Shown: positions 1-64,000 of the stretch, in pieces
Numbering within the stretch: the first letter of the stretch is position 1
Layout of the letters: every line of letters begins with the position of its first letter
IMG/VR virus record: IMGVR_UViG_3300037761_000250
Span: 15,279-79,278 of that record
Source of the DNA: a virus
Taxonomy: Duplodnaviria > Caudoviricetes
Length of the DNA stretch: 64,000 bases
Reading direction: 5' to 3' (one strand)
The notes under the pieces: generated by a model
What the model was told of the DNA's origin: nothing
Seen by the model: the letters and a program-made list of their open reading frames with translations, nothing else
The model's database searches: none
Made by a program: the position numbers and the translations under genes

Positions 1-1650
1 GGCTTGTTTGTAGTCGCCTTGGACGAATACATGTCCCGGGAGGCAAACGAACTGATTACGAATGTCTTTGTCTCGGTCCACGTTTTGCAAGTTAGGGTTA
101 CGAGAAGCAAGTCGTCCGCTAGTGGTTGCATGTAGAGAATAAGTGGTGTAGATTTTTCCATCTCTAACCTTTCGTCGTAATCCTTTTACGTAAGTTCCAT
201 ATAATTTTCCAAATCGACGATTTACTAATAGTAAGTCTACAAACGGACCAACTGGATCGCGCAATGACAAACGAATCTGTTTCAAGAAATCTTTTGATGT
301 TGTTGGTATTGTATATCCGTGTTCGGCAAAATATCGCTGAATCTGAATTGGAGATCGAGGATTCAACTTCTTACCAATAGCCGCTTCGATCTCGGCCTCA
401 GACTTATCTAATTTTTCTTCATAAACTTCGTGTAGATGCTGGTTGTATTCAAGGTCGAAGTAGATTCCGTTTAATTCAATGTGCATCAGTTCATTTGCTG
501 CTTCGATCAAGAATTTGTGCAACTTCTTGTTATCTGCCGACATCTTGGATTCTTGTTGTTCAATCAAATCCCAAGTAGAGCAAGCATCATATGCATTGTA
601 TTTGTAAAGAATAGGTTTTGGAATTTTGGCGTAACTTCCGTCTTTTCCTTTAACGTACTTTTGTATTTCCTCGTCATAACGAGGAGCACCTAAGTCTTCA
701 ACCGCTCTGTCTTTAAGGCCATGCTGGCGTGGTCGTTCATCCAATACGTAAGATCGAAGCATCCCGTCTCCACTTAATTTTTTTACTCCAAACAGTGGAG
801 ATAGCCCAAGCATATCGAATTTTCCATTCCAGGCTTCTACTGGAACTTTCTCTATCAATTTGGCAAATGCGGCAATACAGGCTTCGTCTTTGAATACCCG
901 ATCTCCAAAAACCACAGCCTGTGACTTGGTGTACGCCACACCCACACAAAGGATTTCATAGTTCTCTGGGTGGGAATCATCCAAATCTTTGTCCGAAGCC
1001 GCCTCGATATCAATGACAACTTTGTCGACCGAGCTAAGCCTATTAATAGCCACAAGCGCGGTAGTCGGATCGTTAAATACTTTATATATGGGCGGCCGCC
1101 AACTGAGTGGATCATTGAATAATTTTCCTACGTCGGTAACGAAACTTGGGAAAGCATCAGGTGTCCTTAAACAAAATGCCGGATGCCAGGTACTTATTAC
1201 TGGACCATACTTTGATGAACGATCCCAACCAATCCGAAGTTTTGTAATTTTAGTTTTGGTATTAAGAAGAACCTGGGCCGATGTACCGCCAACGGCAAGA
1301 ATCTTCGGAGCTGCTGCTTTCTCTAGATCATATTCCAACCGCTCATTACAGGCACTAATTACTTGCTTTGGAGGTTTTTCAGTAGGTCCATATGGACGAC
1401 AGCTTACAGTATTAATTAAAGCAATATCTTTGCGCTCAATTCCGTGATAATTTAGTACCGATTCCAGCAACTCACCCGAAGGTCCGGTGAACGGGATGCC
1501 GGACCTAGCCTCCTGCGCTCCCGGTGCCTCGCCCACCACCGCTAGCCTAGCCGAGCCGGCTGGGAATTGGCTTGGGACGTACTTGCCTACCTCACGCCAC
1601 GGGCAAATTTCGCACGCTGCCTTCGGATGCTTTCTTGCTGGAATTTCCAT
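1..1650 (-). CDS. polA: Family-4 uracil-DNA glycosylase / 3'-5' exonuclease / family A DNA polymerase fusion (3' end truncated by window edge)
   Basis: Translated by hand from ATG at 1650; open to base 1 and absent from the ORF track. UDG motifs CEICPW, VVGEAPGAQE..GIPFTGPSG, NTVSCRP and WHPAF; exonuclease motifs VIDIE, WNGKFD and YNAYD; PolA motifs TTSGRLASRNPNLQN and GDYKQA. Confidence 0.93.
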   Translation of the reverse strand, partial: MEIPARKHPKAACEICPWREVGKYVPSQFPAGSARLAVVGEAPGAQEARSGIPFTGPSGELLESVLNYHGIERKDIALINTVSCRPYGPTEKPPKQVISACNERLEYDLEKAAAPKILAVGGTSAQVLLNTKTKITKLRIGWDRSSKYGPVISTWHPAFCLRTPDAFPSFVTDVGKLFNDPLSWRPPIYKVFNDPTTALVAINRLSSVDKVVIDIEAASDKDLDDSHPENYEILCVGVAYTKSQAVVFGDRVFKDEACIAAFAKLIEKVPVEAWNGKFDMLGLSPLFGVKKLSGDGMLRSYVLDERPRQHGLKDRAVEDLGAPRYDEEIQKYVKGKDGSYAKIPKPILYKYNAYDACSTWDLIEQQESKMSADNKKLHKFLIEAANELMHIELNGIYFDLEYNQHLHEVYEEKLDKSEAEIEAAIGKKLNPRSPIQIQRYFAEHGYTIPTTSKDFLKQIRLSLRDPVGPFVDLLLVNRRFGKLYGTYVKGLRRKVRDGKIYTTYSLHATTSGRLASRNPNLQNVDRDKDIRNQFVCLPGHVFVQGDYKQA

Positions 1651-1678
1651 TTTCACCTACTAATACTATTTATTATTT

Positions 1679-1891
1679 CTACGTGTTCAAATATTTGATC
1701 AAGATCAGTGCGTTCTTTGTAAGTTCCATAAAATACAAATTTCGCCTTGGATACTCCCCGCAATTGTGAACAGTGGGAAACATATATCGCTTTTTCTTGT
1801 CTCTTGGGTTTATGTCATTCTCGCGGCAATAATCATAAAACTGCCTGTAGTCTCCAGCTACAACATACTTAGTAATTGGTTCCATTTTCAC
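1679..1891 (-). CDS. Hypothetical protein
   Basis: 70 aa ORF packed tightly in the leftward operon. Confidence 0.55.
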   Translation of the reverse strand: MKMEPITKYVVAGDYRQFYDYCRENDINPRDKKKRYMFPTVHNCGEYPRRNLYFMELTKNALILIKYLNT

Positions 1892-2080
1892 CTCCTGGAT
1901 TTATATATGACTTCAATTAAAATTTCTGGATTGATACCAGTTTTCAAACAACCCTGCATAAATTCAGTGATTTGTTTAACCGAAAATCCGTATGCCCAAA
2001 GCAGCTTGGTCCACTCGTGTGTTTTGGTATATGAAAATGGTAAGTACCGACTAAGATTAGTTGCTAGTTCTTCGTATTCT

Positions 2081-2587
2081 TTATCCACTACTACCGTAAC
2101 CAGTTCCGTCAGGATATATAATTGTGTAAGGCAATTTTGCTGATTTTGCATATTCAATTGTGGTCCAAGTACCAGATCTTGGAACTTTTTTCATGGTTTT
2201 TGGAGTTGCTAGCAGATAAGCAGATTCAGTTATAATGTTAAGGTCTCTTTCTAAGTATGTTTTTGGTTTTCTGGTAACATCGTTCAAGTACATTTCACCC
2301 ATCATGAACTTTTCATTGATTGGTGGATGACCAATGACAGTGAAATCCAAACCTTTTGCTATAAGGGCAACTTGGTAGTCCGCGCCTATGCAGCATCCAT
2401 GATGTAATACATTGAATCTGTGGTAGGTTAGAAAATTGATTACTCCAGCCATTTGCTTGTGTGATAGCCCATATTTTGTTCCTGTGAATCCTAAATGATT
2501 TTTGTTTTTTACAGGTTCTTCATAAGTTTTCACGTTTTCGTCTATAAAATACTCTAGCACACTAGAGTATTCTAACACACTTGTCAT
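2081..2587 (-). CDS. SLOG/DprA-like Rossmann-fold nucleotide-binding protein
   Basis: Motifs GFTGT, HHGCCIGAD, GHPP, ERDLNI and SGTWTTIEYAK resemble the SLOG superfamily; start moved to ATG 2587. Confidence 0.65.
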   Translation of the reverse strand: MTSVLEYSSVLEYFIDENVKTYEEPVKNKNHLGFTGTKYGLSHKQMAGVINFLTYHRFNVLHHGCCIGADYQVALIAKGLDFTVIGHPPINEKFMMGEMYLNDVTRKPKTYLERDLNIITESAYLLATPKTMKKVPRSGTWTTIEYAKSAKLPYTIIYPDGTGYGSSG

Positions 2588-2589
2588 TT

Positions 2590-3401
2590 TTACTCCACAA
2601 TTATAATACGGAACTTTTTGCAATCACAGCCTATGCACAAGCATTTCCCCACCCGATCAAGGTGGGCGCCGTCTGCATGTTTACAACGACACCATTTAAT
2701 CTTATCTATAAGTTCGAATATATTTTTCATTATGTTACCGTGAAGGTCCTTGTGGAGTGTCCTTGGGGTTATCAAGATTCAGTTCACGTTTAGGCCCACA
2801 CATGTCAAACAATGCTATTAAGGCAGGATGTTTTGGATATGCTGCGCCTTGAGGACGTGAGCCACGCTTGCGTGCAGCATATAGTTGAGGTCCTATAAAT
2901 GCTGCCTCGGACACCCGGTTGCAATCAATTACTGATTCTTCGAACAACTTCACGTCTTCTTTTGATCCTATTTTTTCACAGTCGGAAGTTGCCCACCAGA
3001 ATGTATCGTCACAAAGTGCAAATACAGTTAAATCATCGTGCCAGAAAATTCCTTCTTGGATGTCGTATTTAGCAACAAGTTTGGCCACTTCTAGGAAGAT
3101 TTCTATTCTCTCATTTTTCATTTGCTAGCTCCCTAAAAAGATGCCAAACAAATCCATTAGTTGCCAATGCGGTTCCCACGTATTGGATACTGGAGACAAT
3201 TTCTGGTACTGGCCAACCAGTGCCAAATGCCTTAAACATGTAAGATATTGGTGGATGGTCATTTGTCCATGACCAAAATTCCACTATGTCTGATTCACGA
3301 CTTGCAACATGCAGGATTGGACCGGTTAGAGTAATTTTGTGCCATTCCTCGTCTACTGGAACTTCGTACCGATAAATTCTTTGTGGCTGTTTATTCGTCA
3401 T
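2590..3401 (-). CDS. Three small hypothetical genes (2590-2775, 2735-3121, 3111-3401)
   Basis: Tightly packed or overlapping ORFs with phage-like composition; the first is Cys-rich. Confidence 0.55.
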
Positions 3402-4071
3402 CTGCCAACTCCTTTAATATATCGTCCATCTTGTCAATATCAATTGGTTGGTCACTACTAACTGGATCAATACCAACTTTTCCAAGACGTTCGTGCATCG
3501 ATTGAAACGATGAGAAAATCTGATGATGCCTTAGTTTTACCCGATCAAATGAAGGTTCTATTTCTGGTTTCCAGTACGAAGTTGGATCGATTCGGAGGAT
3601 TTCTTTTGGGTTTAAAGTACCTAGTTTCATTATAGCATCCTCTGTAGCTATTTTATTGAATATCCAGTTTCTTCCTTCAAAATGTCGGTCGGTAAATATC
3701 AATACGCTTCCATCTCGAAATCTTACTCGAAGAGATGGACATTTTTTGTGTGTAAGAGTTCTAGTAACAGCTTCTAATCTACTATTTTCAATTTTTATTT
3801 CGTAAACTACGTCAAGATTCAAAGTAGCATCGGAAAATATTACTAATTTTTGTCCAAGTTTCCATGGGCCGCAAGTATCGCAGGCGTAACTTTTGCATCG
3901 AATGACGTGATAGAAATGTTGTCCATTTTGTTTTACACCCCAAGCTGGTAGTAAGCACCTCCTATTGTTGCCATGGATGATTACTTTACTACCGGATTCT
4001 TGGGTCATCGCATCACTCAACCAAATATGGTCAGACGCTTTTTGGCCCTGGTTACTCCGGTGTATAGCCAA
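3391..4071 (-). CDS. Hypothetical protein with RCxSxxCxxC Zn-binding motif
   Basis: VIRCKSYACDTCGPW; lies immediately downstream of the helicase and prim-pol genes. Confidence 0.55.
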   Translation of the reverse strand: MAIHRSNQGQKASDHIWLSDAMTQESGSKVIIHGNNRRCLLPAWGVKQNGQHFYHVIRCKSYACDTCGPWKLGQKLVIFSDATLNLDVVYEIKIENSRLEAVTRTLTHKKCPSLRVRFRDGSVLIFTDRHFEGRNWIFNKIATEDAIMKLGTLNPKEILRIDPTSYWKPEIEPSFDRVKLRHHQIFSSFQSMHERLGKVGIDPVSSDQPIDIDKMDDILKELADDE

Positions 4072-5294
4072 CGGTCATATTCACGACCATTAGCAAGCCT
4101 TTTTTGAAACGAGCTGTCGGGTTCAAAAATCACCACCTCATCATACTCTGAACCTTGAGCTGTATGGGTAGTCTGTGCATATGCATATGACCAACGCTGT
4201 AGATGGTCAGCTCCATCCGGCATCATCCCTTCGAATTGTTTCGCTGAAATATGGACTCTACTCAGTGTTTTTCCATATTCAGTGGTGATAGTTGCCAAAT
4301 AAGTTTGACTATCTAATTCTTTCAACCAATCAATGACACCTCTTGTTCCCTTTGGAATTCCATGGTGTCGGATGTTTTTAGCAAGAACAACACGTTCACC
4401 AGGCTTTGGTGGTCCACTAAGACCTCTTATAGACCTAACACCTTTATTTAGATAGTGAAATGTGAAATTGCGATTAGGTTTACTTGTAACGTAGTAGTTT
4501 TCTCTACTAAAGAAAGTCAGCATCATTAAATCCGGATTATCCAGATCAATGTCGAACTCTCCATCATTCGGAAATGATAACCGACGTACATCTTGACTAA
4601 ATTCTCCGTATTCCAATCGCTCACCATTTCTAATTTTGTGAGCTAATTGGATTATTGGTGAATCTTTTGCTTGTCGGTGGATATCGGCAACATTATCCAT
4701 CTTAATATTAGCGTCTGACATTAGATCTAATTTTGATTTATAATTATATCCAAGTCGGACTAATTCACTTCCACTCTCTACTGGAGGTAATTGAAAGTGG
4801 TCTCCAAAAAAGATAATACTGGAGTTTTTTGGCATGGTTTCAATTATATCATCATAGAGGATGCGACCTACCATGGAACTTTCGTCGCAAATAAGAAGAC
4901 GTGTGCCTCCGATTTCTCTTGGATTAAAAGAAAGTACACATCCACAAGCATTATAGGTTCCTGATCCATGACAAAGATCTCGTTCGTCAGTTCGGTATGG
5001 ACAGGTACTACAATGATGTGAAATTGGACGATAAAATTTGTTATGTATAGTAACAACACGTTGTGAGATATCTAGAGCCTTGTGCTTTTCGCCCAATACC
5101 AAGGTTGCTTTGTTCGTTGGGGCAATAAAACATACTTCCTTTCGATCTATGCCAAGCAATTCAGGCAATTGGACAGCTAAGGTGGTCTTGCCAGTTCCGG
5201 CTAGACCACCTACTTTAACAATTCTTTGTCCATTTCTAAGTGAATTATCAATTTCCGACACTACCCATGCTTGCTTTTCAGTAAGTTCAATCAT
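4017..5294 (-). CDS. RecD/Dda-like superfamily 1B DNA helicase
   Basis: GLAGTGKTT, DESSMV, GDHFQLPPV, YAQTTHTAQGSEY and YTGVTRAK. Confidence 0.92.
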   Translation of the reverse strand: MIELTEKQAWVVSEIDNSLRNGQRIVKVGGLAGTGKTTLAVQLPELLGIDRKEVCFIAPTNKATLVLGEKHKALDISQRVVTIHNKFYRPISHHCSTCPYRTDERDLCHGSGTYNACGCVLSFNPREIGGTRLLICDESSMVGRILYDDIIETMPKNSSIIFFGDHFQLPPVESGSELVRLGYNYKSKLDLMSDANIKMDNVADIHRQAKDSPIIQLAHKIRNGERLEYGEFSQDVRRLSFPNDGEFDIDLDNPDLMMLTFFSRENYYVTSKPNRNFTFHYLNKGVRSIRGLSGPPKPGERVVLAKNIRHHGIPKGTRGVIDWLKELDSQTYLATITTEYGKTLSRVHISAKQFEGMMPDGADHLQRWSYAYAQTTHTAQGSEYDEVVIFEPDSSFQKRLANGREYDRWLYTGVTRAKKRLTIFG

Positions 5295-6292
5295 ACTTTC
5301 CTTCTCAAAGTTGTATGGGCAGCTACCCGTCTTGGAATTTTGTTTCTTATTAGAATTTCGAAATCATGTCTGGTTCGTTCATTTAAAATAATTGAAGTTC
5401 CACAAGCACAAGATGAAGTTATGTTATCCACGTGTGCAAGTACGTAATCAACTTCGCTATCCCACTCGCTTTGTAAGTCACGTGATCTAGGTGCATTGAC
5501 GAAAATGTTTACTAGAGTTTCTAGAGCGTACTTAACCCCTGAATGACCATGACTGCCAGCGGTGAGTATTTTTCCAATAATGGTTAGTCCAGTGTCATGA
5601 ACACCACCATCGTAGGATAATTGTAACTGTTGTGAACATTCTATCATAAGTTTAGACATGAATTCACAGATTGATTCATTTGGAAATGAATCTAATTCCT
5701 TGAATTCTTGTCGGGGAGATTGAATAAATATGGACCTTACCGGTTCCTCTACTAACTGCTCGGTCCACATTTCTGGTAACTCTGTTAGGTCTTTGATTTC
5801 TGGAATTTGTCCAACTAACTCATTTCCACCCAGTCCGTTATACCATAAATAACGAGATTCTGCTTCTTTGTTCCATGATGGATAAGTAATCACGTATCTA
5901 TGAGTGTACTGAATTACCGTTATTCCGTTTATGGTACTGTACCATTTTCCGTTTTCATATTTTTCCGGAATACGATAAAGTATCTTCCCGCCTTCACCAC
6001 CCCGGGCATCTACATTGAATGTAGTTGGTAGCTTTCCGTACTTGTTTTCTAGTTCTTGTAATTTGTTAAGGTCATCTTTGTAAGCATCTATATCTAGTGC
6101 TATTACGTTCTTAGGTAAACGAATAGCTATATTTGCCCATTGGTACTCGCCTATCCACTTTTTAATTTGTTGATTAGTGGCAAGTCCGTATCCACCACTT
6201 ACACCTTTTACAATTATATTTTTTCCTTTTGCTGGTAGAGGAGAGAACCCGGCCATATAATATGTTTCAGCAGCAAGTCCGTATGGTCCCAT
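5291..6292 (-). CDS. Bifunctional DNA primase/polymerase (prim-pol)
   Basis: N-terminal YYMAGFSPLPAKGK, VIALDIDAYK and YVITYPS, typical of actinophage prim-pol domains. Confidence 0.8.
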   Translation of the reverse strand: MGPYGLAAETYYMAGFSPLPAKGKNIIVKGVSGGYGLATNQQIKKWIGEYQWANIAIRLPKNVIALDIDAYKDDLNKLQELENKYGKLPTTFNVDARGGEGGKILYRIPEKYENGKWYSTINGITVIQYTHRYVITYPSWNKEAESRYLWYNGLGGNELVGQIPEIKDLTELPEMWTEQLVEEPVRSIFIQSPRQEFKELDSFPNESICEFMSKLMIECSQQLQLSYDGGVHDTGLTIIGKILTAGSHGHSGVKYALETLVNIFVNAPRSRDLQSEWDSEVDYVLAHVDNITSSCACGTSIILNERTRHDFEILIRNKIPRRVAAHTTLRRKV

Positions 6293-6613
6293 GGGTGCTC
6301 CTCATTATGCAGAAAAATTATTTTCCCATTCTATGTTCGCATTCTATGTTCGCAGTCACACCAGCTATCACCTCGACATAATTCGTGTTTTTTGTTTTTA
6401 CATGGTTCACATATAAACTTCATATTGAATTCAGTCACCTACCTTCATTCATTATAAGTCCTTAGCTATCTTCTTCTAGTTTGTCTTCAATATCTCTGCA
6501 CGAATGTAAGCCTGCGAAATAACCCGCGAAGAATCCAATATAAATTAAAAATGCCGCAGCAAGTAGTTTAAGCATTATCAGAAGTTTCCGGTAGTCCACG
6601 ACAGATAATTAGT

Positions 6614-7429
6614 TTAGGCATTTTCTTCCATATTTTTCGGTGTAAAAGAAATAAATCCATCAGTAGGCAGATTCAAGCACAAATAAATTGCTTCGAGTGC
6701 GTTTATAGAATCAGCTATTAGCTCGTTTATTGTTTGTGGACTTGGATTGTTTAAAGAATTCTTGACCATTTCAGCTCTAGCTACTCGCAACTCTGATAGT
6801 GCAAGTAACGCATCTTCTACCATTGGTATTGCTCCAATCGATACAGCTCAAGCCACTTCCAGTTGCTCATTTCGTTATAATTATCCCACTTTTCCTTTAA
6901 CCTAGCCTTTAAGTTCAGCATTTTTATAGTTGTCTCCGTATCCACCCTTCGACCTTCGGTCAACATATCAATCGACTTCATCCACAAGTAAGGGTATTTA
7001 GTGCTGGTTGGATGCCAATATTTGCTAACTCTGGGTTGTACGTCATAAGCAGCGTGCTTGGCCTTGTATTTATTTTTTGGGTTTGCAATGATCCATACTA
7101 ATAGTACAATTCCAGAAACGATCAAGATAGCACCTAGGAACATAAAAAACGTCAACATATTATTACCACTTCCAAGAGTATTGACTGTATGTGTGTTCGT
7201 TACAACTAACTTCTACCTTGTAGTGAGAGATATCAAAGCTCAGGAAAGCCATTATCCTTTGATATAATTCAGCACAAACTGCTTCCGTATTATCTGCTTT
7301 TATTCCCTTCGAAACAATATGCACTTGCTTTATTAGTGTATCTTGGTTAAGTGTAATTTTTCCGTTGTTGAAAACTTCGATTTCAATGAAGTAGCCATTC
7401 CATTTAGTCTGTACTTTCATCCCGTACAT
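6614..7429 (-). CDS. Three small genes (6614-6823; 6817-7158 membrane-anchored; 7163-7429)
   Basis: Packed ORFs; 6817-7158 has an N-terminal transmembrane helix. Confidence 0.5.
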
Positions 7430-7883
7430 CGACTACCTCTCCCTCAATTAAAACAGTCTCATATACTTTTTCCCATGGTGCCCTTTGAATTCCAGCAGAC
7501 AAATTTATCGAAGCAGTTTCCATTCCATAAAGTTTTGATTTCCTTTCAAGTGCCTTTAGGACAATAGCCGCGGCCAGTTTGTCTCCACGGCTAGCATCGT
7601 CAATGAACCGCTCAACAATATTATCAATTTGGTGTGCCATAGTCTCCCGAAGTTCATTTACTCCAGGAGCCTTTACTTTCTGAAACATTCTATTTAGATA
7701 TGCACGTACGTTATCTTCACTGATGTTTAGTGTTTCAGCAATATCGTAGTAAGACTTCCCAGCATATCTCATTCGAACTATTGCCTTAACCATCTTTCCA
7801 TATCTAAATCCAAGCGCTTTGAAATTAGTAATTTCTAATGCTTGTTCTAAAAGATCGGGTTCTTGTTCGGGTTTGTATTCCAC
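7404..7883 (-). CDS. HTH DNA-binding protein
   Basis: GKSYYDIAETLNISEDNVRAYL is a LuxR/sigma70-r4-like HTH with a helical C-terminus. Confidence 0.7.
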   Translation of the reverse strand: MEYKPEQEPDLLEQALEITNFKALGFRYGKMVKAIVRMRYAGKSYYDIAETLNISEDNVRAYLNRMFQKVKAPGVNELRETMAHQIDNIVERFIDDASRGDKLAAAIVLKALERKSKLYGMETASINLSAGIQRAPWEKVYETVLIEGEVVDVRDESTD

Positions 7884-7920
7884 TTAGAATCACCACCCAT
7901 ATTTTATATCTTTCAGTTAA

Positions 7921-7955
7921 AGAGACCCAGGGCACCCCCCGTGCCCTGGGTCTCT
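7921..7955 (-). terminator. Intrinsic terminator
   Basis: Perfect 15-bp stem AGAGACCCAGGGCAC/GTGCCCTGGGTCTCT with a 5-nt loop and a T run on the minus strand, just after the DUF669 gene. Confidence 0.8.
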
Positions 7956-7987
7956 GGCGATTAATTTATTTAGTTAAAATAGCCAAC

Positions 7988-8473
7988 CTAAGAAGGAAGC
8001 GGAAGTCCACTTCCAGACTTGTCCTTGGCACTATCCAACTTCTGGAAGACAACGTTGAACTCGTCCCGCTCCCGAATCTCGCCGTTCTTCTTCTTGGTTC
8101 CAGCCAGGAACTTAGTGCCCTTGACAGAGCACTTCTGACCGATGAAGGAGGTGGGGTCGGGAGCACCATTGGGTGCCGTAGGCAAGTGGATTTCCTTGTC
8201 AACAACATATTCGGGATGAACGGCATCACAAAGCCATTTAAGCGCGTAGGCTTCTCCCCAAAGCATGATGTTGGTGTATACCGGGAGACCTTGGTATTTT
8301 CCTTCTTCAATGGTCAGCTTGGTCCGCCAGAACGGCTTGCCCGTGTTCTTGCCCTGCTGAACTTCTTCCGAAGTTATATCGGAAATCATGACAACGTATC
8401 GACCAGTTGGAGGAAGTTCGTATTCTCCTGAACTAGCTGCCACGTTATCTGACATATTAAGCTTGAAGGTCAT
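7988..8473 (-). CDS. DUF669-like ssDNA-binding protein
   Basis: YELPPTGRYVVMISD...GKPFWRTKLTIEEGKYQG; adjacent to the AAA ATPase. Confidence 0.7.
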   Translation of the reverse strand: MTFKLNMSDNVAASSGEYELPPTGRYVVMISDITSEEVQQGKNTGKPFWRTKLTIEEGKYQGLPVYTNIMLWGEAYALKWLCDAVHPEYVVDKEIHLPTAPNGAPDPTSFIGQKCSVKGTKFLAGTKKKNGEIRERDEFNVVFQKLDSAKDKSGSGLPLPS

Positions 8474-9206
8474 TGGTTAATTTCTCGCCCTCTTGAATTT
8501 GTTTGAAAATATATTGCATGGTTGGATTTAAGATTTGTTTGTCTAAGAGATTGGTTCGATCTTTTGCAATTACTCCTGGTATGCTGTCAGTTAATAGAAT
8601 TCGTTCGTTTTTTTCCTCCACAGTTTCAATGTATAAGTGTGCAACTATATCGAAGAAAGCTGAGACCTCATCAGCAGCTTTGCCTGTTAATGATGGCTTC
8701 TTTGTTGTCATGGTTGTCCGTTTGTCAACGTCTACTCGCACCAGCGCGGTCATAATGACGTTCATTGGAAGATCTCGGAACTTCCGAACAAATTTCCTTA
8801 CATGTTCGGTGTTTATCCCCCATTCTTTAATTTCTGGAATTGCCATTGGATCGTTACCTTTTCGGGTATCCATGGTAAATTCCATGCTCAACTTTTGTAC
8901 TTCGGTTAAGCTATCAACTACTATTGTTTTGAATTCATGTTTGCCAGTTTTTAGTTCTTCATACAAAGAATCAAACGCTTGCCAAGAACCGATTCGCACC
9001 TTTTCAACGTTTGGAAACATGTTTCGAAGACTAAGTGTACCACCTTCTACATCAATAAATAGTACAGGGCGCATCTCTGAAACTGAATCGGATGATCCAG
9101 CAAGCGTGGTTTTGCCTGCACCACTTATCCCATAAATTAGCATATTGAATTTTAGTAATTCATCTCTAACAGACCGAATTGGCAGACCGGCAATTGTTGA
9201 TATCAA
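8457..9206 (-). CDS. AAA_24 / Sak4-like ATPase (recombinase-associated)
   Basis: YGISGAGKTT, IDVEGG, IVVDSLT and FRDLPMNVIMTA. Confidence 0.85.
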   Translation of the reverse strand: MISTIAGLPIRSVRDELLKFNMLIYGISGAGKTTLAGSSDSVSEMRPVLFIDVEGGTLSLRNMFPNVEKVRIGSWQAFDSLYEELKTGKHEFKTIVVDSLTEVQKLSMEFTMDTRKGNDPMAIPEIKEWGINTEHVRKFVRKFRDLPMNVIMTALVRVDVDKRTTMTTKKPSLTGKAADEVSAFFDIVAHLYIETVEEKNERILLTDSIPGVIAKDRTNLLDKQILNPTMQYIFKQIQEGEKLTNDLQA

Positions 9207-9277
9207 AATATTATCCCTTGAAGATTTACTGTGTTATGTCCATTATGGTTCGACGTTACCACAGCTCAGGGAGCGTG

Positions 9278-9920
9278 TCAAGGCGTGAGTGCATCGGTTA
9301 ATTTAAGATCATCAATGCGTTGGTAGGCCAGCTCGCCAGCCAATAATGAGGCGCACCGATTTTGTTCATCACGCCAAAATATGTATTTTTTGTATGCTGA
9401 TTGAAGGTCTGGTTGGACTGCTTTAGTTTCATCGATTCGGTATTTAATTATTATTGGGTCTGTTATATTTCGTTGTCGGCAAGTTTCTAATTCTCGATCT
9501 TCGAACATTTTGTCTAGGCGATTATACTCTTCACTGTTTTCCTTGGCCTTCGCTGCTGCCAACCTCATCCTTGTTAGAATCTCCAAGAAGTTTGTGTAGT
9601 TCATATTTTTCACCCAAATAGAATTCGTCTATTTTCTTCGAATGTAATACAAAATTTCCAGATTTAACAATGAATCTGGAAACGTCTTTACCATAAACTT
9701 CAAAATGAAAAGAAAAATATTCGCTATGATTTTCGTTTGTAACTTTTGTACATTTAATATAATAATACATTTTACTCATTTCATTAGAGTTTCTCGATCG
9801 ATCATACTCGGTTAGTATTTCAGCTAGACAGCTGACAACTGAACCCTGTCGACTGTGCCGCTTACCCGCACGCCGATCGAGTATCTCTATCAAATTATCG
9901 GGTACCTGTTCTGGAGTCAC
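9278..9920 (-). CDS. Hypothetical proteins (9278-9613, 9531-9920)
   Basis: ORF track; starts uncertain. Confidence 0.45.
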
Positions 9921-10070
9921 GACTTCGTTTTCCCTGCTTCACGTATGTGGTCAAATGATTTCGGCATATCGCTGTCCCGTCGACTAGGTAGAGCGCCGCC
10001 TTATCGCATGTCAGGTTTGACGATGTGAAAATTGGACAATAGAACATGCTCATATTAGTCTCTACTTAAC

Positions 10071-10877
10071 TTATTTCATTAGAGTTTGAAGCTGATCAAA
10101 TTTCTTTGCCTTTTTAATGGTTTCAGGATCAGCTTCTATTGCAGATATGTCCTGTACCAATTTAACCATGCTGTGCCTAATTTTGTTTAGCTCCCAGTAT
10201 GTATTGTCTATTTGCTTCGAGATTTCCATTGCAAGTGCAATAAATCCAGTTTTGTTAGTCTTCTTTGAAATAGCTTTCTTAGGACTTTGTGCTGCGCCAT
10301 TCCTTGGTCGATGCTTGCCCAAGTGAGCACGTACACTAATTCCAGAATCAGCCGTGTATACAAGACAAATGTCACACTGATATACTACACTTCCATCTTC
10401 GAGTAGAACTTCACTAATGTTCTTGAAAGGAACTGCCTTTCCTCCAGTTATTGGAGTTTCGATTTTTGCTTGGGATCGTTCGATGATCTTTACACCATTG
10501 ATGAAATCTTTGTTGTTTGATTGAACTTCGTCGATATTTCCACGAACGGTGGCTATATCTGCAATTTTATTTGAGGATTGTTCAATTCTCTTCATTCTAT
10601 TTTTATCTTTCTTTTTTGAAAGGTTAGCTTCTGCCTCAAGAAGACCATTTCGTTTGCACCAAGCTTCCGCATTGCGAAAGCCTCGGCCTCGGCCTGCGTC
10701 TGGTGTAGATGGAAACGATTCTGCGGCTCCGTTCGGTGCACGAATAAAAAAGTGACCTCCTCCAGTTCTACGGACGGGCCAACCAACTGCTTCACATCTT
10801 TCCATAAGTTGCTGAAATTGTAGCTTTTTACTGGACATATTGATCTTCTTCGTAGTAATGTAATTCTTTTTTGACAT
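10071..10877 (-). CDS. HicA-like dsRBD domain + C2H2 Zn finger + coiled-coil protein
   Basis: GWPVRRTGGGHFFIRAPNG..FPSTP resembles the HicA fold; CDICLVY...HLGKH. Confidence 0.55.
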   Translation of the reverse strand: MSKKNYITTKKINMSSKKLQFQQLMERCEAVGWPVRRTGGGHFFIRAPNGAAESFPSTPDAGRGRGFRNAEAWCKRNGLLEAEANLSKKKDKNRMKRIEQSSNKIADIATVRGNIDEVQSNNKDFINGVKIIERSQAKIETPITGGKAVPFKNISEVLLEDGSVVYQCDICLVYTADSGISVRAHLGKHRPRNGAAQSPKKAISKKTNKTGFIALAMEISKQIDNTYWELNKIRHSMVKLVQDISAIEADPETIKKAKKFDQLQTLMK

Positions 10878-12033
10878 ATAAAGTGTCTAGGGTATATTTA
10901 TAATCCTCATCCATGTTTTTTCCAATGCAAGGAGTCTTATACGCACAGTGGTTACAGGTGAATCTAGAAGGCATAGGATAAACTCTTGGATTTTCCATCA
11001 TATCTTTAACTTCGTTTAGCAAATCTCTCCAAGTGTTTTCGATTTCGTATCGATTCTTGATAATTTTGTGTCGTTGGTAGAATTTAGGGCCTTCGGCACT
11101 TTTTAGGTAGGCGACGTAATCATTATAAATTCCATGATAGTATCCAGGATCGTTCGCTTCTACTTCCCTAATAAAAAGGTCTAGCTCAGTAGGTGCATTC
11201 TTGTCGGTACTATATAGGCGACCTTTGTATGGTCGCTTCAATTTTTGTGGTGGCTCCGGTACTGCCTTCCTCTGCTCATGATAAATGAAGCCATCCACAG
11301 GCCGACCTAGTTTGGCTAGAGCCATTGGATACCTACCGACCTGCGTGTCTAATTGTAGAAAGGATGATTCTGTGTCGTCAGCGATAATCCTAGTGGTCGT
11401 TTTCCAGTCTACAATCAAAAGTCTATGCTCTAAATCCTGGAAGATTGCATCAATTATACCTCCATAGGTAACTGGCAAACCTTCCCATAATTCGTAACTT
11501 CGGTTTCCCGAATCTACTATTTCTTTTGGAGTCATAGTAGTTGTGTGCTTAAGCCATTTCTTCCAACATCTAGTGCATTTACACCATAGTCCCAAATCAA
11601 CTTCAAATGGAATTTCAACCGTCAGTGGTGTTAGACCAACATCAAGTTTTGGGCTAACTTCCTTGGTGTAATATTCTAGCATTCGTCTTCCAAGATCAAC
11701 GCGTTCTTGGTAATCTTGAATTACTTCATCGCTAGGTTCGCCGTTTACTTCCTTATAATAGTCAAGTTGCTGTTTGACTACTACATTGAACTTGGCAAAG
11801 GCAGCGGCTGCCATCATCTCACGATCTTTGCGCCACATGTCTGGGTCATACCAGATTTGTTTCGCAGCGTGCCAGGCCATACCAAATTCCAACGGCTTAG
11901 GAGTTACGGTTGGATAATAACCTTCTCTGTAAACCCAGTCCCATCGTCTACGACAGGATTCGAACGAACGAATTTCGGAGTTGTGAAAACTGTGTTGTAA
12001 CTTAGCCTTGATTAGTTCGTCTCTGTTCATCAT
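10828..12033 (-). CDS. PD-(D/E)XK (Cas4-like) exonuclease
   Basis: HNSEIRSFESCRRRW, EFGMAWH, GIIDAI..IVDWKT, QVGRYPMA and CNHCAYKTPC. Confidence 0.88.
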   Translation of the reverse strand: MMNRDELIKAKLQHSFHNSEIRSFESCRRRWDWVYREGYYPTVTPKPLEFGMAWHAAKQIWYDPDMWRKDREMMAAAAFAKFNVVVKQQLDYYKEVNGEPSDEVIQDYQERVDLGRRMLEYYTKEVSPKLDVGLTPLTVEIPFEVDLGLWCKCTRCWKKWLKHTTTMTPKEIVDSGNRSYELWEGLPVTYGGIIDAIFQDLEHRLLIVDWKTTTRIIADDTESSFLQLDTQVGRYPMALAKLGRPVDGFIYHEQRKAVPEPPQKLKRPYKGRLYSTDKNAPTELDLFIREVEANDPGYYHGIYNDYVAYLKSAEGPKFYQRHKIIKNRYEIENTWRDLLNEVKDMMENPRVYPMPSRFTCNHCAYKTPCIGKNMDEDYKYTLDTLYVKKELHYYEEDQYVQ

Positions 12034-12403
12034 ATGCTCCATGAGTTGGACAGTGTTGTGATCCACAATCTATGATACCAATTCCTACGTCTGCTTCACA
12101 ACATGGAGTATCACAAGTGCAAATTGACTCATTTTGGGGTAGTTGTACGAAACATTCTTGACAAAGTTCATGTTCACAATCATCGCATTGGTTGTCATCG
12201 GCAGCTATGTGTCCGTCCTTTCCTAATTTTCTACAAGCACAGCATATGTTGCATAGTGGTAAACCCATTCTGGAGAATTCCATATCTTCGCAAATGTAAC
12301 ATCCTTCTCTGTGTACTTTAGGAACCGATACCATGGAATCTTTTAGTAGTTGATAGGCTGGGTCGTTCGGTCGTTGATGCATTCTAGGTGTTCTATGTGT
12401 CAT
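12002..12403 (-). CDS. Cys-rich hypothetical protein
   Basis: Multiple CxxC pairs. Confidence 0.6.
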   Translation of the reverse strand: MTHRTPRMHQRPNDPAYQLLKDSMVSVPKVHREGCYICEDMEFSRMGLPLCNICCACRKLGKDGHIAADDNQCDDCEHELCQECFVQLPQNESICTCDTPCCEADVGIGIIDCGSQHCPTHGAYDEQRRTNQG

Positions 12404-12433
12404 AATTCAGCTCTATTCATCTCTCACATTTCT

Positions 12434-12655
12434 CTAATTGTCGTCACTGATGAATCCATTGCTGTTAACTTCATCAATGATTTTCTTAAGATATGTCAAC
12501 TCTTTTTCAGGGATTTTCCAGTTTTTAATATTGTCATGGTAGAATCGGTAATCTCCTTTCTCTTGTAATAGTAATATAGTCTCAATCACTTCTTTGGTTC
12601 GACAGCCTAGATGATTAGCTGCTTGTGTCGGTGAGAACCATTTTCCTGAATTCAA
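12434..12655 (-). CDS. Xis/MerR-like HTH protein
   Basis: FSPTQAANHLGCRTKEVI...NWKIPEKEL. Confidence 0.55.
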   Translation of the reverse strand: MNSGKWFSPTQAANHLGCRTKEVIETILLLQEKGDYRFYHDNIKNWKIPEKELTYLKKIIDEVNSNGFISDDN

Positions 12656-12688
12656 CGTGTTCCTTCTTTACACTTAGCCTTGATTAGT

Positions 12689-15521
12689 TCAGTTCTGTTT
12701 ATCAAGAAACCCATCTTTAATTCTAAGTCTGTTTAATTGACTATAGCACCTATAAAATTCCCGTTCTATTATCTTATTAGATTCTACCGCTTCCTCATCA
12801 ATAATTTGGAAGGTTCTTAAATCATCTGGAATTGTAAAAACGCTTACCGTTTTACGTTCGTGATCGGTAATTGCTATTGATACTATTAATCTTTCCATTG
12901 ATTTTCTTTCTTTAAAGTAATCAATGCTTGAGCATGGATGCCACCTTGTACGTAACCCGCGTGGTCCATGCACACCGATTGTCCGTTTATTATCATATCC
13001 GCATAAGCTGCTTCTGTTGGTGGAGTAGGTTGGGGTTGGAATACGCAAATACTACAAAGCAACTCAGTCACGGGGCACCGCCTCGTCCTGGGTGACCAAC
13101 CGAACGGTACGGATGTCCTGCTCCAAGGCGTCCAGCACCAGCAGCCATTGGCCGCCTATCTCGGCGTGGAACCGAATACGTGGTGGGGCGTCCGCCTTGT
13201 CGCCGAACAAGTAGCCTAACAACGCGCCGGTCCAACTTACCTGGCTTGCTTTTACGTGTTCAGTGTGGCCACTGGTCCACGTGATTTCGTACGTTTGCAG
13301 TTTTCCACGCTTGGAATGTGGTGTTGGTTCAGTAAATCTAGGCGGAGTCCGCTTGGGGAACAGGGGTAGGGGCTCGTCTGTAGGGTAGTAGGGAATCATG
13401 GTCTCTCCATTCTGGCGTCGTTATTATTTCCTAATATGGAAGATCGTGCTTTTTGGCTAATTTGTAGGCTTCAAGTTCTTCCTTTTCCTTTTTTTTTTCC
13501 TTATTAATCTCACGCTTTTGTCGGTTAGTTGGTCGACTTATCCAAGCCAATAATGCCATTCCAATACCAATGAGAGCTGCTACTGGCCAAGCAATCATAA
13601 TTGCGAACAAAGGTATCCAACCATCTTCTTCGGGATCCATACAGTTTTCGAAATATTTATCATCTATAATATATGCCAAACGAGCTGAAAATACTCCAAC
13701 TAACAAATAACCTAGTATAATCACCCAAACCAACAACTAGTTCACGTCCTTAGTTATAGAATATCCGCATTGTTTCAATGCTTTAATTACATTTTGTGCA
13801 AAACGCTCGCGCACGCTAAAATTTAAGAATGGTTTTCCTCCTGGGGCAAGTGGCCTACCAAATTCTTTGCATGCCTCGTTAGCTATAATGGATATGTGAA
13901 TTGAATGATTATGTTTTGATGTCATGGATGCTTAACCCAATCTAATGTTTCTTGGATACTTTTTCCAATATTCAGCCAATTTGTATTGTAAACCTTTTTT
14001 CTGTTTTGAAGATTTGCTCTAGCCAAACAATAACGAACAGCGTTATCTAGCAAATCAATTGTTTCATAATGGGATTCATTGGGAACTTCAAACGTTATTT
14101 TCATTTACGTCAACCTCGTATAGTTTCACATCTACGTAACCATTATGTGCATCTCTCCTAGCAATCCTGCGTGCTCCCCATCTTGTGCACGCATAGGATA
14201 TAACCCTACCTTCATTTGTAGAGACTTCATAACGAAATATTATGGGAACGTGTTCATAGCGAACAATTTTATATATTTTCTTCATTTTTTATTTTTCCAC
14301 CCGTGGAGAGTAATATTTTGACCTTCCCTCTATTTTTACTTTTTGTAGATCAGCTAGTACGTCATGTTCCGGATCGTCCCATGGTAGTACGTGTGGAGGT
14401 TCGCAATCATCTCCGTAATAGTGCGTTCGGGGAAGCGCGCTTGGGCATTTTTTGTCATGCTTAATTTCTCCATTTCTCCATGGTTTATGACAAATAATGC
14501 AACGTTGTCCATCCATATTAATTCTTTTCTTGTATTGTCTTCTCACGGACGTGCTTACCAAACCGCCGAAGCATATCTATCACTTCATCCTTTAAACGGT
14601 ACTTGGCGTCGTTCCACTCGACGTATTCATCTATACCTGAATGAAGACACCCAGCTTCCGTTATCGTAAATTCAGTGAGTGCATCTTCCAGTGATGCATC
14701 CAAATTGTCGAACGACTGTATAGCAGAAAACAACGGCACAACACCTGCTTCTATTTCGACATTAAGAGCTGCCAACAGTCCTCCGCGCATACACACTTTG
14801 CCATCGGCATCGATCTCTTCACCTTGGCACCACCCGCGTATGCTGATTTCGTCTGCGGCCTTGTCGGCAATATCTGCCCATTCGGGTTTTAAGTTATGAT
14901 CCATCAGTGATCTTCCTTATATTTTGCTGTCATGTAGGCCATGTGATCCTTGTAGAGAATAAGCTGTGTTCATTATTGTGATACAATTTAATTAGGTCCT
15001 GTTCGGTAGCTGATTTATTATTCTTTTTTAGTTTTTCAAAAAGCAAATCGAACAGAATTCCTTCATCATCAAACAATTCAACGCATGCTTCACATTTATT
15101 TTCCATTTTTAAAATTCCAAAATTCTTCAATTTCTTCTATAAGTTGATGGGCATAGGAAGGATCGTCATGACATATTGACAACATCCACTGTTCAACAAC
15201 ATTTTCAAATGTTTCAGGTCCACGGAAAACATAGTCTGAATCATATCTTGCTACAAAATATCGGTGAATTTGAACTTGTATATCAAGATCACTTTTATCA
15301 CCAAAATGGTCTGCTACTTTGCTCACTTTATACTCTTTCTATTTTTGAAAATATGAGTGGATAAGTGCAGTAGACAAATAGCACAAACCTAACAATACTG
15401 GACATGCTTCAATGGCTGTTCGTGGGTCGATAATTGCCACCGTTAAAGGAACTACGATACCAATGCCAAGCGCGCTTAGTAAAGCAATTATTCTCCATAT
15501 AAAACAATTGCGCGCTGCCAC
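12689..15521 (-). CDS. Cluster of about 12 small hypothetical genes (including membrane proteins 13431-13736 and 15339-15521, and the GWCQG...WND family protein 14518-14904)
   Basis: Consecutive, tightly packed minus-strand ORFs with overlapping stop/start codons. Confidence 0.55.
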
Positions 15522-15527
15522 ACGGCA

Positions 15528-15893
15528 TCATCCATCTGTTTTTGAAGTAACGAGCACCATCGTCGCTCCCTCACGAAGTAGGTCACTCACGGACACACCC
15601 CGCTCGGTAGCCAGATCGCGCAGAGCAATCACAATTTCCGAATCCAACCTAAACGAGATCATCTGGCCAAGTCGCTTTGGTGCAACGGGCACGGCGGACT
15701 CGACATCAATCTCATCACAATTAATTTGCGCCAAATCCCTGCGTTTATTCTCACTTAGATGTTCAACTATGTGAACCCGGCACATCGCTGTCCCATCGAC
15801 CAGGTAATCCACTGGCTGATCACATATGATGCCGTGTGTGAATATTGGACAATAGAGCGTGCTCATATCAACTCTTTCTCCATAACCACCCAC
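15528..15893 (-). CDS. Ribbon-helix-helix (CopG-like) protein
   Basis: QMISFRLDSEIVIALRDLATERGVSVSDLLRE. Confidence 0.7.
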   Translation of the reverse strand: MGGYGERVDMSTLYCPIFTHGIICDQPVDYLVDGTAMCRVHIVEHLSENKRRDLAQINCDEIDVESAVPVAPKRLGQMISFRLDSEIVIALRDLATERGVSVSDLLREGATMVLVTSKTDG

Positions 15894-15897
15894 TTAT

Positions 15898-17307
15898 CTA
15901 CAATTCTCCAAGTAGTTGTTTAACAACTGCCCAGTTCATGGCAATTCCGTCAAGACGCTCTGCGTCTAGCGTGTCGTCAGCTACAATGTCAATTACTTGG
16001 GTAGCGTTCTTTTGTCCTATTCGATGCAATCTGTCTTCTGCTTGTATGTTAAGCGATTGTGCCCAATCTCGATCTGTAAATATTACTGTGTTGCTATTGG
16101 TAAGAGTAAGGGCTACGCCTCCAGCTTTAATTGTTCCAGCGAACACTCTTAGTTTATTATTTTGGAAATTATCAACTATTCGATCTCGTTCGGTCTTCTT
16201 GACCGAACCGGTATATATACCATGACTAATCCCAGCCTTTTCCAAACGAGCGCCTAGTAGATTAATCATTTGACTGAATTGACTAAACACTACAATAGGT
16301 AAATCAGTAGACTGAACAATGTTCAGGACTGCGTCTAGCTTAGATGACGGATCATCCAAAAATACTTTAGTTCTAACTTCTTCTTGAAAATCTGCCCGTG
16401 CACCTTGAGGATGTGGACCAATGTGTTCTAATCGTGCATAAGCACAGGCAAATTGTTGTAATCTCATCAACTGTGCAATTACTATTGGAGCGTTGATGGG
16501 TTCATGTTCGTGTTCACCAACCCAAGCAATCATATCCTTTTTCATTGCATCGTATGCTTTGCGTTGCTTGCTGTGAAGTTCAACCTTTATCGTACTATAA
16601 TATTTGTCTGGTAAGTCTTTAAGAACTTCTGCTTTGCGACGTCTAATATAGAACGGTCGCATTTGCGACATTAACTCTTCTTCGTTTTTTACTCCAACAA
16701 CTTGCTTATAACCATTCCAGTCGGCCCATTCAATATACCGTTTGAAATAGCTCCAATAACTTGACCAAAACTTCGGATACAACCAGTTCAGAATTGACCA
16801 CAAGTCGTCTGGCTTATTGAATACCGGAGTACCGGTCAGTCCAGTCTTATACATTGACTTGATTTTTTTGAGTGCTTTGGTCTGAGCCGATTTACGATTT
16901 TGTAGGTTGTGTGCCTCATCACCAATTACGTGAAACCATGGGTATTTTTCCAGTTCAGGTTCTAGCCTAAGCATAGGCCAATGGCAAATGTAGACGTCGA
17001 AGTAACCGGCCTCTACTGCCTCCATAAATGGCTCACGGTTTTTGTTATTGATCGGCATGACCGATAGGTGGGGAGCCCACTTTCGAAAATGCTCGGTCCA
17101 GGAACTATCTGAACCAGAAACTACGCTAAGTGGGCACACCACCAAAGTCTTAACTGGCTGATCTAGCTTCTTTCGTCGCTCAACATCTAAAGCGATGGCA
17201 GTAACTGTCTTACCTAAGCCCATGTCGTCACCAATTAGAACACTACGGATATCATTTAATTTATCCACAGCTTCTTTTTGGAACGGAAACAAACTTAATT
17301 TGGTCAC
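15898..17307 (-). CDS. SNF2-family helicase
   Basis: GDDMGLGKT, IGDEAH, TGTPVFN, RRRKAEVLKDLP and QAEDRLHRIGQ. Confidence 0.93.
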   Translation of the reverse strand: MTKLSLFPFQKEAVDKLNDIRSVLIGDDMGLGKTVTAIALDVERRKKLDQPVKTLVVCPLSVVSGSDSSWTEHFRKWAPHLSVMPINNKNREPFMEAVEAGYFDVYICHWPMLRLEPELEKYPWFHVIGDEAHNLQNRKSAQTKALKKIKSMYKTGLTGTPVFNKPDDLWSILNWLYPKFWSSYWSYFKRYIEWADWNGYKQVVGVKNEEELMSQMRPFYIRRRKAEVLKDLPDKYYSTIKVELHSKQRKAYDAMKKDMIAWVGEHEHEPINAPIVIAQLMRLQQFACAYARLEHIGPHPQGARADFQEEVRTKVFLDDPSSKLDAVLNIVQSTDLPIVVFSQFSQMINLLGARLEKAGISHGIYTGSVKKTERDRIVDNFQNNKLRVFAGTIKAGGVALTLTNSNTVIFTDRDWAQSLNIQAEDRLHRIGQKNATQVIDIVADDTLDAERLDGIAMNWAVVKQLLGEL

Positions 17308-17319
17308 TGGAATCGCCCA

Positions 17320-18121
17320 CTAATTACTTGATTTGTTTACATCACGTTTGTCCATTTGTTTTTTGATAAAGTTTGATACATCTTGCAAACAGTCTTGACT
17401 CCATATCGCGGGCACATTGTCTACACTCAAACTGAGTACGTACCTTCGCCATCCTCCATACCACTTTACATATCCAAGGTAGGAGCCGTCGTTAGAGTTT
17501 TCGACTTTCCACACCTTTGTTTTACCAGTGTCTGATATTTCTGTAAATTGCAAAAATGTCATGGTGTGTTAGGCCAATCAAAATCAGGATCATAGAAGTA
17601 ATTGTATGATATTGTAAGTTCGCTCACCGGAAAAGATCTTATGTCCGGCTTGAGAACAGGTGCGTTTATCTTTCTTCCACAAAAGTAACACTTGCCATGG
17701 AGATCAGCAATTCCATGACCGCTAATTGATTCTTGGCATTCCCGTGGCCAATTACGTTCCTCCGTATACCAAAATAATTTGGTGTATCCCATCATTACTC
17801 AATTCTTATTTCTTTAATCTTAGATAAATGATCGGCATTCCTTTGGGCACGTTCAATTCTTTCACGTGCACTCACGCCACCAGTTGTCGGAAAACTTTTT
17901 TCACGATTCGTTGTTGGCTCAGGAACTGTGCCGTCTGGTCGTACCTGAACGATCCAATCTCGATCAAATCGCTTGCACCTAGTGTTTGCACACCTAAAAA
18001 TATGTAGCTCACCAGGTGGTGGCTCGAATTTCTTCTTTGGAAGAGGTCGACGTCCGGCTGACTTACCTAGTTCATTACAAGTAGGACAACGGCGGGCCTC
18101 ATCTAAAGTTGAATCAACCAT
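17320..18121 (-). CDS. Three hypothetical genes (17320-17562, 17559-17795, 17795-18121)
   Basis: Overlapping stop/start codons; two carry Zn-finger-like Cys pairs. Confidence 0.55.
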
Positions 18122-18267
18122 ATCTCCACATCAATTCTTAGAAAATTTCATAACTTTTTATTATCGACGAAATGCTAACAGCGTTTTGATGCTGAGCACT
18201 ATCGAAAAGAATACTAACAGCACAACGCCAGCGGTCAGAACGATATCTTCCATCTTACACCTCTTTC

Positions 18268-18468
18268 TTAATCGTCTTCATCGTCTTCATCGTCTTCATC
18301 GTCTTCATCGTCTTCATACTCGCCATCACCATCACAGTATTGACAATTAGTCGAACCTCGACAGTCGGCACAAGTTTCATCATTATCATTTTCTTGTACT
18401 ACTGTGCCAGTACCTTCACATTCTGCACATTCACCGGTACCGTCACACTCTTCGCAATTAATCAACAC
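18268..18468 (-). CDS. DnaJ-type Zn-finger mini-protein with acidic tail
   Basis: CxxCxGxG repeats; the tail is encoded by a 9-bp tandem repeat (DED). Confidence 0.6.
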   Translation of the reverse strand: MLINCEECDGTGECAECEGTGTVVQENDNDETCADCRGSTNCQYCDGDGEYEDDEDDEDDEDDEDD

Positions 18469-18664
18469 TTTCGTCTCCGTTTTCTAGAAGCCTATGTACT
18501 TCTTTAACTGGATACCTACGACGTCCATTTGGTAATTCTATGTTGATAATTCTACCTTCTTTTGCCCATTTATTAACTGTTTTTGGACTTACACGAAAAA
18601 AGGCAGCTACTTCTGATGGAGTGTAAAAACATTGGACTTTTGGATCTAGTTTGTTTTCATTCAT
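18458..18664 (-). CDS. bldC: BldC-like MerR/Xis-type HTH regulator
   Basis: YTPSEVAAFFRVSPKTVNKWAKEGRI...GRRRYPVKEVHRLL aligns with Streptomyces BldC as recalled (LTPAEVATMFRVDPKTVTRWAKAGKL...GHRRYREAEVRALL); both 68 aa. Confidence 0.78.
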   Translation of the reverse strand: MNENKLDPKVQCFYTPSEVAAFFRVSPKTVNKWAKEGRIINIELPNGRRRYPVKEVHRLLENGDESVD

Positions 18665-19049
18665 GATCTAAGGACCCATGAATTTGTTTGGCTATTTCTT
18701 GGGCAGTTTGACCATGATCTACCCAATCATAACCTTTACGAGCTAACTCATAAGCAATTGATTTGTCAACTTCATGCTTTTTTTCGAGTATTTCACCAAC
18801 CGATACCTCATCATAAATTTTCATTTTACCTCTCAAAATTTTCTCACGCTGCCTCTGAGTCGTTCCTCCCCAAATACCATGTAATTTAGTCACGGGCCAA
18901 CTGAGCGCGTATCTTAAACATTCATTGGTAACTGGACAGCGACGGCAAACTGACTTTGCCTTTTTTGGTTTTCTTCCAGCGTCCTTAAAGAATATTTCTC
19001 TATCATAATTACGACAAAGTGCTTTTTCTTGCCAAGATAGGTCGTCCAT
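18657..19049 (-). CDS. whiB: WhiB-family Fe-S transcription factor
   Basis: WQEKALC...CRRCPVTNECLRYAL...GIWGGTT. Confidence 0.9.
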   Translation of the reverse strand: MDDLSWQEKALCRNYDREIFFKDAGRKPKKAKSVCRRCPVTNECLRYALSWPVTKLHGIWGGTTQRQREKILRGKMKIYDEVSVGEILEKKHEVDKSIAYELARKGYDWVDHGQTAQEIAKQIHGSLDHE

Positions 19050-19632
19050 ATGTCAACTCCAAATTTCCTCTTTCGTCATATTCAAAGTTCAGCTTTGTTA
19101 CATCGACGACAAAGGACTTAGGAAGTGAAATATATCCACCAGCATGTTTTACCACACCGGCCAAAAGCTTAGTTACCGTCAAGAAAGCTTCTACTTCCTT
19201 TAGGTCTTGAGTTTTGGACACGATAGATACGTAATCATCGATCAATTTGCCCTCAAAGTCCCCTACCACTTTTCATTCTCCCAATTTTGGTAGACAATCC
19301 AAGCATATTTGGTTCCATGCTTTCCATACCAATTGAACAAAGCACGCTTACGTTGCGAATCCGAACGCAGATTATTTAAGTAATTTACATCTTTGTCTGT
19401 TAGTTCACCTATGTATCGATATCTATTTATAGGTGTTTCACTTACCCATTCAATTACCATATTACGAAAATACAATGCCAGCAGCAGTGAACAGGCCATT
19501 ATCTACTAGGCAAACGGGTAAATAATTTGCTGTACTATGAAATTTCCTCGGTGCACCTGCTGGCAATCGAACTCCATTTTCAAAAAGCCATGCCTCTTTG
19601 GTCATATTGGTCGGATTAATATAAATTCCCAT
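19009..19632 (-). CDS. Small hypothetical genes (19009-19269, 19263-about 19460, 19462-19632)
   Basis: ORF track plus a hand-translated 56 aa ORF (MGIYINP...VCLVDNGLFTAAGIVFS). Confidence 0.45.
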
Positions 19633-19655
19633 TTCTACCTTCTTTCTTTTAGGAG

Positions 19656-19728
19656 TGCCCCCAACAGGATTCGAACCTGCGACCTTCGCATTAAAAGTGC
19701 GTAGCTCTGGCCACTGAGCTATGGAGGC
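19656..19728 (-). tRNA. tRNA-Lys(UUU)
   Basis: Cloverleaf with GCCTCCA/TGGGGGC acceptor, CT-TTT-AA loop and TTCGAAT; no encoded CCA. Confidence 0.95.
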
Positions 19729-19761
19729 AAAAATGGGGAGGCTATATGCCTCCCCGTTTTT
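19729..19761. terminator. Bidirectional terminator-like hairpin
   Basis: AAAAATGGGGAGGC-TATAT-GCCTCCCCGTTTTT between the Ltp gene and tRNA-Lys. Confidence 0.65.
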
Positions 19762-19778
19762 ATTTCAACAAATATGTT

Positions 19779-20279
19779 CTACAGTCCTACCTCAGTTGCT
19801 GCATGTTCCGCTTGCTTTGTGGTAAATCCTTCGAATTCCAACTGCTCGATCAGTCCTTGACGGGAGAAGTTCGAGAACTCAAGGTAATTCTCGGCACTAC
19901 CAACAGCCTGCGCCATCCAGTCTACATCTAGATAATCAACCGCGAACTCGGCATCTTCCGTAGAGAATCCTTCGAGTTCTAATTGATTAATAAGTCCCTT
20001 GCGGGAGAAATTGAAAATATCCAGGTAATTTTGAGCCGATCCAGTTGCTTGTTTCTGGGCAGTTGTCAACTCTGGATCGGTTGACATTTCTGTTTCTTTA
20101 TTATTCTCAGGTTGAACGGTAATGTTATCGCTCTGTCCTAAAGACGTAAGGGTAACAATTGTACCAAGAAGACACATCCCCAAAATTCCAACTAATACAA
20201 TTAGAACAATCCTTCTTGTTTTGTTCTTCTTCTTTTTCGGAGGAAACTCTCCGTTTTGTTGTGGATAATACTGTGTCAC
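19779..20279 (-). CDS. Ltp-family membrane protein (superinfection-exclusion-like)
   Basis: N-terminal TM helix plus two repeats A..YL....FSR.GLI.QLE.EGF....A..A. Confidence 0.8.
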   Translation of the reverse strand: MTQYYPQQNGEFPPKKKKNKTRRIVLIVLVGILGMCLLGTIVTLTSLGQSDNITVQPENNKETEMSTDPELTTAQKQATGSAQNYLDIFNFSRKGLINQLELEGFSTEDAEFAVDYLDVDWMAQAVGSAENYLEFSNFSRQGLIEQLEFEGFTTKQAEHAATEVGL

Positions 20280-20326
20280 TAAATTCCTTTCAAGTATTTA
20301 AGATATAATATATGGTTTCACTTGCG

Positions 20327-20399
20327 TAGTCCCAATGGGATTTGAACCCATGTCTCCGGAGCGAAAATCCGGAATCCTTGGCCACTAGACGATGGAACC
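20327..20399 (-). tRNA. tRNA-Glu(UUC)
   Basis: GGTTCCA/TGGGACT acceptor; CCGGA-TTTTCGC-TCCGG; TTCAAAT. Confidence 0.93.
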
Positions 20400-20502
20400 A
20401 GGGAATAGTGTTGCGGTTGGAAATTCCGCCTCCGTGCCTCACTATTGCTCAATGGCAAGATTACTCGGCAAGGTACCTTCCACGGCCCTCTTCACTATTC
20501 CG

Positions 20503-20574
20503 CTGGGATACCAAGATTCGAACTTGGACTGTCGGAACCAAAATCCGATGGCCTGCCATTTAGCCTATATCCCA
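20503..20574 (-). tRNA. tRNA-Gln(UUG)
   Basis: TGGGATA/TATCCCA acceptor; TCGGA-TTTTGGT-TCCGA; TTCGAAT. Confidence 0.93.
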
Positions 20575-21016
20575 TTGCAGTGTTGAGGTTATTCACGTCT
20601 CTAGAAAGTAAACGGACAAAGAAAACTTTCGAGCCGAAGAACAGGAATGTTTGGAGCCATTCCTGCATTGTTCTTAAAACAATTGTTCCCTCAACACTAC
20701 GCTTATTGAACCCACGTCAGTGACCTAAGATGATTAACAGCCTGTGATGTTAATTTATCATCTTATATTAGATGGTCATTGACGTGGGTCTTTCACAACT
20801 CAGGACTTGACTAATAATCAAGTAAGGCGCCTGAGCTAGCTTTAAGTGGGTATCGTGGTTGCCAGCCCATACCCAGTAAATCTCACCTGGCCGAACAGAT
20901 GTATTCACAGTGCGTCGGTGCACAGACAGAGCGTTCTATTGTCCAAACGGGTCAGGGTGCTTGAGCAATTAACGGGTGTCTTTACCATTTGTTAGTAAAA
21001 TTTACTAACATCGACG

Positions 21017-21158
21017 TGGGGCGGACAGGACTTGAACCTGTATCCTGCTGTCGTCGTTCACCCACCGGAAACCTCGCCTTGGTTGGCTACTCAGCCCAGC
21101 TATTTTCCAGCTTAACAGGTGGTGCTAGCACGCAGCTCTACCGTTGAGCTACCGCCCC
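21017..21158 (-). ncRNA. 142-nt tRNA-like RNA with expanded, branched anticodon domain
   Basis: Perfect GGGGCGG/CCGCCCC acceptor plus A73, D arm GCTC-AACGGTA-GAGC and T arm ACAGG-TTCAAGT-CCTGT, but about 86 nt between the D arm and the variable loop. Confidence 0.75.
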
Positions 21159-21464
21159 TCGATGGAGGAAAATGGCCATTCCCTCCATCTATCTACATTT
21201 GTTTAAGGAAAATAAACGTAGAAAACAACCCCACAGTTTAGGATGCACGTCCCGAGATAGCGGTTCTCACAACTTTTGTGTGACTTGTCACGAACCACCA
21301 GCTAAAGAAGTTTGTAAACGTGCATTCCAAACTTCTTTACTGGTTCAGTCGATGACGAGGAGTAAGTTGCCAACTCACCTCGAACCTCACGCAGTCGAGG
21401 CCAAGCGTCCAGTTTTGGTTTTGTTCACTTTAAGTGAACCAAGGTGTAACTGGAAAACACCTCG

Positions 21465-21537
21465 TGCGCCAAGTAGGATTTGAACCTACACTATACCGGG
21501 CTTAAACCGGTTGCCTCTACCGTTGGGCTATTAGCGC
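21465..21537 (-). tRNA. tRNA-Leu(UAA), short variable loop
   Basis: GCGCTAA/TTGGCGC; ACCGG-TTTAAGC-CCGGT; 5-nt variable region ATAGT; GTAGG-TTCAAAT-CCTAC. Confidence 0.9.
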
Positions 21538-21551
21538 GTCTAAATGAGTTG

Positions 21552-21695
21552 TTTAATTTATTATTTACCACTTAATGTGGAAGTGTCGCGTCGACTTTGC
21601 AACTCAGTATCCGGCGGTCCTTCTTGTTTAAGACAGTGTATCTGTCACCGTCAATACTGGACACTTCCACATTAAGTGGTCAATAATAAATTAAA
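21552..21695. repeat. 36-bp inverted repeat enclosing a 72-nt structured loop
   Basis: Arms 21552-21587 and 21660-21695 with one mismatch. Confidence 0.9.
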
Positions 21696-21829
21696 AGTTA
21701 AAAAGTTGTGAGTAGTCCCGGACGGATTAGTCTTAGTCTGTTCTCCCAGGCCGGGACACCCAGTTCCAGAACTTTTAGTGCGCGCGCTCCGTGGTCTCGT
21801 CGCCGAGATTGCATACTCACAACTTGGAC

Positions 21830-22500
21830 AATAGCCAATATATCTAGATATACTGACTATTATCACTTGGGCACATAACTAGATGTCGTTTAATACCGAG
21901 GTTCTCCAACCAGGTACCCCAAGCTTAGTAAAGGTCAACAGACGAATAATAATCCCCTATCCGTTCTGCCCGTTACCGGATTTTCGACCTTCACTGATTC
22001 AACTTTTGGAACTACGGCGTCGACCAAACCGCACTTGCCTCTTTAATCCCTATGCCTAATCCTGACGGACAGGTCTCCCTCACGGGTGGCCACGGGCCGC
22101 AACGCAGAGCTACCTCGTTACGGTAGATGCGGTTCCTAACCCTTATCAATCCCGGAGGATGATAAGGAATTAATTTGTCCATCGTGACGACAATGTTTGC
22201 TCCGTCCATGAACTTTCGGTTTGACCAGAGGAACTATTGCGCGGATTCAGGCAATTAATCTCACGATTAATGCAATCTCCGAGGAGATTATCTTTGCTCA
22301 TCGCTCACACTTCCGGAGTGTCCACCGGAAGACTCCTACCACCGACAGGGAAAATTCGAAGGTATGCCTTTAGTTCGCTAAGCTGAACAGGTCATGACTC
22401 CTGCGTGCCACATCCGTGGAAGTACCACTGTTATATGACATACCAACGTTTTAGGTGTCCCGTTTTTCGCGCACCTTCGGGACCACAAGGCGAGGAAGCA
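21830..22500 (-). ncRNA. Candidate large structured ncRNA
   Basis: No convincing CDS; dense hairpins, several capped by GNRA loops on the minus strand. Confidence 0.5.
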
Positions 22501-22513
22501 TTAAATGCCGCGG

Positions 22514-22587
22514 TGGCGGGGACGGGATTTGAACCCGTGAACTCCAGATTATGAGTCTGGCGTGGTACCGAACTCCACTACCCCGCG
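22514..22587 (-). tRNA. tRNA-Met(CAU), initiator-like acceptor
   Basis: CGCGGGG/CCCCGCC with unpaired C1; CCAGA-CTCATAA-TCTGG; TTCAAAT. Confidence 0.9.
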
Positions 22588-22907
22588 TCACGTAGCGGTT
22601 GGTTAGGCCGCTACGGTCGGGAACCACCCGACAAGTCCAAGAGAAATATTAATTCCTAACCGATTATAGGATCGTTATTCTCTTGGAGGTTTGAGTGGGC
22701 GCCTGTTCAGTCTATCGTATTGGCGACAATCCCTTGACGCCTCAAAAGTCAGGCCGGTCGTTTAAAACATTCCAGCGCGTGTAAGAATGTCCCCACGTGT
22801 ATTTCTAAGAATTCAATTGTCAATGTCCGTTTGCTGCCCGTTTGTGGCCCGTTCGGGCGCCTCTCGCCCTATCGTAGCGCATGGGCGGGCAGGCGCGCAA
22901 CCCGGTA

Positions 22908-22941
22908 TCAAGATCAAGTTACTCGAGTAACTTGATCTTGA
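22908..22941. repeat. Perfect 34-bp palindrome
   Basis: TCAAGATCAAGTTACTC|GAGTAACTTGATCTTGA. Confidence 0.95.
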
Positions 22942-22958
22942 CGAATAGGACTGGTGTA

Positions 22959-23718
22959 CTAATGCTGTTTATTCCAGGCCAAATCAAACGCATCATCCGC
23001 ATCATCATTGGATGGTCCAATTGAATTAGTCGGATCAGGTGGTGGCAATGGAACTACACTAGTTGGTAATGTAAAATTATCCGTCGGTCTATCTTTAACT
23101 AGCCAATTAATAATTTCCCATGGAATCCAAATTAGTGCTCCAAACCCGCAAGTCAGTATGGTAATAATGCACAGGAATAGTCTTATTTTTCTTGATTCCA
23201 TGTATATATACCTTACACTGATAGCAGTTCATTCTTAACTAAGTAATTAAAGCTTACATCACTTAGCCATAGATTTATTCCATAATTATTAACGTCCGCA
23301 GTTACTGCGAAACTGCTACCATATGGTAAATCTTCACGTTCCATCAAAGACTTAACTAACTCATTTACTGTTTCTCGTTTTGCTTGAACGTGGTGTGGAA
23401 ATACATCGGGCAAATTCTTTTGGTAAATTGACATATTAATTTCACTTACCAATCTTTTCTATGTTGAGAAATGTGAAGTCCTCTTGACTTTAGCATTTCT
23501 TCAAGTCTGTCTACCTTTAAAATAGACAGAGCCTGCTTGTCTAATGCCTCTTCTACTTCCTCAATGACAGGTGGTGTTGAACTTAATTTAGTAGGTTTAT
23601 ATTCTTCACGACAAGACTTACAACGTACTGGTGGTCGACCGCGCCCTCCTCGAATTTTAAATTCCTGACGACAGTCTCGGCAAACACGAGTATTAGTTAA
23701 CACTGTTAATAATTCCAA
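22959..23718 (-). CDS. Three small genes: membrane protein (22959-23201), hypothetical (23213-23452), Zn-finger with GRGRPP motif (23446-23718)
   Basis: TM segment; CRDC...GRGRPPVRCKSC. Confidence 0.6.
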
Positions 23719-23914
23719 TCACTAGAACAATAATTGCAAAGATTGCAATTATTATGAATGGCCAGCCCGTAAAATGTTCACCATCACTATCACCATTACC
23801 ATTCCAGTCGGGCATTTTTATTCTCCAAGATCATTTTGTAGGTACACTAATGTTAATCCATTTCATAGGTGGTAAGAGGAGGAGTGCCGAGCGTCCATAA
23901 CGACACTCCTCCAG

Positions 23915-23988
23915 TGGGACAAGAGGGACTTGAACCCCCGACCGATCGATTATGAGTCGACTGCTCTAACCAGCTGAGCTATTGTCCC
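23915..23988 (-). tRNA. tRNA-Ile2(CAU; lysidine type, reads AUA), alternatively elongator Met
   Basis: GGGACAA/TTGTCCC; GAGCAGTCGACTCATAATCG resembles bacterial ileX tRNAs. Confidence 0.85.
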
Positions 23989-24033
23989 AACAATGACGCA
24001 GCTTCTATAACTACGCCATGTTAATTTGGGTGT

Positions 24034-25212
24034 TTAACTCTTTGCTATTAATCCCAATATATTCAATAATGCCTCTGCACTAGTTTTAGCTTCTTGTAAT
24101 TCATTCTTTATTTCTTCTAATGTTCCAGACAGAATTGGTTCCTCTGATTCTGAGCTATACAAAACATATACTTTAATTGATTTGTATCCAATTACCCTTT
24201 TGTATTCATATGTTCCATCAGGTAATGGATATTCAGTAGTTATTTTATCAGTAATTGGTCGTAGTACGTCAGGTTGATTTTCAAATCGAAAAAAGAATTT
24301 CATCTAACTACCTATTTAACTGGTGAAGTGATTGACAAGTGTGATGACAGCCCAGGCAATCAGTCCCAAAATTCCTAGTCCAAGTAGGGCGCAGAACGCG
24401 AACCATAGCATGAACCACCAGGGCATACCAGGAAGCTCCGGCTTACGGTCAGAGAATCGCATTATTTGTATCCTTTCTTAGCAAACACAATTCTCAGTTA
24501 GGCGCACAAACCATGCACTTGGGGACCAATGATCGGAATAGCGAGCGGTTACCCACCCATCTTCATCCTCCTCTAAGATGACTTCGGCATTCCTCTCCGT
24601 TGCTTTTCGTTCCATATCTTTCAAGGTGCAATAATTACATCTGGTCAGTGTACTCATCTCAGTCATCCCTTGGCGTGATAGCGTCTCGAATGCTGTTCAA
24701 CACATTGAGAAATTCTCGCTCACCGTACCTAATCGGCACAGCACCTAGTAGAATACTGGCCGCGACACCTCTTTCATATCCTCGCCTGACGTGGTTGAGA
24801 ATATCTGAAATTACTCGAACTAGAATATCCCGCTCCCGAGCAGTCAGCTCGCGCTTAGGTGGATTGTTTGACCCGTCATAAGCATCGGTGCCTTCCGGCC
24901 AAGACTTGTAGCCATTGCCTTCCATAATTTTCTTTATTCTCTCTAATAATTCATCGTTCATTTCTTCCCTTTCTGTTTGATGTACCAACCGGCCACACAG
25001 TTTCAACTGTGTAGCCTATTGGCAGATCAAAATAGAGTTACTACCTTGAAATCAATCGTCTTATAAGAATCGTCCTTTGTTTTAATTACATCCAATAAAA
25101 CATTCTTAATGAATTCTTGAACATCTGAAATAGAATCTGTAAAAGCGCTGAATTTCCAATGTGGTTCTTTATTTGCAATTTGAAATTTAACGAACAGGGC
25201 AAACGTAACCAT
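24034..25212 (-). CDS. Small hypothetical genes (24034-24303, 24478-24666, 24659-25006, 25027-25212)
   Basis: Packed minus-strand ORFs. Confidence 0.5.
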
Positions 25213-25911
25213 CTATGTACCAATTCCTTTTCTATTTTCTCGGGAAAGTTTGCTGCTGCCTAGATCTGCCCGCCGGCCAGCGGCGAAGCCGTCTGTAAAT
25301 CCGTTTTGGCTAGAAGCGGTTAGGTCATGCTTTATATATTTAAGATTAGGAAACGCCTCGTCTACTGCTTGATCAACTTCGGTTTCTCGATTCCGAAGCA
25401 CTGGCAGATTGTCCGGCTCTTCGGTTTTTATTCGTTTGTTCATGTAGTGAAGTCGGTTCCCGACTTCAACCACAAAACCATACATCCAACTACTATTATA
25501 GGACTTCCCATTTATGTAGCTTGGTTTCTTGGTTGATGCTTCCATCACTCCGAATAACATTTGGGTATGTAGAGATGCGTACAACATCTTAATTCGGTCC
25601 AGATCACCCTTGTAACCAAACACACGGACAGCGTTTGAATTATCAAGGAAAACAGGTTTGCCACCAAGGTGGATAGCAATTTCTGCAAGTAAGGTTTTTG
25701 CTTGCTTTCTGTAATGAGAACTGAACTTAATATCCAAGTAAATAACCTGTTCACCAGTTACCTTGTCTCGGGCTTTAGCCTCCTCAATTCCATACTTGGC
25801 CATTAGATAGGTAGCCTTGTCAATCAAGGCATCGCGTTCGGCTTCGGTTACACCGGCCGCATTTGCCTTAGTTAGCAAGCCTTCTATTACGTTTCTCCAT
25901 TTTTCTGCCAT
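25213..25911 (-). CDS. DUF2786-domain protein
   Basis: IEGLLTKANAAGVTEAERDALIDKATYLMAKYGI. Confidence 0.75.
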   Translation of the reverse strand: MAEKWRNVIEGLLTKANAAGVTEAERDALIDKATYLMAKYGIEEAKARDKVTGEQVIYLDIKFSSHYRKQAKTLLAEIAIHLGGKPVFLDNSNAVRVFGYKGDLDRIKMLYASLHTQMLFGVMEASTKKPSYINGKSYNSSWMYGFVVEVGNRLHYMNKRIKTEEPDNLPVLRNRETEVDQAVDEAFPNLKYIKHDLTASSQNGFTDGFAAGRRADLGSSKLSRENRKGIGT

Positions 25912-25917
25912 TGATTA

Positions 25918-27728
25918 TTACTTTCGTTTTTGTAGCCAATATCGAATATTATCCCAAGTTTTTTCTATTTTCCATATCCACCAAGTAGGATCAAGAAGTT
26001 GGATGTTGATTGGTAATACTATGATCTTGCATTCACTACAACGGTGAAGATGCCACCTATACCAACGACTATCGTAGTTTATCTTAAGAAGTCTACCGTT
26101 GCAAGTATATTTCTTTGGATATTTAAATCCACCTCCGGCCCAACCAGGACAACGGCGAGGCTTGTCGTAACAATGCCGACTAATCTTCATGTATTAGAAA
26201 TCCCAATCATCGAGACCCGAAGGATTTTCGATGGCAACAATTTGCTGGTCCCGAAGATAATTCAGAACAAGAATCTTTACCGCCTCGAATGGAATATTCA
26301 ATTCCGCCAGTTCTTCGTCGGTTTTGTTTGTCCAAGTTCCTGCTGGTACCTTAACCACATCGGCGATCCTGTTTGGCAAAATGAACTTTACATTTCCAGA
26401 GTAATCTCCGTTATGGTGCATGGTAACTTGAGTTTCTTCGAACTCTCCACGTCGGAGACGTTCGTTTTGGGCGTCACCTTTCCAACTAATCGTGTGCACG
26501 TGTCATCTCCTTTCAGGAAAATTCACAACTTGTCATTGACAGATTGTGAATCAACCTGACTGTAGATGCTATCATATGTCCTGTACTAAACCGTAAAGTA
26601 CAATTGCTAGTGCAGCAAGAAGCAACACTAGCAGGACTGTTCCTCGCCAACCTTGCATGTTTATCTTCCTAGAGCGATAGGAGTTTCCAACAATGGGGAC
26701 AGGCATTTAGGATTTTTGCCTGTATAAACGTGCATTGGTCACACCATAGTGGAGCCCAGCATTGCAGTTTATCTTCCTGTTCCTCGGTAAGGTCTCGCAT
26801 TCTAGTAGTTTCGTCCCAATAGTGGCACAACCTACAGCGAATTTGTTCATCATTGGTATGAGTCACACTACGAGTAGCCATGTCATCTCCTTAACTAGAA
26901 AATTTCATTACTACCCATAAAGTTCCATCTCTTCTAGTGCATCTCTAAATGAATTCATGAGATCTTCAAGTAATAGGCTAATGTCATCATTTTGGTGCCA
27001 CTTCTGTAAAAATCCATGTAGCTCCTGCAACTCTTTGGCATTGATTCGGAAGGTGGCATCTTGTCTTAATTCAGTTCGTTCCATTTTACTCTCCCTGTCA
27101 AAATCATAGTCATATAACACAGCTTCGCGCTCTGCCAACGCAGAGCGCCTTGCTTCTATTTTTAGAAAATCATCGGTAACAATATCTAGTGCTTCGGCCC
27201 AAGAAAGTTCACCCATCTAATTCCTCCTCCTCTTCTTCTTCCGACCTTTGCCAAGCCTCCATCTCTGCGTCTTCCTGCAAGGCTTCTTTCAAAGCGAAAT
27301 CACGATCGCTCAAACTAGCCCGATCGTATCCTTCGGCGTTCAAGGATTCGAATGCCCTCTTTACAAGTGTCTGGGCGGCCAGAATGTGTGATTCAGTGGT
27401 CTCACCCATTACCCAGGCCCGAGCCAGCTCGATATTTGAGAGTGGGCTGATGGCAACTAAATCGCCGCCATCAATTGCTATGATCATGAGTTTTTTCACT
27501 ATTTGCCAATCTTATACAGGCACAGTGATTCCATGAACAATTACTAAAATCACCAGGCTTATTTGGATAAAGGTAATTGCCAATTACATCCCAATGCTCG
27601 GCTCGTCTGGTCAGACGGTACCATAGTGCCTGTCGCCAATTGACAATCCAGGGGTATATTTCCCTGACCACAGCTAATTTGTAGCTGCAATCTTCGTATA
27701 GCTCACCAACCTTAATTGGTTGCTTCAT
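25918..27728 (-). CDS. Cluster of small hypothetical genes (25918-26190, 26194-26499, 26669-26881, 26911-27216, 27209-27499, 27471-27728)
   Basis: Packed ORFs, several with clear RBS. Confidence 0.55.
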
Positions 27729-27858
27729 TTATTGGCTTCCGTTTCGAGTATTGGGTAGATTTCATTGTCTAAAGTATCTTGCGAAACAGGTTGTGAAAGA
27801 ACTACCCATCCATCAATTACCACCAGAATCTTAATGTCTATAGGATTTGTATTCTTCT

Positions 27859-28449
27859 TTATTCATTGCCTTCCTCATTCAGTAGTTCAACGACTTCATC
27901 TATTGACACTGGTCGGTAATCCCAAGCGTCCACACCGACATGTACCTGTTGATTACGAATTTGTAGACTACTGTGAGTGTGCCCATGCAAGAGAATTTTG
28001 CCATCATCCTTTGGTCTATTTTGTTCGGGGATTATATCTCTGTGGGTGTCCCCAAAGTATGGGAAATGTGATAAGCTCCAGATTTCTGTCCCTCTCTCAC
28101 TGAAATTCAGTAAGCTTACTTGTTCTGTTTCAACAGTGAAGCCAACGTTGCTATACATTTCAAAATCCTGGGCGCGCGGTCCGCCTTTACGGTATCCAGA
28201 AAAGCACCGATCGTGATTCCCGGGTACCAAATGTTTGATTCCGTTCAATTCAGTAACAACTGACAGTGAATCTTGAATAGGTCCAAGTGCCACATCACCC
28301 AGCACCCAAACGACATCTGATGGAGTAACCCGGTCGTTCCAGCGCCTAACAATCTCTTTATTCATTTCTTCGATAGAAGAAAATGGACGGTTGCATAGTT
28401 CGATAATCCGAGCATGACCAATATGTAAATCAGACGTAAAGAAAATCAT
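27859..28449 (-). CDS. Calcineurin-like metallophosphoesterase
   Basis: FTSDLHIGH, LGDVALG, GNHD and HGHTH. Confidence 0.92.
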   Translation of the reverse strand: MIFFTSDLHIGHARIIELCNRPFSSIEEMNKEIVRRWNDRVTPSDVVWVLGDVALGPIQDSLSVVTELNGIKHLVPGNHDRCFSGYRKGGPRAQDFEMYSNVGFTVETEQVSLLNFSERGTEIWSLSHFPYFGDTHRDIIPEQNRPKDDGKILLHGHTHSSLQIRNQQVHVGVDAWDYRPVSIDEVVELLNEEGNE

Positions 28450-31280
28450 GCTTTCTCCTGATATTTTTTCTTTTCAATTTCGATGGCATCAATCCATCGA
28501 AGTCGGGAGGCGACATTCACCATGATATCCATGGCCCGATCATAGAATTCCAAATCTGGAATGCGTTTGTCATCAATAACAACCTTCAATATACTTCGTA
28601 GTTCCTGAGACATTTTCCTCTTAAACTCTTTGCTTGACAATGCTATCTCCTTCTAATTTTCTTTTGTCGATCCCCCTTAGCTGTAAAGAAAAGGAACGAC
28701 CCGACAAATACTAAGACTGCTAACATAGCAAAAGTTATTGAATTCATTACACATCTTCTACAAAGTAGTAGTTGGTAGTGCGTTCTACCATGTATACTTG
28801 ATAATCTACATTGGAATCTTCGGAAGCTTGCTTAGCAACAACCTCTGCCTCTTCCTTAGAATTGTAAACATTTGGCTCTGATGTCCAGAACATTTTGTGC
28901 TCTGTACCAAAGTCTGCCATTCTACCATACACATAGAATCGGGCACGGTATTGTTTGGCTATCTTCTTTTTACTATCCTTGAATTCCATCGTTGTCATGT
29001 TTTTCCTTCTTGGGCCGAGGCTAATTCGTTGATTGATTTAAGCATTTCTCTCTTCTCGGCTTCCAGCTTGTCCAGATTAATTCCATGAAACTCCGCAAGA
29101 ACCTCATTGATATTACGCCGATCGCGTACCCAGTCCTCGTGGTGGTGTGTTATTTCATACTCGTGCTTGCCTTTACATACTTTGCAAGTACACCGTTCTT
29201 TAGTCAACTCGGTGTAGTGAGTACAAAAGTCGCATACTCTCTGAGTAGTTTCGTCCCACTCTTCGAACTTCATTCGTTGTACGCCCTGGCTGGACAGCCA
29301 TTCGAGCAATTCACCTTGTGCTTGACTAATTTCCATAATTACTTGCAGATTGTCATGCTCAGGATATTTACTACTTTGCATGTTTCCTACTACTCCATTC
29401 ACCAAGTAACTGCTCAAATGGTACATGATACCAATTAACCCCGTCATTGGAGTTCATTAGGATAATACCATACTTGTCATAGACCCAATCGAGAAACTCG
29501 GTAATTGCTTTAGATTGTTCAGATGGTAAATGATATTTACTCATTTAAGTTCCTATTTTCGGTATATAGCCCGTGTCTATAAGCCACCGCTGAATCACTT
29601 TACTGTCGTAGGTACCCGTCAGCCAGAGCACCAAATTTACAAATTCCTCTCGTTTGTGGTCTGGTAAGCTGTCAGCAATCGAGCTGAGAGTTTCATACAG
29701 CTCTTTCCTAGTCATGAGCGTTCACCAACCGGAAGCATCATCCGCCAATCGACGGGTTCCCGCTCGACGGCCTCGGTCGTGATGGCGCCGTCTAGGATGA
29801 CGCTCTGCTTCTTCAAGACCTTTCGTCCTGACTCGCACAGAGCCTTCTGACGGGCTACTGCACGCTCTCGGCGCTCTGCTTTCCGCCACCGTGCTCCATA
29901 TGGCCCGTGGCCACTTGGATGATAGTTTGGACTATTTCGTCCAAGCTCTTCTGCTTTAGTCTTTACTGTCATTTTTCATTCCTCTCTTTTTTCGTTATAG
30001 AAAAAGGACACTTGTTACGGTGTCCTTATGGCAGACTACGCCGCTACTATGAAGCGTACACGTAGCCCGTGCGTTTTTCCGACCACAGCCCGTCGTATGA
30101 AGCCTATACTACCATGTCCGTTACCATGATCGCCATTAGCAATTCTCCCATGGCCAAACACAGGCAACGTGAAGAGGCAGCCAAATGACGAATGTTGTCC
30201 ACAGTGCAGCAACGGTAACCCATAGCCACATCACGTTCTTACGTCGAGGCTCTATGCCTAACCATTTTCTCAATGGACCGGTGTAAGGTCCACGATTTCT
30301 AAGTCCAATGGTCTGAGCCACAGCAAAAACTGCCAATGGAATTACCGTGAATAGAATCCAGAATAGTTCGCTAGGCATTATCCTCCTCCCCATCGTGCCT
30401 TGACTTGATTATGTCACTTAGGAGTTTGACATTTTCGTCGTCTAGTTCATTTCCATAATCATCAAGTACAGTTACTTCGTTATCCATCTCGAAATGCTGA
30501 AAATCGTCGTCGTTGCCATCTAGTCCCAATGGAACTGCCTCGATATTCTCGATGAAATTAGAAATAACGTCACGATTATCCAAGTCCCGCTCGTAGGCTA
30601 CTGCCTCAACTAAGGTTTCTGCTATGTCGTTAGGGTAATAGTTCTTATCGTATGGAACTTCACTGATAACCGTGATGGTGGTTTTTACTCGAATCTTAGG
30701 CATCTAGCTTAGTTCCAATCCTTTGATTGTACCTAGCTGGCTTTAGCCGACTGTTTACTGCCAACTTACGTGATTGGCGCCAACGCTTGAACATTCGCGT
30801 TAGCTCCCAATCGGTGTATTCCTTGGAATGCTCAAGGTACCACCAGCGATCGTAGCTAGTGCCATTGAACATGGCCGGAATCGTCTTGGTCATAGTGCTA
30901 TCGATCTCCCTTTGTTAGGTTTTGGAAAGAACCATCCCTTATTCGACATCCGGGTAGTCTCCAATTTGAGCGTTGTAGATATTGTAGGGGCAGGTATGCC
31001 ACTCGCACCTGATTGCGCCGTCATTGTCATACAGTCTGTAAGTGTTGCCAGCGTGAATGTGGTGGCCCTTTACTGTGCTCCGCCTACGAATCTCAGTGCC
31101 TGCACGCAGAATTGCGTTTGCCATCCTAGTACAACTCATCAGATACCGGTGGTCACAATTGCAACCCTCACGATTGTGGATCTCGGTTGCCAAGGTAATT
31201 AGCTCAGTATCATCCATAATTTTTCCTCCTCGTATTCGACTAAGTAACCAACTGGGTGGTTGGGAAAAATTCCCAACCAC
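28446..31280 (-). CDS. Cluster of small hypothetical genes (28446-28640, 28747-28998, 28995-29447, 29712-29972, 30136-30393 membrane, 30371-30703, 30696-30893, about 30939-31220)
   Basis: Packed minus-strand ORFs. Confidence 0.5.
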
Positions 31281-31303
31281 CCTATTGGCAACTTACTCGT
31301 GGT

Positions 31304-31966
31304 TCACTCGTCGTCGGCAATTTCCTCTTCCTGGCTGGAAACCCACTCCGCGTAAGCTTCCTTGGCATCCTGCCAGGTCTTGCCAACCTCTTCAAGCAAT
31401 TCACCGTACCGCTTAACCTGCTTTTCCAGCTTCGCCAACCGACTGTGAGCCTTGCCAGCTCGCAGGACCCGGGCTTCGATCTGGTTGGCATCGAGCGGCC
31501 CCCGGCCAGTTCCCTCTCCGCGCTCCGGCCGGGCGTCCCAGGCCGCCATGGCGGCCTCCAGAGGGAGGACTACGCCCCCACGCACCTCAGTGCCGCTCGG
31601 CAAAACCAGCTGAGCCGAAGGGATGGTGTGGCGCTTTGCCTGAGTGGAAATATAAACCAACTGCTCAGGCACCATGTCATTTTCGGTAGGCGTCTGCCCA
31701 TTTTCGATTCGATTCTGGAAATTCCGCTGAGTCATCGTGAACGCGAAAGTCTTCACGCTCACGTAACCTGCTGGAATTTCCGAAACGTCCTGGACGGTAA
31801 TCTTGGGACGCTCCACGTCGGGAAGCTTGCGGGCACCCCGGCGCTTGCTGGTTTCCTCGACCTCTGTGGTCTCGGTCTCGGTGTTGACCTGCTCGGTCTC
31901 GGCGGCTTCCACCTGATTGGCAGTCTCCACCAGGTCATCGAACAGACCCGTGCTGGTGTTACTCAT
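31304..31966 (-). CDS. Acidic N-terminal, helical C-terminal hypothetical protein (GC-rich gene)
   Basis: 220 aa; RBS AGGAGA; directly downstream of a strong promoter. Confidence 0.75.
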   Translation of the reverse strand: MSNTSTGLFDDLVETANQVEAAETEQVNTETETTEVEETSKRRGARKLPDVERPKITVQDVSEIPAGYVSVKTFAFTMTQRNFQNRIENGQTPTENDMVPEQLVYISTQAKRHTIPSAQLVLPSGTEVRGGVVLPLEAAMAAWDARPERGEGTGRGPLDANQIEARVLRAGKAHSRLAKLEKQVKRYGELLEEVGKTWQDAKEAYAEWVSSQEEEIADDE

Positions 31967-32023
31967 GATCCATAATCTCCTAGCTTGTAGTTGGGTTGCT
32001 ACCCGTTCGTGCTTGTCCGTTCC

Positions 32024-32052
32024 AGGATAGCAAAACCTCGCTCGGGTGTCAA
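32024..32052 (-). promoter_or_regulatory. Sigma70/HrdB-type promoter with palindrome over the -35
   Basis: TTGACA-17 bp-TATCCT; GCTCGGG/CCCGAGC arms (32040-32062) flank the -35. Confidence 0.7.
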
Positions 32053-32575
32053 CTTCCCGAGCAAGATTTTTCTACACCGGTTGTCCATTCAAACTTTTGT
32101 GCTACTGTTTGTCCGTGATACCGACAAATCGGACATGGCTGCCCGCAGCTCAAGAATCGCGTTCAACGCGCCGGTATATGCGCGTAACGTTCTGACCGCT
32201 TGCGCCTTGCTGGTGCCTAGCAGCCTAGGAAATAGGGTGTCGTTGTAACTTCCGTCTGAATTTTTTGACCAGTAGCCAAAAAATACCATCTTCCTCAACT
32301 ACTGAAACTCGGTCGGTAACAAACCCAAGCCTATTTGCCATTTTGATGAATGTATCGAATGCATCTAAGGCTTGCTCATTCTGCAAGCTAAACCACACTC
32401 GCTTCGACACGCGTAATTGTGTGCCATGGGTGAATGTATTTAGTTCTCTTACTTATTAGAACCAAACCGTATGATTCAAACCTGTAACTATTGAACACGT
32501 AATCTGGTCCAATAAACATAGGTGATTGGTCCACATCTCTGTTTTCATTTGCCCATGATATGGTTAGGCTGGTTG

Positions 32576-32917
32576 TCATTGCGCAGTGAACCTCTTTTCC
32601 AAGGTTCGATATCGAGCCCAGGCACCCGCTCCGGTATACCCGACCATGGCTGAGATATCTTGCCAAGTCAATCCATCACTTCTAGCATCTCGAATCAAAT
32701 GGTACTCTTGGGTATCGGTCAAAGTACCCTTGAATCGCTTGGCATAAGATGGGAACAATGATCTGGTCCGGTACGACTTCGACTTACGTTGCATCTCACT
32801 TCCATTCTTTAGGGTTAGCGCCGGATTTTGTAGCCATCCATTAGCTTTTGTTCCGACCTTAGCGATAATATCCTCGGATAACCGCCGTTTGTGTCCGCGT
32901 GTGGAATCGAACCACAC
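32576..32917 (-). CDS. HTH-containing hypothetical protein
   Basis: ARSDGLTWQDISAMVGYTGAGAWARY; start uncertain. Confidence 0.5.
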   Translation of the reverse strand: MWFDSTRGHKRRLSEDIIAKVGTKANGWLQNPALTLKNGSEMQRKSKSYRTRSLFPSYAKRFKGTLTDTQEYHLIRDARSDGLTWQDISAMVGYTGAGAWARYRTLEKRFTAQ

Positions 32918-32995
32918 CCACCCTGCCCAACCGTATTAGAGCGGTTGAATGCTGGGCTACGCTAAAAGTAGTATTACCTTCCAGCACGGACAAGA

Positions 32996-33400
32996 CTACC
33001 AATTTCCATTCTCAACTCTCGAATCTAGAACTGCTGGAATATAAAATTCATCCGAAAGGTACAACCAACCACCGATCAATTCTGTGGATGGTGCTAGACT
33101 GTTAACTACGGAACATGTTCGTACGTAGGTAGCTCCCGAGGAGATGAAATCGTCAACGAATAGCCAACGATTTCCTACTTTACCCTCTAGACCAGCTTTA
33201 CTATGAGACGAGTCATTCGGCTTACGGACTACTGCAAACATTCTATGGCTGGCGGTTGCCATTAGTGCAGCCGCAATCGACCCACTGATACCCGTACCAA
33301 TTAAGGTATCATGGTCTGGCAAATTTGCCTGCAAATAACTCTCAATTATTTTTTGAGGGTTATCAAATAACCGTGTACTATAATGGTAGCTATTATACAT
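32996..33400 (-). CDS. Type I phosphoribosyltransferase-like protein
   Basis: LIGTGISGSIAA and the PRPP-binding motif WLFVDDFISSGAT; start moved to ATG 33400. Confidence 0.8.
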   Translation of the reverse strand: MYNSYHYSTRLFDNPQKIIESYLQANLPDHDTLIGTGISGSIAAALMATASHRMFAVVRKPNDSSHSKAGLEGKVGNRWLFVDDFISSGATYVRTCSVVNSLAPSTELIGGWLYLSDEFYIPAVLDSRVENGNW

Positions 33401-33476
33401 AATTTCACCTCCTGTTCGGTGTTTGTCTGATATTACAATACCGAACAAGTCCATGGACTTGTCCGGTATTCTCGCA

Positions 33477-33878
33477 TCAGGCAGCGCCAAAATAGAGGTC
33501 CCGGTCGTGGTTACCAGGACCGTGCCAGCGGGTCATACCGTCAAGCTGGTGGGGGTGGAATGGCGCCCACAGTGTCGGATTGACCCGGAGGTACTCTCTC
33601 ATTTCGTGGGTGTCGATCTCGATGATCCGCTCAGCCACGAAACGATATAGGGAAATATCATCGCAGTTTGGTCCGATCATGATATAGAAAGCCGCGTAGG
33701 GCAAATTATCCTGATCATAACCGGCGCGGGCAGCTTGCCGTGATGTTTCCTGGGCCGGATAGTCGATTCGAAGTCGAATCGCATTCTCATGCCGGTTGGT
33801 TGCATCCTCGGCAGTTATTTTCCAACCAGGCTTGTAAATCAGCTGGTTTACAAGCTGGATGGCACTCTCTACCAACAT
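33477..33878 (-). CDS. Hypothetical protein
   Basis: 133 aa with RBS AGGAGA; C-terminal HEMREYLRV..PFHPH. Confidence 0.7.
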   Translation of the reverse strand: MLVESAIQLVNQLIYKPGWKITAEDATNRHENAIRLRIDYPAQETSRQAARAGYDQDNLPYAAFYIMIGPNCDDISLYRFVAERIIEIDTHEMREYLRVNPTLWAPFHPHQLDGMTRWHGPGNHDRDLYFGAA

Positions 33879-33965
33879 TCTTTCTCCTGTCCGTTTGTCC
33901 GTTTAGCTGATACTACAATACCATGGACAGCTAATGCTGTCCATGATATTCTCGCATCGGATTGT

Positions 33966-35016
33966 TCACGTCTGGTAGCCAGCGGTACGCATGAACTTTT
34001 CCCGGTCGAAGTGGTCGTTGAACTGACCTACCGCATAGGCGAGCCGACTGGTGACGTAATCGATTGCTACCAACTCGGCAGGATCGGTGAAAGCCACCCG
34101 CGTTTCGGCAATCGCATCGGCAATTGCCTGAAAGTGCTTTCTGGTCATCGTTTTTCTCCTTTCATATTCCGTATTCGTCCCGTAATTCCATCCAAAACAG
34201 GACGTCACTGAACCGAATAATTTGCATTCTCCGGTTACGTTTTCTGTAACCACGTCCGTCGTAAACCCACTTACGCTGTAAGAATCCGCAATGGACGCCT
34301 TCCCAGATCAGGTTTGTGCAGGTCTTAGGCACGACATCACCGGCTGCCATCATCCGGCGCACAATTGGTCTTTGATCATGCCAATCCTCATCCTGCAATT
34401 CTTGCAAAACCACGGTCCAAGCTGCACCCAATCGTAAACTAAGTAATGGAAAACGGTCCGGTGACAACGGGTGGAAGCCTCTAGGCAATCCTTCACTTGT
34501 TAACCTGACTTTCCTACTGATCGCTGCCACTAGCGGCTCTTGTGTTTCCGGTCAAGAATTCTTTGACAATTCTTGAGCGAACTACTCACTGCCACTTTCA
34601 TGCAAATACAGATAGCGGCGACTGTGAAGTCGCCGATATTTTTGTATTCCATGGTTTTCAAGTCCCGACGACTGTCCTTGGTACACTCCATAGTTTTCCC
34701 TTTCTAAACTATGTGGTCAGACGTTCATAGCGGAATTTGGAGAGTTCCAAATACTACTAAAATCGTCTGTTCGTTAGTCCGGCTGGGACATCCATTCTCT
34801 GTATTCGGCATCGGTTCCGTACATTATCAGTGTGTCTCCAATGGCTTGTTTAGAGACGATATCTGGTTGTGCCTGATACCATCTATCGGCACCGAATGTG
34901 CAGGTTGGCATAGCTGTCATCCATTGAATGTATTCAAACATTTCTCCGGTGATACCGCAAGTCATACACACGGTACCGTCATTCTCGGAAACCCATTTGT
35001 GGGACATATAAGTCAT
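33966..35016 (-). CDS. Small hypothetical genes (33966-34148, 34162-34530, 34774-35016)
   Basis: RBS-supported starts for the first and last. Confidence 0.55.
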
Positions 35017-35075
35017 GTTTCTCCTTTTTACTCTTCACTTTTTTACAAAAACATGAAGAATCTATAAGGCTAACT

Positions 35076-35614
35076 AATCGATGATCTTGAACTAGCTATC
35101 TTCAAGGTCATCGATGAGACACCCCCCTCTGACCTGCGAGTATGCGGTGAATCTACGCGATCTGCTTTATTAGTAAATGAGAATCGATGATCTTGAACTA
35201 GCTATCTTAAAGATCATCTATGTGTCACCCCTTCTGACCTGCTCATATTCGGTGAATCCACGTGATCTGCTTTATTAGTAAATGAGAATTGACCACTGTC
35301 GATCACTACTTGATCTACTAGATCAGTGGTCGTCGATTCTACGTGATCTGCTTTATTCGTAAATGAGAATGCCCTGGTCAGAGCGTTTTTGATCTCATTT
35401 ACCTCTTAGAATGAAAATGAGAATTTGCAAGATCAAAATACCTCCTGAGCTGCACATTCTCATTTTCTCTTATCTATGAGCGGATCACGTATATTTGATG
35501 GTTGTCAATTCTCATTTACTAATATAGCAGATCACGTAGATTTGCCGAGTATGCGCAGGTCAGACCCGGTGTTCCATCGACGATCTTGAAGATAGATAGT
35601 TCAAGATCATCGAT
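35076..35614. repeat. About 106-bp repeat cluster (2 tandem, 1 partial, 1 inverted copy); candidate origin or packaging region
   Basis: Units 35076-35181, 35182-35286, partial 35337-35370 and inverted 35508-35614. Confidence 0.9.
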
Positions 35615-35945
35615 GACCCGAGTGACTTTTTGCCCATTCTCCGCAAAAATCTATGCGGAGTATTGATTGAGGAGCTTTTTCTAGGTTAAATAGTCTAGAA
35701 ATTGCCCGTTCCACTGACATTTCTTGCGATTGCCAGTGTCTGCCTTGTATTTGTCTATCTACTATTACCCATAGCGTTCCGGTTTTTAACCGGATGCGCA
35801 TTGACGAACTAACCCGCTGAGTAAGTGACCTGGTTATTGTGGTCACTCTATTGTGGGTTGTGTTTTTGTCTGTGGGTTGCAACAGGATTTCGTAGACGAC
35901 ATCGAGATCTTTGGTCAACTGACGAAAGGTCGCCAAATGTTGCAT
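35607..35945 (-). CDS. Hypothetical protein (112 aa)
   Basis: Start moved to ATG 35945 (AAGGTA RBS); the upstream part of the track ORF is low-complexity. Confidence 0.5.
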   Translation of the reverse strand: MQHLATFRQLTKDLDVVYEILLQPTDKNTTHNRVTTITRSLTQRVSSSMRIRLKTGTLWVIVDRQIQGRHWQSQEMSVERAISRLFNLEKAPQSILRIDFCGEWAKSHSGHR

Positions 35946-36621
35946 TACCTTTTCTTGTCCACAAGTTGGACAAGCGTAACAGCCACAACGCCAAAAATTG
36001 TTTTTGGTTGTTGGACAGACTTTCTTTTCTTTCACTTTTTCCTTTTCTTTCCTTTCCTTTTTCCTTTCCTTTTTCCAATTCACCCGTAGGGGTAAAGAAA
36101 TTAGAGGAAATAGGAAAATTGGGAAAATTAGGAAAATTGGGAAAAATAAAGGTGGTGCGCGACTAGAAACCACCCGCCGTGACCGGGGCATTTTAAGTCC
36201 CCTCCACATCCGCTGTGAAAACCGAATCTAGCCGCTATAGAGTTGTCAAACGGTGTTGCTGGGATCGATGACTACTTGCCTATGGATGGTTTGGTTAGCG
36301 TTAGCGCCATTGTTGGTAGAGGGATATCCTGCTCGTTGCCACTCTGGGCAAGTCCACACTAGGAATCCGGATATACCGACGTAACGGTTGCCAATTCCAC
36401 TTACACTCTAAGGCTATGCAGTTGTCGATCTTTTCCGCCCTATCCCGTACTGTTCGGGCGGAGTAATCGTGGCCTGTTTGTATTCCCGGTGGTTTCTCAA
36501 GCCACCTTTGGTACGGGACCACGTTGTTAGGACAGTCAGACCTAACCTGACCGTACAATCCGCTCACTTACACTTACCCCTTATGGGCATCGGTGGGTGA
36601 ACATTTGTAGTATCCCAACTA

Positions 36622-36696
36622 GGGAATACGGTGGGAGTCGAACCCGTTATTACTGCCCGAACAGTGTAGCTTTAGCCACCCCGGGAACCGTATCCC
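36622..36696 (-). ncRNA. Degenerate tRNA-like element
   Basis: 75 nt; GGATACG/CGTATTC acceptor-like pairing and GGG-TTCGACT-CCC T loop; non-canonical D and anticodon arms. Confidence 0.45.
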
Positions 36697-36965
36697 GTTA
36701 CTCATGCTAGCGTTAACTCTATCCTAGGTTAGAGCCTGACCCGAGTAACTAAGCCAGTCTTCCGAGTAACTCTCACTACATTATCCGGAAGCTCAGTTGT
36801 CGTTGTGCCGTTTCTCCGTAAGCTTGGTATCCTTGGCACGCCACGGGCCTTCACGTTTTGCGCGTTCGGTGCCCGGAACGTTCCGCTTGATAAGCTTGCG
36901 GTTGTCGGCGTTCAGCCTACGCTTCATGCTAGCTCCGTTCGTTTTCAGTTGTGCTTGCGATTGCC

Positions 36966-36995
36966 AGTCTAGTTGGCTTCCGTCTGGACTGTCAA
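36966..36995 (-). promoter_or_regulatory. HrdB-type promoter
   Basis: TTGACA-18 bp-TAGACT upstream of a 44 aa ORF (36793-36927); GTCAAC-AGG-GTTGAC palindrome at the -35. Confidence 0.65.
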
Positions 36996-37319
36996 CCCTG
37001 TTGACCGGTTTTCTTTATTTTGGAAAAATGAACAATTGGGACATTTTGCTGTACTGTAACGATCATGGCCAGCACAGCGGAAACCCCTCTCAGCGCCACG
37101 CTGACGGGTTGGAAATTCAGACCCTACCAGGGGTAGGGGTTTGGCTTGTGCGTCCGTCAGGTTGCGGTAGGTCGGTCCGCTGGTGCTCTGCCTGCCCGCA
37201 ACGCGAGCACCATAGCTTGCCACCGTGCTGGCGCGCCATCTCTTCCTCTCCGGTGAACGGACAGAACACAATTGCGAACTCTTGCCGATGAATTTTCATA
37301 TTTCCACCTTTTTGTTTGT

Positions 37320-37659
37320 TTATACCACTATATGGTGACTCGCCACGGATGTACAGTTTTTACAGGCTACTGCCGATAAAGTCGATAACCTTAGTTTGGA
37401 ACAGTTTGATTGCTCTGTTCCAATTGTGCGTATAGGTGCCATTGATCCATCCGCCGCAACTGAGCGATTCTTCCGTTATGGTGGCAACTACGTACTTTGT
37501 AGGTGCTTGTGTCCAGTGGTCTGGATAGATTTCTACCAGAATGACGCCAATTGTCGGACCCGTGTAGGAATGAATCACTGTGTACCCATTGAGGGTACTT
37601 GGGATTTTTAGCATGACTTGTCCGTTTCTATGTGGGCAAGTCACCATATAGTGGTATAA
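37320..37659. repeat. Cassette 1: 21/21-bp inverted repeat enclosing gene 37360-37614
   Basis: TTATACCACTATATGGTGACT (37320-37340) and its exact reverse complement (37639-37659). Confidence 0.95.
37360..37614 (-). CDS. Small hypothetical protein (paralog of 38453-38698)
   Basis: MLKIPSTLNGYTV..GPTIGVIL; start moved to ATG 37614. Confidence 0.7.
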   Translation of the reverse strand: MLKIPSTLNGYTVIHSYTGPTIGVILVEIYPDHWTQAPTKYVVATITEESLSCGGWINGTYTHNWNRAIKLFQTKVIDFIGSSL

Positions 37660-37664
37660 CACTT

Positions 37665-38139
37665 AATTGTCTAGGCATGTGCCTACTTGTCCGGAATTGT
37701 GCTAGTTGCGAGGATAGACCATTTCGCACTTTTCGCACTCTACTGTGCGGGTTTGTGCAACTGTGTCCAGATCCTCATCATTCACGTACATCATCCCGGA
37801 AACCCACGAATGAAGGCATTCGTCCGGATAATCTGGAATGTCCGGATCGTCTGGATAGCTGTTTCTGTCCTCATAGTCCATTTCGAGGAAACTGTCCAGT
37901 TCGTACATTTTGCTACTTCCTGTCCAGATAGAGAACATTGTCACCGATTACCACAAATGACTGACCGGTACCGTTTCCCTGGATTTGCGCATTCCATGCG
38001 CAAAAGCCCGGACTGTCCTCAGTTGGGCAGGATGGGGCAATTGCGAACAGAATCGCAATTAGGAAGTTTAAGAAAAATTCCATGGTTTGTACCTCTCTGT
38101 CCGTTTTGTGTGGACAAGTAGGCGCAAACCTAGACAATT
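37665..38139. repeat. Cassette 2: 25/28-bp inverted repeat enclosing genes 37702-37908 and 37913-38083
   Basis: AATTGTCTAGGCATGTGCCTACTTGTCC (37665-37692) and GGACAAGTAGGCGCAAACCTAGACAATT (38112-38139). Confidence 0.93.
37702..38083 (-). CDS. Two small genes: acidic Cys/His protein (37702-37908) and putative secreted peptide (37913-38083)
   Basis: MYELDSFLEMDYED...; MEFFLNFLIAILFAIAPSCP... (signal-like) with RBS GAGG. Confidence 0.65.
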
Positions 38140-38142
38140 CTA

Positions 38143-38745
38143 GATGAATCCGGACATATGCTGCCATGTCCAATTTGTCTTAAAGGATCTGATCTTTCCG
38201 AACTAGGTAGGTTCTGTGTGAATTGACCGATTCGACTAGGTATCGGTCAATTGGGATGACAAATCCATTGTGGTACTGTTCGTACGGCTTTGCGTCGAGT
38301 ATCACCTTCACCCGAATTGGGATCAATGCGTCATCTAGCATGACTTCGACCGTATCCTGGATATTTGTGCCGTAATAATCGGTTCCGTACTTTTCGCTGC
38401 ATTCGCGGCAATAGCGCGGATCGTGGTCGTGTGTCCTAGTTGTCATGATTTGTCAGTCCGTCAACAGATTCGCGTGGAGTAGATTGGAAAGTCTGGTATG
38501 GAACCTAGTGCGTGCGATGATGTATCTGTCCGTAAACTCACAGTCGCCCAATTCGTCCCGTTCGAGACTTTTTATTGAAATGTTCCCCACGACCCATTCG
38601 TCCTTATCCTCATTGGATGCGAGGATAATACCAAATACGGGGGTAACATATGCCATGTGCACTTTGTACCCTTGGATACTATCCGGAACCTTTAGCATGA
38701 TTTGTCCATTCTGTTAGGACATAGCAGCATATGACCGGATTCATC
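38143..38745. repeat. Cassette 3: 27/29-bp inverted repeat enclosing genes 38180-38446 and 38453-38698
   Basis: GATGAATCCGGACATATGCTGCCATGTCC (38143-38171) and GGACATAGCAGCATATGACCGGATTCATC (38717-38745). Confidence 0.95.
38180..38698 (-). CDS. Two small hypothetical genes (38180-38446, 38453-38698)
   Basis: ORF track; both lie exactly inside cassette 3. Confidence 0.7.
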
Positions 38746-38747
38746 GT

Positions 38748-39270
38748 GACTTATACCGTTATAAAGTGACTCGCCTGGATTGCCTCAGATGTGGACGTTG
38801 TGCCGTTCGCGTAGTACGTCCCCATTGAGCAGAAGGTACTTTTCGCTCCATGTGCGATCAATGTACTCATTGGCCAGATTGATCGAATCGTTGTACTTTG
38901 CCCCAAGAACCTTGGAAACGACCATTCCGTCCGTAGTTCTGTGGAATGCTCCATTTTCGGAGGTAAGTGCGCATGGCCAGGCTTCGACCATAATGCCCAC
39001 AATGCCTTCACTTGGGACGATAAGGACGTCTCCGTCCTTAATGCCGTCTTCGACCTGAGTTAGGTTATATGCGTCTCTTGACCCATATGCGAAGATATGC
39101 ACCTTTGGTGCGTATTGTGCTTCTTGTGCGATTCGTACTTCTCCGACGGTTAGGTCCGTTCTGCAACTTCCGTCACAGTTAGACAGGTTATCCACGCATT
39201 TGTCGGAATTGTTCATGATGATCCCTTTGTCCGTTTTGACTAAGCGAGTCACCATATAACGGTATAAGTC
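38748..39270. repeat. Cassette 4: 25/27-bp inverted repeat enclosing gene 38785-39216
   Basis: GACTTATACCGTTATAAAGTGACTCGC (38748-38774) and GCGAGTCACCATATAACGGTATAAGTC (39244-39270). Confidence 0.95.
38785..39216 (-). CDS. Hypothetical protein (143 aa)
   Basis: Start moved to ATG 39216 after an ACGGACAAAGGG leader. Confidence 0.7.
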   Translation of the reverse strand: MNNSDKCVDNLSNCDGSCRTDLTVGEVRIAQEAQYAPKVHIFAYGSRDAYNLTQVEDGIKDGDVLIVPSEGIVGIMVEAWPCALTSENGAFHRTTDGMVVSKVLGAKYNDSINLANEYIDRTWSEKYLLLNGDVLRERHNVHI

Positions 39271-39272
39271 TA

Positions 39273-39659
39273 GACGTGTTCGGACAAATGCCACTTTATC
39301 TGTTTTGCACTACTTGCGGATGATTGTACCATTCTCGTCATAGAAGACGATTTGTCCGTTTGCATCCCGGAATGAGATGAATTGACCGGAAAGTGCCATA
39401 CCGGTGTTATGGCGCACGTTTGTGCGCAAAACACCAGAATCGGGGGAAATGTCCGGGTTTGCTTCGGCTTGACGCAGTACATCCCAATATGTGTACTTTG
39501 CCTTGATACCCGGGGGTTTGTTCACCTTGATGCGCTTTGGGCGCCTTTGTCCGTTTTTGTGAACCATTCCGTGGTAATTGGGCATAATACCCTCCATGTC
39601 TGGGAAAATCGGAATTGTCCAGATTTTTACAGACAAAGTGGCATATGACCGAACACGTC
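39273..39659. repeat. Cassette 5: 28/31-bp inverted repeat enclosing gene 39310-39585
   Basis: GACGTGTTCGGACAAATGCCACTTTATCTGT (39273-39303) and ACAGACAAAGTGGCATATGACCGAACACGTC (39629-39659). Confidence 0.95.
39310..39585 (-). CDS. Basic hypothetical protein (91 aa)
   Basis: GGAGGG RBS; start at ATG 39585. Confidence 0.7.
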   Translation of the reverse strand: MPNYHGMVHKNGQRRPKRIKVNKPPGIKAKYTYWDVLRQAEANPDISPDSGVLRTNVRHNTGMALSGQFISFRDANGQIVFYDENGTIIRK

Positions 39660-39816
39660 ACAAAGTGCTACGCAATGTGTATGTATGCGCTGTTTAGTTG
39701 GCAATGTACCGAAATGTCCGAATTTCTCCGGCTGCCTACGGTATGTCCGTAGCGTCCCGTTTTCGGGCACTTTAGGCGAAATACGGACTATGTCCGTACA
39801 TCACCTGAAATGTCCG

Positions 39817-39981
39817 TTATGCCAGGGGATCGTACCCTATGCCTGAAACGAACCTTTCGTACGCCCTTACGAGCTTTTGGGCGTATTCGTGGGAGATGTC
39901 ACCTTGGTAGTGGTCTGCTATGGATTGTGCCACTTCCAGGTGGTATTCCTGCATTTCGGTGGAGTAGTCCTGTTTTGTCAT
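39817..39981 (-). CDS. Hypothetical protein (54 aa)
   Basis: Hand-translated MTKQDYSTEMQEYHLEV...; AGGAG RBS. Confidence 0.55.
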   Translation of the reverse strand: MTKQDYSTEMQEYHLEVAQSIADHYQGDISHEYAQKLVRAYERFVSGIGYDPLA

Positions 39982-40381
39982 GGTGTGTACTCCTATGTCC
40001 TGCTATGTCCGTTTCGCCCCTGTCTGGGCGCTTTCGTCCATTGTAGCATGTGGGAACGCTCCCAGTATGTTGATCTTGGAGTAATTTCGCTATTTGCCAA
40101 AAGAGACCAATCTGGACATTTGATGATAGATCATGTTAAATGATGTTAAATGATGTTAAATTATTATTTGTTATAATATATTGTGATATAATATGATATA
40201 TAGCTATATTATTGATTTGTCCAATTTGTTGTAATTGCACGCCAACCCCCACAAACTGCAAGGTAAATATTGACTGTCCACATTGGACTCAAGGTCTACA
40301 TTGACCGTCCAGGAGCTGGGCGAGCTGGCTGATGTCGCCCAGCTATAGACAAGACAGGACATAAGGTGTACCGTACAGCTC

Positions 40382-40678
40382 ATGAAAACTGTTGACCTAG
40401 ATAAGGCTCTTCAAGAAATAGATCCTAAAGATGGAGAAACGGTTTTAAGACCAGCCGTTATTTCTGGTTTTGTATTTGCAGCAGGGTATGTCCTAATATC
40501 ATTTGGTCTTGATTTATCATCGGATCAGTTAAATGCAATTGCAACTTTTGCATTGTTTCTAGTTCCGATCGGTGCTGGTCTCTGGGCGCGTAAGAAGGCA
40601 TGGTCGCAAAAGAGTGTTGCCATGGTGGTCGAAAAGTTTAATCCGGAAGTGTCTACAGAAATGTCCACAAACGATTAG
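40382..40678 (+). CDS. Putative holin
   Basis: 98 aa, two TM helices and a charged C-terminus; first gene of the rightward arm. Confidence 0.6.
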   Translation: MKTVDLDKALQEIDPKDGETVLRPAVISGFVFAAGYVLISFGLDLSSDQLNAIATFALFLVPIGAGLWARKKAWSQKSVAMVVEKFNPEVSTEMSTND

Positions 40679-40692
40679 GAAGACAATAAACA

Positions 40693-40935
40693 ATGAACTT
40701 GGAAAGATTCAGAGGACGACACAATTCTACTTTGCAGCTACTACAATGGTTTCAGTTTGAACATTTACCTGGATACTTGCAGGAAATTTCTAAAGAATCG
40801 GCGGGGTTAGCCGAGCGGATGGCCGATGCCTTGTCCGATGGTCCGGAGTTGTCGGCCGGACTGCGCAAATTGTTGGAGGCAAAAGACTGTTTCGTTAGGG
40901 CAGCGCTTTCCGAGGTAGGTCGCAGTGGACGATGA
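40693..40935 (+). CDS. Small helical-hairpin phage protein
   Basis: FEHLPGYLQEISK...GPELSAGLRKLLEAKDCFVRAAL. Confidence 0.7.
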   Translation: MNLERFRGRHNSTLQLLQWFQFEHLPGYLQEISKESAGLAERMADALSDGPELSAGLRKLLEAKDCFVRAALSEVGRSGR

Positions 40936-41463
40936 TACTTCCGTTGCTCGTGATCGGTACTATAGAGCATTGCACGCTATGCAAAGTGGCGTTGCTGCTA
41001 AAATGGACATTGATCCTGCGGATGAGGTAACACCTAAACACCTTCGAGTGGGTATAAATTCGTCCCTGGTCAACTCTAGTTCATTGGCATCGTTATTAAT
41101 TTCCAAGGGAATTATTACTGAGTTGGAGTACATAACTGCGGTTGCTGATGGAATGGAAGACGAGAAAAAAGCATATGAAGAATACTTGCGTGAAGCAACT
41201 GGAAACGATAGGATATCACTTCTATGAATAAAAACGAAAATTGGAATGGGAACGAAGGATTTTACGAAGAAGATGAACCTGTTCAGGACGTTATTGACGC
41301 ATATAAGAAAGATGTAACTGGCGCATATAATTATCAAACTTATCGATGCGAACATTTTAGCGTTGGCGTACCTGCCGGTGGCCCGCCTTGGTGCTATATG
41401 TGTAATGGTGAAATGAAGAATTATCAGGTTACCACCAGTACAAGTACGGGTGTCAAACTATGA
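40925..41463 (+). CDS. Two hypothetical genes (40925-41227, 41224-41463)
   Basis: Overlapping stop/start codons. Confidence 0.6.
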
Positions 41464-42149
41464 TAACAATAGGATACATTTACCCAACCGACCGATATGC
41501 TGTGGTCAGCCACAACTTCTTCTATTCCTATTGCCAAGCATTCAGTAATGACAAAGCTGGATTGCTTAGTCAGAATAGCATAGCTGTTAGTTGCCATGGT
41601 ATTGGAATGGTTGTTGGACGCAACAAGTTAGTTGAATATTTCCTGGACAATACCGAAGACGAGTTCTTATGGATTCTCGACACCGATATTGGTTTCCAGG
41701 CAAATGCTCCCGGAATGCTTTTGGATACGATCACGGACACGATTGAAGACCCCGACAAATTAGATGTAGTGGTCGGTGCGTTGTGTTACGGACAAGACAA
41801 CAACCGATCAGACGGATTTGGTGGATACATAAGCGAAAAATTTCCGGTCGTTTACGATTTTGTGAGAGACGAGAGTGGCCTGGCCGGATATGCAATTAAC
41901 AGAGACTGGAACCATGGACAAATTGTTCAGGTTGGGGCCACCGGGGCGGGTTGTTTGTTGGTCCCTAGGCAAGTTCTGCTTGCCGTGGAAAAGGAATATG
42001 GACGATCTTGGTTTAACCAGGTAAAGTATTCCAACGGTGAGGTAGTTAGTGAAGATTTGAGTTTTTGTTACCGACTGAGTACGCTAGGCATTCGGATTTT
42101 TGTAAACACGAACATTCGAACCAGTCACCATAAGGCGGTTTGGATATGA
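41460..42149 (+). CDS. GT-A fold glycosyltransferase
   Basis: RNKLV..FL, WILDTDIGF (DxD), GAGCLLV, SEDLSFCYR and SHHK. Confidence 0.85.
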   Translation: MITIGYIYPTDRYAVVSHNFFYSYCQAFSNDKAGLLSQNSIAVSCHGIGMVVGRNKLVEYFLDNTEDEFLWILDTDIGFQANAPGMLLDTITDTIEDPDKLDVVVGALCYGQDNNRSDGFGGYISEKFPVVYDFVRDESGLAGYAINRDWNHGQIVQVGATGAGCLLVPRQVLLAVEKEYGRSWFNQVKYSNGEVVSEDLSFCYRLSTLGIRIFVNTNIRTSHHKAVWI

Positions 42150-42339
42150 CCGATGATTTCCAAACACCCATGTTACGACCGTCAATTAACATTAGGGTAG
42201 AGTACCGTCAGCTAGGTGCCGGTCCTGAGTCAATTGAGGTGCAGTGGGATGAAGGAACCATTGTTCCATCGGCGGAAGATATTTGTAAGATAATTGACAA
42301 ACTTATCAGTTTAGTAGAGAAGTAGAATGATTAGATAAA

Positions 42340-43875
42340 ATGGCTATTGACATAGATCATAACGAGTATGAGGATGATGCTGTCTATGATGTAGAAATAG
42401 ATGTCAATGACCAGGAACAGGAGCCTCCTAAAACTAGGGTTGATAAAAACAAGTATTTCGACATGGTTAACTACCAGCCACATGGTCGACAGTGGCTTTT
42501 TCATCGAAGTAAGGCAAGGTTCAAGGTAGTCGTAGCCGGCAGGCGAGCTGGAAAATCCTTAATGACTGCCAAGGACATTGAACCAATGCTAATGGTTCCA
42601 AATAAACGTGTCTGGCTAGTCGGAAACACGTATGATTTAGCTGAAAAAGAATTCCGGGTGATCTGGGATGACATGATTATCCGGCTAGGATTTGGGCAGG
42701 ACAAGCGGGTAATTAAGGCTTACAACCGTAAACAAGGAAATATGTTCATCAAGTTTCCTTGGAATACAATCATTGAATGTCGGTCGGCCGAACGTAAGGA
42801 AACCTTGGTTGGTGACTCGCTAGACTTAGTGGTACTGTGCGAGGCAGCCAAGCACCTCCGCGAGACCTGGGAGCGGTTTCTTAGGCCGGCGCTGTCGGAC
42901 CGGCGTGGTAGTGCCATTTTTAGTACAACTCCAGAAGGACAAAACTGGGTTTACGAATTATGGCAGCATGGCCAGAACCCTCGTCCAGAATATGTAGATT
43001 ATCAGAGCTGGTCGTATCCGAGTTGGGAAAATGATGTTATCTATCCTGGGGGATATGATGATCCGGAAATTCAGCTCATGCGACTTACCATGTCTTCGGA
43101 CGAATTTGACCAGGAAATTGGCGCTAGCTTCACTAGTTTTAGTGGTAAGATCTATGCCGAGTTCGATGAGAATGTTCATGTCAAGGAACATATTTTCAAC
43201 CCGGCGTGGAGAAATTATGTTTGTATGGACTTTGGATTCAATAACCCATTCGCAGCGGTTGAATTTCAGGTAGACCCGCAGGACAGAATATACGTATGGC
43301 GAGAATACTACAAGTCCGGAATGCGCTTGGAAGACCACCTGGATTTTATGAGATCAAGGAAACAGCCAGATGGTTACCGAGTTGATATGTGCTTTGGTGA
43401 TGCGGCTGACCCGGAAGCTATCGAAACCATAAATGTAAAGTTTGGTCCCTGCGTCGGCGACCCGTTGTCTAAGGTTAACTGGCGAGAGGGTATTGAGCAG
43501 GTCAAGTTTTTCTTAAAAGTTCAAGGTGAAGGCGATGACGGCCAGCCTTGGTTGATTTTAGACCATAGTTGTAAAAATGGCATTCGAGAGTTTAACAACT
43601 ACAAGGCTCCAGACACTGGTCGAGTTGAACGTAACCCACGAGAAGATGCCAAGAAGCATGATGACCACTTCTTAGACGCACTAAGATATGGAATTATGCA
43701 TGTGTTCAAGCTAGGATATCGAGTTCGGTTCAGTGATGTCATGTCAGTAGATGAATTACGAAGAACTGTTAGTCCACAAGACGGCGGAGGATACGTAAAC
43801 CTGGCCGATGTTAAAGGGTATCCGGCGTTGGAGAATGCTGGTTTCGTAACTTTAGACGATCGAAGGCGGTTTTGA
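42340..43875 (+). CDS. Terminase large subunit
   Basis: VVAGRRAGKS, LVVLCEA, FSTTPEG, MDFGFNNP and HDDHFLDALRY. Confidence 0.95.
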   Translation: MAIDIDHNEYEDDAVYDVEIDVNDQEQEPPKTRVDKNKYFDMVNYQPHGRQWLFHRSKARFKVVVAGRRAGKSLMTAKDIEPMLMVPNKRVWLVGNTYDLAEKEFRVIWDDMIIRLGFGQDKRVIKAYNRKQGNMFIKFPWNTIIECRSAERKETLVGDSLDLVVLCEAAKHLRETWERFLRPALSDRRGSAIFSTTPEGQNWVYELWQHGQNPRPEYVDYQSWSYPSWENDVIYPGGYDDPEIQLMRLTMSSDEFDQEIGASFTSFSGKIYAEFDENVHVKEHIFNPAWRNYVCMDFGFNNPFAAVEFQVDPQDRIYVWREYYKSGMRLEDHLDFMRSRKQPDGYRVDMCFGDAADPEAIETINVKFGPCVGDPLSKVNWREGIEQVKFFLKVQGEGDDGQPWLILDHSCKNGIREFNNYKAPDTGRVERNPREDAKKHDDHFLDALRYGIMHVFKLGYRVRFSDVMSVDELRRTVSPQDGGGYVNLADVKGYPALENAGFVTLDDRRRF

Positions 43876-43903
43876 GTATTGTTCTTTGTAACAGGGGGCA
43901 GGT

Positions 43904-45415
43904 ATGTCGGAAGGTATGTCGGAAGGTATGAATGAAAAAGTTACTACTCAACAGGCAGTAGAAATACTTGAGGAGCAAAATCGTCTAGGCGAAATGACGC
44001 TTCGAGAGGCACTGCACGAGTATGACATTGTTGATATACATTATGAGCCAGGCGGAGGTTCCCACGTAGTTTTATCGGAACGAGAATCGACCATTGATCG
44101 AGGTACTGGTTTTCGAGAAATGGGATTTGTCGATCCTAGTCCGTTCACTGCCTGGACTCGTCTTGAGCATGTGTCGGAACTTAGAGAACGACGTGGTATT
44201 CGAACTTATTACGACATGGCAAGGTCCGATGGTACCATTCGGGCCGCGCTTAGAATTCTTAAAACGCCTATTCAAGGTGCGGATTGGTACATTGAATCAG
44301 CTTCGGATTCGGTTATTGATAGAAATATTGCCGATTTTGTGGCCAATAATTTGTTCGAAGAGCTGGATACTACCTGGGAAAGGGTGGTCGAAGATTGTCT
44401 TCGAATGCTAGATTATGGCTTTTTCCCAATGGAGAAAGTTTATAAGATTGATGGTAACCGGATCAAGCTAGAAAGATTAGCACCAATTCACCCGTTGGAC
44501 GTTCAGTTATGGGAATATGATCCAAATGGTCGGGTAACTGGGCTAACGATGGAGCCGTTGACTGGTATTGATCGAGATATTCAACCTATCCATATACCGT
44601 ACAGTAAACTGTTAATGTTTGTATTTGAGATGGAGGGAAGCGATCTACGCGGTACTTCGGTATTGAGGTCTGCCTACAAACATTTCTATTACAAGGATAT
44701 TCTCTACAAGCTGGATGCCATTCAAAAGGAACGGCATGGAATTGGCGTTCCTTGTATTAAACTTCCGGTGGGATATAGTAAGGAAGACAAGGAAATTGCA
44801 AATGAGTTGGGTAGAAACCTTCGTACCAATGAGCGAGCATTCATTGTTGCTCCGTTAAGTTGGGAGATTGGTTTCGCCAAGATTGAAGGGCAACCAGTAG
44901 ATTGCATTCCTAGCATTAACCACCATGATCAAAAGATTATGCAGAATATTATGGCCACATTTACGGCCAATAAGACCGAAGAAATGACCAAGGAAAGCTT
45001 GGATACCTTCTACAAGTCTACTAGGTACATTGCCAATGGCGGGGTGGCGGCTGTTTTCAATAAGTTCTTGATTAAAGAACTTGTCGATATGAACTTTTTG
45101 CGTAAGAGTGGATTTCCCAAACTTCGGGTTCGTCGTATGGGCGAGTGGGAAGACACCCGGACCATGACATTTGCTCTGCGTAACTTGGTGGGTGCCAAAT
45201 TTATTACACCCGATGATCCGACCGAGGTGTTTCTGCGTAAGTTGCTTTCTCTGCCAGAGATGGATAAAGCTACTGCTCGGGGTATGGAGGGACCGTTGGC
45301 CGATCCTAGTAAAAATGTTGATAAACCAGAAGTTGGATTGCCTAAACAACAGCCAAAACCACCGATTCAACCACCGGCTTTGCAAGCTGGCGCTGATCGG
45401 TCGGGCGGCGATTGA
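43904..45415 (+). CDS. Portal protein (DUF935/Mu gp29-like)
   Basis: LDYGFFPMEKVY, GTSVLRSAYKH and QKERHGIGVP; follows the terminase. Confidence 0.9.
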   Translation: MSEGMSEGMNEKVTTQQAVEILEEQNRLGEMTLREALHEYDIVDIHYEPGGGSHVVLSERESTIDRGTGFREMGFVDPSPFTAWTRLEHVSELRERRGIRTYYDMARSDGTIRAALRILKTPIQGADWYIESASDSVIDRNIADFVANNLFEELDTTWERVVEDCLRMLDYGFFPMEKVYKIDGNRIKLERLAPIHPLDVQLWEYDPNGRVTGLTMEPLTGIDRDIQPIHIPYSKLLMFVFEMEGSDLRGTSVLRSAYKHFYYKDILYKLDAIQKERHGIGVPCIKLPVGYSKEDKEIANELGRNLRTNERAFIVAPLSWEIGFAKIEGQPVDCIPSINHHDQKIMQNIMATFTANKTEEMTKESLDTFYKSTRYIANGGVAAVFNKFLIKELVDMNFLRKSGFPKLRVRRMGEWEDTRTMTFALRNLVGAKFITPDDPTEVFLRKLLSLPEMDKATARGMEGPLADPSKNVDKPEVGLPKQQPKPPIQPPALQAGADRSGGD

Positions 45416-45650
45416 TAAATGGAAGAATTGGTCCAAGGTGGACTAAATCGGACAAGTCAGACAAAAACCGGAATTATCCTCAACGCCACAGCGTGGGGCA
45501 TTGCGCGCAAGCAGGACGTATCGTATGCTCAGCTCAGCACCAGCCCGACCTCGCCTACCCAAAGACAGCGGGCAGGCTTAAGTAGGAAAATTCTAATCTC
45601 AAAAGAGTACACGGCAACTAAAAATCTAGCCGTAAAAGTAGGTATATCGT

Positions 45651-46997
45651 ATGTCCATGTATAGTCCTAGTGGATCAGGCGAAGTGCATGTTGACAAAGT
45701 AATTTCAGGCAAGAAAGGAGGTAGTCGAGTGCCTTATGAGATTAGAATGAATAATGGTCGGCATTGTGTCTACAAAAAGGGCACTGATAAAAACTTAGGT
45801 TGTCATGATACGCACGATGGCGCGCAGCAACAATTAGCTGCTCTATATGCGTCGGAAGGAATGAAAGGAATGGACGAAGGTCACTACAGTTATTTGGTTA
45901 GCTTGGACTCCATTAACCTGGAAGAGGTTAATGGAGTAAGTTCTTGCTGGGTACATGCGCTACCAATTGGTAAGTATAACCACCCAGTTCTCGGTGTACT
46001 TGATATTACTGCTCAGCGAGCTGCAAAATTTGCCGAGAGTGTTAATAACAAGGTCCGAGGTATCGAACCAAGTATCAACTACAACCACAACAATAAGGAC
46101 GAAGCTGCCGGTTGGACCAAAAAGGCAGAGGCTCGCTCTGATGGACTTTGGCTCTTTGTTGAATGGGTAGATGATGCTGCCGAGAAGATCAAGAAAAAGA
46201 AGTATAAGTATTTCTCGGCCGAGATTATGGATAAGTGGGTAGATGCGGCCGGCAAGGAATTTTCCGACGTACTGTTCGGAGGCGGGCTGTCCAATCGGCC
46301 GTTCATGAAGAACCTGGTTCCGATTAACTTGTCTGAGTCCACCATCGAAAATGCTTTCGAATTGGTGTCGACGATTACCGGTACTTCCGTTGATAATTTG
46401 AAGGGTGACGGAATGCAACTTAGCGAAGAAGATCTGAAAAAGATCACGGATAGTGTTATTGCTGGTCTTAAGGGTACCAAGCCGGCAGAGCCCGAGCCTA
46501 CCAAACTGGAAGATATCGCCGAGCTTAAAGCACTCGCCGAAGATAACCCGACCGTGAAGGCGCTGTTACATCACTTCGAGACTCAGGGTTCCAACCTTCA
46601 CGAAACTACTAAAGTACTTCGAGAAACTCAGGTCCAAGCCAAACTTGCCGAGTTTGATAACTCCAAGTTGACACTTACTCCTTCGGCAAAGGAACTTCTT
46701 CGGGAGATTATGACTCACGAAAAGTTGCCGACCGAACTTAGTGAAAAACTTTGGGGTCTTATGGAGCAGGTTCGGACTTCCCAGAGTTTCCTGGTAGAAT
46801 TGGGTGAACGGTCTGGTGCTGGTGTTAGGTATGGATACGGAATGGTCGAAAAGTCGGCCACTCAGGAATTTAGCGAGCGAGTTAATAAGTTGATGGCCGA
46901 AGAGAAGGCTTCCTTCCTCGATGCGGCCGATAAGGTTGCCCGAGACGACCCAGAACTTTTCAATGCATATCGGGCCGGCGACGGCGCCAAGAAGTAA
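45651..46997 (+). CDS. Capsid maturation protease/scaffold (Mu gpI-like) with N-terminal extension
   Basis: INYNH, AAGW, LWLFVEW, YKYFSAE and GGGLSNRPF; coiled-coil C-terminus. Confidence 0.85.
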   Translation: MSMYSPSGSGEVHVDKVISGKKGGSRVPYEIRMNNGRHCVYKKGTDKNLGCHDTHDGAQQQLAALYASEGMKGMDEGHYSYLVSLDSINLEEVNGVSSCWVHALPIGKYNHPVLGVLDITAQRAAKFAESVNNKVRGIEPSINYNHNNKDEAAGWTKKAEARSDGLWLFVEWVDDAAEKIKKKKYKYFSAEIMDKWVDAAGKEFSDVLFGGGLSNRPFMKNLVPINLSESTIENAFELVSTITGTSVDNLKGDGMQLSEEDLKKITDSVIAGLKGTKPAEPEPTKLEDIAELKALAEDNPTVKALLHHFETQGSNLHETTKVLRETQVQAKLAEFDNSKLTLTPSAKELLREIMTHEKLPTELSEKLWGLMEQVRTSQSFLVELGERSGAGVRYGYGMVEKSATQEFSERVNKLMAEEKASFLDAADKVARDDPELFNAYRAGDGAKK

Positions 46998-47012
46998 TGA
47001 AAGGATACTTAA

Positions 47013-47426
47013 ATGGCTAACTACGTTCTTGACATTACTCGAATTCCAGAAGCTGCCACTACCAACCCAGATGGTGATACTGGGTCAGTTTCTGCTTTCC
47101 GATTTGTTGCTCAAGGTTCCGCCGATACTGGAGTAGATACCACACCCACTTTGAACGGTCCAGTTATTGGCGTTACCATGGACGAATTGGACCCAGATAA
47201 GGTTACTGCTGGTGGTTCAGTAGCAGTTCGAGTTATGGGAATTGCTCCGGTTCGAGCTGGTACTGGTGGTACAACTGCTGGTACTCGGGTTTCTGCGGGA
47301 GCCGATGGTAAAACTGTGGCAGTTGGTACTGCTGCCACTAACTTCTCGGTTGGTATTGCACTCCAGTCCGGTTCGGTGGGTTCGATTGTTGATGTCCTGC
47401 TAACTCCTGGTGTTCTGGCAGTCTGA
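47013..47426 (+). CDS. Capsid decoration/cement protein (DUF2190-like)
   Basis: Gly/Ala/Val-rich 137 aa protein between the protease and the MCP. Confidence 0.7.
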   Translation: MANYVLDITRIPEAATTNPDGDTGSVSAFRFVAQGSADTGVDTTPTLNGPVIGVTMDELDPDKVTAGGSVAVRVMGIAPVRAGTGGTTAGTRVSAGADGKTVAVGTAATNFSVGIALQSGSVGSIVDVLLTPGVLAV

Positions 47427-47471
47427 TAGCAGTCGGTTAATTGAAATGGTTAGTTGAAAGGATAAAATTAC

Positions 47472-48440
47472 ATGGCCATGTATTCTCCAAGTGGATCTGG
47501 GGAAGTCCATGTCGATCAGGTCTTAACCCAGATTAGTATTGGTTACAAAAACGAAGCGTTGGTTGGCGATCAACTTTTCAAGTCTGTACCTGTAAAGAAA
47601 AAGTCTGACAAATATTACGAGTTTGGTCGAGAAGGGTGGCTTCCGGAAGATGACCGGCGAGCGCCCGGAGCTGCGGCTCGGGAAATTGTCGGGGCCAAGG
47701 TTTCCACGCATACTTACTATGCTGAGGAGCACTCGCTTTCCATCGCAGTTACCGATGAGGAGCGAGAAAATGTCGATTCTCCGCTGGCTCCGGACCGGGA
47801 TGCTTCCGAGTTGGTTACGGATAAGGTTTTGCTGAGCCGCGAGCGTACCATTCAAGTTCTTGCGACCACGGCAGCAAATTATCATGCTGACAATACAGTT
47901 ACGCTGACTCCAGCGACGGATACTTGGGATGTATACGCTACCTCGGACCCGATTGGTGACCTGCGGACTGGAAAGTCTACGGTTCACTCTAAGATTTTCC
48001 GGGAGCCGACGCTAGGTTTGTTTCCATATCAGGTTATGACGAAGCTGGAAGACCACCCAGACTTCCTTGAGCGTATCAAGTATTCCGAGCGAGCAATTTT
48101 CTCACCTGATCTGTTGGCGGCCATTATTGGCCTTGGAAAAATTCTTGTTCCGGGAACTGGAATTAACAACGCCCAGCTTGGCTTGCCCGATGACATTGGT
48201 TATCTGTGGGGAGTCGATGTTGTGCTGGCTTATGTTCCGCCTCGTCCGGGAATGAAAATTCCTTCTTATGGGTATGAATTTACTCAGGGTGGTCAAGTTG
48301 TTGATCGGTGGCGGGTTAATGAACGGAAGTCTGATTTGGTTCGGGTTTCTCGGAACTATGATATTAAGATGACCGCAATTGATTCTAGTGGTGACCAGCT
48401 TGCAGGTTATCTGATTAAGACCGCTGTGGACGTGAGCTGA
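47472..48440 (+). CDS. Major capsid protein
   Basis: VDQVLTQISIGYKN...LFKSVPV; 322 aa; position in the head module. Confidence 0.88.
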   Translation: MAMYSPSGSGEVHVDQVLTQISIGYKNEALVGDQLFKSVPVKKKSDKYYEFGREGWLPEDDRRAPGAAAREIVGAKVSTHTYYAEEHSLSIAVTDEERENVDSPLAPDRDASELVTDKVLLSRERTIQVLATTAANYHADNTVTLTPATDTWDVYATSDPIGDLRTGKSTVHSKIFREPTLGLFPYQVMTKLEDHPDFLERIKYSERAIFSPDLLAAIIGLGKILVPGTGINNAQLGLPDDIGYLWGVDVVLAYVPPRPGMKIPSYGYEFTQGGQVVDRWRVNERKSDLVRVSRNYDIKMTAIDSSGDQLAGYLIKTAVDVS

Positions 48441-48447
48441 TATTATT

Positions 48448-50223
48448 ATGGCAAAGAAAATTATGACGGTAACTCGGTTGAAGGTTAAGGGTGACTTGCT
48501 TTTTCCTAATACCGAATTAGATGTTCAGAAGTATAAATTAACTCAAGACCAATTGATAAAACTACATAAAGCAGGATCTATTAAGGTAGTTGATACTTCC
48601 GAGCCGGTGGATCGACCAGAACTTACCCCGGCTGATGTAGTAACTAAGTCTTCTACTGAGGAAAATAATGGCACGAGTGGAGATGGCACAGGTTCAGGGG
48701 TGGTTGGAACCAACCAAACTGACCCTGACAAGTCTTAACACCAACCTGTTAAACAACCTTGAAGAAGAGGTTTTATCTAGGTTGGCGTCGGTCTATGACA
48801 CAAGTTCATGGATCGACTCTGCCAGTACGCCCCTATTAGTTCGTACTATTATTTCCAAATTATATGCTTCTTGGCATTATGACAAAGAGTATAGTGAAGA
48901 CCAAGAAGAAGGAAACAATTATGCTGATCGGTTAGCAGCCAATGCTGAAAATTTGATCAGCTCAATTGTCGATGGTAAGATAGTTATTCCCGAAGAATCT
49001 GTTACTAATCCACGACAAGCTAGTTTCTTTCCAACAAACGAATCTTCAAGTAAAGAGCCAACTGAACTTAATCCTGAATTTGGTGGTCCATATTTTAGTT
49101 TGGGCCGGCGGTTCTAATGGCCATAAATATTTTCATTCCAATTGGTAGTTTTCGTAACCAAGTTATGAAATTATCGAACGATGCACAAAATATGGCCAAA
49201 GAATTTGGAAATATGAAGGAACCGCTTAACGATTCCATCGACAAAGTAATTATACCTTCTATTGAAAATAACTTTAGGCGGGGTGGGCGTCCGTCCTGGG
49301 AGAGATTAGCCGATTCAACAGTTGAACGACTAGGTTCTTCTTCCCCAATATTGGACGAAACCGGAGTCATGAGAAATGTTGCAACTAGTAAACGAATTTG
49401 GAATGTTGATAATTTCAGTGCAATAATGAATTTGTCTGATCCAGATTATGCCAAGTATCACCAAACTGGTACGGCTGATATGCCTCAGCGAGTGTTTGCA
49501 GTTCTCCAAAATGAAGATATGAATAACATTGAAGAGATTTTTGACGCTTGGGTTAATGAGATGGTAGCTAGTCGAGGTGGGTGGTAGTATGGCTCACACC
49601 GATCGAACTACAGTTTTAGCAATGGCTATTATGAATAAAATAAAGTCCGAGCAAACAAGTTTGGGAATTGGTCAAGTATTGTATGGTAACCATACTAAAA
49701 TACCAGACGGCAAAACAGTTGTGGTTACCAGTGGTCAGAAAACTCGTCAACTTGCTGGGGTTGGCGGTCCAGGTGGCCGTACTCTCAATAGTATGCGGGT
49801 TTTTATTACTGTATATTTTAGTCTTGTTGAAGGTGAAGAAGTTGCTAGGCTTGAATTAGATCGAATGGCCGAAGATATTGAGCACATGCTTCATCAGGAT
49901 ACTAGTATAAATGATCTCATTATTCATGGATTCATAAATATTTGGGATCCAGGAATAGCTTTTAGGTCTAAGTCAATGTTTCGGGTTGTTCAAATGGAGT
50001 TCGTTGGACAATCCAAAACACAACTTACGGATATACCATGATAAGAGCTGTATTAGTTTCAACTCAGGACTGTGACATTATTCCGTTGGGAAGACTTGAA
50101 AGAAAGGGTTTTCCTATGGTTTTAACCGAGTCTGACATCCATCGGTTTGAACGATTTCACAAAGTGAAGATTGGGGAGGCTAATTTTCCTCCTCATGTTC
50201 AACTAACTGTTGAGGTGATTTAA
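48448..50223 (+). CDS. Head-tail joining genes: 48448-48738, adaptor 48668-49117, morphogenesis/Mu gpG-like 49117-49587, terminator-like 49589-50041, 50038-50223
   Basis: Synteny; ENNFRRGGRPSWERL...ILDETG...YAKYHQTGT..MPQR motif in 49117-49587. Confidence 0.7.
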
Positions 50224-50225
50224 GA

Positions 50226-51515
50226 ATGACGCAACCAGGAATTGGTGGTGGCGGGCTGGTTGGGCTGGCTATTGAAGTCCTGCCACCACCAGAAACTTTA
50301 ACCGCAGTTGCGGCAGCAGGTGGTACCTTAGTAGACGACGAGTATTTCTATGTCGTGACGGCCGTTAACTCATCTGGCGAAACTGTTATTAGTAATGAGG
50401 ATTCAGCTACTACTGCGACTACAAATAATTCAGTCTTACTAGATTGGGACCCGGTTCTAGACGCTCAAGACGTCGAGGCTACTTATAATGTTTATCGTAG
50501 CTTAACTACTGGTGGTCCTTATCAAACTTTGACGACTGGAGTAGCGACTAGTACCTTTACTGATGACGGTACTTTGACACCAGCCGCACCGGCTCCACCT
50601 ACTGTTAATACTGCGTTAGCCTATGGTGTTTATACTGCGCCAACTAAGTTCTTTCCAATAAACAGCGAAAGCTTAAAGTTCAATCAGGGAACAATTTTCC
50701 GTCGTCCGATCCGTCAGTCGGTTGATGTGGTTGGTGCGGTCCCGGGTAATGTGCATAGTGATGGTGACTTGGAAATAGAAGCCTTAGAGGATGTAGTTCC
50801 ATATTTCATTCTAGCTTCCCGAGTTGTAGCTTCAAAGGTTACCACTGGATCAGATATTGTCTACACCTTCACACCCACTCCGAATGCAATTCCTGTATTG
50901 TCACTGTCCATCACGGTTGTACGGAATGAAGAAGTATTTGGGTATACTGGATGTGTGACCGGTCAGTTTTCCTTTACTCCGTCCGACGGTTTGTTAATGT
51001 TCAACGTTAGTTTGGTGGGTAGTGACGAAATCGAATCGCCATTGCCGATTGCTACTTGGCCAACTACCGTTCCGTTTGGTGCGGGTCAATACGAAGTTAA
51101 TATTGCTGGTACGCAGATGTTCGATACTGATACTTTCGAGTTCACGGTTAACGATAATGCTGAACCACAATTCCGGCTCAAGGATACTGGTCGAGGTGCC
51201 CAGTATATTAAATTTGGTGAGCGGGAATGTACCATTACCATGGAGCGCGATTTCTTCGATCGTACCGAATACGATCAGTTTAAGACATTAACTCAGGAAG
51301 AAATCTTCGTTCGTACTCAGAAGTTGGCAACTAACTATATTAAGATGACCGCCCCGGTTGCTGTTAAGGACAGCTATGAGGTTGGTTTGTCTGGTCAGGG
51401 AGAGTTGGTTCGAGCCAATATCGAGTACCAGAACATGATTGACACCAACGGTGACTCGTTCATTATCGAAATCGGTACTCAGGAGGATATTGATCAGGTT
51501 GAGGAGGCTCCATAA
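50226..51515 (+). CDS. Major tail (tube) protein with inserted FN3/Ig-like domain
   Basis: Tail-tube signatures after an Ig-like segment (about aa 18-130). Confidence 0.8.
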   Translation: MTQPGIGGGGLVGLAIEVLPPPETLTAVAAAGGTLVDDEYFYVVTAVNSSGETVISNEDSATTATTNNSVLLDWDPVLDAQDVEATYNVYRSLTTGGPYQTLTTGVATSTFTDDGTLTPAAPAPPTVNTALAYGVYTAPTKFFPINSESLKFNQGTIFRRPIRQSVDVVGAVPGNVHSDGDLEIEALEDVVPYFILASRVVASKVTTGSDIVYTFTPTPNAIPVLSLSITVVRNEEVFGYTGCVTGQFSFTPSDGLLMFNVSLVGSDEIESPLPIATWPTTVPFGAGQYEVNIAGTQMFDTDTFEFTVNDNAEPQFRLKDTGRGAQYIKFGERECTITMERDFFDRTEYDQFKTLTQEEIFVRTQKLATNYIKMTAPVAVKDSYEVGLSGQGELVRANIEYQNMIDTNGDSFIIEIGTQEDIDQVEEAP

Positions 51516-52245
51516 TGCCATTACAGCCAGCTAGGAAAGCCAAGGACACAGTATCTTACCGTCCAAATGCTCATCGAACTGAAAACGTAACAGTTATGGC
51601 AACAGCAGCAGCTACTCCATCTGGATTAGTGGCGACTCCATCCACTTCTGGTGGGACTTTGGCAGCCAATACATATCTTTATCGGGTTGCTGCGGTTCGA
51701 GATGGATTAGTAAGTGCTCCAACTGCGCAAGTTCAGGCTATTACTACTGGAGCAACTGGTTCAGTTTCGTTGTCATGGAATGCAGTACCTGGGGCAACTT
51801 CTTATAGGGTATTTGGTAGGTTAGGAACTATTCAATTGATCGGCTCGCCAACGTCACCCGCGTTTGTTGACACCGGATCGGTTACTCCGTCTGGGGCCTT
51901 ACCAACTGCGATTGGATTAGCAAACCTTAGAATACCGCATCGTGACAACGTTACCGATGTAGAAGTTGGTACTGGCATTGATGAATACCGAAATCGGTAT
52001 GGGCGGGCGGGCTAATGAGAATACCAAAAGTTAATCACCATGTTGCGTTTATTAGGGACATAAATGAACTGACCGAACCATTTCCTCCGCATATTGAAGA
52101 TTATGTAAAGCGTCGTCCTGCAACAATTACAGAAGTCAATTTGGACGATACCGTTGATCTTCGAGTAGGTCATCATGGTGAGACCTACACCAACGTTCCT
52201 CGTCGTACTTCGAATGAGCAAGTAGAAGTTTACGTAACTTATTGA
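51515..52245 (+). CDS. FN3-like accessory virion protein (51515-52015) and small protein (52015-52245)
   Basis: GGTLAANTYLYRVAAV...VSLSWNAVPGATSYRVFGR is similar to the MTP insertion. Confidence 0.65.
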
Positions 52246-52260
52246 GTTAATGGAGTAAAT

Positions 52261-52889
52261 ATGCCTGTTGCAACTGTAACTGATTCTGATGTTAAGGTGG
52301 ATTTGAAATCTATCGAAGGTGGTTATGTAGTAATTAGACGAGCCACCTATGGTGAAAAGTTAAAAACTAAAAGTATGATGTCCAGTATTCGAATGGAACT
52401 GGGAGACAAAAAGACAGGCAACATTTCTCAGGCCCATATTGAATTGTTCGAAGAGAAGGTAACCAACTACGAGTTTGCTAACTTCATTAGCGATCATAAC
52501 CTTACCGATGAGAAGCAGAAGCCGCTTAATTTTAAGAATGCAGCAGATGTAGCTCGACTTCGTGGACAGATTGGTGAGGAAATTTCTGACCGAATGAAGG
52601 AAGTTAATGATTTTGAAGATAATGAGGAAGTAAAAAACTAGCAAAGCGGCTTCGGACAGCTATCATTACCGAAGCAAAAATGGCCGAAGCCGACGTAGCA
52701 GAATTTTTTGAAATAGTAAACTTGTGCGATCAATTGCACGCTTTGCCAAGAGCCGGTGGATTATTGGATCAAGATTCACTGTTTGTGCATCTTTATTCAG
52801 CAGTATCAAAAGCTCGGGCTGAGCGTCAAGAGATTGATGAACATAAGGCAAAACAGAAAATGCCAAAAGTTCCATCGAAGCGGAGGTGA
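52261..52889 (+). CDS. Tail assembly chaperones G/GT with programmed -1 frameshift
   Basis: A_AAA_AAC at 52632-52638 just before the TAG; the -1 frame is open into ORF 52680-52889. Confidence 0.85.
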
Positions 52890-52894
52890 TCTAA

Positions 52895-55843
52895 TTGGCT
52901 CGCAGTCGGGACCTTTGGATCATTCTCCGGGCACGGGACGAAGCATCGAAAGTTTTCCGTTCATTTGGACGTAATATTGGTTCATCTACTCGCAGTGCAA
53001 CTTCCGATATTTCTAGGTTTGATCGATCGCTGCATAATACTGGTATTCGACTTACACAATTTGGTATGGCGGCTCAGCTTGCCGGCGCGGTGGTTACCGG
53101 TTTAGGAGTAGCTGGACTTAGATTTCTTAAAACTTCAATTGATGTAGCAGCTGAGTACGACCGACAGTCAAGACGTACATTGACTCAGGTAGATAATATC
53201 AGGGTTAGTTTACAAGAGGTTGCCGATGTTGGTCGAAGAGTAGCCCGAGACATCGGTGTTCCATTCGAAGAGTTGCAGGATACTTTATTCTTCATCTTTT
53301 CGTCTATGGATGTTAACATTAAAGAAGCAGAATTTTTGCTTCGTGGATTCTCAAAAGAGGCTATAGCTGGACAGGCTGATTTGGAGTCGGCAGCTCGTAC
53401 TTCTATTGCTATTATGAATGCTTTGCAAGTTCCGGTCAAGGATTTGACTAGACTGCAAGACGTTCAATTCCAAATTGTTCGTAAAGGTATTATATCCTAC
53501 GAAGAACTTTCTAAAACTATTGGTAGAGCCCTACCAGCTACTGCACGAGCCGGTCAGAGTTTCGAAACTCTCGGTGCAATGATTGCCTTTATGACTAGAA
53601 ATGGTCTATCGGCAGCCTTTGCGTCTACTTCGGCCGCTCGTGCCCTCGAATCGTTCGCTCATCCAACGGTGGTCGGCCGTTTAGAGGCTATGGGAATTGC
53701 TGTGCGTGACCAAGCCGGCGAATATCGTCCGCTGCTTGCTGTCATGCGTGACATGAATAAAACATTAGGTGATATGGCACAACCAGAACGGACAAAATTT
53801 CTTCAAGAATTGTTCGCAGGTGCCGGTGGAACAATTCAATCTAGACGGTTCTGGGACTTGGCGTTTAAAAACTTTGGCAAGTTTGATGACATGGTTGGTC
53901 ATATGAAAAATTCGGCTGGTGTTTTTAACCAAGCCTATGCAACCATGTCTAATTCCGTCGCAGTGCAATCTGAGTTGGTTCGAAGTAAATGGATGCTTAT
54001 TAAAGAGGCGTTGGGCCGTGCCCTAATGCCGGCATTCTTGCAATTACTGGGAGTTTTTAGTAAAGTTCTAGGATGGTTTGATAAATTACCTCAGCCTGTA
54101 AAGTCAATAATAACACAATTCATATTGTGGGGATCAATTATTTCTGTAGTTATTGGTGTGCTACTAGTCATAATTGGTACACTTGGATTCCTAATTGGTG
54201 GTATATTAATCGCGGGCGAAGCATTAGTTATATTCATTGCTGGACTTGCAGCCTTAGTAGCTTCTTTATTGACTTTGGGTGCAGTATTTATATTATCTTG
54301 GAAAAATAGTGAGAATTTCCGGAAAACTTTATCAAATATTGCTAGCATTTTCGAGCAACTTTGGTCTGTTATAGTAACTACTTCAAAGGGAATTGGTCAG
54401 GCATTTTCAAAACATCTATTGCCACCACTACAAAAACTTTTCCAGGTTATAGAAAATGACGTAGCACCTGCCATTCATAGGTTCCAAGCTTTGTTAGCTA
54501 AGGAAGTTATTCCAAAAGTCAAAGAAGCCGGGCGCATAATTAAGAGTATTTTCAGTAAAGCGTTTGAATTGCTTGGTTTTGTCATTGAACGTGTAGCTAT
54601 TCCAGCTATTCAGAAAATAACTGAATGGTGGAGAGAACATACGAATGAACTTCAACCATTAATCAAGGCATTTGCACAGGTAGTAAAATGGGTTCTGATT
54701 ATAGCTGCTATCTTTGTTGGTATTCTAATCGTAGCTCTGGCAGCCCCAATTATTGTTATTGGTCTTGTTGTAGGTGCAGTTGCTCTATTGATTTTTGCTT
54801 TCTCTAAATTGATTCAGTTCGTAAAGTTCCTCGCAGGCAAAATTGCTGAGTTCTTTGTCGGACTGTGGAACCGTTTGGTGGGAATCTGGAACAGCATAAT
54901 AGGCGTAGTAGTATTTGCTATGACTCTAATCGGCAAACAAATTGCCTTTGGCATTGCTATTGTGAAGGCGATTTGGAATTCGTTCTGGAACGTCTTTGGC
55001 GGTTTGTTCAAGGCAATTTGGCAACTCATCCTCGCCATTGTTAAGCTCTACACAACCATGTTCACCGAGGTTTGGAAGGATTGGTTGGTTCCGCTTGGGC
55101 GATTCTTTGTCAATATCTGGAACAGCATAACTAAGTTCTTTGTCGGTGTTTGGAATGGTATCGTCCGCTTCGTTTCCGGTAAGTGGAATACTCTAACGAA
55201 GTTGGCCGATATTGCTTGGAGATTAATTAAGTCGAAGATTACTGGTCCTATAAATGCTGCGAAGGATACCATTTCGTCTGTAATGAGTAAAATTCGTGGC
55301 CTATGGGATCGTGGCTGGGAAGCAGTACGCAAGGTTGTCGTAGACAAACTGAATAAGGCTCGGGATACTGTTAAGAATAAGATTCAAGCCGTCCGCGATC
55401 TCTTCAAAAATGCCAAGAACTGGTTGTTCCAGGCAGGACGCAATATTATTCAGGGTCTTATCGATGGTGTCACGAGTAAAATCGAGTCCCTGACATCAAA
55501 ACTCAACGAAATAAGCCGACTCATCCCACAAATCAAAGGTCCGCGTGAACGAGACCTTCGACTGCTGCAACCGGCTGGTCAACACATTATTCAAGGGTTG
55601 ATGCGCGGTATCAACGACGTCGTTCCGGAATTGACTTCTCAACTAACCAATATCAGTAGCTTGGTTAGCGGTCAAATTCGACCTCCACGATTGATTAATC
55701 CACTTGGTGTGGTTTCTAGAGAAGCTAGTCGTGATAATAGTGAATCGAAAGTTGTTAATCAATATGTAACTATCAATACGAACGATCTTGATCCTGAACG
55801 ACAAGCAATCGAGTTGGGTTGGCTATTGGCGGCGAGGATGTAA
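52895..55843 (+). CDS. Tape measure protein
   Basis: 982 aa; helical Trp/Phe-periodic repeats and a TM region; follows the chaperones. Confidence 0.95.
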   Translation: MARSRDLWIILRARDEASKVFRSFGRNIGSSTRSATSDISRFDRSLHNTGIRLTQFGMAAQLAGAVVTGLGVAGLRFLKTSIDVAAEYDRQSRRTLTQVDNIRVSLQEVADVGRRVARDIGVPFEELQDTLFFIFSSMDVNIKEAEFLLRGFSKEAIAGQADLESAARTSIAIMNALQVPVKDLTRLQDVQFQIVRKGIISYEELSKTIGRALPATARAGQSFETLGAMIAFMTRNGLSAAFASTSAARALESFAHPTVVGRLEAMGIAVRDQAGEYRPLLAVMRDMNKTLGDMAQPERTKFLQELFAGAGGTIQSRRFWDLAFKNFGKFDDMVGHMKNSAGVFNQAYATMSNSVAVQSELVRSKWMLIKEALGRALMPAFLQLLGVFSKVLGWFDKLPQPVKSIITQFILWGSIISVVIGVLLVIIGTLGFLIGGILIAGEALVIFIAGLAALVASLLTLGAVFILSWKNSENFRKTLSNIASIFEQLWSVIVTTSKGIGQAFSKHLLPPLQKLFQVIENDVAPAIHRFQALLAKEVIPKVKEAGRIIKSIFSKAFELLGFVIERVAIPAIQKITEWWREHTNELQPLIKAFAQVVKWVLIIAAIFVGILIVALAAPIIVIGLVVGAVALLIFAFSKLIQFVKFLAGKIAEFFVGLWNRLVGIWNSIIGVVVFAMTLIGKQIAFGIAIVKAIWNSFWNVFGGLFKAIWQLILAIVKLYTTMFTEVWKDWLVPLGRFFVNIWNSITKFFVGVWNGIVRFVSGKWNTLTKLADIAWRLIKSKITGPINAAKDTISSVMSKIRGLWDRGWEAVRKVVVDKLNKARDTVKNKIQAVRDLFKNAKNWLFQAGRNIIQGLIDGVTSKIESLTSKLNEISRLIPQIKGPRERDLRLLQPAGQHIIQGLMRGINDVVPELTSQLTNISSLVSGQIRPPRLINPLGVVSREASRDNSESKVVNQYVTINTNDLDPERQAIELGWLLAARM

Positions 55844-55844
55844 C

Positions 55845-56699
55845 ATGTCCCTAACTGATGATTACACGTTTCGCTTAGGCGCTTCCGGCGTCATGCTTAA
55901 CGATGATCCTCCAGTACCTTTTGTTGATATTACAAAAGTGACGGGCTTAGGAAATGCTCCTTATCGGGAGACTGAGCGGGACCATGAGGGGCAAGATGGT
56001 GGATTCATGGACGCGGAATTCGAGAAAGGTCGGCATATATCCTTGGAGGGTACGGTATATGCCAACCCCTCGATTATGGAAATCTATCTCGATAGCCTCA
56101 AAGCCAACTTTGCTCCAGTCTCTGATCCAGTTCCGTTCTATCTGTTGTCACCAGGTGTATCGACTCGTATAGTGTTTGTGAAATCGCTGGGAGTGCGTTA
56201 CGATTGGGATTCTGCCCGTAGAATTGGTTCAGCAGACATTGTATTTGTCATGTTTGCAGAAGATCCTCGGCAATACTCTGAAACACTTGTGCAAACGGAA
56301 ATTGATCTTCAATTAGACGCAAATACTGGATTTGGTTTCCCGTTTGGTTTCCCGCTGAGTTTTGGTTCGTCGGTTGTGCCTTCGGTAACTACTGTCACAA
56401 ATTCAGGCAATCGACCAACGCCCCCTATACACGTTATGCCTGGACCAGTAACCGATCCTAAGGTGGTGAAGATTGATACAAACGAAGTCTTGGCTTTCAA
56501 CATTACCGTGGCGACGGGCCAGACTCTACGTGCAAATACAGTAAATAGGACGGTGATGTTAGATAACGCTAATCGGTATGATATATTGGTTCAGGATGAT
56601 TGGTTCTCACTGGATCCTGGTGATAATGATATTGCCTATCGAGCAGGATCATCCAGTCCGACTACATTAACGGTAGAACACCGTCACGCTTGGAGGTGA
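55845..56699 (+). CDS. Distal tail protein (Dit-like)
   Basis: Directly after the TMP; start at ATG 55845. Confidence 0.8.
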   Translation: MSLTDDYTFRLGASGVMLNDDPPVPFVDITKVTGLGNAPYRETERDHEGQDGGFMDAEFEKGRHISLEGTVYANPSIMEIYLDSLKANFAPVSDPVPFYLLSPGVSTRIVFVKSLGVRYDWDSARRIGSADIVFVMFAEDPRQYSETLVQTEIDLQLDANTGFGFPFGFPLSFGSSVVPSVTTVTNSGNRPTPPIHVMPGPVTDPKVVKIDTNEVLAFNITVATGQTLRANTVNRTVMLDNANRYDILVQDDWFSLDPGDNDIAYRAGSSSPTTLTVEHRHAWR

Positions 56700-56702
56700 G
56701 TA

Positions 56703-58046
56703 ATGGCTGAGATCAATCCCGCTTCTTGGCTTCACAATGCCGGAGCGGTCCACACCGCAGCTCAGCTCCGGGCTAGTGTTGGTTCTTTAAGTGTTGGGTT
56801 GTCTTCGGAATTAACCGCTCGGGGTGGAGTTAACCCAAGTCTTGGTAGTCGTATGGCAGTTGCTCAGGTGGGTGCTGGCACTAGTATGGCAGTGAGCGTT
56901 GGATCGGGTATTGCACATGTTCCTGGTTCCTTAGCAGGCGCTCAGGGTACTTACATATGCATAAATGATGCGGCTGTGCAGTTAACCATTGCGACTGCGG
57001 ATGGAACCAATGACCGCATAGATGTTGTCGTGGCAACAGTGCGAGACGCTTTTTATAGTGGAGCCAATAACGATTGGCTCCTACAAGTTGTTACTGGCAC
57101 ACCAGCCACCATACCTGTTCTTCCCACATTGCCAGACAATAGTCTTATTTTGGCGGAGGTCCTCGTACAGAACGGCGTAACTGTTATCACAGATGCCGAT
57201 ATCACTGATCGGCGATTTTTGTCTATCTCTTCTGGCGGACTTTTGCCCGTTCGAGACGAAGACGAACGCGATGTCCTAGATGGACTTTACGACGGTTTCG
57301 CAGTCTGGCGTATTGATCTGAAAGAGATTCAACTATATGATGGATCTCTTTGGCGGAGAATACGCGGTTTTGAACGTGTTCCTATTCTGTCAACTGGAAC
57401 TTTCGTCAAAGCCAACTTCCCTGGCATGATAGCAGTTCGTAATAAACTCCAAGCACCAGGTGGAGGTGGAGGTGGCGCAGATGCATCAGCGGGTGGTGTG
57501 CAGTCATTTGGCCACGGTGGTGGAGGCGGAGGATATTCAGAATCCATTTTGCTAGTGTCACAACTATCTGCTTCGGAGACCGTGACTTTGCCAGCTGGGG
57601 GAGCTGGCGGGATTGCTGAAGCTTCTGGAGCTTCTGCTTCCGATGCTAGTTTTGGCTCACATCAGGTGGCTAGGGGAGGACTTGGCGGTGGTAGAGATAC
57701 GACTGTTACTACTACCCCAGCTTTGGGTGGCACTATTGGAGCTCCTGGTCTTGGTGGTGGACAATCAGGTTCTCCAGGTACTGGCGACATAGTTATACCT
57801 GGTGGCACAGGTCACCCAGGCTTTTCTCTTACTACCATTGAGGTTACCGGAGGTAACGGCGGGGACTCTCAGCTTGGTAAAGGTGGCCGTGGTCTCGCTG
57901 CCAACGTCACAGTGGTAGGATCGGGATTACCTGGCACTGGTTATGGTGGCGGCGGGGGCGGCGCCGGCGCCCGAAGTTCAGCCGGACCAGTCAATGGTGG
58001 TGCAGGTGCGCCTTCCGCTTGTTTTACATACGTCTACTACATCTAG
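56703..58046 (+). CDS. Minor tail protein with glycine-rich C-terminal domain
   Basis: APGGGGGG...GGGGG repeats. Confidence 0.8.
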   Translation: MAEINPASWLHNAGAVHTAAQLRASVGSLSVGLSSELTARGGVNPSLGSRMAVAQVGAGTSMAVSVGSGIAHVPGSLAGAQGTYICINDAAVQLTIATADGTNDRIDVVVATVRDAFYSGANNDWLLQVVTGTPATIPVLPTLPDNSLILAEVLVQNGVTVITDADITDRRFLSISSGGLLPVRDEDERDVLDGLYDGFAVWRIDLKEIQLYDGSLWRRIRGFERVPILSTGTFVKANFPGMIAVRNKLQAPGGGGGGADASAGGVQSFGHGGGGGGYSESILLVSQLSASETVTLPAGGAGGIAEASGASASDASFGSHQVARGGLGGGRDTTVTTTPALGGTIGAPGLGGGQSGSPGTGDIVIPGGTGHPGFSLTTIEVTGGNGGDSQLGKGGRGLAANVTVVGSGLPGTGYGGGGGGAGARSSAGPVNGGAGAPSACFTYVYYI

Positions 58047-58057
58047 GGAGGTAACCG

Positions 58058-59212
58058 ATGGTTGAGGTAAATCCAGCCTCTTGGCTTCACAATGCTGGAG
58101 CTGTGCATACTGCTGCACAGCTCCGGATTAGTGCAAGTGCCTTGAGTAATGGAGTTACGACTGGCATAACCTCCCGGGGTGGAATCAACCTAGGTTTCGG
58201 TGCTGCCTTGCGGGTTACTCAAACAGGTGCTGGCGCCATGTCCGTTGATGTAGCATCAGGAATTGCCCATGTTCCTGGAGATGAAAGCGCCGCGCAAGGT
58301 ACTTACGTTTGTATCAATGATGCTGCGGTAACTCTAACTATTGCAACAGCCGATGGGGCTGATGACAGAATTGATGCTGTTGTAGCAACAGTTCGAGACA
58401 GTTTCTATAGTGGGGGCGACGATGATTGGCTGTTGCAGGTTATTACTGGAACGGCTGAGGCAGTTCCATCTCTACCAACTTTGCCAAATAATTCGCTGTT
58501 GTTAGCAGAGGTTTTGGTACAAGCGAGTGTAACTACGATCCTTGATGCTGATATTACCGATCGTCGGATCTTCATTGGTGCTCCCGGACTTATGTCTGTT
58601 GCCGATGATGTAGAGCGCGATGCCCTTTCAAACAAGTACGAATCGCTTTCTGTTTGGCGTCGGGATTTGAAGCGTTCCGAAGTCTATGATGGTACTGAAT
58701 GGGAATCACTCCAGGCCGACTTCTTGCTAATTGGTGAACAGCAACTTACCGTTGCAAATGCTACGTTAGTAGTGGCAAGTATACCTGGTGTTTTTAGGTG
58801 TCTGCATGTTGAGGTGGATGCGTCATTAACTACTGCTGGTATGACAACTGCTAATCTTCGCTTCAATTCTGACACATCTACGAATTATTGGTACGGATTT
58901 CAGTTTGTTGATGCAGCCGGCACGGTTACCGCCGCAGGGAATGATGCGGCAACCCAAATTCTCGTTCCTACGATCGGTTCTTCCGGTATGACTTTAGCCG
59001 TTGATATTATAGGATACCATGATCTTTCCGGCATAAAGGGATGTACCATGAACGGTTTTGCTCGGAGCGGTTCAGGTGCCACACAACATAGATGGGTTCA
59101 TGGTGGCGGTGCGTGGGTTTCTGGCGGTAGCGCTATTAATGAGGTGCGACTCGTAGCCAACTCGAATACTTTTACAGCTGGCAGTTCTATGAGAGTATAC
59201 GGAATTCGGTAG
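58058..59212 (+). CDS. Minor tail protein (paralog of 56703-58046)
   Basis: Near-identical N-terminus E(I/V)NPASWLHNAGAVHTAAQLR. Confidence 0.8.
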   Translation: MVEVNPASWLHNAGAVHTAAQLRISASALSNGVTTGITSRGGINLGFGAALRVTQTGAGAMSVDVASGIAHVPGDESAAQGTYVCINDAAVTLTIATADGADDRIDAVVATVRDSFYSGGDDDWLLQVITGTAEAVPSLPTLPNNSLLLAEVLVQASVTTILDADITDRRIFIGAPGLMSVADDVERDALSNKYESLSVWRRDLKRSEVYDGTEWESLQADFLLIGEQQLTVANATLVVASIPGVFRCLHVEVDASLTTAGMTTANLRFNSDTSTNYWYGFQFVDAAGTVTAAGNDAATQILVPTIGSSGMTLAVDIIGYHDLSGIKGCTMNGFARSGSGATQHRWVHGGGAWVSGGSAINEVRLVANSNTFTAGSSMRVYGIR

Positions 59213-59214
59213 TC

Positions 59215-60315
59215 ATGCATGTTTACAAGCACGTCTTTGGCAACGCTCGATCTGGGCTGCCGATTGCTACTATACCTGCGTATGGAGCAACTGCAAGAAA
59301 AGAGATCAATGCAGGAGTCGAGGCTCAAGCCACGTTCCAACTCGACCAAACTGGCCGTAACAATCAGACTTTGATAAATGCTACCCGAGTAGGACGGTCG
59401 TTTTGGGTTATTGAGCGTGACGGTCTACCCGTTTGGGATGGGCTCATTACGTCGAATACCTATCAAAGCCAAGCCAAATCCGTACAACTGTTTGGTCGTA
59501 CTATACCAGGTTATCCAAATAGGATAATCATGGATGAATCATTTATTCCTTCATCGGGAATTTCAATTCAAGGTGATATCGTTGAGAACTTCCTTTTCCT
59601 TTGGGCGCTTCTCCAATCAAAACCTGAAACTAATCTAAATGTCCAACTTCCGGAATCATTTCAAACAGGTGTGGAACGCACGTTAATAGTCACTCCAAGT
59701 GATAGGAAAACCTTTGGCGACCTGATGTCTGAACAGGCAGATGGAGACCCAGGTTTTGATTGGAGAATTGTGACTACCAAAGTGCGTAATCTTTACCAGC
59801 GTCATTTGCAAATAGGTTTTCCAACGTTAGGTACGGCTGGTGACCCTCGTTTGAGGTTCAATTATCCGGGGTCGGTGTTTAACTATTGGCGAACAGAAAA
59901 TGTCGGTGATAGTGGTACTCACGTTACCGGCCACGGTACCGGATCTGGCGAAAGTTCACTGACTGTACAGGTGGTTCACCAAGATATGCTCGACGCCAAC
60001 TTTATGCGTTGGGACGTCGAAGTAGATTTCGACCAGGTAAATGACCTACCTACTTTGATTGCTCTTTTAAATCAGGAGGCTAACAATCATAAGCTGCCTG
60101 GAATTAAGTATACTGTACAAGTTCGTGGTGATAAAACTCCAATATTTGGGTCCTTCGACGTTGGTGATGGGTGCCAGCTTATTTTACATGATCCCCGACA
60201 TCCAACTAAGACAAAAGTAAACACACGCATTGCTGGTTGGCAATTAACCATTCCCAGTGCGGAGGAAGCCGAAGTTGTTCAGCTTTCTTTCCCTGGAGGT
60301 GATGAAGGTGTCTAG
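59215..60315 (+). CDS. Minor tail / baseplate hub-like protein
   Basis: WVIERDGLPVWDGLI; FDVGDGCQLILHD C-terminus. Confidence 0.7.
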   Translation: MHVYKHVFGNARSGLPIATIPAYGATARKEINAGVEAQATFQLDQTGRNNQTLINATRVGRSFWVIERDGLPVWDGLITSNTYQSQAKSVQLFGRTIPGYPNRIIMDESFIPSSGISIQGDIVENFLFLWALLQSKPETNLNVQLPESFQTGVERTLIVTPSDRKTFGDLMSEQADGDPGFDWRIVTTKVRNLYQRHLQIGFPTLGTAGDPRLRFNYPGSVFNYWRTENVGDSGTHVTGHGTGSGESSLTVQVVHQDMLDANFMRWDVEVDFDQVNDLPTLIALLNQEANNHKLPGIKYTVQVRGDKTPIFGSFDVGDGCQLILHDPRHPTKTKVNTRIAGWQLTIPSAEEAEVVQLSFPGGDEGV

Positions 60316-61059
60316 GTACAAACTTATTGGGCACCTTTCTTTGGACGAACAGATTCTACACATGCAGAATCACATACGCAAAACCAGTAACTCTGCTCCA
60401 AGGTTGGCGCGCGGTATTTCTTACATAGTAGATGCGTACTCACCACAACTTCTTGGATCTACTACGAATCCTAATTTAGGAGACGATGGTCAAGCTGTAG
60501 GTGCTTATCACGTTATTGGTCAACTACTAACTGGCTGGGCACAGTTCTTGTTTGCCGGCAGTGGAATAAGTGCAGGTTCCGGCGTCCTTAGTATAACTAC
60601 ACCATTGCCGGCTGATCCAAGTCTTATGATTTCTGGTGGAGTAGGTGGCGCTGGTACGTCAGTTGGAACTGGCAAAATACGCGATAACAGTACTTCCGCA
60701 AACAGCAAAACCGTTTACTTACAATTAGATGAAGGTGGCCATTCAGTATTTATGCAATTCAGCAATGCTAATTCTAGCGTATCGGCTACTAGTCCAATAC
60801 CTTGGGAAGTTGGAGATCGTATATCAATTAACTTTGCATATCTAATTGATCCTCTAGCTATATAGGAGTGATAATGGCTGAGAAGCACGATTGGCACTTG
60901 TTCGATGAGAGGATTGGTTTAGAATGTCGGCAAGTTACCGAAGAAGGCAAACCAAATATCTGGGAAATTCGAAAACGAGGTGAGGACAAAATTGTTAGTC
61001 TCACCGATAGAGAATTTGCTCAGCTTCGGGAGGAAGGTCCAAATCCGAAAGGTTTGTAA
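60308..61059 (+). CDS. Minor tail protein (60308-60865) and small protein (60868-61059)
   Basis: Synteny; GTG start at 60308. Confidence 0.6.
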
Positions 61060-61061
61060 TA

Positions 61062-62072
61062 ATGGCTGACAACCCGAATCCAAGTACAATTTCCGACCCA
61101 TTATGGAAGTTATGGGAATTAACTTCTGCCGATACTCCGGGTGTTCGGTTTGGTGGAATCTTTGCCAACAAAAGTTGTTATCATAATACGGTAAATAATA
61201 ACCTTAAATTCTGGCCTAATGTTTATTGTATTAGACTAGCTTTGGACTTAGTTAGTTCTAATCGAAATTTCGCTCGGGCGATCGACTGGACAATGTCCGA
61301 TGCTGAAATGTTCAAACGTACCAAACGTTTGCGCGATTCGGCTCTTGATCCGAACGATCACAGACTGTTTGGAATGCGAGAGTTCTATGGAACTCTTGAT
61401 GGAAATACTGTATATGGACTTATTAAAGATACTGAGTTTGGTCCTTGGCGGTTTAGTTCCTCAGATTCGACACATCTTTGGCACGTACATGGATCATTCT
61501 TTACTAAATACGTTAATGACTGGAATGCTCTTGAAGGTGTTCTTTCGGTGTGGGTGGGGGAAACACATTCTCAATGGCTTATTCGTAAGGGAGGAAGTTT
61601 TATGATTGCTAAGAAAGGCGAAGAAGGACAACACGTCCGATTCATTCAGCGCCGTCTTAACCGTCTAGGTGCGAAACTTACTGTCGATGGCGAGTATGGA
61701 GACATTACTCAGGTTGCCGTATCTGCTAGTCGTAAAGCATATGGATATGATAACACAACATTAGAAGAAGTAACAGGTTGGCATGCTGAGGATATGGACA
61801 CCAGCGTCGCTAAGCTGTATGCTGGTGAGGACGGGGCGAAAGGTGATAAAGGCGATACTGGACCTGGACCAACCGTTACCCAAATTTCACAGGCCGTAGC
61901 AACTTGGATGTCACAACATATAGGTGAATTCAAGCCAACGGCCGCCGAGATCGAAGAAATAATTACATCGTGGATGCTTGCACATAAAGACGAACTTAAG
62001 GGTGATCCAGGAAGAACTCCCACAAAGATCACGCTTGAACTAACTGGTAATGTAACCGAAGTGGTAATGTAA
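61062..62072 (+). CDS. Endolysin (M15-like Zn peptidase + peptidoglycan-binding domain + collagen-like triplets)
   Basis: YHNT...RAID...HLWHVH; GEEGQHVRFIQRRL...VDGEYGDIT; GAKGDKGDTGPG. Confidence 0.8.
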   Translation: MADNPNPSTISDPLWKLWELTSADTPGVRFGGIFANKSCYHNTVNNNLKFWPNVYCIRLALDLVSSNRNFARAIDWTMSDAEMFKRTKRLRDSALDPNDHRLFGMREFYGTLDGNTVYGLIKDTEFGPWRFSSSDSTHLWHVHGSFFTKYVNDWNALEGVLSVWVGETHSQWLIRKGGSFMIAKKGEEGQHVRFIQRRLNRLGAKLTVDGEYGDITQVAVSASRKAYGYDNTTLEEVTGWHAEDMDTSVAKLYAGEDGAKGDKGDTGPGPTVTQISQAVATWMSQHIGEFKPTAAEIEEIITSWMLAHKDELKGDPGRTPTKITLELTGNVTEVVM

Positions 62073-62189
62073 CTGAAACGGAATAGAAATTGTTCCCAAT
62101 TGCAAGCATTTTTGAAATAGCACAAGAAAATATTACAGTGTATGGTGCTCGGCGGGGTCGACGAGTAAGTTTATGACGGAGGCTTGAGG

Positions 62190-62537
62190 ATGCCATTGTC
62201 CAATGACCAGGACGCTTACAACCGGGGCCACGCCGCCGGTGGGATCGCCGAGCGGCTCGACTCGCACGACCGCCATTTTTCCGCGATCAACGGTTCGTTG
62301 GCCAAGGTCGCCGAGGAAATGCATCAACTGGTTTTGGCTGTCCAGCGGCTGGGTGATCAGGCCGAGTCCAACGCAAAAACCGTGGTGACCACGGCAGCCG
62401 CGCTGGAAAAGGCCGAGTCGGCGCGGCGTGCGCGCGCCGAGCGGAGCTGGTCACCAATCGCCCGACTGGCCACGGTGCTTGGGACTCTGGCCGCGGTCGC
62501 CGGGGCGTTTGCCGCGGTCGCCTGGTACTTGAAATAG
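62190..62537 (+). CDS. Coiled-coil protein with C-terminal TM helix (lysis accessory)
   Basis: Follows the endolysin; GC-rich. Confidence 0.6.
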   Translation: MPLSNDQDAYNRGHAAGGIAERLDSHDRHFSAINGSLAKVAEEMHQLVLAVQRLGDQAESNAKTVVTTAAALEKAESARRARAERSWSPIARLATVLGTLAAVAGAFAAVAWYLK

Positions 62538-62559
62538 GAGTTTGACATGGGTATGACAG

Positions 62560-63644
62560 ATGACCGCACAAATTATTAATCTAAAGTTAGAACAAGGAGC
62601 TAATTTCAGTCGAGTATTTGATATTGTTGTAGATGATCCAGATACTGGTGATCCAATAAGTTTGACTGGATTTCAAGGTAACATGCAGGCTAGATCTGAA
62701 CCGGGAGATGAACTATTAGTCGAATTTGATGTTAGCATTGATGTTACCGGACGACGAGCAATAGCTACTTTTGCTGCTGTTGACTCCGAACTTATGACTT
62801 GGAGTAGTGGAGTATACGATTTGGTAATTTCCAGTGGTAGTGATGTATACCGAATCGCCGAAGGTAACATTAGTCTTAGTAAACAAGTAACTATAATTGA
62901 TGAGGGGGTTTAAATGGCACTTGGATATGAAGTCACACTACGGAATACTAGGCTCGACGCAGTTACCACTAGAGCTGGTAACGCCGCGTTGCTACGCGTT
63001 TATGATGGTACCCGTCCGGCGACTGGGGCAGCAATCACTACTCAGGTGTTGCTAGCGGAGCTAGTTTGTGGTTCGCCGTTTGCGGCTGCCGCTGCGGCTG
63101 GAGTTCTGACCGCAAATGCGATTACGCAGGATGGGACGGCTGATGCTACCGGCACTGCCAGCTGGTTCCGACTCGTACAATCAAATGGCACCACTTTCGT
63201 TATGGATGGTAACGTTGCTGCCTCCGGTTCTGACCTGAACCTGGATTCCATCAATATCGTTGCCGGTGGTGCCGTGTCGGTCACATCGTGCGTAATCACA
63301 CACGGAAACCCGTAACAGAATAGGAGAATATCATGGCAGGTGGATACTACGACCTATCCACAGGAGTGACCGTCAACCAAGTGGCCGGCGGAATCGCCAC
63401 GCGCGCCCGGGATGTGATGTTGGATATCGTCAAGTTCGACGTCTTCCGAACGGCGAATACCCTCACCGATGCACCATGGAGTCTACCGGGGGCATCAGCG
63501 GGCGATATCGTTAGCTCATTTAATGACCTCGTGCACCTTCAACAAATCTGGGCCGGGGTGGTGCAGGCCCGCGACCGGGCGGACACCGCGTTCGTGAACT
63601 ACGATTTTCAGACGTTCGTGAAGCGGCTCTACGGGCCGCGCTAA
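62560..63644 (+). CDS. Three virion-associated genes (62560-62913, 62914-63315, 63333-63644)
   Basis: 62914-63315 has RNTRLDAVT..LRVYDGTRP..GTASWFR, common in tail modules. Confidence 0.6.
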
Positions 63645-63656
63645 TCTAACAACCAA

Positions 63657-64000
63657 ATGACTACAGTCCGTAGGCTGGGTAACGCCGACGACATCTCCTT
63701 TTCCACTGGACTCGGAGGTGTCGACGGCGCTACCTATGGTACGATCGCGATTCTGTTCCGCCCATTGCCAGATCCTGTCTGGCATTGGCTGGTAAAGCTG
63801 CACGATATCTCCGGTGTGGAACTAGGTGGTGTCGGGGTACTTAGCGATGGAAGGTTATATTGGGCCGGCGAGTCCATCTGGTGGACAGAAGGACCAGCTG
63901 TTACTTTTGGTGATTGGCACGTGTTGGTCGCTCGGAAGAACACTGGCGACTTAAAGCCAAGGTTCAGCTTGCAAAATGTTGCGACGGACATGTGGAATCA
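63657..64000 (+). CDS. Probable LamG/concanavalin-like virion protein (truncated by window edge)
   Basis: Hand-translated from ATG 63657, open to the end; TIAILFRP...GDWHVLVA beta-sandwich pattern. Confidence 0.5.
   Translation, partial: MTTVRRLGNADDISFSTGLGGVDGATYGTIAILFRPLPDPVWHWLVKLHDISGVELGGVGVLSDGRLYWAGESIWWTEGPAVTFGDWHVLVARKNTGDLKPRFSLQNVATDMWN

Follow-up and report, generated by a model that had tools for sequence, protein, structure and literature searches.

A phage tRNA-like gene whose intact anticodon stem is split at 41/42 by a 70-nucleotide insert

The locus described here belongs to a tailed phage represented by IMG/VR record IMGVR_UViG_3300037761_000250, a sequence of 79,278 bp that is complete by CheckV, of which a stretch of 64,000 nucleotides (record positions 15,279 to 79,278; hereafter the window) was analysed. 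Genes for the large terminase, portal, protease, major head protein, helicase, primase and exonuclease are present. The GC content is about 43%, and the phage encodes a WhiB regulator (PF02467, E 5.6e-21); on the strength of this gene, the host is almost certainly an actinobacterium. Six ordinary tRNA genes occupy the minus strand between 19.6 and 24 kb: Lys-UUU, Glu-UUC, Gln-UUG, a tRNA with the anticodon UAA and two tRNA-Met. Interspersed with these are small ORFs and approximately 1.4 kb of ORF-free DNA, rich in hairpins and inverted repeats, which surrounds the split tRNA gene that is the subject of this study. To judge by its proteins, the phage is isolated among known sequences. No relative of its helicase above 66% identity occurs among 5.8 billion protein clusters, the closest being 60-66% identical, and for the neighbouring DUF2786 protein there is none at E <= 1e-20. 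The search for related loci returned none with the helicase as query and only unrelated phages with a Sie-like lipoprotein from the island.

The Rfam tRNA model RF00005 matches positions 21017-21158 of the minus strand with 45.8 bits, where the gathering score is 29, and its alignment takes in all but 83 nt, which sit between two G-C pairs of the anticodon stem. The 5' part of the tRNA body (Table 1) comprises the acceptor strand GGGGCGG, U8 and A9, the D arm GCUC-AACGGUA-GAGC and U26, followed on the anticodon side by the stem strand GCGUG, the loop CUAGCAC and the trinucleotide CAC (positions 39-41), with the anticodon AGC at 21124-21126. The 3' part resumes with G42 and C43, which pair with C28 and G27, and continues through the variable loop AGGAU and the T arm ACAGG-UUCAAGU-CCUGU to the acceptor strand CCGCCCC and the discriminator A73; CCA is not encoded. 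The acceptor, D and T stems are of 7, 4 and 5 bp, the latter two closing the loops AACGGUA and UUCAAGU. Watson-Crick pairing holds in 21 of the 21 stem pairs of the body, and the universal bases U8, A14, G18 G19, A21, U54 U55 C56 and A58 are all present. The body is, in short, a flawless class-I tRNA. A first-pass annotation, made from the letters alone, had already recognized this scaffold with its perfect acceptor, D and T arms and AGGAT loop, the pair G3-C70, the complete D arm and the two flanking hairpins, and all of these are confirmed by the alignment or by direct reading. The likeness to tmRNA that it also raised does not hold: ARAGORN run with -m gave no match, and the D arm is complete. 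ARAGORN in its default mode does not call the split gene, which as encoded is without a contiguous 17-nt anticodon arm (5-bp stem, 7-nt loop).

The hairpin that precedes the tRNA body may serve as a signal for processing or termination, and the palindrome beyond the discriminator may have the same role at the 3' end. Hairpins likewise flank other tRNAs of the cluster, a comparable one preceding tRNA-Lys at 19729-19761.

Table 1. Coordinates of the split tRNA gene and its flanks in the window, and of Ro60-associated features in contigs of distant relatives
Feature	Position	Strand	Basis or remark
5' part of tRNA body	21119..21158	-	RF00005 alignment and deletion scan
70-nt insert, between tRNA positions 41 and 42	21049..21118	-	Deletion scan; starts CUGUUAAG, ends GACGACA
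3' part of tRNA body	21017..21048	-	RF00005 alignment, deletion scan and fold
8-bp hairpin (GAUGGAGG ... CCUCCAUC)	21161..21189	-	Read from sequence; ends 2 nt ahead of the first base of the tRNA body
AT-rich palindrome (UUAGUAAA/UUUACUAA)	20990..21010	-	Read from sequence; begins 7 nt past the discriminator
Ro60/RNA-gene regions	L173:558-1500, 1557-3176; L170:2371-2453, 3502-5106, 5315-5395; L176:1343-1423, 1460-3079
tRNA-shaped genes with 9-10-bp anticodon stem	L170:2371-2453; L170:5315-5395; L176:1343-1423

The anticodon arm was located by a scan of all single deletions after which 16-19 nt remain between U26 and A44. Only one such deletion yields five pairs, all Watson-Crick, together with U33 and a purine (A37) at position 37. 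It removes nt 41-110 of the element, 70 nt in all, from between tRNA positions 41 and 42, and leaves the arm GCGUG-CUAGCAC-CACGC with the anticodon AGC. By a rough hand calculation over 18 registers, the chance of such a restoration in random sequence is about 0.002 when only Watson-Crick pairs are counted and 0.02 when wobble pairs are allowed. For the joined 72-mer the predicted fold is a cloverleaf of -33.1 kcal/mol (z -3.09), and 0 of 200 shuffles fold as well. The anticodon stem-loop is therefore intact but split in its 3' strand, at 41/42, and the insert leaves the pairing in both of the stem helices that flank it undisturbed. The first-pass annotation had placed about 86 nt where the anticodon arm belongs. 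The length is nearly right, there being 87 nt from the D arm to the variable loop, but a complete arm lies within them and none has been replaced. Two elements of the anatomy drawn for this region change their meaning as a result: GTGC-TA-GCAC, taken as the base of the insert, is the anticodon hairpin (GUG-CUAGCAC-CAC) in a shifted register, and CACCACC, taken as one strand of the stem closing an inserted domain, is mostly exon (loop nt 36-38 and stem nt 39-41).

Folded alone, the insert has a minimum free energy of -17.3 kcal/mol, a z-score of -0.04, and 91 of 200 shuffled sequences fold as well. The 67 nt from CACCACC to GGUGGGUGA, which had been proposed to form three hairpins, have a z-score of -0.91 (35 of 200 shuffles are as good), and their minimum free energy structure is one long irregular hairpin, not three. 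Even the whole 142-mer reaches a z-score of only -1.92. By these folding models, the three-hairpin domain is a drawing that chance allows and not a supported structure, and the suggestion of an aptamer-like fold displayed on the scaffold fares no better than chance in the shuffle tests. Rfam searches of the region at E <= 10, proposed earlier as a check for a known family, return the tRNA model only, with no intron, ribozyme or other family. Elsewhere in the 4.7-kb island there is neither a direct repeat nor a second copy of the insert, and at its ends there is neither a target-site duplication nor any clear terminal repeat of a mobile element; the motif ACAGCAG spans the 3' junction of insert and exon. 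The insert is thus unstructured and unique.

The split element is a singleton in the collections searched. A blastn search with an 801-nt region against 50,697 GenBank phage records gave no homologue, nor did four exact or degenerate patterns (for insert, arm and body) among IMG/VR viral contigs or nhmmer searches of element and insert against 168 loci. The body pattern had two matches among JGI metagenome contigs, both in ordinary tRNA-His genes, and the arm pattern had two chance matches in non-tRNA DNA among 185,579 species genomes. A covariance model of arm and insert, run against 17 loci including those of relatives and the window, found itself only, and the insert occurs in none of 14 relative loci, nor does any relative carry this tRNA. 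The sole sequencing run that contains the locus is the source of the DNA, a sediment metagenome, among whose contigs there is no variant without the insert.

These results bring forward the explanation that the gene has recently been broken, a 70-bp piece of DNA having entered a tRNA-like gene of a plastic, hairpin-rich island and left it functionless but not yet decayed. An insert without significant fold, family match, homologue or second copy, in an element found once, is what such an event would produce, and the ORF-free, inverted-repeat-rich surroundings, in an island where gain and loss are frequent among relatives (see below), suit it as well. Decay, on the other hand, has left no trace in the body, with its unbroken Watson-Crick pairing and full set of universal bases, or in the two helices beside the insert, and the insert ends carry none of the duplications or repeats that mark mobile elements; each of these observations would still be compatible with an event of very recent date. 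We consider a broken gene a somewhat unlikely account of the locus.

In several respects the split tRNA resembles a tRNA-Ala: its 5' end is GGGGC, the discriminator is A73, the anticodon is AGC, and the anticodon loop ends in GCAC with A37 and C38. The pair on which AlaRS depends, and which constitutes the universal identity of alanine tRNAs, is the wobble pair G3-U70. Here G3 pairs with C70, which sets the gene apart from tRNA-Ala, and AlaRS should therefore not charge the split tRNA. A34 is itself unusual in bacteria outside tRNA-Arg(ACG). For a tRNA combining the AGC anticodon with G3-C70 no synthetase is obvious, and if an enzyme other than AlaRS charged it, alanine codons would be mistranslated. 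The ribosome, moreover, grips the anticodon stem in the region of pairs 28:42 and 29:41. With a 70-nt branch at precisely this place and no alanine identity, the unspliced RNA would not be a normal decoder; as transcribed, we infer, it cannot be an ordinary decoding tRNA. Spliced or unspliced, an ordinary decoding role appears unlikely.

A decoding tRNA might nevertheless be built from the same letters in the manner of class II tRNAs or allo-tRNAs, with a giant extra arm. The anticodon stem would then close with the CU that directly follows CAC, at the price of a C-C mismatch and a G-U pair, and the other 75 nt would form the variable region. The deletion scan does contain this register, with four of five pairs (k=17), and another phage tRNA match, L043:3467-3606 (-), at 37.7 bits to RF00005, has about 70 extra nt after its anticodon hairpin. 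The perfect pairing, however, uses the GC after the insert, and this is the pairing in the Rfam alignment too; the extra region is without the stable basal stem of class II variable arms. Alignment of the 3'-side inserts of L043 and of a further contig, L013, with the 70-nt insert shows no homology, and the identity problem posed by G3-C70 stays. A giant extra arm is accordingly given only a slim chance.

A second way to a decoding tRNA would be removal of the insert as a protein-dependent intron, host enzymes cutting at 41/42 and at the 3' end of the insert and a host ligase, for example RtcB, rejoining the halves. The product would be a 72-nt tRNA with the anticodon AGC, which might supplement the reading of GCU in an AT-rich phage. 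In favour of splicing, the anticodon arm and cloverleaf are both perfect once the insert is excised exactly, and the gene lies among six ordinary tRNAs, two of them tRNA-Met and four for A-ending codons. A precedent of a kind is available from Lak megaphages, in which short 'enigmatic' introns have been reported in tRNA genes, with no splicing shown (Devoto et al. 2019, PMC6784885). Like the insert of the split gene, these are short, have no ribozyme and no mechanism known, and their computational removal restores a normal tRNA. The Lak inserts differ in several ways. They lie in the anticodon loop, as placed by tRNAscan in eukaryote mode (PMC6784885), and not in the 3' strand of the stem at 41/42. 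Their sequences are the same from cohort to cohort, some relatives have them and others lack them, and one may itself be tRNA-shaped, whereas the insert of the split gene is a singleton. Removal from the split gene, finally, would give a tRNA without alanine identity. In the literature found by full-text search, splicing of such phage inserts is not shown, and there is no description of inserts that split the stem of a phage tRNA.

The means of excision were sought in both sequence and genome. Group I introns also interrupt anticodon arms in bacterial and phage genomes, but they are of about 200 nt or more, have a catalytic core (P3-P9) and lie in the anticodon loop, whereas the insert is of 70 nt, lies in the stem and has no match to an intron model, tRNA being the only Rfam match at E <= 10; a group I intron was rejected on these grounds. 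Archaeal introns at non-canonical positions are a closer parallel, being short, excised by proteins and able to lie within stems. They need a bulge-helix-bulge and EndA, both of which are absent from the split gene and the phage, and the host is bacterial. The predicted fold has unpaired stretches of 1 nt and 6 nt around a 4-bp helix in place of two 3-nt bulges, and a check for a hammerhead-type motif at the insert found none. An inner tRNA-shaped intron was likewise discarded: the only cloverleaf-like drawing uses the helix CACCACC/GGUGGGUG, which is not the minimum free energy structure (z -0.91), and cutting at the ends of that helix, as RNase P and 3'-end processing sites, leaves 20 nt that are unable to form an anticodon arm. 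ARAGORN, when allowed introns, offers a tRNA-Arg(CCG) that needs a 57-nt intron, contains a G-G mismatch and has a long variable arm, a solution far worse than that at 41/42. The complete 79-kb genome contains no EndA (PF01974), RtcB, Rnl2-type ligase or PNKP; a search for the T4 Rnl1 family missed every control genome too, so its result is not counted.

Splicing thus has to contend with a product that AlaRS should not charge, whose charging by another enzyme would mistranslate alanine codons and whose A34 is atypical; with exon junctions that carry no ribozyme, no bulge-helix-bulge and no inner tRNA shape with processing sites; and with a phage that has no candidate endonuclease or ligase. 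At least some of the stem-splitting inserts in other phages, furthermore, appear to be permanent (see below). A protein-dependent intron is, in our estimation, unlikely. Somewhat less likely still is the full proposition that the 70 nt are a true non-catalytic intron of the anticodon stem at 41/42, cut by host nucleases and sealed by a host RNA ligase, which would be a new kind for bacteria and their viruses. If the RNA is spliced, it would be evidence of protein-dependent tRNA splicing in a bacterial system, and if the insert is a true intron, maturation of a phage tRNA-like RNA would depend on the RNA-repair machinery of the host.

Other phage tRNA bodies that bear inserts were collected from viral contigs with a spacing pattern (a D arm, 75-105 nt, a T loop), and candidates were then checked for a paired acceptor stem. 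Over a dozen single tRNA bodies, each enlarged by 40-80 nt, came from unrelated viral contigs in this way. In four of these, with the insert at 29/30 (L096, L083) or 28/29 (L018, L034), removal restores a perfect arm, with the identities Ile-GAU, Arg-UCU, Asn-GUU and Lys-UUU, respectively. A fifth body, L013:4668-4795 (31 bits to RF00005), regains a perfect Pro-GGG arm, read by eye, when an insert at 39/40 is removed. The restorations in L018, L034 and L013 may be counted for an intron in the present gene also. Site 28/29 is the mirror of 41/42 across the stem, and 29/30 is close to the mirror; in L045 the insert lies at the boundary of stem and loop (31/32 or 32/33). The site at 41/42, in the 3' strand and opposite the 28/29 used by other inserts, is new among the cases examined.

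The inserts of L083, L045 and L096 are of 41-53 nt and consist of a hairpin followed by AC(A/U)GCAA, and all three of the contigs tested (3/3) encode a DUF2828 (Ro60-like) protein. This co-occurrence implies that stem-splitting inserts can be permanent parts of partner RNAs, and it supports the view that these three inserts would be protein handles grafted into tRNA bodies, not introns. The split gene shares with the handle RNAs a phage tRNA body that is normal except for the insert in its anticodon arm. In the handle RNAs, however, a helix of 6-7 bp is followed after 2 nt by ACAGCAA, whereas the split gene has ACAGCAG, a match at 6 of 7 positions, and its nearest helix is of 4 bp and stands 3 to 7 nt off; the complete genome, unlike the three contigs, has no DUF2828 (PF11443). 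Membership of the handle class was rejected on account of the helix spacing and the missing partner gene.

A second family of inserts was noticed in L018, L034 and L114 (two genes). These are of 55-65 nt, split anticodon arms for Asn-GUU and Lys-UUU at 28/29 and end in a common ...GAGUUACUU(C) motif. DUF2828 was absent from the two contigs of this family that were tested, both of which are small fragments.

Seven contigs whose helicase shares 60-66% identity with that of the phage served as distant relatives, the island being read between the DUF2786-type gene and the HTH_17-helicase block. In three of the seven (L170, L173 and L176), the same island carries a full Ro60 protein (TROVE and vWA_Ro60). 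Upstream of the Ro60 gene in L173 are three matches to YrlA (RF02553), of 44, 39 and 29 bits (E 3e-8 to 1e-3), all of them below the gathering score of 69 bits, and the gene is preceded as well by two tRNA-shaped genes of 115 and 85 nt, the longer of which contains a CGAA motif. Ro60 in L170 and L176 is flanked by tRNA-shaped genes with an anticodon stem of 9-10 bp and loops without U33. All three islands thus have unpermuted tRNA-shaped genes with either such an extended stem or an insert of 40-60 nt, and these may be Ro60 partner RNAs of normal tRNA topology. One of them, L170:5315, matches the split element at 23 of its first 26 nt, far above any ordinary tRNA compared, and also has G3-C70. 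Relative to the split element, it shows two-sided, pair-keeping changes at 6:67 (G-C to U-A) and 49:65 (A-U to U-A). In this phage lineage, then, a tRNA-Ala-like body without alanine identity appears to serve in non-decoding RNAs. In a fourth relative, a 2.6-kb gene-free stretch includes tRNA-like genes of 81, 101 and 96 nt (L178:3081-3792), all three aberrant and two of them with a short anticodon-like hairpin and a long extra arm. The tRNA and ncRNA content of the island differs in every relative examined, from which it follows that gain and loss are frequent.

The phage itself has none of this apparatus. No Ro60 (PF05731) was found in the 79-kb genome, in which the Ro60 protein of L170 as query finds nothing, not even a pseudogene remnant; YrlA (RF02553) gave no match at E <= 10 or E <= 5, and CGAA does not occur in the 142 nt. 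YrlA Y RNAs, which are bound by Ro60/Rsr (Chen et al. 2014, PMC4201824) and are represented in Thermus phage phiLo by Yrl1/2 (PMC12135203), nonetheless offer an instructive comparison. Like the split RNA as we read it, they are non-decoding, with tRNA-like D, T and acceptor elements, and they occur in actinobacteria and their phages. They are circularly permuted, with their ends on the anticodon side, whereas the split RNA has its ends at the acceptor stem; and they have a Ro60-binding stem with a CGAA-type motif and adjoin a Ro60 gene, whereas the split gene has neither this motif, an RF02553 match nor a Ro60 neighbour.

Taken together, the lineage context and the pristine body are the main grounds on which we favour, tentatively and with a probability of about 0.35, an unspliced, non-decoding tRNA mimic as the best explanation of the split gene. 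The transcript would have its ends trimmed like those of the other tRNAs in the cluster, by RNase P, 3' trimming and CCA addition, and would be neither spliced nor used in decoding. The tRNA body would confer stability and access to tRNA-binding proteins. The arm on the anticodon side would be the working end, presenting an exposed loop like that of tRNA-Ala, an alternative helix formed between exon and insert (CACCACC/GGUGGGUG) and a 10-nt single strand. It might bait a host enzyme that cuts or binds tRNA, or it might dock a host protein. The non-decoding tRNA-shaped RNAs beside Ro60 and YrlA in the same island of distant relatives would be its parallel. With no Ro60, DUF2828 or YrlA in the phage, any partner would have to be a host protein.

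Several observations weigh against a tRNA mimic. Its insert folds like shuffled sequence, which would not be expected of a structured domain under selection, and as it has no homologue it offers neither covariation nor conservation. The absence of Ro60, DUF2828 and YrlA from the phage, and of the CGAA motif of Y RNAs from the RNA, counts against a mimic as well. An intron, or an insertion of very recent date, would leave just such a perfect canonical anticodon hairpin behind, and L170:5315 may look alike because the two descend independently from tRNA-Ala genes. Of the proposals in the first-pass annotation, a tRNA-mimic ncRNA and an unusual intron both survive, although the anatomy given for them was mistaken, the anticodon arm being present once the 70 nt are removed. 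The probability not taken up by the four readings discussed here falls to something else.

The present single-copy element should be taken as a lead, not as an established result. Were the RNA to prove stable and unspliced, it would be a natural 'tRNA scaffold' with a cargo, possibly a bait for host enzymes that target tRNA. More broadly, phage tRNA clusters are turning out to contain many genes that are tRNA-shaped and are not ordinary tRNAs.

Further features of the island merit description in their own right. The tRNA called as Leu(UAA), at 21465-21537 (-), is a 73-nt, class-I molecule with a variable loop of only 5 nt; the variable arm of bacterial tRNA-Leu is normally long. This tRNA shares 94% identity with the split tRNA in the D arm. 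Adjoining it is a 36-nt inverted repeat (21552-21695), 97% complementary and enclosing 72 nt, which has no matching Rfam family and opens an ORF-free stretch of about 960 nt (21552-22513). Between tRNA-Gln and the split tRNA, some 430 nt (20579-21012) are without a credible ORF and without an Rfam match and contain a 16-bp stem (20710-20725/20774-20789). Among the tRNA genes, finally, lies a gene for a 166-aa lipoprotein (19779-20279, minus strand) with matches to superinfection-exclusion families (phrog_4980, E 6.5e-35). As 49 otherwise unrelated viral contigs encode relatives of this protein at 37-64% identity, it looks like a mobile moron.

Follow-up and report, generated by a model that had tools for sequence, protein, structure and literature searches.

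GOLLD and ROOL are phage RNAs encoded near tRNA islands; one studied GOLLD is positioned downstream of tRNA-Met, and ROOL is a hairpin-rich RNA of about 580 nt that occurs in phages and prophages (10.1101/2024.12.08.627333). Phage T4 encodes RNAC and RNAD, which are RNAs of unknown function (PMC9697503). The locus described here, a spacer between two tRNA genes of a phage, lies in a tRNA array as GOLLD and ROOL do, in agreement with the context that an earlier, sequence-only reading had proposed for it, and this context is the sole resemblance of the spacer to the two families. ROOL has a multi-pseudoknot architecture, and T4 RNAC and RNAD, each about 120-140 nt, are encoded in the T4 tRNA gene cluster and released by tRNA-processing enzymes. 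Processing stalks for RNase III are known from rRNA operons and from phage T7 early transcripts, and RNase III-type enzymes need roughly two helical turns.

The window, i.e., the whole 64-kb stretch of DNA that was analysed, corresponds to bases 15279-79278 of a 79,278-bp IMG/VR virus record that is rated complete. The virus encodes a terminase, a portal protein, a major head protein, helicases, an exonuclease and a WhiB-like regulator, which suggests a tailed phage with a presumably actinobacterial host. Only one public run holds the sequence, a sediment metagenome (DNA) that is probably its source; no RNA run holding the spacer sequence is listed among public runs, and the contigs of the source run contain no sequence variants in the spacer. 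Every long ORF from position 1 to approximately 39.6 kb is carried by the minus strand, as are all seven tRNA genes at 19655-23988 (Lys, Glu, Gln, an insert-bearing tRNA, Leu and two Met). Within this array, a tract of about 2.5 kb (~20400-22950) contains four tRNAs, and about 2.2 kb of it is non-coding, without a single coding-like score by codon usage. The spacer in question fills 974 nt of the tract, and the interval 21830-22500, which the sequence-only reading had flagged as a candidate large structured RNA, represents its 5′ two-thirds; the placement downstream of tRNA-Met was correct. The spacer, its flanking tRNA genes and the six modules of its predicted fold are as follows.

22512-22587, minus strand: tRNA-Met(CAU), called by ARAGORN and matched by the Rfam tRNA model at 65.7 bits; its 3′ end is the 5′ boundary of the spacer RNA.
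21538-22511, minus strand: whole spacer from tRNA-Met to tRNA-Leu, 974 nt, non-coding, with no open frame and no Rfam match.
22037-22491, minus strand: D1, a predicted multi-branched domain of 455 nt that holds most of the hairpins quoted earlier; z -2.66 on the minus strand and -1.49 on the plus strand.
21927-21995, minus strand: D2, a predicted three-way junction of 69 nt with an 11-bp closing stem; z -4.68 minus, -2.15 plus.
21865-21924, minus strand: D3, a weakly defined module of 60 nt; z -1.7 minus (not significant), -1.2 plus.
21827-21864, minus strand: D4, a predicted hairpin whose 17-bp stem includes three G.U pairs and is capped by a CUAG loop; z -7.0 minus, -1.5 plus.
21703-21825, minus strand: D5, a module of 123 nt outside the flagged interval; z -2.9 minus, -3.9 plus.
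21552-21695, minus strand: D6, a module of 144 nt outside the flagged interval; z -10.5 minus, -12.3 plus.
21464-21537, minus strand: tRNA-Leu(UAA), called by ARAGORN and matched by the Rfam tRNA model at 61.5 bits; its 5′ end (RNase P site) is the 3′ boundary of the spacer RNA.

Two of the tRNA genes deserve separate mention. The minus-strand tRNA-Leu(UAA) is only 73-74 nt long and is devoid of the long variable arm that bacterial leucine tRNAs usually have. The insert-bearing tRNA at 21016-21158 (minus strand) has approximately 57-70 nt inserted in the anticodon region and scores 45.8 bits over 142 nt with the Rfam tRNA model; with introns allowed, ARAGORN reads it as tRNA-Arg(CCG) interrupted by a 57-nt intron. 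The related virus G006 contains a weaker tRNA-like element (L108:13301-13393, minus strand), whose insert measures 15 nt and which is called at a lowered threshold only.

The spacer is non-coding, which bears out the earlier statement that it contains no credible coding sequence. All six frames are closed, with 10-23 stops per frame per 325 codons, and all three types of stop (TAA, TAG and TGA) are present in each of them. With any one type of stop read through, the longest frame on either strand does not exceed 115 codons, except for TAA, where the antisense strand reaches 215. Stop-codon recoding was rejected, as no plausible frame is opened by it. Codon log-likelihoods of the spacer ORFs range from -0.14 to -0.43 per codon, apart from one plus-strand ORF at +0.03, compared with +0.13 to +0.33 for real genes. 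The spacer fragments have no Pfam match and no similarity to the ORFs that fill the inter-tRNA spacers of relatives. The spacer thus has none of the properties of a protein-coding gene or pseudogene in terms of open frame, codon usage or fragment homology. Codon-usage scoring identifies the small ORFs at 22959-23718 and 24034-24303 as probable real genes. The first of these regions holds three successive minus-strand ORFs of 80, 79 and 90 aa with positive scores; the 80-aa ORF is predicted to encode a small membrane protein, and its weak relatives in G008 and G015 (E 0.002-0.02) are found beside tRNAs.

The longest open fragment of the spacer (73 aa) returned one match among 1.84 billion proteins (P0004, E 4e-8), which was rejected as a protein homolog: its ORF is laid over a perfect tandem repeat (255 nt x 4.3) in a contig of 68% GC, the score represents a single weak match counted five times, and similarity is absent at the DNA level. 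The repeat is located at L178:5078-6177, where it is called as a 409-aa protein, in a bacterial contig of 125 kb and 68% GC, and is flanked by the gene for a large fn3/laminin-G protein and by HipA-like and integrase genes. P0004 is likely a gene-calling artefact or a repeat protein, with no relation to the window.

The sequence-only reading had considered a divergent GOLLD or ROOL, and the covariance models give no support to membership of either family. Scanning of the region 19000-25500 (6.5 kb) with cmscan against 4227 Rfam models at E<=10 returned tRNAs and noise only, and the 974-nt spacer alone, scanned with the laxest filters, returned noise only (miRNA and lncRNA models, E 0.3-9). Neither scan matched the models for group I or group II introns, tmRNA or RNase P, and the 6S, OLE, HEARO, raiA, ribozyme and T-box models have no match in the spacer either; even with its thresholds lowered, ARAGORN detects neither a pseudo-tRNA nor a tmRNA there. 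Direct searches of the whole 79-kb genome, in which family membership is defined by gathering scores of 150 bits for GOLLD (RF02032) and 99.1 bits for ROOL (RF03087), gave no match to GOLLD at E<=10 and none to ROOL at E<=10; the latter search is weak by itself, having returned no match in control genomes either, but the cmscan negatives do not depend on it. The spacer is comparable to GOLLD in being phage-encoded (terminase, portal and capsid genes), non-coding, flanked by tRNAs and downstream of tRNA-Met, but differs in lacking a covariance-model match, evidence of a conserved 3′ domain, homologs and covariation. With ROOL it shares hairpins, a phage genome and proximity to tRNA genes; unlike ROOL, it has no covariance-model match, and the stability of its largest domain is at background level. 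That it is a highly divergent member of one of these families is accordingly the least probable of the readings considered, for although the context agrees (a phage, a tRNA array, a position downstream of tRNA-Met) and the size is in the right range, neither the 79-kb genome nor the isolated spacer matches RF02032 or RF03087 at E<=10, and both families are absent from the arrays of relatives too.

As minus-strand RNA, the whole spacer (21538-22511) has a minimum free energy of -350.8 and a z of -13.6, compared with a z of -6.6 for the plus strand. The value of -13.6 stems from the long stems at 21552-21864, which are mostly beyond the flagged interval; the segment 21870-22511 has a z of -2.55 as minus-strand RNA and of -0.9 as plus-strand RNA, and 200-nt windows inside 21900-22500 range from +0.5 to -1.9. 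The minimum-free-energy fold consists of six stem-closed modules, of which D2-D6 abut at distances of 0-7 nt, while D1 and D2 are separated by about 40 nt. D1 is closed by GCCUU/GAGGC and UGGUCCC/GGGAUUA, the closing helices having pair probabilities of 0.96-0.98, and the closing stem depends on G.U pairs (-15.3 on the minus strand vs -9.1 on the plus strand). For comparison, 25 coding-sense windows of the same length from the same genome have a mean z of -1.2 (sd 1.4), and 16% of them reach -2.66; the folding of D1 is no better than that of this genome's coding RNA. D3, closed by GCUUGGG/CCCAAGU, has a pair probability of 0.84.

D2 and D4 are clearly above chance and minus-strand-specific as RNA signals, and their stems rely on G.U pairs. 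The closure of D2, which holds the CCG-GUAA-CGG hairpin, has a pair probability of 0.97, and none of 300 shuffles is as good on the minus strand; D4 is stable on the minus strand only, at -17.7 kcal/mol as minus-strand RNA vs -5.0 as plus-strand RNA. D5 is closed by a perfect 12-bp stem (AAGUUGUGAGUA/UACUCACAACUU; pair probability 0.93) and D6 by a 36-bp stem with one mismatch, formed by an inverted repeat that is 97% complementary and has an AT-rich base. D6 ends 14 nt upstream of tRNA-Leu and encloses 72 nt of non-coding cargo, and D4-D6 jointly have a z of about -9.6 on both strands. The strongest structural evidence is thus located at and beyond the edge of the flagged interval. The earlier claim of a structured RNA stands in part, in that some minus-strand-specific structure exists at the RNA level (D2, D4 and the tetraloops described below), and fails for most of the interval, which is not above chance.

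Among the imperfect stems tested, D4, D2, the closing stem of D1 and four of five cassette repeats are more stable as minus-strand than as plus-strand RNA. This strand-specific stability through G.U pairs is indicative of selection acting on the minus-strand transcript and not on the DNA. The cassettes are situated at 37320-39659, where five back-to-back inverted-repeat pairs with arms of 25-57 nt each enclose one or two small minus-strand genes, and a complex of inverted repeats of 47-114 nt is found at approximately 35.1-35.6 kb (35077-35614). The greater predicted stability of four of the five cassette stems on the minus strand suggests that they may act as stalks at the transcript level. 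The arms of D6 were considered as copies of the cassette inverted repeats at 37-39 kb and rejected, as the two are not similar.

Strong minus-strand structure, exceeding even that of the flagged interval, is also seen in the remaining gene-free spacers of the array (z -7.0 at 20575-21016, -5.0 at 21159-21463 and -4.9 at 22588-22958), for which reason structure is a property of the whole 20.4-22.95 kb tract and not of one discrete gene. Of the non-coding blocks of the array other than tRNAs, that at 20586-20707 (minus strand) alone is kept in a relative, with approximately 71% identity over 92 nt (E 2e-5) to L109:6785-6913 of G008. It contains a hairpin, CAGGAAUG...CAUUCCUG, with one compensatory change from G-C to A-U, followed by an invariant UUCUUCGGCUCG, and the lengths of its indels are not multiples of three. 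A small conserved RNA is one possible identity of the block, a terminator-like element another.

Every hairpin quoted by the sequence-only reading is present where it had been placed. GNRA loops are found on the minus strand only for TAATC-GTGA-GATTA (22256-22269), CCC-GTGA-GGG (22077-22086) and CCG-GTAA-CGG (21970-21979), and the remaining hairpins, CCTTATCA/GATAAGG (22141-22167), CTTCCGG/CCGGAAG and AATCTCC/GGAGATT, were confirmed. In 21870-22511, the minus strand has six hairpins capped by GNRA or UNCG tetraloops vs 2.2 expected in shuffles (P ~0.016), and the plus strand has two vs 1.5. By this density the interval ranks in the top 1% when every 642-nt window of both strands of the 64-kb window is counted, and such a density is more typical of RNAs with tertiary structure. 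An equal density is reached elsewhere only at 43900-44950 (plus strand), inside the portal gene, with 6-7 per 642 nt. The description of the interval as dense in hairpins is thus apt insofar as the hairpins are real and the tetraloop count is high, but does not extend to the stability of the 455-nt core D1, which is not above the genome background.

No homolog of the spacer was detected. A distant-mode blastn search of 50,697 phage records with a 5.5-kb query matched nothing but tRNAs, and none of the records matched the spacer by itself at E<=1. Loci anchored on the neighbouring 232-aa gene, whose relatives among 5.8 billion proteins are only 29-33% identical, and on a 166-aa gene contain no related spacer, and neither do metagenome loci anchored on the helicase, all of which are at most 52% identical. 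A capsid-anchored search yielded 308 related viral contigs, of which the best 80 of 308 were kept (capsid identity 53-71%); the full records of 28 capsid relatives, compared with 4.4 kb of the DNA, share tRNAs and short chance words only, and blastn with a word size of 7 together with nhmmer found no similarity to the spacer in approximately 1 Mb of locus sequence. Exact-word scans with a 28-mer of tRNA-Met and a 20-mer of D1 returned no spacer homolog. Two candidates were rejected: a 23-nt exact match in an Acetobacteraceae MAG does not extend, and a 19-nt match in G011 falls within an ORF of 512 aa. A covariance model built on D2 and D3 from the single sequence had no hit in 30 relatives; once the filters were switched off, one marginal match of 18 bits (E ~0.03, 44 model nt missing) appeared upstream of tRNA-His in G008, and the GAAGGTNGAAA word of this match occurs at chance frequency in the loci compared. 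Since no homologs were found, the single sequence provides no covariation.

In five longer relatives, the tRNA genes all lie on one strand in dispersed arrays, where Rfam identifies tRNAs only, GOLLD and ROOL being absent. Their inter-tRNA spacers are mostly filled with ORFs of 100-340 aa on the tRNA strand, so the gene-free design is not general. In G006, a spacer follows the tRNA-Met that is most similar to the present tRNA-Met; this spacer measures 446 nt, is structured (z -3.9), has no minus-strand ORF of at least 40 aa wholly within it and has no sequence similarity to the spacer described here. A counterpart that is structured and yet dissimilar is more in keeping with cis-acting spacers that evolve fast than with a conserved RNA machine.

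The reading that we favour, tentatively and with a confidence that falls a little short of even, is that the spacer is co-transcribed as part of a tRNA operon and that its abutting stem-closed modules serve as processing and stability elements. The spacer and the phage tRNA genes would be transcribed from the minus strand as a single long precursor, which would fold into the chain of abutting modules D1-D6. Host RNase P and 3′-end nucleases would excise the tRNAs; the long perfect stems (D6, and perhaps D4 and D5) would be RNase III-type cleavage sites or protective stalks, and such stalks would insulate and stabilise the RNA pieces. The D1-D3 RNA (~640 nt) would be released as a by-product and may persist, like T4 RNAC and RNAD; its sequence does not indicate an activity of its own. 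The sequence shows that the spacer is non-coding, that it is on the strand used by all neighbouring genes and that several of its stems carry a minus-strand G.U signature; the transcription, cleavage and stability of its RNA we infer. The layout of genes on a single strand, the absence of terminator-like sites on the minus strand at 20300-24600, the modular fold and the strand-specific stems together support a long minus-strand precursor made of stem-closed units, and the closing stems of the modules are abutting and of high probability. A strong intrinsic-terminator-like hairpin (GGGGAGGC...GCCUCCCC, then AUUUUUG) is present on the minus strand at 19755-19735, between a superinfection-exclusion-like gene and tRNA-Lys, and is the sole minus-strand site of its kind near the array; promoter-like and terminator-like sites are no more frequent than in shuffles.

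With respect to the described systems, the spacer agrees with T4 RNAC and RNAD in lying inside a phage tRNA cluster on the tRNA strand, but differs from them in being 974 nt long and modular, and it is known here from DNA sequence alone. D6, as a predicted 36-bp duplex within a polycistronic transcript, resembles RNase III stalks, for which a near-perfect duplex of at least about 20 bp is expected. Unlike in such stalks, the cargo of D6 is only 72 nt of non-coding RNA; D6 lies outside the flagged interval, and the stems inside it are shorter (11-17 bp), that of D4 reaching 17 bp. Several observations run against processing as the role of the spacer: a cis-acting function does not need a 455-nt D1, nothing explains the retention of so much non-coding RNA in a compact phage genome, the tetraloop density is in the top 1%, D5 and D6 are no less stable on the plus than on the minus strand and may therefore act at the DNA level, and the gene-free design is not shared generally by relatives.

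The main rival is a new class of large trans-acting structured phage RNA with a GOLLD/ROOL-like context, an unrelated sequence and fold, and so far a single genome. We consider such a class rather unlikely, and it is slightly more doubtful that a new class of large tRNA-array RNA with a GNRA/UNCG-rich fold, seen so far in the sediment phage only, has its first member in D1-D3 or in the 974-nt spacer as a whole. Non-coding sequence of approximately 640-970 nt is kept beside tRNAs in a compact genome, the typical context of GOLLD and ROOL (10.1101/2024.12.08.627333); the GNRA/UNCG-capped hairpins of the minus strand belong to the top 1% of the genome, D1 is closed by long-range stems that are of high probability and G.U-dependent, and D2 and D4 clearly act at the RNA level. 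However, D1 is at the background of coding RNA and local windows have a z of about 0, no homolog was found in the 50,697 phage records, the IMG/VR relatives or the relatives' tRNA arrays, only the source run contains the sequence, and a single sequence gives no covariation.

The spacer could, with about the same low probability as a founding member, be a functionless remnant, i.e., decayed genes or recombination debris between tRNA genes with largely incidental hairpins, as could follow the loss of small ORFs or homing-endonuclease-type genes like those filling the relatives' spacers. The relatives' spacers mostly carry ORFs of 100-340 aa and the frames here are shattered, D1 and D3 are thermodynamically ordinary, and the sequence is an orphan. 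On the other hand, no fragment retains similarity to a protein, whether in Pfam, among the relatives' ORFs or in 1.84 billion proteins, and neither minus-strand-specific G.U stems nor tetraloop enrichment is expected of debris. Phage genomes, moreover, seldom retain useless DNA on the scale of kilobases.

It is highly improbable that the spacer is an element at the DNA level, for instance an origin of replication or a site of recombination or packaging with cruciform-forming inverted repeats. D5 and D6 are as stable on one strand as on the other, D6 combines 36-bp arms with an AT-rich base, and the tract is situated among replication genes (helicases, exonuclease), but the repeats of D5 and D6 lie outside the flagged interval and the stems inside it are specific to the RNA strand. 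The spacer tract furthermore contains no iterons or direct repeats, its GC content is above that of its neighbours, and the GC-skew switch occurs at approximately 39-40 kb and not at the spacer.

The spacer is a real and unusual non-coding tract in an orphan phage. The function of GOLLD and ROOL, both of which are found in phage tRNA arrays, is still unknown, and if the spacer were a third, unrelated large RNA, this would suggest that phages have recurrently adopted the pairing of tRNAs with a large RNA as a strategy. With transcript processing as the favoured reading, the minus-strand transcripts of this virus, comprising both tRNA spacers and small-gene cassettes, seem to be built from units closed by long, G.U-marked stems, which, if true, would represent an unusually explicit architecture of transcript processing for an actinophage-like virus.

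Follow-up and report, generated by a model that had tools for sequence, protein, structure and literature searches.

Why should the first genes of a phage early operon each be shut between the two arms of a long inverted repeat of their own, unit against unit? The question is raised by a window of 64,000 nt (the whole stretch of DNA analysed, part of a 79-kb viral record), in which five abutting inverted-repeat pairs (C1–C5), with partners of 25–31 nt, make up the first five units of the early operon. All features described below lie on the minus strand, and the host is probably an actinobacterium, judging from WhiB and Ltp domains.

The five helices and the genes they enclose

A first-pass annotation, made from the letters alone, had reported five inverted repeats at this locus, and both a repeat search and an independent scan recovered them. 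The C1 helix joins 37320–37344 to 37635–37659 (24/25 matches, of which the 21/21 given earlier is the perfect core), C2 joins 37665–37692 to 38112–38139 (25/28), C3 joins 38143–38171 to 38717–38745 (27/29), C4 joins 38748–38774 to 39244–39270 (25/27) and C5 joins 39273–39303 to 39629–39659 (28/31). The first-named partner of each pair is the 3′ arm, situated 15, 9, 8, 10 and 6 nt past the stop codon in C1 to C5, respectively; the second is the 5′ arm, with the start codon 18–43 nt inward of it. The stop codon had been placed 6–19 nt from the arm, a range of which the lower bound stands and the upper does not (measured distances, 6–15 nt). Partner arms are 290–545 nt apart with the gene(s) between them, the gaps between successive helices from C1 to C5 are 5, 3, 2 and 2 nt, and the arms fill most of every intergenic space. 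A YATRTG core, said to be shared by the arms, does occur in C1 and in C3 to C5 (CATATG/TATATG), but as a description of the helices a central imperfect zone fits better.

The window has 12 inverted repeats of 19 or more matches, against 0–2 per shuffled 64-kb window (ten order-1 shuffles). Folding the 2411-nt sense RNA to its MFE structure yields all five of the long-range helices, with 25/25, 26/28, 28/29, 26/27 and 29/31 pairs formed in C1 to C5, which agrees with the earlier proposal that a single strand would fold into five adjacent gene-enclosing helices. Neither the repeat search nor the MFE fold revealed complementarity between the adjoining arms of neighbouring units, and no Rfam family matched at the array.

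The ORF coordinates bear out that each pair surrounds one or two complete minus-strand genes, RBS included. C1 encloses an 83-aa ORF (37360–37611), a paralogue of the 81-aa gene of C3 (seen in the translations and as direct repeat D2). C2 encloses two ORFs, one of 56 aa with a hydrophobic N-terminus (37913–38083), which matches phrog_19904 (function unknown), and an acidic one of 68 aa (37702–37908), while C3 carries the 81-aa ORF (38453–38698) followed by one of 88 aa (38180–38446). The single ORFs of C4 (143 aa, 38785–39216) and C5 (91 aa and basic, 39310–39585) are both of unknown function. Searches with the enclosed genes of C1–C5 gave no match in Pfam and, in PHROG, only the one family named above; the C4 protein had no usable match in the ESM Atlas. 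Homologues of the C4 protein (42–51% identity) are found in the related genomes L092, L094 and L095, and are helix-enclosed in all three; the sole homologue of the C5 protein is an 85-aa protein of L094/L095.

The array is close to the early promoter region, the C5 5′ arm belonging to the first helix past it. The upstream leader (39660–40235) is 77–81% conserved with L094/L095 and includes a 54-aa ORF (39817–39981) and, by consensus scan, promoter-like leftward sites at 40130–40235. Consensus scanning detected no minus-strand terminator-like sites in the array or its arms, and the sole minus-strand promoter-like match within the array is weak (9-of-12 consensus) and located in the C1 3′ arm. 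The gene after C1 (37117–37299) is outside any helix.

Conserved pairing, replaced genes and strand asymmetry

If the arms act as pairs, then their complementarity might be expected to outlast changes in their letters. The C2 5′ arm has the same letters in L094/L095, and the first 28 nt of the C5 5′ arm are identical in L094. The C3 5′ arm is also kept in L094/L095, and the C3 arms differ from those of the window by changes that maintain pairing (A-U to G-C, G-C to G.U and U.G to U-A); those of C5 show U-A to C-G plus G.U changes, and RNAalifold retains the C5 terminal helix with both sides of pairs changed. Within the genome, the arms fall into paralogous families: the C4 5′ arm is paralogous to the arms of C1, from which it differs by compensatory changes. 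Pairing is most likely under selection at the RNA level.

The enclosed genes behave differently from the arms. Between the window and L094/L095, about 90% identity is kept in the arms and untranslated regions of C3, but in the C3 position these relatives have one unrelated 73-aa gene in place of the 81-aa and 88-aa pair, and the replacement runs exactly from start codon to stop codon. Conserved arms and untranslated regions around unrelated genes indicate that arm function is independent of cargo. L094/L095 also have two extra units relative to the window, units being present or absent between relatives, and homology to other strains stops at unit borders. The comparison of relatives that the first-pass annotation had called for thus yielded both pair-preserving changes and unit gain or loss, and, as judged from these alignments, whole units with their cargo have been exchanged in evolution.

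Relatives with arrays were retrieved via a terminase alignment. The same architecture with unrelated arm letters is found in L011 (4 units), L031 (7), L016 (3) and L024 (6), the terminases of which are 51–62% identical; helix-enclosed units also occur in L094/L095 (5 units) and L092 (2), and a second gene-enclosing array is present elsewhere in the same genome. The helices are 25–31 bp long in the window and 19–39 bp in the relatives, with a median of about 30. It is the layout, rather than the sequence, that recurs among relatives. The hosts of these array-bearing uncultured phages are probably actinobacteria. The nearest cultured relative by terminase, the 63-kb Arthrobacter phage Wollypog, has no arrays in its first 50 kb. 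Blastn against cultured phages gave no match, nor did viral contigs scanned with the C4 protein, the C5 protein or the terminase as single queries, and a pattern scan of metagenomes for the C3 arm produced spurious matches only.

The mismatches differ between the two strands. Among the mismatches of 35 curated helices, 47 are G.U/U.G in the sense strand and 25 are A.C/C.A, and U.U outnumbers A.A by 21 to 1. Ratios were similar in 43 helices collected automatically, with G.U to A.C at 51:27 (p = 0.009) and U.U to A.A at 19:3 (p = 0.0009). The sense duplex is more stable than the antisense in 26/35 helices, by a mean of 2.9 kcal/mol (Wilcoxon p = 0.005). The G.U bias is missing when L016 and L024 are taken by themselves (8 sense and 11 antisense, by hand tally). 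G.T wobbles are tolerated in single-stranded DNA too, which weighs against an RNA-only reading of the G.U bias, and some sense G.U, although no U.U, would arise without selection by C-to-T deamination in the non-template strand. The strand asymmetry favours sense RNA over double-stranded DNA.

The position of the mismatches is also non-random. The central third of the helix holds 67% of them (39% expected), and mismatches 3 nt apart occur 18 times where 7 would be expected (P = 0.0005). Each helix is accordingly built of two stems of about 11–15 bp around a weak centre, in which the mismatches are 1×1 and without bulges, and the longest uninterrupted identity between two arms is 10–21 bp. RNase III sites of T7 have an internal loop flanked by stems, and resemble these weak-centre helices.

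Proposed processing signals or structural clamps

On balance, we take the helices to be processing signals in mRNA, likely for host RNase III, that leave the messages clamped at their ends. The leftward early polycistronic mRNA, presumably transcribed as one RNA, would fold into five long-range helices, each closing one or two complete cistrons into a loop. Host RNase III would cut in or beside the imperfect centre, freeing mono- or bicistronic mRNAs, and the inner 12–15 bp would go on clamping both ends of every freed message. Clamped ends would be shielded from end-dependent nucleases, and the clamp would insulate the translation start of a unit against those nearby, so that arms and untranslated regions could serve as generic 'sockets' for exchangeable coding cargo. 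The first of two readings offered by the first-pass annotation, that RNA helices parcel an early mRNA, fits the conserved pairing, the compensatory and G.U changes, the strand asymmetry, the promoter proximity, and arms that have no terminator and no more than a single weak promoter-like match. Stabilised or circularised RNAs, also suggested in that annotation, would be further possible outcomes; the phage genome has no RNase III gene and none for an RtcB ligase. An archaeal bulge-helix-bulge motif (two 3-nt bulges, on opposite strands, with a 4-bp helix between them) was considered and rejected, the central zone having no bulges and RtcB being absent.

Helices of 25–31 bp are ordinary substrates of RNase III, which is present in most bacteria. 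In Bacillus subtilis, RNase III cuts long-range mRNA duplexes of 10–36 bp with 2-bp-staggered cuts, the sites being up to 505 nt apart (PMC11780869), which shows that chemistry of the proposed kind does act on mRNAs of the cell. Those sites are scattered and single in host mRNAs, and most have base pairs exactly where cleavage occurs (PMC11780869), whereas here cistrons are bracketed in arrays by helices with a weak centre. Since the helices are imperfect centrally, cleavage could be one-strand, off-centre or absent.

The last of these corresponds to a rival explanation of limited but real plausibility, in which the mRNA helices form but stay uncut, as structural clamps or insulators. They would keep the initiation region from misfolding with neighbouring, often exchanged genes, bring the stop codon near the start codon for re-initiation, and bury the intergenic RNA so that neither Rho nor single-strand endonucleases could load. 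The RNA-level evidence fits this equally well, as do arms that occupy most of the intergenic space and cargo that is exchanged inside constant arms, and RNase III might be disfavoured by a mismatched centre, its published sites being paired where it cuts (PMC11780869). However, it is hard to explain how helices of this length would escape RNase III, and the conserved weak centre with its 3-nt mismatch spacing suggests specific recognition or cutting geometry.

Known systems show parts of this arrangement. In T7 and SP82, intercistronic RNase III hairpins split the early polycistronic transcript into gene-sized messages; the T7 hairpins are local and lie between genes, while here the two strands of a helix are on opposite sides of a gene. 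The 5′-3′ UTR duplex of icaR mRNA is reportedly an RNase III target that covers the RBS and represses one gene. In this Staphylococcus aureus mRNA the 3′ UTR pairs with the 5′ UTR, as in our units (PMC3868564), but here the pairing is outside the RBS, much longer and repeated per unit. The RNase III processing stalks of 16S and 23S rRNA in bacterial rrn operons also resemble the array (PMC6582327): a leader-trailer helix of about 20–30 bp encloses the RNA, the partners are hundreds of nt apart, and consecutive units are contained in one precursor. As with those stalks, the sequences on both sides of each unit form a helix of at least about 20 bp, and compensatory change is seen (window versus L094/L095). 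Unlike them, the enclosed RNAs here are protein-coding cistrons with an RBS in a phage early operon, the helices abut, and cleavage is a prediction.

No published description of a phage system with arrays of gene-enclosing helices was found, in keeping with the first-pass annotation, which named none. If the processing reading is true, every small early gene would have a private stalk in the manner of rRNA, gene-enclosing RNase III processing would extend from stable RNAs to mRNA arrays, and a widespread and uncultured phage group would have an early expression unlike that of T7, SP82 and T4. It may be proposed, tentatively, that the array is an RNA-level socket system, in which any inserted ORF would be expressed from a message of its own, processed, end-clamped and insulated, and ORFs would be swapped between phages from start to stop. 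Functionally, such a system would parallel an integron array, with mRNA structure in place of a recombinase, and would explain how fast-evolving host-takeover or counter-defence genes are swapped without retuning expression.

Comparison with DNA elements, protein sites and gene cassettes

The second reading of the first-pass annotation was that cassettes are actively inverted or exchanged at the DNA level through hairpins or cruciforms. As a general explanation, repeats that act on DNA, as the terminal inverted repeats of mobile or invertible cassettes (integron, inverton or MITE-like), are improbable, even though presence and absence of units, cargo replacement, homology breaks at unit borders and paralogous arm families all speak in their favour. 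Tyrosine and serine recombinases are absent from the genome: PF00589 (tyrosine recombinase) had no match in the 79-kb record and matched in 14/14 control genomes, and no resolvase/invertase (serine recombinase) was found. Transposases were not among the best 25 of the 32 Pfam families found when 81 ORFs were screened. There are no target-site duplications in the 2–5 nt flanks of the units and no common recombinase core among the arms, every pair being private in sequence, and orthologous units are all in one orientation. Contigs of three sediment DNA runs, which comprised the source contig itself plus pieces of related strains and nothing else, contain no inversion, strand-switch or excision joints, rare forms being beyond contig resolution. 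Uninterrupted identity of 10–21 bp is a poor substrate for homologous inversion, and loops of 290–545 nt make cruciform extrusion implausible. The U.U/A.A ratio of 21:1 and the G.U asymmetry would be meaningless for duplex DNA sites. The absence of a recombinase, inverted units, a common core and target-site duplications tells against this second reading.

Three particular element types were also rejected: an integron/attC array, for want of an IntI-type recombinase (PF00589) and of shared R/L boxes, and with arms that flank the gene; an inverton or shufflon, given no invertase, a single orientation of orthologous units and no strand-switch joints in contigs (in which rare variants would be undetectable); and a MITE/IS-like element, given no target-site duplication, private arms and no transposase among the best 25 of 32 Pfam families.

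The arms are very unlikely to be duplex-DNA sites (operator- or stoperator-like) bound by a regulator of phage or host origin and inverted around genes by chance. GGACAT/ATGTCC does recur in or near the arms of the window, L011 and L031, and GATC in or near those of L024 and the second array, but each pair is private, and it is partner complementarity that is conserved, not a consensus. The arms of L016 have no GGACA word although the architecture is intact, and compensatory changes are unexpected for independent protein sites. A switch, in which UGUCC at the inner end of a 5′ arm would toggle between a leader GGACA and the 3′ arm, was considered separately and rejected, this relation being absent in L016, L024 and the second array.

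Equally doubtful are neutral footprints of unit origin with no present function, such as genes inserted into former intergenic hairpin loops. Arm families and unit shuffling do record a history of duplication and recombination, but pairing persists despite terminases only 51–62% identical and cargo proteins no longer recognisably related, changes are compensatory, and mismatches are confined to the centre.

Among phages, the cassettes of T4-type genomes bounded by PeSL elements are comparable in their genetics: small, variable and mostly unknown early genes lie between copies of a regulatory element, and it is there that related phages differ by insertion, deletion or replacement (PMC2839356, PMC4122927). 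A PeSL combines a sigma-70 promoter with a local terminator stem-loop, and its copies are conserved in sequence (PMC2839356, PMC4122927), whereas the arms here lack terminators, are private in sequence and show no more than one weak promoter-like match. If the processing reading is true, gene-enclosing helices would offer a sequence-independent signature for hypervariable early genes, the usual location of anti-defence functions, and a natural design for gene insulation in synthetic operons. The ORF-precise swap of cargo within the conserved C3 arms is a concrete case of early-gene exchange.

Gene-enclosing helices at the head of the early operon

The source phage (a 79,278 bp IMG/VR virus record, of which the window is part) carries a leftward block of minus-strand genes, from about 40,100 down to position 1 of the window, and rightward structural genes from 40,382 (large terminase, portal, protease and major head protein). 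Among cultured phages the nearest is Arthrobacter phage Wollypog, whose terminase shares only 36% identity with that of the source phage. Screening of 81 ORFs turned up a WhiB domain and an Ltp lipoprotein, which point to an actinobacterial host.

The leftward operon opens with an array of five inverted-repeat units, C5 to C1 in order of transcription, 470–570 nt downstream of promoter-like sites at 40130–40235. The paired arms lie at 37320–37344/37635–37659 (C1, 24/25 matches), 37665–37692/38112–38139 (C2, 25/28), 38143–38171/38717–38745 (C3, 27/29), 38748–38774/39244–39270 (C4, 25/27) and 39273–39303/39629–39659 (C5, 28/31), all with their cargo on the minus strand. Five consecutive pairs, each around one or two complete minus-strand genes, had been described in the first-pass annotation, and both a repeat search and an independent scan recovered them. 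Start codons are 18–43 nt inside the 5′ arm, the last stop codon is 6–15 nt before the 3′ arm, and adjacent helices are spaced by only 2–5 nt. The window holds 12 inverted repeats of comparable kind, against 0–2 in shuffled windows, and all five long-range helices are present in the minimum-energy fold predicted for the 2411 nt sense transcript.

The arms include two paralogous families, C1/C4 and C3/C5. The C1 3′ arm (37320–37343) is also able to pair with the C4 5′ arm (39244–39267, 22/24), and the C5 3′ arm partially with the C3 5′ arm, so that larger alternative enclosures spanning several units are possible. Genes of C1 (37360–37611) and C3 (38453–38698) are paralogous, and neither leader (GGACAAGTCATG, GGACAAATCATG) has a Shine-Dalgarno sequence. 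The divergent promoter region that separates the early from the structural operon contains three tandem 10 bp AT-rich repeats (TGATGTTAAA-like, 40121–40160), which probably serve as an operator or other regulatory site.

Related arrays and exchange of cargo

Relatives were gathered by scanning viral contigs with a terminase-homologue alignment, and units were called by an inverted-repeat chain finder. Back-to-back gene-enclosing helices were found in the uncultured phage contigs L011 (4 units), L031 (7), L016 (3, with GC-rich arms) and L024 (6, with GATC-rich arms), while L018 has several, part of them nested. Through homologues of the C4 protein, two further contigs with 5 units (L094/L095) were identified, as well as one with 2 units and a different portal type (L092). 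The source genome itself carries a second array outside the window, at record positions 992–2926 (pairs 992–1024/1374–1406, 1409–1439/1937–1967 and 2513–2542/2897–2926). Cargo proteins are mostly without recognisable relationship among array-bearing phages, so that partner complementarity is what persists. The second array stands at the head of a further leftward gene block, with plus-strand genes diverging from it; its arms have a higher GC content and terminate in CGATCTC. The L024 array (900–3200) is strongly enriched in GATC, in its arms as well as in leaders and start regions (e.g., GAGATCATG). There appears to be a lineage-specific 'dialect' of arm words.

The transcription order C5-C4-C3-C2 is common to the window and L094/L095, which have two additional units ahead of C5. 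The flanks of C3 are about 90% identical between them, upstream from the C4 3′ arm through the C3 5′ arm and leader to the ATG, and downstream over the whole stretch that begins at the stop codon, includes the 3′ arm and continues into C2. The coding cargo is unrelated (two genes in the window, one 73 aa gene in L094/L095), and homology breaks exactly at the start codon (38698) and stop codon (38180–38182). Arm function is therefore independent of cargo and, judging from these alignments, ORFs are exchanged within conserved arms. In contigs of other strains, homology ends at the unit borders.

L094/L095 carry AGAGGAGC where the window C3 leader has a 9 nt deletion. A leader motif, AAACGGACA(A/T)AGG, lies immediately upstream of many early start codons (36000–40010, minus strand), and is common to L011, L031, L094 and L016; of the 31 TGTCCG sites in the window, 13 are located within 36–40 kb. 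The motif is similar to the start-associated sequences known from cluster K mycobacteriophages.

Pairing in RNA or DNA, and possible function

Comparison of related phages, suggested at first pass as a search for covariation, showed that orthologous arms of the window and L094/L095 change with pairing kept: A-U to G-C, G-C to G.U and U.G to U-A in C3, and U-A to C-G plus several G.U changes in C5. The terminal helix was retained by RNAalifold. Mismatches in 35 curated helices comprise 47 sense G.U against 25 A.C (which are G.U in the antisense), and 21 U.U against 1 A.A; in an automatically compiled set of 43 helices, the corresponding counts were 51:27 (p = 0.009) and 19:3 (p = 0.0009). Duplex stability favours the sense strand in 26 of the 35 (Wilcoxon p = 0.005). 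DNA-level inversion of cassettes, the other reading offered at first pass, found no support: contigs of three sediment DNA runs show no strand-switch joints, orthologous units in relatives share a single orientation, and the 79,278 bp record contains no tyrosine or serine recombinase. Pair-preserving changes, strand asymmetry, duplex stability, constant orientation and the missing recombinase favour pairing in the sense RNA. However, single-stranded DNA likewise tolerates G.T wobbles, some sense G.U pairs could stem from deamination bias, and the G.U bias is missing in L016 and L024 taken together (8 sense, 11 antisense by manual arm tally).

The helices have a median length of about 30 bp. 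Their mismatches are concentrated in the central third (67% observed, 39% expected) and successive mismatches are often spaced by 3 nt (18 observed, 7 expected, P = 0.0005), usually as U.U at 11–17 bp from the outer end, then A.C. Each helix thus consists of two stems of about 11–15 bp flanking a weak centre, recalling the RNase III sites of T7, which carry an internal loop. Held down by the central mismatch position, the longest unbroken DNA identity between partner arms is only 10–21 bp, which should suppress inversion via homologous recombination.

Long-range helices of this kind probably act as processing and clamping signals in the mRNA, the cutting enzyme most likely being host RNase III. 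Published work on B. subtilis shows RNase III cleavage of 10–36 bp mRNA duplexes, with the two cut sites up to 505 nt apart (PMC11780869). Neither an RNase III nor an RtcB ligase gene was found in the phage genome, so any cleavage would be the work of the host, and circularisation is unlikely. The main rival to processing is that the helices are left uncut and serve as a clamp or insulator. DNA-level mobility of the units, arms as protein operators, and repeats as neutral footprints carry low weight.

Known systems nearest to this layout are rRNA leader–trailer stalks, long-range RNase III sites in B. subtilis mRNAs, local hairpins in T7, PeSL cassettes in T4-type phages (PMC2839356) and the 5′–3′ UTR pairing of icaR (PMC3868564); in none of these does a series of protein-coding cistrons have a separate helix around each member. 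No published description of such arrays was found in the literature, and arrays of protein-coding cistrons, each in its own helix, are apparently unpublished so far.

Other repeats in the genome

Between 35077 and 35614, about 540 nt without coding sequence are made of two repeat units; in the sense RNA of this region, the 5′-side copy of each has two or three alternative pairing partners downstream, and the outermost pairing yields some 110 bp of imperfect helix. A replication origin is one possible identity for the region, a structured RNA capable of alternative pairing another. A 1.1 kb segment at the record end (62910–64000) recurs with 88.7% identity near the record start (record positions 7012–8102), the result either of duplication of a late (tail-region) gene or of an assembly join between two strains. 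A 36 nt inverted repeat with 35 matches (21552–21695) surrounds 72 nt without an ORF.
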